A stretch of DNA of 64,000 nt from Trichodelitschia bisporula. Taxonomy: Eukaryota. The number at the start of each line of letters is the position of its first letter. Positions within the stretch are counted from its first letter, which is position 1. Where the stretch lies: contig ML996691.1 in assembly GCA_010356995.1 (NCBI GenBank), positions 1,370,174-1,434,173 on the forward strand. The letters run 5' to 3'. Shown here in pieces: positions 1 to 64,000 of this stretch. Both the position numbers and the translations under genes were made by a program. The notes beneath the pieces are model-generated. The model saw nothing but the letters and a program-made list of their open reading frames with translations, ran no database searches and was not told the origin of the DNA.

Positions 1-2171
1 CAAGTGTTTCAGATGGGAGATATCCTCCTCATTCGCGGTCTCACGCATATTCGAACATCAAGCGCAGTGACCAGCGGCACACAGACAGCCGCATCTTTAA
101 TCCCACCTCCTTACGGGTCAATCTTCTCCACATTCACAGCAAAGGATCTGCGAGAATCGACATCGAATTTCATCAAACTCTTCTCCCCCTTTTATTCATC
201 GCGTCTACCATTTCCTGGGCGAAATTACCCGTTCTGGCCGACAATGCCTTCAAGTGGGTCGCGCGATAATTGCGGCAGCGGGGCCACCGTGACGGATCGC
301 CGACGTTCCCCCGCTCTCGCGCCGACGCGCCCGTCGCCATGGCAGCAGAATCTGACGACGACCGGACCGCCGTCTTCGGCGACCCTCGCACGCAAACCCG
401 TGCCGCCCAGTCGCCATCGGCAGCTCGCATTCTCGCTTGCGCGACTCGCCTCCCGCAAGGGTGTCCCGTGTCGGGAACTGCAGGCGCGATGCGAGGGCAG
501 GAATGGCTGCATCCAGACTTCAGGCCCTCGGTATGCAGTGCCGCACGCGCCTCGCAAAACGCTCGCGGGGTACAAGAAGGACGGGAGAAGGGCGAGATGG
601 CAATGTCAGATTGCGTTGCCCGTTTCCCCTTCCCGTATTGCGGGTGCTAAAATGGGCGCAAAAGAAAATGGATCCCCGGCACCGGGTCCCGGAGTCAGCA
701 TCATCCCGTGTGGGCGGGCTGACAAAGGGGGAGCGGGAGAAGGAAAAGGGAGACGGGAAAGTCACGTGTGGTTTGTGCTGCATTACCGGTACAGCTGCCT
801 GCACACCGGCATAAGGGAGCATGGATGATCCGGGCACATCCGAGCGGATGGGCGCGGACACTAGGATGGGATAAGCAGAAGTCGTGGGCAGCTTGTCCAT
901 GGACATGTCGTGACACGACTGGCCAGCGCTTGCATGCAGCAGCGCGACGGACGGTGAAGCGAGGGTGTCGCTTATATCCCCAACGCTGATGTCATGGTCG
1001 GCACGAGGGACGATGCTCGAGAAGAAGTTTCTTGTCAAACGGATGGTGAGACCGGAGGGAAGGTGTTGATGAGAGAAGAAGACTTGGGCGTGCAAATCAG
1101 AGGCGTTTCGAGGCCGATTCATCGCCGTTGGGCCTCGTTTCGTGCATGCGGCGCCGGCGCAACTTTATCGCCTTGAGCCTATCAGAGACATGCAAGGGCT
1201 CACGGGATGCCTGGTGCAGATGCAGAAAAACGGGCTTGTGGGTTTTAATGTGGCTGGTTGGTAGTCGGGGTGGTGAAGGTGGTGATGAGGTACTTTTGAG
1301 AACTGTGGTTGATGGTAGAGGAATGGTTGAAGAGTGGAGGAGAAATCGAGGCGGGCCGTGATGAATGGATGCCTAGAGACCAAGTGATTTTTATTGCCGT
1401 AGTGATGTCAACAGCAAGGCGTCGCTTAATATTGTGAACCGCTCGGTTCGTGAAGCATCATCATTTGCTTGATCAGTCAGCGACAGCTTGCAGGCATCCT
1501 TGCAATAGGCCCATCGTGCCCGTACCGTCAAGTAACTGGCCCTTGGCTGTGCAGCTGTTGATGAGGCACAAGACGAGCAGATCTGCCCCGCGCCTCGCCG
1601 AGCGGGCTGTATGAATAAGACGATGCCGCCTTGCGGGCGTTGCCTTTAGCTTTTGCTCTCTTGCATGCATCGTGGTTCCCCTCATCCTCCTCATCCTGTC
1701 CGTCTGCTCGCGTGCATCTGGCCCCAAATCGAAGACCAAAGTATCGCCAAAGGGGAGCAGGCAATTTAAATTTGCTCCGCCGAGAGTCCGCCGGAGGACG
1801 CTTGGCCCCAGGCCGTCATCTCCCCTTGGCGAGTTCGCGCGGCGTTAAGGTCCAGTGGGTTTGGCTACCGCGCTTTGGCCTTCTTCTCCCTCCACCCCCC
1901 GGCCCCCTCTCGTCTAGTTCTAGTCTTTGAAGGAGAGAGAGAGAGGACCCAAGCGACAAGAGCCTCTTCCACTAAACGTCTCAAGACGATTCTTCTTCTT
2001 CTTCTTCCTCTTACCTAGCAACTTTTTTCCTCTCCTCTTCCACAACCTCTCGTCATCACCACCTCCTCCCGCCATCTCCAACCTCCTCCACCTTTCGTGT
2101 TCCTTTCGCCACTCCGCACTTTGCAAGTCGCCGACCAGCCGTTCAAACACCGCGTGTAGCACCACCACACC

Positions 2172-2173
<2 letters not shown>

Positions 2174-2241
<68 letters not shown>
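2174..2241. repeat. Poly-C homopolymer (~68 nt) just upstream of the AUR1 start codon
   Basis: Uninterrupted C run read directly; exact length may be assembly-dependent. Confidence 0.9.
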
Positions 2242-2243
<2 letters not shown>

Positions 2244-2291
2244 CGCGGACCTCATACTCCTATACAGCGGACATCCACCGCAGTCTTCGCC

Positions 2292-3759
2292 ATGAAAAAG
2301 ACTATGCTTCCGCTGTCGCTCGACGACTACTCCGCCGCGGGCCTCTCCTCTCCGCGTCTCCCTTCGATCCGCCAACTCATCCCCCACAAGGTGCGCCGCA
2401 AATGGCGAGCAACGAACGCCCGCCTACGCAGCGGCCAGTCGCCGGCCTCAAGCATTACCTCCCTCACAACCTCGTTCGCACCCGCAGACACACTCAAGGC
2501 GTTGCGGTCACATCGCTGGACTTTCTATGACGGACAGTACCTGCTTCTCGCGGTGCTCGGCATCTTTTGTCTCAGCGTCATGGAGATGCCCGGACCGCTG
2601 ATCAAGACGTGTATAGCAACGGCGTTGATGCTGTCGCTCACAATTCCTATCACTCGACAGTTCTTCTTGCCGTTCCTGCCGGTCATTGGGTATCTGGTGC
2701 TGTTCTACTCGTGCAAGTGAGTGCGTATCTGGCACAAAATGACGCCGCTGACCCCTCCACAGATTCATCTCTGGCGAGTACCGTCCGCCTATCTGGGTCA
2801 CTGTCCTTCCGGCCCTCGAGAACATCTTCTACGGAGCCAACCTGAGCAATATCCTCTCGGAACACAAGCACGTTGTGCTGGACGTGCTGGCATGGTTCCC
2901 CTACGGCATCTCGCACTTTGCGTCCCCGGCCATTGTCGGCATTGTCATGTTCATCTGGGCTCCCCCAGGGACCGTGCCCACCTTTGCCCGTGCCTTTGGC
3001 TACATGAACATGGCCGGTGTTGCGACTCAGCTACTGTTCCCTTGTGCGCCGCCCTGGTACGCGAACCTCTACGGACTGGCACCGGCCAACTACAGTGTGA
3101 AGGGGTCTCCTGCCGGACTGGCCGCGATCGACAAGCTCTTCGGCGTCGACATGTACACATCGACCTTCACAGCCTCTCCCATGGTATTCGGCGCTTTCCC
3201 CTCGCTGCACTCGGCAAACGCGACCATCGAAGCCCTGTTCCTGATGCACTGCTTCCCGTCTCTCGCCCCGGCGTTCCTGACCTACGTGCTCTGGATCTGG
3301 TGGGCCACGATGTATCTGTCGCACCACTACGCCATCGACCTCGTAGGCGGCAGTTTATGTAAGTCATTCCTCCACTCCCCCCCCTCTACCTCGCTAACCC
3401 AAAACCCAGTCGCGGGCGTCGCCTTCTTCATCGCCAAGCAAAAGTTCCTCCCCCGCATCCAGCCCGGCAAGAAAACGCGCTGGGACTACGACTACGTCGA
3501 GATCGGCGAGTCGCAGGACACGTATTACACGGGCGTCGGCCGGCAGCGACATGCCCGCGCCCAGTCCGTCGGTCTGTACGGCTACGAGGAGTTCCACAGC
3601 GTTGTTTCCCCGGACTCGGATGAGTGGACTATTGGTTCGAGCAGCAGCGTTGCGAGCAGCCGCTCCCCCTCGAGCAATGCGCGGAGCTCGGCGGAGGGGA
3701 GCGGGTCGTGGGAGGGCGAGACGTTGGCGAGTGGGAGCGAGAGCGAGCGCGGGCGGTAG
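2292..3759 (+). CDS. AUR1: Inositol phosphorylceramide synthase (aureobasidin A resistance protein); exons 2292-2716, 2763-3358, 3410-3759
   Basis: RPPIWV, FPCAPPWY, FGAFPSLHS and MYLSHHYAIDL PAP2-like motifs; GT-AG introns 2717-2762 and 3359-3409 with branch sites restore the frame. Confidence 0.95.
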
Positions 3760-4542
3760 TACGTTGCGTGCTAGTGTGCCAGTCTGCGTTGCGGTTGCAT
3801 AAATGGCGTTTCGTTGTCTCGGGTGGTATGTGGAGTGGTTTGCGGCGGCGTTTACGGTGATACCCGCATACTGCTCAGCCTTTCGCTTTTGTAGTGTTTT
3901 GCATGAATGGGCCAGTAGGCGGCGGCCTGGGGGTCTTTGTATATATTCGCTCGCTTGCTTGCCAAGTGCGTAAAGGCCTGGGCTGGTGGGGACTGTTGGG
4001 CTGGCGCTGGGGGGATTTGTATATGGCGTTCGTTCTTGTAGATGGAGGATGACTCTGTAGGGGAATGATGGATGGATGGGATGCACGGCACGGCGCGTCT
4101 AGCATGGCGGCATGGAGGCTTGGGATGGATGTATATAATAGCGTAATGCTCTAATAGTGGTGGGCGCGAGGGCCTGCTGCTCGTGGTGTGTCTCATCTCT
4201 GCTCTGCTGTGCGGGTTGGTGATGCTGATTTGGCGAGGAGGAAGATGCTTTAGACTATGCTGTTGGCCGATCATGATACGAGTAAACCTCATGCCGGATG
4301 GCACTCCGGTCTCACACACCGTATCCATCTGACAAATACTCAGCCAGGCCGAGCACCCACCAACCGCATCGCCTCCCCTCCGACGTTCCATCCCGTCAGT
4401 ACTGTACCTGGCCATCACGGCCTCACACCCCATCCGTGCCCTACACCATCCCAGTCCCCGCACCGCCACACCCGTCCGCACCGCCTCCGAAAACCCAACG
4501 ACCGACGACGAAACGACACTATAACACAGCATTCAACACTCA

Positions 4543-5636
4543 ATGCCTCCGGCACGCCTAACCCCGCGCCTGCTCCGCGCCCTCGCGGCATCTCACCTAC
4601 TCAACCGCCCGCTCACCTTCTGCGCCCCTCCCCTCACCCTCCCCCGCCTCGCCCTCCGCTCCAGCTCCTCCTCAACCCGCTGGCGCACCCGCCAATCCAG
4701 CGACACATACACCCGCGCCGCGCGCACCCAGGGCCTCAAATCGCGCGCCGCGTTCAAGCTGCTGCAACTCGACGCCAAACACGCGCTCTTCGCCCCTGGG
4801 CAAACTGTCGTAGACCTGGGCTTCGCGCCGGGGAGTTGGAGCCAGGTAGCTGCGGAAAAAGCAAGGGGCGGGCGGGTGGTCGGGATAGATGTTATACCGG
4901 CGCAACCACCAGCGGGGGTGAGTACGTTGCAGGGGAATTTTCTGAGTGGAGAGGTGCAGGAGATGATGCGGGGGTTTTTAAGAGAGGGGGCCTGGGCGGG
5001 GGTGGGGGAGGGGGGAGATAAGGATGGGGAGGGGGGGAAGGTTGGCGGGAAGACGAAGGGGAGGAAGGATGAGAGGAGGAGGGATGCTGAGATGGGCCGC
5101 GTGGTGGATGTGGTTCTGAGTGATATGTCAGCGCCCTGGGAGCCGCAGTCCGGGCGGTGGTTGAGGAGTGTGGCTGAGCCGTATCGCAGGATGATGAACA
5201 CGAGTGGGATTGGGGTGCGGGATCATGCGGGGAGTATGGTGAGTGTTAGATCGGAGTGTGGATTGGGGAGAAGGCTAATGGGTGTACACAGGATCTCGCG
5301 ACCGCGGCGTTGGCGTTTGCGTTCGATATGCTCCGCGCGGGCGGCCATTTTGTGGTTAAGTTCTATCAGGGCGCGGAGGACAAGGTGCTGGAGAGGAGAT
5401 TGAGGGTGTTGTTTGAGAAGGTTTATAGGGAGAAGCCGGAGAGCTCGAGGAGTGTGAGTACCGCTTTTCCTGTTTGCATTGGGTATTTGGGGGGAGGCAT
5501 GGGGTAGGGTGCCGCTGACGGGGAATAGGAGTCGAAAGAAGCGTTCTTCGTTGCCTTAAGGAGGAGCCCGGATGTACCCAGGAAGGACGTCCTGGATGAG
5601 GAGGAGGATGTGTGGAAAGAGGATGAGGACGAGTAG
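4543..5636 (+). CDS. MRM2: FtsJ/RrmJ-family rRNA 2'-O-methyltransferase, mitochondrial type; exons 4543-5238, 5292-5453, 5529-5636
   Basis: SRAAFKL, VVDLGFAPGSWSQ, VDVVLSDM, KFYQG and KPESSR|ESKEAF motifs; presequence-like N-terminus. Confidence 0.9.
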
Positions 5637-7410
5637 GGAATGTGGCAGTTGGGAAAGACCTTAGGTGGAATACAATCTAAAAGAACGGCAAGCAAAAAGC
5701 TCGTCGTCTCGAGATAGCGGAGGAGCCACGAACAATCCCGGAAGACTTTTACTGGGCTTCGACCACGTACATTGCGGACTGGGATCCTTCACACGGCCAG
5801 GATGGTGCTTCACTCCAAAAAGGACGAGTGGCATCAGTGGGCTCGATTCTCAAAACTTGGAACGCTCCGCACCGCGTGCTCTACGGCGGAAAGGAGCACT
5901 GTAGGTGCACCACTCTGACGAAAGAGCAAAAAAGAATCACAAACATACAGCAGTTGGGATTCGCTGCTGGTCACCCACGCAACTACTAGTCAACCGGTTC
6001 GAAGCTTAACTTCAGTGAGCAGACGGGGACTGGTGTGTCTCTTCGACCTATGGCCGTATGTGCTGGACTGCGGCGCGGACTTGATTATACTGGAGAGGTT
6101 TGTGGATCTTGGCCCATCTTCACCGTCGGTGGAGGTCGGCAGAAGAAGCCTCCAGAGTGCAAGCTGTGTATTGGATAGTAAGGGTATAGTAGCTACTAGG
6201 AACCGGATGGTGCTGATATCACCCTCAGCCTTGCCAAGCCTGGATGATATCTTACGAGCAGGCAGTGCTCTCCCCGTGTTCAGGGTGATGTCCCTGGCCA
6301 TGGATTTTCGAGTCGCGGAATGAATCGCAGGCAGTCATCAGGCTCTGCTTCACTGCTGCCGAAGCCGGCCTTGAGTCTGCGGCTCCCCAGAGACAGAGGG
6401 CCAGCCCTGACCTTGCGGGGAGGAGCTCCGGTATCTTGCTAGCTGCGCTTCGTGTCGCTTGACCATAGCATACAAGTCAGATAGCTATCGGGCGTTAAGC
6501 TCGCTTGATACCGTAGGACTTCATAACAGATGATTGCATCGTAGGGAGGACCGTCGGCCACGGTTTACTAATTGCTCCAGCATTCCTCGGGCTGCTCTTT
6601 TCCAAATCCTCCCAACACCCTCAGTTCGACAACATGTGAATATGTAGTACAAGGCACATCGTCCTACTGTGATCCAGCGAAGACCCGTCATTAGCCCACC
6701 ACTCCGCACTTGCACAAACGCCGGGGCCAACCCATACCCATACCTCCGTACTGAGATATGTAGTTATGCACCTTCCATCCAACCCCCACAGCACCAACAC
6801 CACAGCCACACCCAACTCCCCGCCAACACATTCCCCTATCTACGGAGTACTGCGTACAGGCCTCAGCAGCCCCTGCCTATCCGCAGCCAGGGCTTCGACC
6901 GGGGCATATTGGCTGTGGCTGGGCGCGCACCCAACGTGGGGCCCAGACCTCGTCGGGCCTGGCATATTGCAACACGCTTCTCTCAATATGGCCTGATTCA
7001 CCACGACTGCATTAATACTCCCAACTCCCACTTCCAAACCTCATCTTCATCGCCGTCGACGTCGTCCACCTCGCAATCACGTGCCCCCGCAGCCTGAAAC
7101 TCGAAACACAGCCCTACCCCTCCCCTCCAGCCCCCGTCATACTCAGCTGCGCCTCCCGCCCTTGGCCCCGCTGCGCCCCACGCTAAGGCCGGCCCGCTCA
7201 GCACTACGCTTCTAGGGGCCCGCACATGCGACGGCGCGCGCGCTGAATAAACGGCGACGTTTAACCTCCCTCGACTGCAAGCTGACTTGAGTCGCTCCTT
7301 TGTCTACGTTGAACGGCTGCACTTTGACGACATCGAGAACCCGCCCTACACCGCTACGATCTCGCTGTGCTCGCTGCGCTCGCGTGCTCGATCGCTCCGC
7401 AACCGCAACC

Positions 7411-7864
7411 ATGGGCGCGCTGGGCAATCTCATCCCACTCGTCATCCTTGCCATCGTAGTCGGCGGATTCGCCTACGTCGGGTATCAGGTTTGTCACAGT
7501 CTCTTTTCGCGTCTAGAAGAGCGAGCTGACGAGTGGCACGCAGATGTACATCTTCGCCAACGACCTGACGGACCGCGGCGTGCGCAAGCTGGAGAAGAAG
7601 AACATTGCCTTCACCAAGGATGGCGTCAAGGTCCACGTTAAGGAGCTAGGCGCTGAGGAGTATGAGAGCAGGACGCAGAAGTGAGTTTTTTGTTGATGGG
7701 TGTTTGGGGGTGGGGCTGATGAACACAGTGTTCTGGTGAATACGTGGAATAATGCTTCGTTTCCGGCGTATAAGAGTCGGCTTTGGAATACGATGGCCAC
7801 GCCGGCGGGTGGGGCGCCGGCTAAGGAGGGGGTGAAGCCCAGGACCCCGTCGACGCCGCATTGA
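7411..7864 (+). CDS. Small single-TM hypothetical protein; exons 7411-7488, 7544-7680, 7729-7864
   Basis: Two canonical introns with GCTGAC/GCTGAT branch sites join an open frame MGALGNLIPLVILAIVVGGFAYVGYQ-MYIFAND...FTKDGVKV...RTQN-VLVNTWN. Confidence 0.8.
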
Positions 7865-8117
7865 CGGTATCGTGAGGAGAATGTCGTGGGTGGTAACGGT
7901 GGGCACGGTTGGATGGCGTTTTACGGGTCGGATAAGATGGACGCAGGGGACGATGATGGCTTGCGCTCAAATGCCGTTCGAAAGCCGATACACGGCTAGA
8001 TTGTTTCCTAGCCTAGATGCAAACTTTGTTACCAAATCTTGCCGTTCCTGAGATGTCGTCACTATCGTACATGATCTTCGTAATCATCACCATCCAGGAT
8101 ATCCCCCCATATCCAGC

Positions 8118-9922
8118 TTATCCCTTAAATGCCCTCCCAGCAGTCCTCTTCCGCGCCCTCACCCGTGCCAAATCCTCCGCCGCGCGCTCCTTTATCCACT
8201 CGCACGAGTCAACAAAGACACACGTCCCACATTTGTAGGCATGCTCTATGTCGACTCCCCTTGCCGGACGCTCCCCCCGCCACCACCGCATCGTCTCCTT
8301 GACGTATGCCAACAACCCCTCCTCATCATACCCAAACACCTTCCGCCCAATAAACTCCCCCTCCGCACTCAAATACGCCGCCTCCATAACGAGCCCAACG
8401 CCCTCTTGTCCAATCGCCGCTGCATACTCCGCCTGAACAAGGCGCCACAGCGCGCCCAGCGTGCGATACTCATTCGCCTCCCCCGTCCCAGTCTTCTCCT
8501 CACGGTCCCCGTTCTTCAAATCCTCCTCCGTGCCTTTATCCGCCATGCCGCCCACAAACTCCTCACTGAACTCCTCCTCAGGATCAAGGCCCACTCTATT
8601 CCAAATCATCTCGGGGCTAAACTCCCCATTCACCATCTGCGCCAAAAAGCGCCGGTACAAACCGAGCTGCACCTGCGTCCCCTTGAGCTGCGGCGCGGGG
8701 GGCAAAGACTTGGACCCGCGCGTCTTGACGTCCGTAACGTACACCCTCCTCTTCTCCTTCTCCCCCTTCGAAAACGCGTCCAGTCTCACGCGCCCCCGCC
8801 CCGGCGCTGGGTAGGCTAGCTTCGCTCCCGAAAACGCGAGCGCGACTTGCAGCTCGGAATCCGGACAGCTGTACCCCACCTCATCGATAACACCCACGAC
8901 CAGCACACCCTCCACAGACCCCCAGACCTCGAGCTCACGCGTCCTCCCCGTCGCCCTCAACGCCCTCAACCCAGTAATAACATTCCACAACCTTAGCGCC
9001 CAGCGGTCGACCTTGGTCTGCACCGGCACAGGCACAAACTCGTGTACCTCCGCCTCCAGCGCGGCATGTACATTTGTGCCGGATATCATGCGCGCTGTGC
9101 GCGGCAATTTTCCGAAGCGCGACAGGGCGTAATCGTACTGAAGCTCACACCAGGCGGGGCTGGTCAAGTCGGTCACGCTAAGATTGCGTGGGGGCGCTCG
9201 GAAGCGTGCGAGGGGGGAGGAAGATGTAGGCGCCGGGCGGGCGAGGGCGTGCAGCGGGGGCGGGGCAGCTTCGTGCGCGGGACTCGGGGTGTGGTTTGGA
9301 TCTGGCGGGGTGGGCGGGGGTAATACTGCAGACTGTGAGGATCAGACACAGCCGGTTAGGGGGAGAGAGGCTTACTGTTTCCGAGAAGGGATTTAGTGCC
9401 TCCGCTGCCTTTGACTTCGATCGCGATTTTCGCTGCTTCTTGTTTGACGGCGGGGCGGGGGCGGAGGGGGGTTCGGGGGCCGGCGTCCTCGATGTCAGGC
9501 TCGGTTCTGGCGGTTGTGTGTCCGTTTCCGTTTCCCTTGGTTCTAGAGTTTTCGACGTCGGCTCCGCGGCCCAGGCCTTGACTTCCTCCCTGAACAACTC
9601 CACGGGACTCGCCCCGCACGTCCTCGCCCTCGCCACCACCGCCGTCGTAAACATCCGCGGGGCCGACTGCACCCTTAGGCTCACCAGTCTGCCCACCAGC
9701 CTCAAAGGCAGCGGCAAAGTCCACACTCTGTGTATCCCCATTCCCATTGCTGAGTGCATTCGCGCCGAGCGGTGAATTCTCCTGCTCGGCGGCGTTTGCG
9801 GAAAAGGAGCGTACTTCGACGCCCGAGAATTGGGATAGGAGATTGCGGACGATTTCCTCGCCCTCGTCGTCAAAGTCGCTGCCGTAGTCGCTGTTTATAC
9901 TGGGAGTGCTGGTGAGGCCCAT
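8118..9922 (-). CDS. EXO5: Exonuclease V (EXO5/DEM1 family); exons 9922-9376, 9325-8118
   Basis: LSVTDLTSPAWCELQY, RELEVWG, VGVIDE, DVKTRGS and C-terminal KCxxCxFxxxCEW Fe-S cysteines; intron 9326-9375. Confidence 0.9.
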
Positions 9923-10176
9923 CGTTGACGATGTATGCTGCAGTAGTGTGTGGGGGGGGAGGGGGGGCGCGCGGATGCGCCGGCGCGTATGTGGTGCGGT
10001 TGCGTTTGTGGAGCGGAAGCGTGCGTTTACGGTAGTGTGTTTGGGTCACGTGGGAGGCTGATGGTGGGGATGCGGTTGAGTGTGATGTCAAGGCTACGGG
10101 CATTGGAGTCTGCCTGCAATCGAGGCCTATAACTCTATCATTCACATTACCTATTCACCCCCCCTCCATGGAGTAT

Positions 10177-10465
10177 AAAAATGCTTCACAGAGCAAAAAG
10201 CTCGGCTCTGGCAAGTCATGCCAGACTTACGAAAACCCCTTCACCAGGATTTTACTACTGCCCCAACACCGTCGTCACGGGGGACAGGTGCTTCACTCCG
10301 TCGTCACGGAGGAGCGACTACTCCGTTCCGTCGTCACGGAAGACTAGTTTCCTGTCGACGAGTCCTGCCAGCGAGCTTCGAACGCGTTCTCTCTGAACCG
10401 TCCCTCGACTGGGTGGAATCTTCCTGTTTCGTGACGACCACGAAATTACCTGCGCCAGTTTGGGC
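10177..10465 (-). ncRNA. Candidate Pol III structured RNA / tRNA-headed SINE, copy 1
   Basis: Minus strand: A-box-like TGGCGCAGGT (10457-10448), B-box-like GTTCGAAGC (~10383-10375), several hairpins, T5 runs at 10199-10195 and 10181-10177; homologous to copy 2. Confidence 0.4.
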
Positions 10466-10752
10466 TTAGGGGCCAGCAGTTGGTTGATACTGTGTTTTAT
10501 TCTTAAGCCGAACGGGGGGTCAGATGAAGGCTTTTAGTTCTGGTGGATGTGTTAGATGCAATTGCAGAACAGTAAGAGTTTCTTCAACTGACTAGAACTA
10601 CGTATGTGGTCTGCGATATTGGATGCGAGCCGATCCAAATGCGATGCCAGTTCAGAATCTCGGTAAAAGGCAAGCAAAAGCGTAATGCAAAGTACTGCTT
10701 ATTTCCCGCCGTAGGTGAACCTCCGCGGTTCAAAAACAAGCGTTTAAGAGCG

Positions 10753-10783
10753 ATGAGATGCGTGAGATGCGTGAGATGCGTGA
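10753..10783. repeat. Short tandem repeat (TGAGATGCG)x3
   Basis: Read directly. Confidence 0.75.
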
Positions 10784-10896
10784 ATTGAATTGTTGCCCGG
10801 AAGAGGTGCTTCAGAGAAAGTTAAGTTAAAAATGGTTCGATGAGGCGCTTCTTCCACGAGTCACTTCGGGATCCTCACCGCTGCCGCGATGCGGAC

Positions 10897-11160
10897 AAAA
10901 AATGCTTCAAAGAGCAAAGACCTCAACTGTGACAAGAATCTTTACTTGCCAGATCTATGAAAACCCCTTTCGGGATTTTACAACTGCCATCTCCTTCTTG
11001 GATGGTGTACAAATCTTTGCTCGTGAACGAAATCTCAAAGACATCGCTCTCCGAGTGCTGCCAGCGAGGTTCGAACGCGCTCCCTCAGGACCCGCGCCCT
11101 CAACTGGGTTCTTCTGGTTCGAGCCTCTCCAAAGACAACCCGACCACTAACCACATCACT
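10897..11160 (-). ncRNA. Candidate Pol III structured RNA / tRNA-headed SINE, copy 2
   Basis: Minus strand: A-box-like TGGTTAGTGGT (11153-11143), B-box GTTCGAACC (~11076-11068), GAAA-tetraloop hairpin (10979-10960), long-range helix, T6 end (10902-10897). Confidence 0.45.
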
Positions 11161-11302
11161 TCAGCGATTGGTGCTAGCACCTGAAAAAAACAAAAAAACA
11201 TTCATAATTGTGATTGGCGTAGTAATAGCAAGCATTGACGCGACGTAGGTACATCCGACTTCGTGAACCTCCAAAGAGCCACTCGCCCATGCCTTCCACA
11301 CC

Positions 11303-23754: not shown

Positions 23755-24247
23755 GTGTTCTTCTTGGGGACTACGGTAGGGGGATAGACTGGTGGTGGTT
23801 GTTCCCGTTGTGAGCGTGGGTGGTAGATCTGGGGAGCGGCGGTTATGTGGGTTATGTGGATGTATATGCTGTATGTGTGCGTGCGTGTAGCGGGTCAAGG
23901 TTCAACGGCAAAGGTGGGGGCGTTATTCGTAGATTCATAACAAGCTTTGCGCGTGCTGTGTGCTGTGTGCTTGTTGAGGTTATGGATGGCTTTTTCGGGA
24001 TCTGTATCCGTGTGTCGATACTCGGGATCTAGAATGGGGCTCGGAGAGAGTGGTTTAGGGATGTGGATACCCGGCTTTCGGGATAGTGACGGTGGAGTTT
24101 GAAATGATATTACGGCTTTAGCGGGTGGGGCAATGCGTGTGGGATGTGTGTCCGTCTCGTTATCTGACCGTTCTCTTGATGGAGTATATAGAAGGATGTT
24201 GTTCCTACGGTGGATGTCCACGGCCGTGTCGTACTGTACCGTTCTTA

Positions 24248-24445
24248 CTGATGGGGGCATGGAGCGGTGTTATGTCCGAAAGGAACGTACTTCTCAGGGA
24301 CATGATGTAATGCGGACATGATGTAATGCGCGCATGAGGAGAGGAAGGAGCATAGGAGGGTACTTGTCATCAGGTTGTATCCATTCTCAAGAGTCTCCTC
24401 TCTTCCTCTCTTCCTCTCTGTCTTCAAGCTCGATAACTTCACTCA
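24248..24445 (+). repeat. LTR/promoter-like ~200-bp repeat, copy R1
   Basis: Shares CTGATG..GGAGC..ATGATGTAATG..GCATGA..TACTTG.CATC..TCTC.AGAGTCTC + CT-rich tail with R3 and R4. Confidence 0.7.
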
Positions 24446-24737
24446 GCACAGATGCCGCTGTACGTGTCAACCCCTAAATGTTCCTTACACTCTACAAACT
24501 CAAACCTGCCGTTCACTGTCGTCGTCCTGTGGCCGCTCTGCCCGAGATATTTTGGGGAAGAGGGCGGCCATGATGTTTTGGCTCGGGTTGATTTTAGGAA
24601 GTTGGAGACATTCTTTGGAGTGCAGCTGTCTATCTAGGAATCAGTCTACTACGGCATTTCTCTAGGTATTCTCTTTAGCTGTACTCCCTGACACTCCGAC
24701 TTCTTGCGCTGGCTCAAGCTAACGGAGCATAGGCTTG

Positions 24738-24858
24738 ACGCGTGCAAAAGGCCACAACCGGAAGTGAAGAGCTGGATAAAAGACGAAGAGAAGACAAGAG
24801 TCAAGAGATGCTCGAGACTAAATACATGAGGATGCCCAGTATCTTCCATCATGGCAAA
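24738..24858 (-). repeat. LTR/promoter-like repeat, 3' half, copy R2 (directly downstream of Gag-PR copy 1)
   Basis: Minus strand GATACTGGGCATC..GTATTTAGTCTCGAGCATCTCTTGACTC..CTCTTCACTT matches 26420-26505. Confidence 0.65.
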
Positions 24859-24869
24859 GCCATCATTCT

Positions 24870-25743
24870 CTAGTCTTGAGACTCAATCTGATACACCACC
24901 ATGCCATTTGTGACTTCCGCGTAGCCAATGACTTAATCATTCACCATTTAATGGACCGTCAACTGTTTCAGATGGAGCCAAATGCTCCTACAGGTGAGCT
25001 TGCCCGATGCGTCAGGCGATGACAGCTCGATGCCCGGGACAGAGCATGAAGACGCATGTGAGGCGGCGAGAGGTGGGCACGAACACAACTTGTTGCCCGT
25101 GGCAGCTTTAACGCTCGAAATGACGTTGTAGGGACTTTCGGGGACCAAGCAGGCCTTGCCCAGGTCAATCTTGTGGCCCGTTGTAGCTAAGGTTATGGTG
25201 ACCGTCCCAAAACCTCGAGCCATGACAACCTGGGATGAGGACCCCTTGGGCAGTGTGAACCACAGCTCACCCGGGGTTTCCTCCAACTTCTCGAAGAGTT
25301 TCCTATCGTTGCGGATATGTACGCTGCTGCTGGTATCATGAAGCCAGTCGCTTCGAGTGAGGCTTGGGGTTTTGCTCATTGCCACGTCAGGTGTCGAGAT
25401 GTCGTCTTTGACTCCATCTAGCGCAAGCCGAAGTATCTCATTCTTGATCGATCCAAAGAGTGCTGTAACCGATGGCCTGTGGGAGGGCTCTGTCATTCTG
25501 ATAATGGATTGCAGCGCAGGCGAGATTTGGTTGCATCAACCAGATACGGAGCTCGGAGTCCACCTCCAGAAGTTCGTCATCATCGTCATCATCGTCATCA
25601 ATGGTCTCCCATCCCTCTAAGTAGTACCAGACGCCCCATTGGTAGCATTGGTGCTGCAGCTCTTGAACCCATGGACGCCATTGCTTTTCGGTATTCAGGA
25701 TGTCTCCAGGCTGTAGGGACGGATTGAAGCCAGAAGTTGACAT
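24870..25743 (-). pseudogene. Ty1/copia-derived Gag+protease gene, disrupted (family copy 1)
   Basis: Collinear with 34520-35551 (QWRPWVQ..CYQWGVWYYL, DWLHDTSSSVHI, VPESPYN, IGYAEV); frameshift ~25530 and two TAA stops near the C-terminus. Confidence 0.75.
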
Positions 25744-25859
25744 GTTTGATGAATGGGCTCCCCGCGGGGACGGTGAAGTTTTCTCAAGGCGGTCTCGAGG
25801 GGTTCTCCGGGGCGGTTTCGCAAGCTTCGAAGCGATTTAGGAACTTCCTTCTCGTTTTG

Positions 25860-26086
25860 AAGTAGAAGAGGAAGAGGGGAAGAGAGGAAGAGAAGGAAGA
25901 GAGGAAGAGAGGAAGAGAGGAAGAGAGGAAGAGAGGAAGAGAGGAAGAGAGGAAGAGAGGAAGAGACTCTCGAGACTTAAATTCACGATGCCAAGTAGCC
26001 TCCTTTGCGCCTTCCTTCTATCATGCTCGCATTACATCATACGCTCCTTTCTGACACAGCAATGCTCCTTCCATGTCTACATCAGG
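25860..26086 (-). repeat. LTR/promoter-like repeat R3 with an expanded (TCTCTTCC)n microsatellite, upstream of Gag-PR copy 1
   Basis: Reverse complement aligns to 26314-26500; ~10 GGAAGAGA units at 25865-25966. Confidence 0.75.
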
Positions 26087-26087
26087 A

Positions 26088-26300
26088 TATGTCAGTGAGA
26101 GACACGCCAGCGGTACGGGAAGCCGACTTTGCACGCAAGAACGAACGCCGACAAGGCTGCATAACGACACCAAGAATCAAGATGTGAGACGTAAACCAAC
26201 GCATCAAACCGCTCCCCGATGTCGGTACTTTCTCCCGTTCCCCCTCACCCGTTATCCCCCCCCCCATTCTGTCACTCTCCTCCCACCCTCTCACTCTCCT
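26088..26300. repeat. Duplicate of the 3' flank and tail of the membrane-protein gene (matches 26580-26740)
   Basis: TCAG.GAGA..ACAC.CCAGCGGTACG.GAAGCC..ATAACGACAC..AGAATCAAGA.GT.AGACG.AAACC shared between the two segments. Confidence 0.7.
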
Positions 26301-26313
26301 CCTTCCCCTGGCT

Positions 26314-26510
26314 CCTGATGTAGACAGAGAAGGAGCGCTGTCATGTCAGGAAGGAGCATATCACTCTTAGGAAGGAACATGATGTAATATGCGCATGATG
26401 GGAGGCAGGAACATATGAGGATACTTGGCATCACGTATTCAGTCTCGACAGTCTCTTGACTCCCCTCCCCTCTCCTCTTCATCTTTTTGTCAAACTCTTC
26501 ACTTTACAGT
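26314..26510 (+). repeat. LTR/promoter-like repeat R4
   Basis: CCTGATGTAGACA..GAAGGAGC start shared with R3 (inverted orientation). Confidence 0.75.
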
Positions 26511-26719
26511 GTTACACGCTCGTGTAAGGCCTTGCTTCCATTAACGACGGGTTATGAGAGATCGGTGACGGAGATGAAGATATCAGCGAGAACACACCAG
26601 CGGTACGAGAAGCCCAGTTAACCCCCAAAAACTAATGTCGACAGTGTTGAAATAACGACACTCAGAATCAAGACGTAAGACGCAAACCCACGCGCCGCAT
26701 GCACCCACCGCCGGTTCCC

Positions 26720-27613
26720 CTCAACCCGTCACTCCCACACCCACTCCCTCAGCTCTTCCTCACAACCTCCCTCCCTGTCCTCCAACAGCTCTTCCTCGCA
26801 ACCTTCCTCACAACCTTCCTCACTGTCCTCCTCTCCGTCAGTCATCAACCACCCCAAAGCCAGCGCCAACCAGCCAACTAACGCCCCACCACACTGCACA
26901 AACCCCCGCACCACCACAGCCTTCTCCCTCTACCCAACCAACCCCACACCCCACCCTTCGTCTCCCACGCAGACTCAACAGCATACAAAACCCCCAACAC
27001 CAATCCAAGCATCGCTGCCGCCAGCGTAGACACCAGAACCCGCTCCTGGCCCAACTATCACCGCCGGGTTACGAACCACATCGCGACGCCCACTTGCCCC
27101 GTACACAACACGTGGGAGATAACAGCGGCAATGCTGCAGAGTATGTGGCTAGCATGTAGTGAGGGCGCGTCCAGTAACGGGGGGTCGGGCGCCAACACGA
27201 GGCACCCAGCGATGGAGAACATCCCGCCGACAGCTGTAACCACCTCGGCTGCGGTTAAACCCCCGAGCGGGATGTAGGGCGCGGGAAGAACATTATTCCT
27301 GGCTCACTCGTCAGCATTAACGAGTATGGGAGAGGCTCGGGGGGACGTACACCCGTCTGCTTACGCCCTGCGCCATTGCCAACAGCCCGAATAACCCGAC
27401 GGCGTAGCAGGTAGAAGCCAAGATACAGAAGCCTATGTTCTGGGGTGCGGATGCGAAGGCTATGAGTTCTGTCGCCGCGCCCATGATGTACATCTGGGGG
27501 ACTATGTTGATCCGGGGGGAACCGTGCTTGGACGCGAGGAAGAAGGATAGAGGGAAGAGGGCCGTCCAGACGACAAGCAGGGCTATGGCGAGGGATTGGT
27601 GGGGGACGAGCAT
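26720..27613 (-). pseudogene. Degenerate tandem paralog of the 28021-28875 membrane gene
   Basis: Same start (PHQSLAIALLV), same intron position (27299-27350), CGA>TGA stop at ~27058 followed by frameshifts. Confidence 0.75.
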
Positions 27614-28020
27614 CCTCGCGAGTGCTTGCGTGAGAAAGTATTGTCTTGTGATCATCAGGCGCGGATTCCGGTTAGAGTCCGTGTTTACCGTTTTGAACTT
27701 GGTATATTGTACTGAGGGGAGCTTGCAAAAGTGAGCATGGAAGGGAGATCGCGGCATATATATGCTCACGATCCGTCGCAATTGCCCGGTCACATGCCTC
27801 CCTTCCTCGCAGGTAGGTTCCGTTTGCGTGGCTGATGTGCGTTGCCCGATTTATGTAGTACCCTCATCGGCGAGAGATGGCCAATGTACGGGCGGGGAGA
27901 TCGGCGCTACAAGGCTGCAGCAAGGCTTACGTTGCAAGGATGCGTATTCCTAGCACTTCGTATCGTATTACATGGTTCAGTACGTCTTTCCGTAGTCCCG
28001 CCCCCTCCACCGGTTCCCCG

Positions 28021-28875
28021 TTACCCCATCACTCCCTCCTCCACCCCCCCCATCTCCTCCTTCCCCACACCCTCCCTCCCCGCCCCCCCCACCCTCTCCG
28101 CCATCAAACCCCCCCAACCCAGCGCCAACCAGCACAGCAGTTCCCCCCCGCACTGCACAACACCCTGCACCACCACAGCCTTCTGACCTCCGCCTAGAGA
28201 ATCCCAAACCCCACCCTTCCGTCCCCACGCCGACCCAACAGCATACGCAACCCGCATCACCAAGCCGGGCATCGCCGCCGCCAGCGCAAAGGACAACACC
28301 CTCTCGCCCCCCAGTACTCGCCGCCGGCTTACAAACCACACCGCGGCGCCTACTTGCCCCGCGCACAACACGTCGAAGATGATCGCGGCCACACGGCGGA
28401 GCGTACGACCCGTATTCTGTGAGCCTGCGTCCGCGGATGGGCTGAGCATGGTGCCCGCAGCAATAGCGAGCGCGAGCCCGACAATCGTAGCCAGCTTTGC
28501 AGCCATGAAAACCTTCATTGGGAGGCGAGGCGCGGGGAGCTTGTCGTTCCTGTTTTCATCAGTCAAGGGTTCCTCCAGGAGGCAGGGGACGTACACTCGA
28601 CTGCTTACGCCCTGCGCAGCGAGCAACAGCGGGACTAGGCCGATGGCGTAGAGGATCGAGCTCGCGGTGTAGAGGCCTAGGTCCGGGGGGTGCGAGGCCA
28701 GGGCGCCTAACTCGATGCCGGCGCCGACGATGCGCACGAGCGGGAGGGAGAGGAGGTAGAACCACCCCAGATGCCGGCCTACGCCATGTTTGCGGAGGAC
28801 GAGGAAGGCGGGGAGGAGGAGGGGCGTCCATAGGACGAGCAGGGCTATGGCGAGGGATTGGTGCGGGGAGGGCAT
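28021..28875 (-). CDS. Multi-pass integral membrane protein (DUF7702-like); intron 28550-28594
   Basis: About 7 hydrophobic segments; KHG..LGWFYL..LVRIVGA, IGLVPLLLA and RVAY motifs typical of this fungal family. Confidence 0.8.
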   Translation of the reverse strand: MPSPHQSLAIALLVLWTPLLLPAFLVLRKHGVGRHLGWFYLLSLPLVRIVGAGIELGALASHPPDLGLYTASSILYAIGLVPLLLAAQGVSSRVYVPCLLEEPLTDENRNDKLPAPRLPMKVFMAAKLATIVGLALAIAAGTMLSPSADAGSQNTGRTLRRVAAIIFDVLCAGQVGAAVWFVSRRRVLGGERVLSFALAAAMPGLVMRVAYAVGSAWGRKGGVWDSLGGGQKAVVVQGVVQCGGELLCWLALGWGGLMAERVGGAGREGVGKEEMGGVEEGVMG

Positions 28876-29723
28876 GGCGGCGGCGGTGGTGGAGGGGAGA
28901 ATTTGTGATGAAGGTGAGTTGTGATGGAGGATAGGAGGGGAGGGCGGTTAGGCGCATATATACTCACGATCCGTTGCAATGGCTCTGCCGTATTCTACCC
29001 CTGCCCAGACCCGGCAAACGGCACAAGCAGCTCATGTAGCATTCGCCTGCGAAAGGCAGATATGCGTCGCGCGCCTTCCCCCATCCGCTCGCGATCCCCG
29101 AGATACGGGTACGGGGAGATCAGCCAAGCGCCACAAGGCTGCCGCAAGGCTTAGCCGCAAGGCATATTCGTACCGCACCCCTGGCCGGACACGACTTCGC
29201 GCCGCGGCGCCAACGGTGCTAAAAGTTATCGCTCCCTTCTCAACACAAGGCCTCGCATATCCTCGAGCATGGTTTTACATACTTGCATCACTGACGCTGG
29301 GGAGTGGAAGTGAAAAGCGCGAGGAGTCGTCCAGGGGCCCCTCGCGGTGCGACGCTCCCGATTGGTGGATGGATGGGCTAAGGCGAGGGCGCAGTTGCTG
29401 ACAGCGCAGGGGTGCATGTCGGGCTTGTCCGCGAAGGATCGGATCGGGCATGCCCAGCCGGGGAACTAGGGAGTCGGAACAGGGCGACGGGCTGTGACGG
29501 GAGGGGGTTTACGGCCGTGATATGTAACGGTTACGGGATGAACCAGGCACGGAGTAAGCGCGCGATTAATACTACAGCAGCAGTCTGCCTCGTAAAGACT
29601 ACGCTGCAGCAGCCCACGTCGCACTCTTATCCGCATATGCTAGTGATGCTATCCCTCTACCGTAACTACGGTTCCCTTCACCCATTCCCATACCACCGAA
29701 AAAGCCCATCCCACCTTCCCGCA

Positions 29724-32700
29724 TCACGACAACTCGGCATCCTCAACCCCCACATCAACATTCCCCTCAACCATCATCTCATCGCTGCCACCCTCATCCG
29801 CCTCATGCAACACCTTCCGCCAGCCCAGCTCCTCAGCCGGATCCTTCACGAACTCATACGTAGGGAAATAATGCTCGTTCTTCTTCATCGTCGCCACCCA
29901 GGGCACATTGTCAAACGTCATGACGCGCAGACGGAAATACGTGTTATCCGGGATCTTGAGCACTTCCTTCAAGAACGCGTCCAGATCAGGCGTGTACTGC
30001 CCGTTGACATGCGTAATGAAGTTCGTCGGCGCAAGACCATACATGTACGCCGGGGACCCGCGCATCCGCCCGCTGATGTACACGTCCGAGTGCAGCTTGC
30101 TGATCTGCTGGCGCACCGCGTGGTGAGGCCGGTGCAGCACGGCGCCGCAGAAGAGCACCGCGCGCCGCGTCTCCAGATCGTCGGTTGGGACCGTGCGCAC
30201 CGTTGTCGTCATCAGCATGCAGTGGCGGATGATGACCGCCTGGAGCTCTGCATTGTTGTACTGCACATCGAGATCCGACACGCGCGTGACGAGCTGGCCG
30301 TTGAGGGTAAGGATGATGTCCGTCTCCTGGAGGCCCGGGTCGCCGTCGCAGTCGAGCTTGCGCACCATGAAGAGCTGGTGGCGCTCTGGGTCTTCGTTTT
30401 CGACGCGGCAGATCCATTCTAATGGGCGTTAGCTAAGAAGGCGGGGATACGAAAGAGAGGGACATGGGACATGCGATGGCGTATATACGCAAGAAGCCGC
30501 CCGCTAAAGCGTGGAGACGAAAGAAACCCGTTGAGGGGGTACGAAAATAACGTACCATCAGGGACGCCCATGATCCGCGCCTGATCCATATGAATCGTAT
30601 GAATCTCGCAGGGCAGGATGCGCAGCTCGGGAATGAGGCCGTTACGAATCTGCGTCAACACCGGCAAGATCATGGATGTGCTGAGGCCGAGGTGGTACTC
30701 CATGTCCTTTCCATTGTGTGCCGAGCGCTCGCCGAGATACGTCAACCACAGCGCCTGCACCACGCCATCATTATCAATCAACACGCCGCTGCCGCACTGC
30801 GACGCAAGCGTCGTGTCCACTGTGATAGCATCAAAGTTAGTCGCGCGGTACCGCGGGGTAGACGCGCTCGCCGGGATAGACACATTAGTGATATCCGTGA
30901 CGAGCGCCTTACCCACTACAGGCCGATAATTCGAATTGAACCCAAAGAAAACGGTGTCGTCGCCCTGCTTCATGTGCTGGTCGGACAGCTTGGCGCTCTG
31001 GATGGGCGCCTGCACCAGCGACGGGTCGTAGCGAATGATGGCGTAGTTCTGCGTCGGGTGCATGAACACCACCTTGCCGTCGACGTTGATGGAGTCGGCG
31101 ATAGTGATGTGGATATCGCACAGGTCGTAGGGTACAGTTGCGCGCGAGATGATGACGAGGCCCTGCTCCGCGTCGATGACCAGTCCGTGCCCCGTCTTAC
31201 GGCCGCGCGGGAAGCCATCGAGCTTGACGGGCATGACGGCGGTGACGCGCACGAAGCTGCGAATCACGCCAACGGCCTTCGGGTGGCTCTTATTCGAGAT
31301 CTGGACAAAAGTCGCCTTGCGCGGCGCGGGCTTAACCGCCGGCAGAGCATCGGCAAGATCCGAAAAGTCCCACTTCCCGGTCTTATCGTTGCGCATCGCA
31401 AGCTTGATCTTGTTGCTCCAGTGGCGGTCAATATTGAAGATCCACGTGTTGAGCGTGTGCATGTCGCGGACGTGCTTGCAAGTCACGACAACGCGCGCGC
31501 GATCAGGGATCTCCTTGATAACCTGGACGAAGGTGTCCAGGTCCGGCGTCGGCTTGCCGTCGACCGACTGCACGAGCCAGCCCGCCTCACTGCCCTCCAT
31601 GCGGAAGGATCCGGCCGCCTCGCACACGAACACGCCGTTGTCCTTGGTCGAGATGGCGTACAGCCGCGCCTGTTGGTACGACAGGTCGTGGAAGGCAGCT
31701 CCGGCGACGGTCACGAAGCGGTCGGGCGTGATGGCGTGCAGGTCGCCGACGAGGAGGTCCACCTCAACGTCCTCGCCGCCGCGCTGGACCAGGAGCTTGA
31801 CCGACTTGTCGACGGAGGAGTCGAGGATGTCGTCAAGACGCACAAACTGCGTCAGCAGTTCGCCGTTGACGCGCAGGAGAACATCGCCTTCCTCGAGCTT
31901 GTTGTGCGCCGGACCCTTGGGCAGCACCACCTCCGCAACGAGCATGCCCGTCTCCTTCGGGAAGGCCTCGCGGATGGTGGCCTCCCACTCCGGGGTCAAG
32001 CCGAGTCGCCGACACTCGTCGAACGGCTTTAGGAGCCACTGCGTCTGTATCGTGCCGCGGGCAACCTCTTCGCCACGCTGGATGCAGCTGAGGGCGCGCG
32101 AAGGCCGGTCGAGCGGCAGGAAGTAGTCGGTGGCGGCACCGTCGGCACGTCCGCCGGCCTGCAGAGCCACGACGTTTCCATCGATGTTGACCACAGGGCT
32201 GCCAGAACTGCCTCCGCTAGCTGCAGCCGCCGCTTGAATGTAGTTTGTATTGAAGTCGCTATATCCCTCGCCGTACTCGGGAGCGTTGCGGTCGAGCCGG
32301 CTGATGACACCAGAGAGAATGCTGAGCTTCTCGCCGGCATCGTTACCGACAACGCGGATCTCGGCGCCTACGTGGGCCATGTCAGGCCGCAGCGGCAACG
32401 ACGTCAGCTGGAGGTACTTGATGGCCTTTGGATCGAAACGCAGGATGCCAAAGTCGTGCACCGGGTCACGGTAGACGGGGTAGACATCGCACTGGGCAGG
32501 TCAGCGCGGGAGCATAAAGAAATGGTGCACTTGGACGTTACCTCTTCATGATTGTCGAAGATGCAGTACCCCCAGAATGGCCCTGCTCCGACGACGTGCC
32601 GGTTTGTCAGGATGTAGCCCTTTTCCGCATCCACCACGAAGCCAGTCGCCTCGCTCGACAGGGCGCTGTCGGTATCGAAAGAGCAAGTTTGACAGAAGTG

Positions 32701-32958
32701 GATGGACACGACGTTCTTGACAACCCGCTCGATGGTCGCTTGCCACTCGGCGCTATCGGCTGTAGTTGTGGTTCTCGTCAACAAGCGCACCTCGTCACTC
32801 TCTAGCGGCAAGTCCGACGTGGGATCGCCGTTGGCCGCGTAGTCGTGGCCATTGGACTCGGAGACGTCCGTATCGCTGCGGGAATGCTTCATCGGGCGGT
32901 CGTTGGAAGATGGGCTCGGTGGTTGTTTGCGTTTCGGGCGGGACTCACAGATGTCCAT
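29724..32958 (-). CDS. NMA111: Pro-apoptotic HtrA-like nuclear serine protease Nma111; exons 32958-32542, 32491-30556, 30418-29724
   Basis: [16 protein letters not shown] and GGSSGSPV catalytic motifs, PDZ regions, C-terminal KKNEHYFP. Confidence 0.96.
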
Positions 32959-34080
32959 ACTGCGGGGGAAGGAACTGTAGAGTGCACGCAACAGGGGGAT
33001 TGCGGCGGCGCGGGATGATATGGAATCTGAAAGGCGGGGCGAGTGAATGGTAGCAAGGTGAAAGCAGTGGTGGTTGATGACTGCGGCTGCGACCTGACTA
33101 GTCGGGGCGAAGAGGGCAGTGCAGCTCAGCCTGGTGAATGCTCTGCGGAGGCCAATGGAGGGGCCAACAGGCATTCGGTAAGGGAAAGGCGATGCGGAAA
33201 GCAATCCGAAAGGATGCGGCGAGTGTTGGAGCGGAAGATATTTGCCCTGATGCGCAGGACGTTGGGATGCGTGAAGATTACGGAGTAGGCGATGTTCAAA
33301 GAAAGTCGCGTTTCGATGTCTTCTCACTTGATGCCTGAAATCAGGGGCATCAATAGCGTTGACGCCTACTTTCTTCATGCCTCGAAATCAGGGCATCAGC
33401 TGAAACTACAAAGAGCCGTCACATGATATGACAGACAACATCCCATTATTGCCATTTCGAGCAGGACGTCTCACGTCCCACAAGCTGCAACCTGTAGGCC
33501 TTATATCACGGCGACGACAAGTGCGACTTCGAAAAATGTACAAGATATCGCTTAACCTCGGGATTATAAGGTTAATAAGGTTATGGTGAATGTCCCTGTG
33601 TATAATTCTTGGTGAGGATGGCAATTTCCCGTCTTACGGGTGAGCAGTAACAGCACATTAAACGGAGCATTCATTCTACCAGATGAACTCAACGGATATA
33701 CATCCAGCATGCGCTTCAACATCGCTAAACCTCGTAAAGAACAATTCAACTCCAGCATCACTACAGACGGGGTGGGTGGGGAGAGTGAGGGGAAGGAGGA
33801 GGGTGGAAGGTGGGCGGCAGTGTGGTCAATCTAACCAGTTCTGTCTCACGAACGGCTGACGAACCCATGGAATTTACTAGTAAAAGGCGACTTCGGCTCG
33901 ATTCAAAACGGTTGGATTGGCCACCCTGATGGGCGGGGAGTGAGGTGCGTTTGCGGCTTATACTGTTTGATTCACCGTACCATCATGAGCCTTCCCGGCG
34001 CTCGGTCTGGGGTATATATCTGGGTTTTGCCGAACCGCAGACCGAGGGCAGCCCCGGGCCTTCTATAGAACGAACCCTCC

Positions 34081-34455
34081 TATAAAACAGCCGGTGCGTA
34101 CCTTCCCCTCGGCGGATTGACCGCCTGCAAGGCCAAGTGCCAAGCCGTCGAGGCTGAAGTCCAAGGGGAATTACTACATATAGAAGGAGCATCGTGGGAT
34201 CGCGAGACAAACCGCACAGTTGCCATAGCGAACGCCGAGACCAAGGCTTACACGAACTGTCCATTTAAGGTCGCGCGCTGCGTTGACAGATTCCTGTTCT
34301 GAATATCATCACCACCAAAGTTCTTCACCACTTTCGAAACCTCTGCGCACTACAGGATTTTTCGTCAGCTCTTTGCCATCGGTCACCCGAGGCCATCAAA
34401 GGTACATTGATTTGCGAGACAATCAGCAAATCATATAGACTAACGCTCACGATAG
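34081..34455 (+). promoter_or_regulatory. TATA box (34081-34087) and putative 5'UTR intron (34402-34455) of the intact Gag-PR gene
   Basis: TATAAAA; AAG|GTACAT...GACTAAC...GATAG|GT; in-frame TAA immediately before ATG 34520. Confidence 0.55.
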
Positions 34456-34519
34456 GTACCCGGCCCCGTTGACACCCCCAAGAAAAGCAATCGTCAAGCA
34501 CGGGAAGACCATTTCATAA

Positions 34520-35551
34520 ATGGCACCCTACATTGTTCCACTTCGGATTCCCAAAGGCATCATCGAGCACTCGCCCAGTGTGCGTGTCACACTGTGGACA
34601 GAGAGGCAGTGGCGCCAATGGGTCTCCTCCATCGAAGCGACTTGCAGGACCTGGGGTCTCTGGGACTACCTGCAGGGCTTCGAGGCAATTGACGAGTCGA
34701 ATGAAGAGCACGTCAGCCTGGATCATGAGCTCCGGGTGTGGCTCATGAAACGACTCTCGCCGCAGCTCAGATCGAGGATCGGAATGGAGAATTTCTATGA
34801 CATTCCGACGGCTCCGGCGCTGTTCAACAAGATCAAGGATGAGATCCTTCGGCGCTCGCTCAACGACATAACCCGCAAAGCCGCACAGATGAATGAGGAC
34901 CGAAAGAGGAAACGGGATAAGGAAGAGACGGACGAGCGTGGCAATGGTAAGAAAGCGAGGACTGAGCAGCCCCAGCGGGACAGGCCAACGGGCGCTGAGG
35001 CCAGCAATGCGAGTTTTGACATGGCTCAAAATCTTGCGCTCACAGTCGGTGAAGGCCTTACCAAGAACGACTGGGACTATGGGCATTGCACGACCGAGCA
35101 TATCTGCAACCGGCTGGAACTCTTCGACAACTACACCCCAGCTCTCACCGGTATCCGCGTCACGTTGCCCCTGGGTCGGTTTTTCGTTGCGCAAGGGTTT
35201 GGGTCGGTCACTCTTACCTTTGCTGGCACTGGCCGTAAGGTCACTCTCCCGAACGTGTTTTACGTACCAGAGTCGCCCATCAACGAGGTTTCGTCAAACC
35301 GGGTCCGAGTTCATCAGGGGATCTGGCTCAACAACAAGGACATGACGTTCCGCTCCATGGCGAATGACGCCATCATCGGGCACGCAGACGTGAAGCAGGG
35401 CGTAACGGTCTTTCGGCTCAAGCCGCATTCGTCTCAGCAGGTGGAGCAGGAACCTGCGGAAGAGTCCCAACAGCATCTGGAGCAGGAGTCAGCGGAAGAA
35501 TTTGAACCAGAGATCAAGCAGGAGTTCCAAGGGTTCAGACGTACGGCTTAA
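34520..35551 (+). CDS. Intact Ty1/copia-derived Gag + protease-like protein (family copy 2), without integrase or RT
   Basis: 343-aa ORF; Gag-like WRQW..IEATC..WGLWDYL; copia protease-like W....TTEHICN..LF, GFGSVTL, LPNVFYVPESPINEVS; basic KRKR patch. Confidence 0.8.
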   Translation: MAPYIVPLRIPKGIIEHSPSVRVTLWTERQWRQWVSSIEATCRTWGLWDYLQGFEAIDESNEEHVSLDHELRVWLMKRLSPQLRSRIGMENFYDIPTAPALFNKIKDEILRRSLNDITRKAAQMNEDRKRKRDKEETDERGNGKKARTEQPQRDRPTGAEASNASFDMAQNLALTVGEGLTKNDWDYGHCTTEHICNRLELFDNYTPALTGIRVTLPLGRFFVAQGFGSVTLTFAGTGRKVTLPNVFYVPESPINEVSSNRVRVHQGIWLNNKDMTFRSMANDAIIGHADVKQGVTVFRLKPHSSQQVEQEPAEESQQHLEQESAEEFEPEIKQEFQGFRRTA

Positions 35552-35757
35552 ACGACATCTGCGGATGCCATCTCAACTTTCATTATCATACAAATTTTCG
35601 GCAGTAACTTCCCTCGCACTTAGGGTGGTTACCGGTTTAAAATTTCCACTGCTTTCCTTTCGGTCTAGTGAAGTGGTGGAACGTTTGAAGATGCAGTAGA
35701 TAGATGTCCAGATGGAACAGTTCCACTCCGAACAATCTCAATGGAAGAAGACTTGTT

Positions 35758-35830
35758 ACGTGCAAAAGGCTACAGTGAAGGCGAAAGATTCGTGAAGAGA
35801 CGGAGAGAGTCGTGAGACGCTCCGAACTAC
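35758..35830 (-). repeat. Short degenerate copy (R5) of the LTR/promoter-like repeat
   Basis: CGTGCAAAAGGC.ACA..GAAG..GAGTC..GAGA.GCTC matches 24740-24822. Confidence 0.5.
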
Positions 35831-36698
35831 CTACCTTTAAACAGCTCAGGTAAACGTGGAGACTGAGTCAGAAGTGATTGTGATGGTTGTTGCTGTGAAG
35901 ATGACTATCTACTGCTTTTTACCTACCAACGCGCTGGTGCGACACCAATGCCCTGGTCTGCTCATATAACGTCACGTCTGACACATTCACACGCACGACC
36001 CGATACATAAAATGGTGATGTCCACATAGCACCTTCCAAGGGTTCCGTCTACCACTCGTACGTCATACATGAAGTAATTCCTCGCTTCCTCGGGCATCTA
36101 TATAAAATCTTCTCGACGTCCTAAAATCTATGTTAGCCAAAGGATTATGGCCGCTCCGTCCGCAAAGTACCTCAGTCAGGGCGGCCACGATTATAGCGGG
36201 TGGCCCTTGTGAGCATTGTCCGTTACCGTATTCGATGTCGGTAATCCTACCTCCCTGGCACGGGCGGCGCTTCGTGGGGTGTGGCCTTGGCCGGCCGAAC
36301 AAACACTGGAAGGTCAAATGTTCGTAGGCTTGAGACACCGGACAAGAAGATATCATAAGCAGAGGTAGGCTGGGATGAAAATATAGAAGCCAAGACTTAC
36401 ACTGGATGTAGATGAAAGCATGGAAGTCAAGACTTGCACTGGATGTACCTAAATGTCGCCTGCGCTCTCGATGGATTCTTACTCCTAACATCGCTACCCC
36501 AAACAAACTTCTCTTCAAATTTCCAGAATCTCCGCAATCCAAAGGGCCCCTCATCATTTTTCTGAGCCCCTGGTGCCACGAGGCTACTAGGGATGCATTT
36601 CACTACAACAAGATATACAAACCGCCAAATCTCGCCGAAGCTCGTCTGAGCACCCCCTGGATACAACACTCGAGTCCGTGGAAGCCCATCAGCCAAAC

Positions 36699-36904
36699 AT
36701 GGCGCCCATAAACTTCACGACTGAGGAGCTCAAGGCGAAGATTTACCTCATCATATGCTCTCCACGTCTGGAAGTCGTCCTTGATTCTGGTTCAATCAGA
36801 AAACCTTGAAGTTCAACACAATATCCGATGACCAGACAATCGGCTACGCGGACCTCAAAGACGGCGACATGGTGTATCGGCTTGCGCCTAACCAATCTCC
36901 ATAG
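36699..36904 (+). pseudogene. Internally deleted Gag-PR family copy 3
   Basis: 36785-36904 encodes FWFNQKTLKFNTISDDQTIGYADLKDGDMVYRLAP*, matching the copy 2 C-terminus; upstream leader (GAAGCCCAT..CAAACATG) resembles the copy 1 leader. Confidence 0.7.
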
Positions 36905-39269
36905 GCAGAACGGGAATGACAGCTTGAGCGAGCGGAAGAAATGCAAGAGCTAGGACATGCAGTTTAAGTCAAGTTAGAGATGTCGTGGTGGAAAAATTGC
37001 TAGATAGAACAGCTCCAATCTCAGCAAGCTTCTCCTCCATTTCATGATATCAAAGGATCGCCCGTCACTTTCACACTATTTTGCTCACACTCATGCCTGA
37101 AGTCTTCCCGCAGTGCTTGCCTCATAGTCTCCAGAATGTCACAGAGCCTATCATCCCGCACAGCAAAGAAGACTGCTCAATGGGCGCAAGGAACGAATAT
37201 GAACGTATGAGAGACAGGAATGGTCATTTAAACACCTTATGGTGAAGAGCGACTGACATTAAGTACTCACCCGCAACCATCATCCCGGGATCTACAACAA
37301 GACGCTCAAGGACAATCGACATGCGTGTGCTGAAGAGCTATATCGAGGAGAGTATGCCAGCTGTCTGGTTCAAGATTGACGACGCCAACAACATCTGACC
37401 ATTCACTACGGGCATAGGTTCGGGGGAAAGCACATCTTCAATAAGCAACCCCATCAATCAGCAACCAGAAATCTCAAGCAACCATGGCGCCTATGCACAA
37501 CGTCAATGGCAATCCCGTCGAAAGCCCGCGGCACAGGACAACGCTGTCAATTCCGATATGTAAGCGCGTTTCCGTCTCCTCCGTACCTCTAGTTCTAACA
37601 CTCGCTAGGGAATCAGATGCCATCCTCGACATCAAGATGTCGTGCCGCACAGGAGGCCATAGCCTTAATAAAGTTTCTGGCAAGCGTAAACTACTATCTT
37701 CCTCCCCTCCACCGTTTGTCCATAGCGGAGGTGCAGTCAAAGCGAAGGCACCGAGAGCCGTGAACACAACGAGTATATATTGAAATGTTGAGCACACTGG
37801 ATGATGGACTTCTTGAATTGACAGTGATGTGCATTTACATACCGACCACGCCATCCTCCCCGCCTCTCTTCGCTCAACTCACCTCCTTCCCAATGACCTT
37901 CGGTCCTGGGACAATCAAGAGGTTAGCCGCATCTCATGTACAAGGCTGAGGCGGAGGCCGGGGCTGAGGCCGTCCACCATTAGGGACTGCAGAGTGCGTT
38001 ACATACCTTGAAATCAAGTGAGCTGTATATCAAACACCGGGATAATTGAGGAAACAAGTACGGATGTATGGTGCGTCTGGCGACGCTGGCTGACTTGATG
38101 TGAAAGGAAATAACAAACTGCGATTGACCGAAGAGCTAAGACGAGGAAAAGCAAGACTGAGTTACACGTGCTGGCCTTTTGTGCTCGTCGCACCAGCACG
38201 CTTGTCTCCTTGCGTCTTCCGTCTCTCTCTATTGCATTTTCCCATGCTTGCTGTGAACCCTGTCAACTCTAACTGTGGTGTTTATACACTAATCGGTATG
38301 CCATATCGTCAAGAACATCCACTCGTTGACTTCACGCCGCCGCAAGAATCTCAGAGTTGCTCAGGTTTCGTACTCTGGGTGTCAAAAAGGTCGATGAGAT
38401 TGACGGATACGAGGCGCTTCCGCCTGCACGGCGCCATTACTAGGTACTCCGGCAAAAAGACCACCGCCATGACTACAAGTTGTGTATGCATCGGGCATAA
38501 TACCCATGCCGTCCGCTCGGTTTGCTGGAGCTTCCGAATCTTAATACGCGGTCCGTACTTGTCCATGATATAGCCGCGTTCGGTCTAGAATAGACTCTCC
38601 AGATCATTCATCTCCTTGAGGACTTTATCAAGTTCGGCCTTGTCACGGGCAACGTCTGGGACATCGAATGCACTGAATGCGTGTATGACTGAAAATACTG
38701 CTATGAAGAGGAGACGTGAAAGGTCTAGAACTGAAATGCAGGTGTGGGGTGGCAGTGGACCCTGGGCTTGGCACCGAGCGGCTGCATCATGTGGTATGGT
38801 TCAGCAACGCCCTGGCAGGGCCTGGCGTGCTGAGACCATGACAGGCCTCCTCGCCATCGCGAAATTGGCGGAGTTCTGCCAGCTTCTTCTCGGCCTTTGC
38901 CACGTTCTTCTCAGCTTTCTCAACCGCTTGTTCGGCCACTTCCACCTCATTTTTGTAGCAGTGAAGCGCTTCGTTGCTTGCTTGAAATGTTCCATCTCTT
39001 CCTTCATAGTGTTCATCTGTTTGCTTATGAGGTCCATCGCCTGTATGAGGGTCTCGGATTCGTCGGTGTTACCTTATAGATCACGTGTCGCCGTGATGGA
39101 GAAGCCGAGCCCGGTAGAAAATGAGGGCCAGCATCTCCCCGAAGCACTGGGCCTCGATATCGTCTATGGCCTTTTTACCCTCTACGATAAGAGGAGAATT
39201 GACCCCCCATGACAAAAGCTAACTGCGTCCTAAACCACATGGGTATGTGGTATGTTCCATTGGGTGAGA

Positions 39270-39452
39270 CATTTGAGCTTCGGAAGTGAACACAATATGG
39301 CCAGAGGGTGACACAATTTGACCTGAGGAAGACATAATATTGCCAGATCGGGGACACAATGAGTCCAGAGGAAGCCCCGATCCGCCCAGAGGAAGCCACG
39401 ATCTGCTCAGTCTCAGAGGGAGATACGAACTGCCTGGAGGGAGACATGATCT
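39270..39452. repeat. Degenerate ~21-bp minisatellite (~8 units)
   Basis: GACACAAT..G.CCAGAGG units; minus strand reads as QIVSPSG-like heptapeptides. Confidence 0.65.
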
Positions 39453-39479
39453 GAACCGTGAGCCTATGGCGCGGCAACG

Positions 39480-39870
39480 TGGCAACGTGCTAGATCGGCA
39501 TTCTGCAAGGGCATCGGCAGTCCCGTTGGGGAAGAGCGTCGGAAAGGCCGTGGGGAGCAAACGCTCGGATCTGTTGAGCTCCGTGACAGTGTCCATGCGC
39601 GGGCATGAAAGACGCTCATCAAAGAGAGCAGCCGGGTTGCTGAGGGCCTCTTTTGAGATATGAAGTCAAAAGTATGGTGCCGGGTTTTCAGAATGGAGTC
39701 AACCGCGTTGACTTCCGCATAAAATCGGACGTGGATCAGGCGCGCGTTCCAGCAGTGACCCATTCGAGGATGGGAGCAAGGCCAGCAATTCGTCAAATTC
39801 TTTGCGAGTGAAGAAAAGCCTGATGTTGGGCCCGCCGGCTGGTTGGACGGCTGCAGCGAGACCCGCTGCT
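39480..39870 (-). mobile_element. Helitron RepHel remnant
   Basis: TELNRSERLLPTAFPTLFPNGTAD resembles the (E)FN.S..LL..AFPTLFP.G.AD motif of fungal Helitrons; upstream SRCSR and NARLIHV fragments lie in broken frames. Confidence 0.6.
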
Positions 39871-41924
39871 TGAAGGAGATGTAGCCGAGGGGAGTGCCGT
39901 CGGCGAACTCGGAACTTGAGCCTGAGCTTCGGAAGCTAGCAGGTTAGTAACTGGTGGCACAATCCGGGTGGGTCGAGCGGCTACAGAAATGGCAGCAGCG
40001 GCACTAACGGGAACGCCCTGAGGCCGAAGCGCTACGGCAACAATGTTTGCTTTAACTGCTACGAACCCGGCCACATTGCACCTCAGTATGGGAAGCCGAA
40101 GCTGTCAATTCCAGAGAAGGAGGAAGCTGCAATGGTGGAAAAGACTCGGGCGAATCCGGTAGCTTGGGAAATACTTTTCGGCTGATGATGCGGATAGTGA
40201 TGAAGACGAAGTCTGTCCTGCGGGGGGTGACGAGAGGCGGGGATCATACGCTCCACGGGGCGAAGAAGCCGGAAGCGCTAAAGAATGCGCAAGGAACGTC
40301 TACTGCTTGCCACCCTCAAAGTGCTGCGCCGCGTTGGCGTCAGATTTTGCGTGGATAACAATGGGGGGCGCTGGTGTAAAGAAGGTGGGTTCTAGCTCTC
40401 CAGGTGCAGCAGGTGACTTGCAAAATCTGAAAAAAGATAAAAACGAAGAGAGAAAAAGAGCCAGTGACGAGGGCTTCTCCACTTAACGTACGGGCCTCCA
40501 TTTCGGGTAGTGAATGATATGAGGCCGTCGTCGCTCTCCGGGAGATAGTTGCCGAGGTGGAGACTGGAGGAGAAATATTGACGTTAGAGAAGGGATGACT
40601 GGATTGGGGTAACTAACAGAGTACGGCTTTCAGAGCTCATTCGCAGTGATGCAGTGATGAAGATGTTGGCGTTCGGGATATCTCTGTACCTCACGTCCGT
40701 TGCAATTTCAACGAGCTTGTCCAGTTTCATACCGCCGACCTTCTGCAAGGCCAATTTCGAAAAGATGAAAGGATTTGAGAGCCCAGTCGACTATCCGCTG
40801 GGGCCGACGCCGAGGCTGATGGGTGGAGAGAGAACAACGCCCAATACCACAATTTTCTTCTGTGCTTCTTTTCAGCGTGAAGCTCTGGGATAGCAAAGTC
40901 AGCGAGTTACCACCCGCGGAGTAGTACCGGCGGCACGTACCTTTGGACGGCGGACCGTCCGGTCCAACGATGCCGCTGTAAAACTCGGCGGCTGAAACCA
41001 TGGCACAGCAACTTGTACCCGTAGCAAGCGTCCAGAGTCTCCGTTCGCACATTTCGATCTTTGGAAGCCCTCGACGGATTGAGAATGAATGATGATTTGA
41101 ACGATGGGTTATGAAACGGAAGAGCGACATGACATGCCCGCGTCATCGTAAGCGAACTCAACGTGAGCGAACTGATCTATTGAAAGAACTGGCGGCATCG
41201 AAGCCGCACATATCGCCTCGAGCTGACTTGAGGGTACGTAGTGGCATGGCCAACCATCCTACGGGATGAAAGATATAAAGCGTTGAATGATGTTGAATAA
41301 TATTGAATGATGTTGAGAGGTGGAGGAGTTTGATGGATTGGCAGTGGTGGTTGGTGGTTGTTGGGAATAAGAGAGGGAGGGAATGAAGACGCAATTTAAA
41401 TATGACAAGTGGCGAATGTGGGGCACATGACGGGGTTGCTGAGGAAGGAATGAAGGGGCTGCTCAGGAAAGAGTGACGGGCGTGGGGAAAGGAGTGACGG
41501 ACGTTCTTGAGGAAGGAAGGACCCATTGACGAGGCAGCCGCGGGTGTCGAAGGGTTTGGGGTACGGGAGGATCCTGGAAGTCGCAGAGCGGTGAGAGCGG
41601 GGTAGGGGCGGGGAGAGAAGGGGATAACGTACTTTGTCAGAGACGGAGCCTATCGCCATCTCCATCACGTCACTCAAGCTAGAAAGAGCATAGCGAGTCA
41701 CTAGAATCAGCAATAGCGAAGATACCCCCTCAAGCAGAACCCAGGGAGTGCCAAATGTCTCCACCAAGCCCAGAGCCAGACAACATCACGCAAGGCAAGC
41801 AAACAGCGCAGAACTCCGATGTGGATGCGATAAGACATTAGCTAGGTACAGCTACAGGCAAGCAGAGCTTCAACTGCGTGGGGGCTGGTGTGTCGCCAGG
41901 TCCCCTATACCATCAGTGATACAA

Positions 41925-42632
41925 CTACCGCCAGCTGCGCACCCCATCGCAATCCGTTTCTGAGTACTGCGACAAGTTCGCGGACCGAGTGAATGGGTTC
42001 GTAGCCTCGAGGAGGAAGTCGAGAGAAGTCGGCGGGACATGGGAAGGCCCAGACGCCATCATGGTCGCTGCGACTGGGACGGTGGTGTCAAACAGAGGCG
42101 CGGCCACGTTGCCGGGAGTCAATGCTGAAGTCCCAATGGTGGGCGCGGGCTCTGAAGCCGCTGCCGATGTGGCTACGGCGCGGCCACGCTTGGAAACTTC
42201 GCGCTCCGTTTGGATCACCGGGAACCCGTAGTCCTTCATCCAGCGGAGCAACTTCGACGTGACGCCGCCTATAGGGCGACGCGGCAGCTTTTCCTCGTCC
42301 CAGCCCTGCCAACTGAAGCTGCGTTCGGACTGCAGATCGTGCATGACGCGCGCAAGCTCGTGCATCTTCAGCGTGCCCCACTGTTCCACTGGGACAGAGA
42401 CCTTGGCGCGCATCTCTGCTAACTGCAAGTTGAAAGACTGCAAGCACATCTGCAGCTGAAAGGGGTTAGTAGCGGCTGGGGATGGGGAAGAGGGGGTAGA
42501 AACGATCTCCTCATCAGTGTATGGGTCGGTGTGGAGACCGTGATCGGTTCCTTCGGCCGTGTGGAGATCTTCATCGGTTCCTTCGCCGGTGTGGGGATCT
42601 TCATCAGTCCCTTCGCCGGTGTGGTGAGACAT
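41925..42632 (-). CDS. Orphan 235-aa protein with N-terminal (HTGEGTDEDP)-like x4 repeats
   Basis: Intact ORF; 30-nt in-frame tandem repeat at ~42510-42625; coding-like codon use. Confidence 0.55.
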   Translation of the reverse strand: MSHHTGEGTDEDPHTGEGTDEDLHTAEGTDHGLHTDPYTDEEIVSTPSSPSPAATNPFQLQMCLQSFNLQLAEMRAKVSVPVEQWGTLKMHELARVMHDLQSERSFSWQGWDEEKLPRRPIGGVTSKLLRWMKDYGFPVIQTEREVSKRGRAVATSAAASEPAPTIGTSALTPGNVAAPLFDTTVPVAATMMASGPSHVPPTSLDFLLEATNPFTRSANLSQYSETDCDGVRSWR

Positions 42633-43168
42633 TGCGGCGATTTGAGAAGCTCTGAAGATCTGGTTGTGGTGCTGATAGTGGTGCAGATTGCGGTTGATGG
42701 CGCAGTGTACGGTTTTTCGTGTATTTGTGCGGATGTCGTTTGCAGGTATAAAAATGAACAGTCAAAAGGAGAGTCTGGGTCACGAGCTCCGGCGTCGCCA
42801 CCCCAGGCCACGTGCTATTCGTGGCGGAGCCTACGGATGGGCCATATACCGCCCGCAATATGTATGTTCCGTATAAGTCCGGGCATATCCCGCGGATATA
42901 TAGGAACAGCTGCCCAGGCTGGCAGCGTGCTGCCAGTCGCAGCCGTGTGCCGTGAGATTGAAGACCTCTATAACAGTTAGAGGGTGGAATATAGCGCAAC
43001 TTTCGTCGAGAGTTTGAATTATGAGGTCGAGTAATGAAATTGACGGTCGATGTTGTTAAGATCCAGAGGAAAGACATGGCTGATACTGGCAGGCAATGGG
43101 ACAGCAAGAATTCGACCAGAATCTGATGAATTGACACTGCCGACAGCTGCGTGTCACAAATGCCGGGA

Positions 43169-43802
43169 TCAGTCGAGTTTGTCCAGATGTTCCAGCCGAG
43201 TCAGCACGACTTGCTTGCTTGTCTCTTCGATCTCCCCGGCAAGGAACACTTCGTCGAGAATGGCATAGACCTACAGCATTAGCAATCCCGCGGCGGCAGC
43301 AGACAAAGAGCGCAAACCTTGTAGAAGTTGAAGACCAAGTCCAGCTCGCACACGTTGCCGAAGAAGGCATCGAGCACCTCGACGAAGAAGTGGATGGCCT
43401 CGAGGTACGCCAGCTCGTTATCATTGGTGTCGACGCAAGCGCAGAAGAAGAGACCCGCGTACCGCCGGTAGACGATTTTGGACGTGTTGCGAAACTCGAC
43501 AAAGTTGGACTGGTGCTTCTGGTCTCGTGGTGCGATTAGGCGGTGGACCTGGCGGTTAACTTTGACACCGAGTGAGGCTGGAGGGGAGACATACCTCGCC
43601 CTTGAGCTTGACCTTCTCCTCATCCTGGCAATGTGGGTAAGTCTATGAAGCGGTACAGAAGCATTGGAGCTGCTTACGCTGTACGGCGCATACCACTTCG
43701 CGAGACGCGTCTTCCCCCTGGAGATTGTTAATGGACCATCAGGAAAAAAAAAAAGAAGAAAACTCACTGGCGATTCTGAATCAGAACAAAAGAGAGCACC
43801 AT
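43169..43802 (-). CDS. APS2: AP-2 complex sigma subunit; 5 exons (introns 43718-43767, 43625-43677, 43549-43594, 43271-43317)
   Basis: Spliced product [65 protein letters not shown]. Confidence 0.95.
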
Positions 43803-44668
43803 TGCGGCAGTTGACGGGTGGAGAAATTGCTGACGATGTGGGGAAGCTGAGCGGCGAGTCGACGAGGTCGAGTGGATGAAGTGAAGTCGATGAAGTGCAA
43901 GCTATGGATGGCTCGTGCCACCCTTGTGCTCCCCAGTGGATATCGAGTCGCGCCAGCGGAACTGGGTTATCTTTGTTCCGGGACGGTCGCATGGCGCCTA
44001 TCGCGGATCTCGGGGAGTCGGCTAGATTATCCGCGAGGCACACTGCGATGCCTCGTCGTCTTGTTCGCGATGCTTCACCCGTAGTGTGCAATGATGGAGA
44101 GATTGAGATCTGGTTACTGGGAGGTTCTTAAGCTCAAAATCTCATAGTAATGCGACATCGTGGAGTTTAGCCATCACCGAGTATCACGAACAGTCCAGAA
44201 GCGGCATTCCAGCACACGATACCATCTTGTCTCAATTAACACATTAACACGTGAATTTCTCATGTCCAACCATGCGCAAATCCCCTCCCGTCCCTCCTGC
44301 ACTCTCAAAACAACTCCCGAACCCAACCGGCCCCGGCCCAGCCCAGCCATCCCCGGCCGATACCCACCAAAAAAAACAGCCGAGGAAGCGGCATGCCAGC
44401 GCCAGCCCGGGCTCCGGCATCAACAGCTCTCATTCAAAAAATACCCATAAGGTCGAATTGCCCGCATTGATCACTGATAAACAACTCTCCCTCCCTCTCC
44501 CCTCTCCGGCAGTGATCAGCGTATCCTTTCCCGCCCTCCACACCTCCCCGAGCTCCCCGGCCACCCCGCGCCCTCAACTTCCCGTCGCCCGACGTCACCC
44601 CGCGCCCGCCCCAGCTCTCCCCACAAACACCCCGTCCCCTCCACAAAACACCACAACCACCCCCCACC

Positions 44669-45743
44669 ATGCCCTCCACGACGGACACCATCGCCTCCGC
44701 GGCGAAGGACGTCGCGTCCACAGCCAAGGACGTCGCATCCACAGCCCAGGACGTCAAGGCCGCAGCTGGCGAGGCCACCGAAAAAGCCACCTCCGACCTC
44801 GCCAGCAGCCTGCGCTCGCTCGTCGCCGGCGGCGTAGGGGGCGTGTGCGCGGTCCTGACGGGTCATCCCTTCGACCTGGTCAAGGTGCATATGCAAACCG
44901 CGGAGAAAGGGGCGCACAAGGGCGCGCTGGATATTACGCGGAAGATTATTGCGCGCGCGGGGCCGACGGGGCTGTATGCAGGTGTTACCGCGCCGTTGTA
45001 TGGCGTTACGCCAATGTGTACGTGCTACCTCTCCTAGTACCTCCCCAATAATGCTCCAAGTGCTAACCAACCCCCCAGTCGCAATCTCCTTCTGGGGCTA
45101 CGACGTCGGCAAATCCCTAGTAAAACGCTTCAGCGTGGTAGAAAACAACTCCCTCTCCATCGCGCAAACCTCCGCCGCAGGCTTCTTCTCCGCCATCCCC
45201 ATGACCATCATCACCGCCCCCATGGAACGCGTCAAAGTCCTCTTGCAGATCCAGGGCCAACACCTCAAGCCCGGCGAAGCACCCAAGTATGCCGGGTCCG
45301 CGGACTGCGCGAAGCAGCTCCTGCGCGAAGGCGGCATCCGTTCCCTCTACCGCGGGACATTCATGACGCTGGCCCGCGATGGCCCGGGGAGCGCGGCGTA
45401 TTTCGCGGCGTATGAGGGCGTGAAGCGCGCGTTGACGCCTAAGGATGAGGCGGGGAATCCGACGGGGGGGTTGAGTCTTACGGCGATTACGGTGGCGGGC
45501 GCGACGGCGGGTGTTGCTATGTGGATCCCTGTGTTCCCGGTTGATACTATCAAGAGTAGGATTCAGAGCGCGAGTGGCAGCCCGACGATCGGGGGTGTGG
45601 TGGGGCAGTTGTGGAAGTCGGGTGGGATCAGGGCGTTTTTCCCGGGGATTGGGCCGGCGCTCGCTAGGGCGGTGCCGGCGAATGCGGCGACGTTTTTGGG
45701 AGTGGAGTTGGCGCAGCAGGCGATGGGGAAGTTTTTCGATTAA
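44669..45743 (+). CDS. CRC1: Mitochondrial carnitine/acylcarnitine carrier; intron 45018-45078
   Basis: Three carrier signatures (PFDLVK, PMERVK, PVDTIK); RDGPGSAAYF and RAVPANAATF. Confidence 0.9.
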
Positions 45744-45996
45744 AATGTTTTGAATCTGGAAGGGCAGGGTAGAGGGGGAGGGGTTGCGCGCCGGTTTTGG
45801 TGTACGATATCCCTTGACTTTTGGATTCGAGCGTTGCTGGGCAGAGGGGTGGATAGACGGCAATACACGCGTATGAACTTGGAAAACTTCTAGACATGGA
45901 TCTAGATGCCCTCTTTCAGTTATCCTATATGCTACATGTCATCCACATGTCATCGTCCGTATCCTATATGCATACATCACCCCTAAGGTCTCGCCC

Positions 45997-48740
45997 TCAC
46001 CCCTTCCCCCCCCCACACCAACACCCACCCCCCTCCCGTTCAACATGCACAACAACCTCACACCCACTCCTCCTCAAAAACTCCCCAACCCTGCGCCCAA
46101 CATCCCCCCCCTCCCACCCCTCCGCAGTAACAACATGCATAACCCCCCTCACCGCTCCATCCACAACCCAAAACCTAACCCCCGCATACCTCCCCACGCC
46201 CGGCACCTCACTCACCCCCTGCAACACACCGCGACACTTATACTCCACCTCGTCCGGCAACGTGAGCAACAGTTTCTGGCCCGAAGTCTTTACCAACGGT
46301 AACGCGGAAGCGAGGATTAGTAAAGCGATGACGACGCTGGCGCTCGCGTCCCAGCCGTGCCATGGCGTGTGCATTGTGGCGAGCGTGGAGGCGATTACGC
46401 TGACTGACCCCAGGGCGTCGGCGAGGATGTGGAGGAATATGCCCTGCATGTTTTCGTTGTGGTGGTCGTGGTGGTGGTGGGTGTTGGAGGGGGGGGTTGG
46501 TGGGGAGGGGGAGGGGAGGGAGGGCATGGAGAAGGGGGTGTTGGGGACTGAAGGTGGGAGGGGCGAGGGGACGGTTAGGGTTTGCGGGTTCGGGGTGTGC
46601 GTGTGCGAGGCGTTGTTGCTGTGGTCGTGACTGTGGGAGTGTCCATGCCCGTTTCCATGCCCATGATCGTGGCCGTGGTCGTGGTCGTGCTTCTTCTCGC
46701 AGTCGTGGCTGTGGCCGTGGCCGTGGTCGTGGCCGTGCTTATGGTCATGGCTGCTCGAATGCCCATTCCCATGCCCATGCCCATGATCATGCCCATGATG
46801 CGCATGCCCAAACGCCGTCAACCCCACAACATTAACCACCAACCCCAACACACTAACAACAAGCAACTCATTCAACCTCCTCACCTCCGTCCCCTCCCTC
46901 AACCGATGCACCGCATCAAACACAATCTCCACACTAACCAGCACCAAAAAAATCCCATTCGCAAACCCACTCAACGTATCTACCTTCCCATACCCATACG
47001 GGAAGGACGCACTAGGGGGCCACTTGCTCATCACCGCCGCCGTGAGGCCAACCGCCAGACCCGCGCAGTCGAACAGCATGTGGATGCTGTCGGTGAGCAG
47101 ACCGAGTGAGCCAGTCGCGAAGCCGTAGAAGAATTGCACGAGCATGAAGAGCAGGTTTATGAGGCCGAAGTAGGCGATGCGGCGCGAGTCGCGCTCGCGT
47201 AGAATGCTCTCCATTACGCCGCCTGCGTTGCAGCGGCGGAGGAGAAGTCCGGTAAGGCGCGAGTGCGAGGCGTGCGTGTGCGAGGCGTGCGTGTGTGAGT
47301 GGGTGTGTGAAGACGCGCGGGACGGCTTGATGAGCGTGCTGGCGTATGTCGCTGCTGCGAGACTTGCGTTGGCGAGCGCGGAGCCAGTGGGGAAGACGAG
47401 GCTGGCGGTGGCGAGGGAGGCGTATCCGGCGGCGGAGCCGAGGCGGTATTTGCTCTGCAGGCTCGTGGGGCGGGCTTTGAAGACGAGAGCTACGCCGGAG
47501 ATGATCGAGAGGGCGAAGAAGGCGAGGCCGCGCGTTGATGGTATGGGCCAAGATGAGAAGACGATGGCGGCTAGACTGGTTAGAATTGCGAGGATGGTGC
47601 CGGCGATGAAGGTCAGCCGAGCTGATTCAGGAGTCGCGACTAGAGGCGAGGCCCCGCTGACACTGTAGGAAGAAGACGAGTCTGTCGGCGGGTATCTTGA
47701 AGACGAGACACTCAGCGAGCGACGGCCACCGCCGGAGGAGAGCTGAAGCGGCACAACGGCGACAGCGAGGAACAGCGCGATGTACCCAGCGACGAGATCT
47801 TTGACACGCATCTCGCTCACCAGTCCCATAAAGTCCAATACCGCGCCTAGTATGACCACGGCTGCAACCCAGGGCCGGGCGCGCAACTCGCGCACAATGT
47901 GCCGAGGGCTAAAGCCCGATGCTCCGCGGCCCAGTTCCGTTGTCGTCGCCGCTAGAAGGACCACACCCGCGCGCACACCTCCCAGGCGCAAAGCGGCGTA
48001 GAACGGTAGCCAGAGGCTCGCCGCGCGAGTACCAATCTGGACCAGTGAAGGCCCGCTCCATGCGGACTGTTTGGACTTCGTAGTCCGACCATCAGATTTT
48101 GTGCTGCGGCGTGCGAGCAGGCCAGCGAGAACGAGTGTAGCCGCGGCTAAGGCGCCGGCTTGGACGAGCGCACCGTGTGATATGAGTACTTTGTCTGTGT
48201 GCGCCGCGCAGGCGGTCGGATCGCAGGACTCGGTGGGAGGGATGTTGGCGAGGGAGGCGAGTAGGAAGGGCAGCGGTATGAGGATTCCGGTTAGGAACTC
48301 GGAGGCCGCGGAGGGAGAACTGCGAGTTTATAATTAGCTTTGTGCCTCCTAGATCACAAACAGCAAACTTACGCTGGCGAGAGGCGCTCGTTGACGGGCG
48401 AAAGAGAGAGGGGTACGGGCCGGCCGAGGTCAGAGGGGCCGCGGTGGCGGGCGCGCGAAAACGACATGTTCGAATTGGCGTTGTTGTCGTGGTTGTCAAG
48501 ATCGTCTGCATTGGCAGACTGTTCGTATATTCCCAAGCCATTGTATTGCTTCTCGGCGTGTCGCCGAGCACTGGATGGTGGTGTTATCGCACGATGCTCG
48601 GCATGCGCGTTTGGCGGCGCATTGTAGGTGTCGAAGAGGGAGGCTGATCGCGAGTGCTGATGCCCGCGAGGGGCCCCATTTGAACGGCCATGTTGGCCGT
48701 GATGGGCGTTCATGAAGGTATAAGTAGAGGTTGCTGCCAT
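45997..48740 (-). CDS. MSC2: CDF zinc transporter, Msc2/ZnT5-like with a His-rich loop; intron 48320-48372
   Basis: SLGLLTDSIHMLFD, GFANGIFL and NENMQGIFLHILADALGS motifs; long N-terminal TM extension. Confidence 0.88.
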
Positions 48741-49266
48741 GGACAAAGGTGAGCGGTGGCAGTGATGTGGTACGGGGAGGTTGGAGATAGGCGTGGGTAT
48801 ATCGGATCAATGGTGGTTTATGTTGATTGCGGGCAAAGCAAAGAGGCTCATGCACCGGGTATATTGCCACGTCTGCAATAGCATAACATGAAGAAGCTCA
48901 ATTGTATTGACAAGAAGAGCTATGACAAGACAAGTGAAGTAGTGAAGAGGTAGAGATATCAACCCCCCGCCTCAGTTGCCGTGCCGTCCTCAATGACATG
49001 CGGCGCGTGCTAATCGACAAACACGAGCGAATCGCCGCAACGTCACTGGCTGATCTTGTCTTTGTGCCTGTTCTATGCAGGCTGTGCATGACGCTAAGGG
49101 GAGGATGTGAGCTTGGCTGGTGAAGTGATATGCATGGCATTGATCTGCATAACTTCTGTGCATCAAGCCATCACCGAAAGTCCACGACTCCATCGTCAGG
49201 CAACCCCTGATAACCTCAACCACCACCGTCTGATGTCCTCGGACAGCGAGCCGCCGTCGTGAAGCC

Positions 49267-50764
49267 ATGTCGTGGTTAGAGGTTGTTGACGGCTTGATTC
49301 CGGAGCAGTACATTCTTACACTTGTCCTCTTCTTTTCCACCGCTATCACAGTAACTCTTCTGCTTATCCCCACGCGTTTCCCAAAGCACAGAGCTTCAGT
49401 TCAGGTTGTAGTGCTTGGAGACATCGGCCGTAGCCCGCGTATGCAATACCACGCACTTAGCCTTGCGAAGAACTTGGTAAATGTGGAGCTGATAGGCTAC
49501 CAAGGCGAGTTTATCCTTCCCCCATTAGCGATTAGCTCGTGACTATCAGTCATGTGTCATTCTTTGTATATATTTTCTAACGACACCAGAGTCCGACATC
49601 CATCCAAAGCTCTTGCAGAGTCGCTTCGTAAAGATTGTGCCTCTTGTCGCGGCTCCTCGATGGCTGCAGACGAGCAACAAGCTGCTCTTCCTGCTCCTTG
49701 CTCCGATCAAGGTTGTCTGGCAGATCGTCGCCCTCTACTGGGTGCTTGCCTATCGCTGCGATCCGGCAGAATGGATGCTTGTGCAGGTATGGGCAGCCTC
49801 ACTCGTGTTCTTCTATGTGCTAATGTCAAAGAATCCGCCTTCCATTCCGACGCTTGCTGTGGCCGACATCATTTGCTACTTCCGAAACACTAAGCTCATC
49901 ATCGATTGGCACAATTTCGGTTACTCCATTCTCGGCCTGAAGCTCGGCGCAAACCACCGACTCGTAGCGATCGCCAAAGCCTATGAGCGTATCTGCGCAC
50001 GTCCTGCCTTTGCCCACCTCACCGTGACCGACGCCATGTCCCGCGTCTTGAAGCGCGATTTCGGTCTGAAGGCGCTGACCCTTCACGACCGCCCGGCAGA
50101 TCACTTCAAGGTCCTAACCTTGCGTGAGCGTGAGGCGGTCGTGAGGCGGCTGCCGCAGACGAAAGAGTTCGCCGATGAGATCCTGCAGAGGAGAAGGTTC
50201 ATACTCGTCAGCCCTACCTCCTGGACCCCAGATGAAGACTTTATGATCCTACTGGAAGCGCTGGTGGTACATTCAGCGCGGGTTCGTGGCTACGTAATGG
50301 GCGCACCTCGACTTCTTGTGATCATCACTGGCAAAGGCCCACAAAAGCAGTACTACGAGAAAGTTATCAAGGACCTTGAGCCACAGCTGGAACATGTCCA
50401 CATAGAGACTGCCTGGCTATCCATGGAGGACTATGCTGCCCTTCTCGGCGCCGCAGATCTGGGCATCTCTTTGCACACGTCATCTTCCGGCGTCGACCTG
50501 CCGATGAAGGTTGTTGACATGTTTGGCGCGGGCCTGCCTGTCGCTGGGTGGTCTGAATACGAGTCCTGGCCAGAGCTGGTCACAGAAGGTGTCAATGGGG
50601 TGGGTTTCAACAGTGCTGAGAGTTTGGCAGACAAACTCAGGGAACTGCTGGTAACGGGCCGTGTTGTCCCGCTTCGCGAGGGGGCGAGCTGGGAGGGGAA
50701 GAAGAGGCGGTGGGAAGATGAGTGGAACCCAGTAATGGGGCGCCTTCTCGGCCTCACTACTTGA
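49267..50764 (+). CDS. ALG1: Chitobiosyldiphosphodolichol beta-1,4-mannosyltransferase; exons 49267-49504, 49590-49786, 49832-50764
   Basis: [59 protein letters not shown]; intron 1 is GC-AG. Confidence 0.95.
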
Positions 50765-51367
50765 CCGACTCGTAGAATGTAAGTAGACGATCTAATGCGA
50801 CGCGGTTCATACTCGCCCGAATGCCGCAGACAACCTTACCCGCACCGTCAACGGCCCGGCCAGACATCACGAATTGCGGCGAGCACACCACTCAACTCAT
50901 ACTTAACCAAAATTTCCCCCACCCAACTGGACGCGGGTGCGTGTGGAATAGACGAGCAGCAGCGGTCGCCGTAAGGCGCGCAAGAGGGTTCAAGATTGCC
51001 CGGCGCCCGAGATTATATTAATATGCGTTTATACGACCTGCCTCCTACGCCGCAAGCGCTTTGGCCCCCAGACCATCCCGACCGTTTGCCTTGTTTTCAG
51101 GCACAAGCAGACTCGAGGCTGGCGTATATGTAAATTGACCGTCAGTGATCGGCCACGCCCGCCGTTCTCTTCTGCTTTTCCCTTCCGCCGACTCTGAGTC
51201 CCTCTTTTTTCTGGTCAAGCGATTCTGCTGCATTCACTCCTTTGCTCTCGCGACGGTCTTTTTGTCCACCTTCTGAACCGCGTTTCTTCAACGTGATATC
51301 TCGGCATTACGACCTTCTATCAAGTCCAATCGCGCCCCAATCTCCCTGAAACTCCTGCTCGAAGCCA

Positions 51368-52828
51368 ATGAGGCACTCCACCCTCCTCCTCGCGGGCCTG
51401 GCCTGCGCCTCGAGCGCAGCCGCCAGCCCACACGCCCACCACGGACATCGCGCCCTCCACCGCAAGCGGGAAACAGTCCAGGTCACGGTTATCGAATGCG
51501 TGCTTGGTAGTCGTATTCTCTCCGAGCCGGAGTGCAACCAGGGCATTGCCAATGGGACGCTGAAATGGATCGATGATGGGAGCGGCGCGAGTGTGGTGCG
51601 TTTATTCTTCGTAGCGTTGGGTGCTTCGTGGCCTGAGCCTTTCTAAACTGCTAGGTCCAAGCCGCGGCTCCGCCGGCTGCGCCAGTTCCGGCTCCTGCAC
51701 CGCCCGTTCTGCCCGCTGCGGTGCCGGAGCCGGCTCCTGCTCCAGCGCTGGAACCTGCTCCAGCTCCGGCTCCTGCTCCGGAACCAGCTCCCGCTCCAGC
51801 TCCCGCTCTCGACGCACCCCCCGCGCCGGTCGTCGCGCCGGTCGTCGCGCCGGTCGTCGCCCCGCCAAACCGGGCCGCCGTCCACGCATCCTCCTCCAAC
51901 AGCGAAGCCCACGGCGCCTCCCGACCCTTCCCCGACGGCCAAATCCCCTGCTCCTCCTTCCCCGCCGAATACGGCGCCCTCCCCCTGCCTCACCTGGGCC
52001 TCGACGGGTGGGCCAGCGTGCAAAAGCCCAACATCATAACCGCGGAGGGCTTCGACGACATCCTAACCGTGACGCGTGCGCAGTGCGGCGCAGAGGGGTG
52101 CTGTCTCGAAGGGAGCTACTGCTCGTATGCGTGCGGCGAGGGGTATTTGAAGTACCAGTGGCCGCGGGTGCAGGGGCGGACGGGGCAGAGTGTGGGGGGT
52201 TTACTGTGCGAGAATGGGGTGTTGAAGTTGACGAATCCGGAGGTGCGGACGTTGTGTGCGCCCGGGCAGCAGGAGGTCAATGTTGTGGTGGAGAATCGGT
52301 TGGGGGATACGGTTACTATGTGTCGGACGAATTATCCCGGTGAGTGAGGGCGGCCGTCGTTGAAGGTTGTAATTGTGGGTTGGGCTAATGTTCCCAGGCG
52401 ACGAGAAAATGTCCATCCCCCTCGAAATCGCGCCCGGCGCTGTGCGCAAGCTCGCCTCGCCCGACATCCACAAGTACTGGAAGACGCGTGACGGTGGCAA
52501 GACCTCGGCGCAGTACTACCTGAACATGCCCGGGTTCACCATGGCCAAGGCGTGCAACTGGGGTGACCACGGCGATAACTTCGGCAATTTCGCCCCTGCG
52601 AATGTGGGGCTTAGTATTACAGATGGCATCGTGTATGCGAGTGTGTTTCCCAATCATCCGTCGCAGATGGATGCGAAGCTGCCGTATACGGTGCGCATTG
52701 AGGGGGGGAATATCCCGTGTCAGTATAAGGATGGGCAGTATTGTGAGGGGGAGAATTTCTCGGTGTGCAGGCCTGCCGGGTGTACGACGGCGGCGACGAG
52801 TGAGGTGAGGTATATTTTGGAGCCGTAG
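51368..52828 (+). CDS. Secreted SUN-family (GH132) beta-glucanase-like cell wall protein; introns 51596-51654, 52340-52397
   Basis: Signal peptide, HKR site, PA-rich linker, FPDGQIPCSSFP, CSYAC, QSVGGLLC, CRTNYPG, TSAQYY. Confidence 0.9.
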
Positions 52829-53509
52829 GGAAAAGTGATCCCCAACGCTGGACGGTGGGGATAGTGTGTTTCCTTCTGAGTCTTTTACTTCGTCGATTCG
52901 TGCAGCTTAATGCTATTTTGCAAGGAGCTAGTCGGGGGCGTTGTCGAGAGAGGAGCGGCGAGGATATACCAGATTTTTTACTTGTAAATGTTTCTAGTTC
53001 TAACTTTCTAAACAATGGCAACATGATCAACTCCAACGGCTGATACAGAATATGCTCTTGTGTCAATTTCTGAAGCGGGGAGGGACGCATGAGATTATGG
53101 CCAAGCATCCCTGATGACATATCTGTAAGGCAACAGCTTCTCGTATGTTATAAGGCGCGTATCTTCACATGGCAGGCAGTATGGCTTGGTGAGCACCGGC
53201 GTTAGGGAAGCGACATTAGGGTCATAGGAAGGAAGCATTCAGACGCTGTTGCATTTATGCCTACGGGCCCCGCGACCTTTATGGTTCCGCGTCTCTTCAC
53301 TCAGCTTCATTTTGCTCCCACATTGTATTGTGAAGGTTGCTCCATATATCAATCCCAATCGGGAAGTGGAGATAGCGCCTAGTTCTAGAACTGTGCGCAT
53401 ATATCTTGGCATGATGTCGCAAACTGCATCACGGGGTTGGAGCCCATCCTTGAGCCTTACATCCAGCGATGAAGAACCCACTCCCCTCCGCCCATTCCAA
53501 ACCCCCAAA

Positions 53510-56207
53510 ATGCTCGGCGACACCATCCTCACCACGCTGCCCTCGGCACTAGAATGCCTCAGCTGGTCCAGCGACTGCGAACTCGCCATCAGCGCGCATG
53601 ACTTCATCGAATTAATGGTGCTTAAACCCCTCTCTATCAAAATCCCAATCCCAATCTATCAAGGTTTAAATTCTCACTAACCTGCCATCAGATTCCGCGC
53701 CTCTCCACCCCAGGCCCCTCACCCACAAACTACGAAATCCTCCACCTCCGCGCCAACCTCTTCACCGCCGCCGAAGTCGACATCGAAGAACCAGCCGCCT
53801 TCGCCCTCTTCTCCCCCGGCGAGGAACTCTCCGTCGGCAACATCGCCAGTCTCGCTTGGTCCGGTCCTGGCCTAGCACGACATGCCCGGTCCGCGCTCGC
53901 CGTGCACACCGAGCGCCTGGTCCTCGCGCTGTACGCGGCCGAGGGGCGGCCCACCGAAGTCGGCGGGTGGAAGCGCGTGCTAGTCGTGAACCGCGTACTG
54001 GAGCGTTTTTTCGAGGGCGTGTATCCTGGATTGCCGAGGGATGAGAATGGCGATCGGGCGCCGCTGATTAAGCGTGCGCAAAGGGTGAGGAGTTTTGCCT
54101 GGTCCCCGTGCGTGCCGGCGCGGTGGGCGGAGGAGTGCGGTGTTGCGAGCGCGGTGCAGTTTCTGGCGGTGGGGAATGATGCGGCGGAGGTTGTGGTGCT
54201 GCAGGTGCGGAGTCCGTGTAATAGTGCGGAGAGGGAGTGGGGGGCGGGGATTGTGGCGCGTATCCCGTTGGGACAGGGGGGGAAGTTGCCGGATTTGGGG
54301 TGGGTGTTTGGGGAGTATGTGCGCGAGCAGCGGTGGGCGGGATGGGTGGCTTGGAGTCCGTGGGAGGTGGTGGAGGGGGGGGTGGTTAGTGTGCTGGCGT
54401 ATGGGACGGTGGAGAGGGTGTACTTCCGAAGGGTGGGGCTTATGCTCGATCCGCTGAAGTCGAAGATTGAGATTGGGGAGGTGGAGGAGGGGGGGGTGTT
54501 GCCGCTGGGTGTCACGTTTAATGGGCCGGTTAGGTGGGTGCCGGTTGGGCTGGGGGGGCAGATGGTGCTTGTTGCTACGAGTCCGGGGGCTGTGCATTGC
54601 TTCGCCGTCGGCACGGATGGGCCGCTTGAGGTTAAGGAGACGCGATATGCGAGAGAAGTTTGGGACGAGGTCGGCGGTTCGTATACACCCTCTCCCCTCC
54701 GCAACGAAGCTAACCCCTCAGGCTACGCCTTCGAGCACACCTCCGATACATCCATCGACCTCTTCTTCCCCCCCTTCCGCCTCTCGACAAAAGCCGACCT
54801 AATATCCCTCTCCCTCCCCTCCGCCAAACCCACCCCCTTCGACCCCCCCTGGATAGACAGCATAACCCGCAGCCTCGCCTCCTTCTCCGAAGAACACGAT
54901 CTCTACGGGCACGCCGAAGCGAAGGCCTGGGGCTTTGGTGCCTCACCTTTGGGCGACTTCATGGCTCTGTGTTATAGTCTCCATCCGACGCATATGCCGG
55001 AGTATAAAATACCGGCTGAGTACCGGTGTACCGTGGCTGTGACGCGGGCGCGCCGCGGCCCGGCGGAGGACTTTGCGCTGCCGAGTGAGGGGAACTTCGT
55101 TGGGGCCGAAGGTGGGTTCTTCTCTACTTAAAGCTACAAGGCTGACGATTCAGTCTCCGCCGAGGCCCTCGCCTTCAGCATCAGAGCCTGGGTCGACGAG
55201 CAGCCCGAAGCGCCCGAAGACAGCGCCTCGGTCATCCGGGACATCGTGCAAGAAATTTCGACCGCGCTGCACCTCCCCTCTTCCTACGCTCCGTACGTCA
55301 CCCTCCTTAAACTCCCAATATCTAACGCTCCCAGCCCCCCCCTCTCCTCCCCCACCCTCTCCCTCCGCCACGCCCTCTTCACCTCACCCACCATAACACG
55401 CCTACGCCTCGAGCGCCTCATCAGCCTGTACTTCCCCTGGTACACCCCCGCGACCGACACCAACACTTCTCTAATCCGCACCCTCGCCGTCGCCACGCAT
55501 CGCATCCCACACACCACTTACCGCGCTTCGCTCATTAGCACCAAGATATTGGAAGCGTACAGCATGGCCGTGAGTAAAACCCGAGCACTGTCTGCGCAGG
55601 AAGTCGAGGATATAGACATGTTGCCGGCGCATGAGTTTGAGCGGTGTGAGATTTGCGGGTGCCCGATTCATTTTGAGGGGTTTGATGAGGGGAGGTGTGA
55701 GGGGGGGCATGAGTTCGGTGAGTTTGGGTGGAGCTTATATGGGAGGGGTGGCAGCTGATGAAGACAGTGCGGTGTGCCTTGACGTTCCTAGCGATCCAGG
55801 CGCCGGGGATTAGTCGCTTTTGTGGGCTGTGCGAGAGGCAGTTCCTTACGGATGCGTATCTGCAAGGCGACGTGTATGAGGATTCGGGCGCGGGTTCGGA
55901 CCCAGCAACTGTCAACGACAATCCCTCGGTTTCAGCCTCGTCAAGCACGAACGGCGCGGCGCCCGAAACGGAGAAAGAAGATGACGGGAGCGATCCCATG
56001 CCGCTGGACACTCCTGCGCGAACGGAGATCGACATGGACGAAGACAGTGATCCGATCACCGAGTCCACCGAACCCACCGCAGAACCCGCCCCTCTAGATC
56101 CCATCATCGTCCTCCCAACAACCGGCGCCGCGAACCGCAGTCTCGCACAAATACTCCTGCAAGCATGTGATCGGTGTCCATACTGCGGCGGTAAATTCGT
56201 TGGATAG
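53510..56207 (+). CDS. TFIIIC subunit delta-like protein (Tfc8/Sfc9; WD-like N-terminus, C-terminal Zn finger); introns 53618-53691, 54677-54721, 55112-55153, 55718-55767
   Basis: CLSWSSD, FSPGEELS, LAWSGPGL; C-terminal CEIC..C..GH.F.RC..TFLAIQ.PG..C..C and CPYCGGKF. Confidence 0.75.
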
Positions 56208-56403
56208 GTATGGGATGAGGGGCGCACGGGCAACGCCTACATTCCGCTCTTTTCGGCGGTTCGTTTGCGGGGTCGCTGGTATGTACACATTCCCACCGTT
56301 CACGGCGTCCACGAAGAACAATGGACAAAGTAATCCATCTTCTTAAGGCCGCCCCGTCCTTTTCCCCATCATGACTCCATCGTGACCCTCCCTCCGGCCC
56401 AAA

Positions 56404-58152
56404 ATGTCCCCCTCACCACCCCCACCCCCGCGCTCCCCAGCGCACTTCTCCACCTCCCCCGCCGCATCACCGCAAATCGTCCACCCCGCGAGCCCAGCAC
56501 ACAGCACGCGCGCCGAACGGAGTGGTACCGTCCCGGGCGCGTTTGAGGACTACCCGAGCGAGCCGGACCCTATCGACGCGCGCGACTTCGCGCCTCCCAC
56601 GAACCCACCCAGCGGCCCCCCCCTCGACTGGAGCCGCCTCGAGCCATTCACAAGCCCACCCAACAACCTCCCCATCGAGTCTCGCGACTTCTATGCCGCC
56701 GCGACCCAACCGGGCTATCCATCGCCGAGCCAACCGGGATATCCGTACCCGCCCTACCCGCATCCGGACTTCGATGACTTCGATGCCCCTATCGTTCCCC
56801 GGGTTTCTACACCGGACGATTTCTTCAGCGACAGCACGTCCTCCTTCCCTTCCCCGGAGGACGAGGCAGCCGAATCTCGCGCTGAATACCCGCGCGGCCG
56901 ACCCCGGACACGCACCCCACCTCCCACGTCCCCGACGCGCGTCTCGCCTCCTCGCGCGTCCCCGCCGCGGATACAGCACACCAGCCTCCTACATCCCGGG
57001 TTCACCTTCCTCAAACTAACCTCCACGCCCCGGCGCGCAAGCCACCCAAGTCCAGCAAGGAGCTTGAGCGAGTATAGTCTGCACGGGTCAAGCGGCGCGA
57101 GTCTACCCTTTCCCAAGCCCGCAAAAACCGATGCCGAGCCGGAAGCCGAACGCGAGCCCGAGCCCGTGCCGTTCAGGACTGAAGCCCATCCCGCCTCCGA
57201 ACCGGAAGTCGAACCCGAACTCGAACCCGTATCCCTCGCTCCAGCGACAACATCCCAGATCATCAGCGCACACACGCTCACCCTGCGCGCCCTCCTCCAA
57301 AACGACCTGCAAAACGACCCCCTCACCACCCTCTCCGCGGTCGACGCTCAAAACCAAGATCCGCTCACGCTCGATCCGCTCTCCCTCCCCCCTCTAACCC
57401 TCCCCGCCTCCAAACCCCGCAAAAAAGTCTCCCTCCTCCCTCCACCTTTAACTTTACCCCGAACAACCCGCCCCCTCCCAGACAACTACGTCCGAACGCC
57501 CTACCCCCCCCTCCACCCCCTGTCCCACCCGCGTCTCTCCCGCCCGCCCCCGAGCGGGCTGCCGTTCAATCCCACGCTGCCCGGACCGTGTATCACACTT
57601 TCGATCCGGTCCTCGCGGCAGGGGACACCGGTCGTGGTCGCTGTGCCGGCGCCGCAGCCCCCTGGCGGGCTGCCGGGGGGGGAGGAGGGGAGGGAGGGAC
57701 ATTTCGAAGCGCTGGGGTACGATGACGAGCGGATGTTTCGGGGGGTTATTGGGGCATGGAAGGGGGCAAGGGGGTGGAGAGGCGCACTGAGTGCGCGGGG
57801 CATCCGGGGGTGCGGTATCGAAGGCGGGGAGGAAGGGAGGGCGGGGGCGTTCCTCGAGGGGTTGAGATATCCTCGTCAGGGACGGGGACGGGAGGGGTGG
57901 GTGCGTTGGGTTAGGGAGAGGGGAGGTGTGAGGGTGGAGTTGGTTGAGGGGGTGAGTAATTGGAAGGTTTTGGGGGGGGTGGGGGGGGTGATTTTACTAG
58001 CGGTGCTGGGGGCGGTGGTTTGGGTTGTGCTCGGACGGGGGGGAGGAAGGGTGGAGGGGCGGGTGGGTGCTGGGATGGCGGTTGGGGGGTTGGTTTGTTT
58101 GCTTGGGTTTGGGGGGGTTGCGGGGTGGGTTGTTGGGAGTGGGGGGCGGTGA
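56404..58152 (+). CDS. Proline-rich hypothetical protein with two C-terminal TM helices
   Basis: 582-aa ORF; TPYP and YDDERMF motifs, terminal hydrophobic hairpin. Confidence 0.75.
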   Translation: MSPSPPPPPRSPAHFSTSPAASPQIVHPASPAHSTRAERSGTVPGAFEDYPSEPDPIDARDFAPPTNPPSGPPLDWSRLEPFTSPPNNLPIESRDFYAAATQPGYPSPSQPGYPYPPYPHPDFDDFDAPIVPRVSTPDDFFSDSTSSFPSPEDEAAESRAEYPRGRPRTRTPPPTSPTRVSPPRASPPRIQHTSLLHPGFTFLKLTSTPRRASHPSPARSLSEYSLHGSSGASLPFPKPAKTDAEPEAEREPEPVPFRTEAHPASEPEVEPELEPVSLAPATTSQIISAHTLTLRALLQNDLQNDPLTTLSAVDAQNQDPLTLDPLSLPPLTLPASKPRKKVSLLPPPLTLPRTTRPLPDNYVRTPYPPLHPLSHPRLSRPPPSGLPFNPTLPGPCITLSIRSSRQGTPVVVAVPAPQPPGGLPGGEEGREGHFEALGYDDERMFRGVIGAWKGARGWRGALSARGIRGCGIEGGEEGRAGAFLEGLRYPRQGRGREGWVRWVRERGGVRVELVEGVSNWKVLGGVGGVILLAVLGAVVWVVLGRGGGRVEGRVGAGMAVGGLVCLLGFGGVAGWVVGSGGR

Positions 58153-58245
58153 TGCATGTGTTCTGATAGTCTTGGTCATGGGGGCTTAAGTGTGCGGCAT
58201 GGAAGGCAGCTTTGAGCGATATCAGCATAACTATAGACTACCACG

Positions 58246-64000: not shown

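Follow-up and report, generated by a model that had tools for sequence, protein, structure and literature searches.

The data support the existence, in the intergenic region between EXO5 and RFT1 of an ascomycete fungus, of two non-coding units that are related to each other and lie on the minus strand; one of them, copy 2, is clearly transcribed. The explanation that we tentatively prefer, giving it a little less than an even chance, is that these units are anciently duplicated small-RNA genes with a type-2 Pol III promoter derived from a tRNA gene, copy 2 being active and copy 1 decaying. Whichever reading holds, the EXO5–RFT1 intergenic region is not empty promoter DNA.

A related pair between EXO5 and RFT1

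All coordinates refer to the window, i.e., the whole 64-kb stretch of DNA that was analysed. The location of the pair between EXO5 and RFT1, as claimed by the first-pass annotation, is borne out by Pfam searches which identify the former gene by its Exo5 domain (PF09810, E 2e-106; 8118-9341, minus strand) and the latter by its Rft-1 domain (PF04506; 11267-12814, plus strand). The units, of roughly 250–290 bases each, and their main subdivisions are the following:

10897-11165, minus strand: copy 2 unit (sequence, homology blocks; covariance-model match of 114.7 bits for 10897-10990)
10177-10460, minus strand: copy 1 unit (sequence, homology; covariance-model match of 106.8 bits for 10176-10264)
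11052-11109, minus strand: conserved head block of copy 2, holding the B box GCGTTCGAACC and CTCGCTGGCAG
10359-10414, minus strand: conserved head block of copy 1, holding the B box GCGTTCGAAGC
10269-10340, minus strand: three CCGUGACGACGG mini-hairpins in tandem, within the variable middle part of copy 1 (sequence, fold)

The 5′ bound of copy 2 is an upper limit, set 12 nt upstream of its A-box-like motif, and its 3′ end is that of a T6 run.

Two 21-nt motifs occur exactly twice each in the window, namely GCGTTCGAANCTCGCTGGCAG at 11078-11058 and 10385-10365 and TTTGCTCTNTGAAGCATTTTT at 10918-10898 and 10197-10177, and for neither of them did any of 100 shuffles yield two or more matches. The blastn similarity between the copies is confined to 11121-10875 and 10431-10155, and consists of a head block (11109-11052 with 10414-10359; 83% over 58 nt) and a 3′ block (10988-10898 with 10262-10177; 76% over 93 nt), the middle parts and the A-box regions giving no alignment; in both copies the homology ends exactly at the T run. 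The 3′ ends lie 721 bp and the B-box blocks 693 bp apart and these spacings, together with the motif counts and the blastn alignments, confirm the earlier description of two diverged direct copies ~720 bp apart. The copy number within the 64 kb, checked by blastn and by a covariance model with filters off, is two, with no third copy; the latter search gave two matches at 107–115 bits and five other listed matches with E values of 3.3–8.7. A search of the window for the complement of the conserved tail returned nothing besides the two copies, and an inverted copy, GUCGUCACG, of the copy-1 mini-hairpin is present at 10438-10430. The blockwise divergence, in which stems are kept while loops and spacers have changed, is the pattern that constraint on an RNA or on a promoter, and not neutral repeats, would leave.

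Transcripts of the locus

Four sequencing runs from two studies were available, none of them recorded as RNA; X3 and X4 were taken as RNA by guess. The RNA evidence consists of contigs from two runs, one sample and one study, which show neither strand nor true ends. In the same runs that gave the contig over copy 2, the introns of EXO5 and RFT1 are spliced out, unlike in the DNA runs. Two products bear on the pair:

10879-11142, putatively minus strand: RNA-derived contig over copy 2 (264 nt, 0 differences, mean word depth 592)
10122-10809, minus strand: rare spliced non-coding transcript (exons 10809-10593 and 10539-10122; depth 7.4)

The 264-nt contig has sharp ends, covers copy 2 and takes in none of the flanking intergenic DNA; minus is the strand that we infer for this RNA. 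Its depth in X4 (592 as against 368 and 69) is of a kind by which genes cannot be ranked, and the gaps that separate the contigs (10879/10809 and, before EXO5, 10122-9977) cannot show separate transcripts. In X3 there is no cover over 10847-11301 despite a greater depth over EXO5 and RFT1, a hole that proves nothing as to polyadenylation or condition-dependent expression. At its start, 11142, the copy-2 contig lies 2 nt downstream of the A-box-like motif, which implies either that the 5′ end was processed or not captured, or that the motif lies outside the transcript.

The spliced transcript takes in the spacer and, within its second exon, the whole of copy 1, whose last T5 it overruns by 55 nt; it holds no ATG-initiated ORF of at least 25 aa. 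Its 53-nt intron (10592-10540) reads GTCAGT..CTAAC..CAG, the joint appearing as CT..AC on the plus strand, and inasmuch as copy 1 lies inside a transcript spliced in this manner (GT..AG, CTAAC branch), RNA polymerase II must cross it. Copy 1 is probably either decaying or differently regulated.

Promoter-like boxes and T runs

The elements that could direct transcription by Pol III are listed below.

11078-11068, minus strand: B box GCGTTCGAACC of copy 2 (motif search)
10385-10375, minus strand: B box GCGTTCGAAGC of copy 1 (motif search)
11144-11153, minus strand: A-box-like motif of copy 2, TGGTTAGTGG; 75 nt upstream of the B box, narrowly missed by the RNA contig
10449-10457, minus strand: TGGCGCAGG, a looser A-box-like motif in copy 1, 72 nt ahead of its B box; fails the strict pattern
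11116-11125, minus strand: second B-box-like GGCTCGAACC, in copy 2 only (motif search)
11184-11207, minus strand: upstream TTATGAAT followed by T7-G-T7, candidate AT-rich region for TFIIIB/TBP binding
10897-10902, minus strand: T6 run at the end of homology in copy 2, candidate Pol III terminator; its context AUUUUUUG also fits the Sm-site motif
10199-10195 (context CTTTTTGCTC) and 10181-10177, minus strand: two T5 runs of copy 1 (sequence)

The B-box core GCGTTCGA of both copies is identical to the core of the B box GCGTTCGACTC of the tRNA gene of the window, and a B box (GGTTCGANNCC-like) is present in the transcribed region, as in a type-2 Pol III gene. The A box of such a gene is TRGYNNANNGG-like and lies between the start site and the B box. 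The strict A-box pattern, which occurs 0.48 times per kb of strand, is matched in copy 2, where the motif has TGGTCTAGTGG as its counterpart in the tRNA gene, whereas copy 1 matches a looser pattern only; an alternative A box, at +8 of the cloverleaf proposed by ARAGORN, is poor as judged by eye. The A-box-like motifs, which had been placed ~65 nt before a T-arm-like sequence, lie 75 and 72 nt from the B box. Among the 20 GTTCGA[ACT] sites of the window, two have a strict A box 40–100 nt upstream and a run of at least five T within 260 nt downstream, and these are the real tRNA gene and copy 2, which makes the type-2 anatomy of the latter non-trivial. One point against the Pol III reading is the lack of homology between the A-box regions of copies 1 and 2.

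The T7-G-T7 tract upstream of copy 2 would block any Pol III arriving from upstream; as to the known Pol III genes of the window, TATAAT is found 28 nt upstream of the 5S gene and 39 nt upstream of the tRNA gene. Both of these genes end with T5 or T6 followed by GCTC, and copy 1 has the same context in CTTTTTGCTC, at a T5 that is internal, 13 nt before the last one. The interior of copy 2, for its part, has no T run longer than T4. The claim of a candidate Pol III-transcribed pair is upheld in part, by the RNA contig and the type-2 anatomy of copy 2, and weakened by the contig ends, which fit neither the A box nor the T6, and by the internal T5 of copy 1 and its inclusion in a spliced transcript.

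RNA folding

The predicted helices are these:

10979-10972/10967-10960, minus strand: hairpin 1 of copy 2, AAAAUCCC-GAAA-GGGGUUUU, pair probability 0.98
10253-10246/10239-10232, minus strand: hairpin 1 of copy 1, AAAAUCCU-GGUGAA-GGGGUUUU, pair probability 0.53
10951-10945/10936-10930, minus strand: hairpin 2 of copy 2, UGGCAAG/CUUGUCA, pair probability 0.95
10225-10219/10213-10207, minus strand: hairpin 2 of copy 1, UCUGGCA/UGCCAGA, pair probability 0.56
11022-11011 with 10923-10912, minus strand: closing helix of copy 2, 12 bp, pair probability 0.98

All the trailer hairpins described by the first-pass annotation are therefore present in both copies (0.53–0.98), their stems being kept while the loops have changed (GAAA as against GGUGAA in hairpin 1, a 7-nt loop difference in hairpin 2). 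The closing helix, earlier given as 10 bp, extends to 12 bp and is specific to copy 2, a comparison of the folds showing no counterpart in copy 1. The suggestion that wobble pairs point to a minus-strand RNA agrees with the U.G pairs of hairpin 1, which would read A.C on the plus strand. The overall folding stability exceeds that of shuffles only modestly, with z values of -1.5 to -3.1, and is similar for either strand, the minus strand having no advantage. A single double compensatory change is seen, and the helix concerned lies +7 to +11 kcal/mol above the minimum-free-energy fold.

Searches for known families and relatives

That the pair may belong to no described RNA family had been suggested already and stands after a search of Rfam 15, in which the 5S gene at 5942-6061 is the only match of the window at the gathering score. 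At E<=10 copy 2 has no matches and copy 1 is matched by a 21-nt plant-virus pseudoknot model only (E 0.17 and 9.7); a SNORD102 match (E 7.9) falls upstream of the unit. At the same cut-off the tRNA model of Rfam matches neither copy when each is searched alone, and ARAGORN at default settings reports just one tRNA for the window (15302-15385), outside the two units. Relaxing the settings brings up 11139-11055 in copy 2 at -ps80, where the window yields 48 calls in all, and 10459-10362 in copy 1 at -ps75 (the pair then making up two of 127 calls); this is the background level. Of the "tRNA-like head" attributed to these units what exists is the T-arm/B-box-like half, and only that half.

C/D snoRNAs are marked by a C box (RUGAUGA) close to the 5′ end and a D box (CUGA) close to the 3′ end, H/ACA snoRNAs by an H box and an ACA 3 nt from the 3′ end. 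Neither class fits: RTGATGA is found in neither copy and CTGA at 11164 and 11088 of copy 2 only, with none in copy 1, and there is no ACA near either 3′ end. SRP, RNase P/MRP, U4, U5, U3, snR30 and telomerase RNAs were likewise set aside, their likeness consisting of motif resemblances to which Rfam lends no backing.

Further afield, a metagenome scan with the 21-nt B-box block returned one locus, a chance match whose contig is unrelated and shows no likeness outside those 21 nt; among prokaryotic genome contigs 102 loci carry the hairpin-1 pattern, none matching beyond the pattern (best blastn alignment 26–34 nt), and viral contigs gave no locus with the 3′ tail motif. None of these scans brought up an orthologue. 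A scan of the locus for bacterial-type promoters and terminators was uninformative. A full-text search of the literature found no description of such an RNA, which is no proof of absence. The WEIRD RNA of Magnaporthe, 1.1 kb in length, is unrelated in kind (PMC2104539), and the 15 fungal motifs of Li and Breaker, compared by name and description only, include nothing similar (PMC5640933).

A proposed small-RNA gene with a tRNA-derived promoter

The duplication, the conservation in blocks, the expression of copy 2 and the absence of a family in Rfam are established by the analysis. The involvement of Pol III, that of protein partners and any function of the pair are what we infer, and the preferred mechanism is accordingly put in the conditional. 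The RNA would measure ~245–270 nt and its internal promoter would descend from the 3′ half of a tRNA gene. TFIIIC would bind the conserved B box GCGTTCGAA, aided by the A-box-like motif ~72–75 nt upstream, and would set TFIIIB on the upstream AT/T-rich tract; Pol III would then start near 11142-11165 and stop at the T6 (10902-10897) with some read-through. The B-box segment would stay in the RNA and pair with neighbouring conserved sequence, the remainder of the molecule comprising a middle part free to vary, the two conserved hairpins and a single-stranded tail that is conserved as well, UUUGCUCUKUGAAGCA-U(n). A U-run tail of this kind is a 3′ end bound by La/Lsm proteins. Copy 1, with its degenerate A box and its extra internal T5, would leave traces of RNA only, within the spliced Pol II transcript. 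As for function, we would guess at a lineage-specific RNP or regulatory RNA of the BC1, 4.5S or RNA170 type rather than at a housekeeping RNA.

A more ambitious version, which we regard as conceivable though somewhat unlikely, sees in the pair an abundant, lineage-specific Pol III small RNA of filamentous ascomycetes, arisen from an exapted half-tRNA promoter and capable of two states, with both paralogues under selection. The B-box segment would pair alternatively with CCAGUYGAGG on its 5′ side or with CASAGYYGAGS on its 3′ side, two near-identical partners; in the pairing with CASAGYYGAGS the paralogues differ by a compensatory change, from C-G to G-C. The candidate helices are a head helix, CCAG-YGAG/CUCG-CUGG, and, as the alternative, a long-range one (11070-11058 with 10935-10920 in copy 2, 10377-10365 with 10214-10199 in copy 1). 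If true, the two-state reading would provide a fungal counterpart of the BC1 or 4.5S RNAs.

To our knowledge, the fungal Pol III set beyond budding and fission yeast essentially comprises tRNAs, 5S, U6, SRP and RNase P RNA. A Pol III small RNA at this locus would represent a new type of gene to annotate in filamentous ascomycetes and a case of exaptation of a tRNA-gene promoter in fungi, and would offer a natural, compact promoter–terminator cassette useful for guide-RNA expression.

Other explanations

The same small RNA could be made by Pol II from a bidirectional RFT1 promoter, its U run serving as a Sm-type or other protein site followed by a 3′ hairpin and its B-box-like block being kept for structural reasons; we hold this to be unlikely. 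The contig does extend 18 nt past the T6 of copy 2, and these 18 nt can form a CCGC/GCGG hairpin (4 bp; pair probability 0.71) after AUUUUUUG, which fits the A-U4-6-G of a Sm site; furthermore, TTATGAAT and T tracts are present upstream, copy 1 is demonstrably crossed and spliced by Pol II, and the 5′ end of the contig lies ~130 nt from that of the RFT1 transcript (11271), a typical spacing for divergent promoters. In copy 1, however, the putative site reads AUUUUUA, without the G, the sequences past the U run are unrelated between the copies and their hairpins of 3–4 bp are weak, searches at E<=10 return neither snRNA nor snoRNA families, the C, D and ACA boxes are absent in position, and this reading leaves unexplained why A box, B box and T run occur together.

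Improbable to a similar degree is that the units are relics of a low-copy tRNA-derived SINE or retrocopy, akin to AfuSINE2 and transcribed from the internal promoter without any cellular function. The tRNA-related head with degenerate A and B boxes and no cloverleaf would suit such an origin, and so would 7-bp flanking repeats, GAAGTGA (11162-11156 and 10867-10861) and AGGTAAT (10451-10445 and 10152-10146), that bound units of 289 and 292 nt near the ends of the RNA contig. Yet a shared 7-mer turns up in 4472 of 20000 random flank placements (22%), and the windows had been chosen after looking; the repeats would moreover enclose ~30 nt past the T run in which the two copies are unrelated. At the end of the unit there is a T run and no A-rich, simple-repeat or LINE-like tail, the 64 kb hold no third copy, and the DNA contigs are unbroken over 9961-12000, which argues against a young repeat at the 31-mer level. 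Tandem duplication is a simpler origin for two same-strand copies 720 bp apart, and the conservation of stems over loops suggests constraint. Should it turn out to hold an expressed SINE relic, or else a small RNA made by Pol II, the locus would amount to a routine lineage-specific transcript.

It is very improbable that no discrete small-RNA gene exists and that the blocks are DNA elements (TFIIIC/ETC-type or other sites, or an insulator) lying in exons of non-coding or 5′-extended EXO5 transcripts. The spliced transcript over the spacer and copy 1 does have the strand of EXO5, the B box is the best-conserved piece and the structural z-scores are modest, but the copy-2 contig ends on either side and is distinct from that of the spliced transcript, and the 93-nt 3′ domain, with the kept stems of its two hairpins, is also conserved without holding a B box. 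Finally, a small protein-coding pair, be it the plus-strand ORFs 10830-11150 and 10179-10469 or a 29-codon minus-strand ORF of copy 2, can practically be dismissed, one plus-strand frame being open across the whole copy-2 contig (87 codons) but the indels between the copies (2, 5, 7 and 28 nt) being frame-breaking and not multiples of 3, Pfam giving no match, the plus-strand ORF pairs having in common either 10 of 15 residues, within the B-box block, or none, so that no shared stretch exceeds 15 aa, and the 29-codon ORF being stopped, as seen by eye, in copy 1.

Comparison with known systems

Copy 2 resembles the Sm-class snRNAs in that AUUUUUUG would be single-stranded, with a long helix on one side and a small 3′ hairpin on the other; it differs from them in having no family match, in the lack of the G in copy 1 and in 3′ hairpins that are weak and unrelated, a TMG cap and Sm binding being putative here. 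The mammalian BC1 and 4.5SI/4.5SH RNAs are small, abundant and taxon-restricted; their genes have A and B boxes, a TATA-like element upstream and a T run as terminator, and those of 4.5SH are tandemly repeated; these RNAs belong to another kingdom and have no homology to the present pair.

Within the ascomycetes, AfuSINE2 of Aspergillus fumigatus (140–493 bp, low copy number, five of eight transcribed) shares with the pair degenerate A and B boxes and heads without a cloverleaf fold, several of its copies being transcribed; it differs in being dispersed and flanked by target-site duplications of 4–14 bp, while here there are a tandem pair, statistically weak 7-bp repeats and a T-run end (PMC5063351). 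In the dicistronic genes of Yarrowia lipolytica (tRNA-5S, tRNA-Trp-RUF70) and in the plant tRNA-snoRNA genes a tRNA-type head is followed by an unrelated small RNA in a single Pol III transcript; the Yarrowia cases constitute an ascomycete precedent, RUF70 being a partner of unknown function (PMC2566860). Their leader, a real tRNA with a function of its own, is removed by cleavage, whereas here the head is not a tRNA and a single contig bridges head and trailer.

Further parallels are the yeast genes RPR1, SNR52, ZOD1 and RNA170. Leaders with an A and a B box drive RPR1, snR52 and Zod1, just as tRNA leaders drive 5S and RUF70 in Yarrowia (PMC2566860). In RPR1 and SNR52 both boxes reside in a leader that is removed, whereas here the B box lies within the RNA that accumulates (contig 10879-11142); none of the four has sequence similarity to the pair, for which Pol III is the predicted polymerase. 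RNA170 and ZOD1 are, like the pair, without a known function, and all four genes, RPR1 with its 84-nt leader included, share with the pair as read here the production of a non-tRNA RNA from tRNA-type A and B boxes, an end at a T run and the absence of a tRNA fold (PMC2566860, PMC4937561).

Two diverged copies of an expressed feature between Exo5 and Rft-1

The 1.3-kb spacer between the divergent Exo5 and Rft-1 genes of this eukaryotic window contains a real feature that is expressed, carries no annotation and fits none of the described RNA families. It consists of two units, and ordinary Pol III genes, one for 5S rRNA and one for tRNA, flank it at about 4 kb on each side.

Features of the locus
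5942-6061, minus: dispersed 5S rRNA gene (Rfam, 85.6 bits)
8118-9341 and an upstream exon, minus: Exo5 (PF09810, E 2e-106), its closest protein-atlas clusters being mainly Ascomycota
about 10460-10177, minus: copy 1
about 11165-10897, minus: copy 2
11267-12814, plus: Rft-1 (PF04506)
15302-15385, plus: tRNA gene (ARAGORN, default settings)

The isotype of the tRNA gene at 15302-15385 is unstable, being Ser(gct) of 84 nt under the ARAGORN default and Val(aac) when introns are allowed, the 12-nt intron then falling at a non-canonical position; its D arm and loop, judged by eye, presumably resemble those of tRNA-Pro(AGG), with the 12-nt intron at 37/38.

That the units are diverged direct copies, as the first-pass annotation had proposed, is borne out by two minus-strand motifs, GCGTTCGAANCTCGCTGGCAG (11078-11058 and 10385-10365) and TTTGCTCTNTGAAGCATTTTT (10918-10898 and 10197-10177), each occurring exactly twice in the 64 kb, a result equaled by 0 of 100 shuffles (at least two matches for the first motif, two for the second). 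When the two halves of the spacer were compared by permissive blastn, the sole alignment joined 11121-10875 with 10431-10155 and contained two strong blocks, 11109-11052 with 10414-10359 (83% of 58) and 10988-10898 with 10262-10177 (76% of 93); alignment of the copies fails over the 60–90 nt that separate the blocks, over the first 50 nt at the 5′ end and over all sequence past the T run. With filters switched off, a covariance model built on the 3′ domain scored the copies at 114.7 and 106.8 bits and detected no third copy in the window, the next best of the seven matches listed reaching 11.1 bits (E 3.3). An orthologue search by metagenome scan gave one match, by chance, and scans of prokaryotes and viruses for relatives gave chance matches or none.

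The spacer between the copies contains roughly three short tandem units of CGCATCTCA (about 10754-10783, minus) and a third CTCT-N-TGAAGCA motif, TCTCTGAAGCAC (10806-10819, minus), which is preceded by a T5 run (10832-10828), lies right at the contig start of the spliced transcript described below, and could be due to chance or be the tail remnant of another copy.

RNA structure

All the hairpins named in the first-pass annotation are recovered by folding, and between the copies the stems are kept while the loops are changed: hairpin 1 (10979-10960 and 10253-10232; 8 bp) is retained with GAAA vs GGUGAA loops, and hairpin 2 (10951-10930 and 10225-10207), whose loops differ by 7 nt, retains five common pairs, to which copy 2 adds pairs on the inner side and copy 1 on the outer side. 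The proposed closing helix, of 10–12 bp, holds for copy 2 (11022-11011 with 10923-10912; pair probability 0.98) but has no counterpart in copy 1. Folding energy is only moderately below that of shuffles, with z-scores of -1.9 and -2.6 for the two entire units and of -1.5 to -3.1 for sub-regions, and the plus strand gives equally good z-scores, the minus strand being about 17 kcal/mol lower; it is thus the conservation pattern, and not energy, that argues for structure.

In the head a helix CCAG-YGAG/CUCG-CUGG is possible, in which a U-to-C change between the copies converts a U·G pair to C-G. RNAalifold offers an alternative, incompatible with both this helix and hairpin 2, in which the B-box-distal strand (A)SCUCGCUGGCAG forms 13 pairs with the 3′ segment CUUGYCASAGYYGAGSU; here the one position that varies within the B-box block, C in copy 2 and G in copy 1, has a covarying G/C opposite, and two G·U pairs become G-C between the copies. 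The alternative costs 11.5 (copy 2) and 7.2 (copy 1) kcal/mol relative to the minimum-free-energy fold, and a single compensatory pair in two paralogues is suggestive at best.

Each copy also has repeats of its own. Within copy 2, CAGTTGAGG is present twice, at 11106 and 10929 (11088-11108 and 10920-10931, minus), so that the B-box-distal strand CCUCGCUGG has two alternative partners. Copy 1 contains three tandem CCGTGACGACGG mini-hairpins (10269-10340, minus) and an inverted GTCGTCACG upstream (10430-10438), which together can give alternative long-range helices of 8–9 bp and are without equivalent in copy 2.

Transcripts

Four public sequencing runs were compared with the window as contigs: X1 and X2, which are DNA, may have supplied the assembly itself, whereas X3 and X4, both taken from a single sample in a different study, are RNA-derived, since they skip a 50-nt EXO5 intron (9325/9376) and an RFT1 intron (11940/11983), unlike the DNA runs. 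The 38 nt at 10041-10078 recur, with 2 differences, in two long DNA contigs that belong elsewhere in the same genome, one of 22.9 kb from X1 and one of 5.2 kb from X2, so that another locus carries a repeat of this short EXO5 upstream sequence.

Copy 2 is transcribed: a 264-nt X4 contig lies on 10879-11142 with 0 differences, covering the copy without flanking spacer. This RNA is not rare in the X4 library (mean word depth 592, contig depths being unable to rank genes). As to the minus strand postulated earlier, contigs show neither strand nor exact ends, and we infer it from wobble pairing, from the direction of the boxes and T run, and from the transcript over copy 1. The latter, a 635-nt X3 contig on 10122-10539 and 10593-10809, skips 53 nt bounded by CT..AC on the plus strand, i.e., GT..AG on the minus strand, where the intron (10592-10540) reads GTCAGT...CTAAC...CAG. 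It is rare (depth 7.4), spliced, on the same strand as EXO5 and upstream of it, lacks any ATG-ORF of at least 25 codons, takes in spacer and the whole of copy 1, and ends 55 nt beyond the last T run of this copy; it could represent an independent lncRNA or a 5′-extended EXO5 isoform, which contigs cannot tell apart.

Identities excluded

The absence of a known RNA family was confirmed with Rfam 15, which gave no match over the feature at the gathering score; at E≤10 copy 2 alone had 0 matches, and those of copy 1 alone were confined to a plant-virus pseudoknot model of 21 nt (E 0.17 and 9.7). The “tRNA-like head” is not a tRNA: the Rfam tRNA model (E≤10) matches neither copy and ARAGORN at default settings calls nothing at the feature. 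Relaxed to -ps80, the program draws an 85-nt type-II-like cloverleaf at 11139-11055 (acceptor GUUGUC/GGCAGC, T arm GCGCG/CUCGC), among 48 calls in the window, and at -ps75 an additional one at 10459-10362, among 127; the copy-2 call begins 3 nt inside the RNA-contig start and is otherwise unremarkable. A snoRNA is dismissed for want of a C box, terminal D box and terminal ACA, and protein coding because plus-strand ORFs share at most 10/15 residues, have no Pfam match and are broken by indels.

Candidate promoter and terminator elements

In both copies the B-box core, GCGTTCGA, is identical to that of the tRNA gene in the window. Copy 2 has an A-box-like TGGTTAGTGG 75 nt upstream of it (the tRNA gene counterpart being TGGTCTAGTGG) and copy 1 a looser TGGCGCAGG at 72 nt. 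A strict A box 40–100 nt upstream combined with a run of at least five Ts within 260 nt downstream is found at 2 of the 20 GTTCGA[ACT] sites in the window, namely the tRNA gene and copy 2. TTATGAAT and T7-G-T7 (11207-11184) are found upstream of copy 2, AATAAAA (10501) upstream of copy 1, and TATAAT 28 and 39 nt upstream of the 5S and tRNA genes, respectively. Homology between the copies ends at T6 (10902-10897) in copy 2, whose longest internal T run is T4, and at T5 (10181-10177) in copy 1, which has an extra T5 at 10199-10195 (CTTTTTGCTC); a T run with GCTC thus occurs inside copy 1 and also downstream of the 5S gene (T6, then GCTC) and of the tRNA gene (T5+GCTC).

Three observations count against a straightforward Pol III reading: the copy-2 contig begins at 11142, directly after the A-box-like motif; it extends 18 nt past T6; and the A-box regions are non-homologous between the copies. 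As to the extension past T6, termination at a 6U tract is leaky in budding yeast in vivo (PMC4937561), so that a small number of read-through molecules could lengthen the copy-2 contig.

Origin and likely nature of the feature

The block-wise conservation, box anatomy, T-run boundary and discrete RNA are most simply explained if a small-RNA gene with a tRNA-derived internal promoter was duplicated in tandem long ago, copy 2 being active and copy 1 decaying; we hold this reading tentatively, at somewhat short of an even chance. A less likely but live rival is a Pol II small RNA, its U run constituting an Sm-like site. Of equal weight is a SINE-like relic, still expressed, such as the AfuSINE2 elements (PMC5063351): 7-bp direct repeats do flank both copies, bounding units of 289 and 292 nt, but such a repeat arises in 4472 of 20,000 random placements and the windows were picked after looking.

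The gene is most likely of a known kind, namely that of lineage-specific small RNAs driven by a tRNA promoter. Ascomycete precedents (PMC2566860) are provided by the promoters of RPR1, snR52 and Zod1 and by the tRNA-led 5S and RUF70 genes of Yarrowia.
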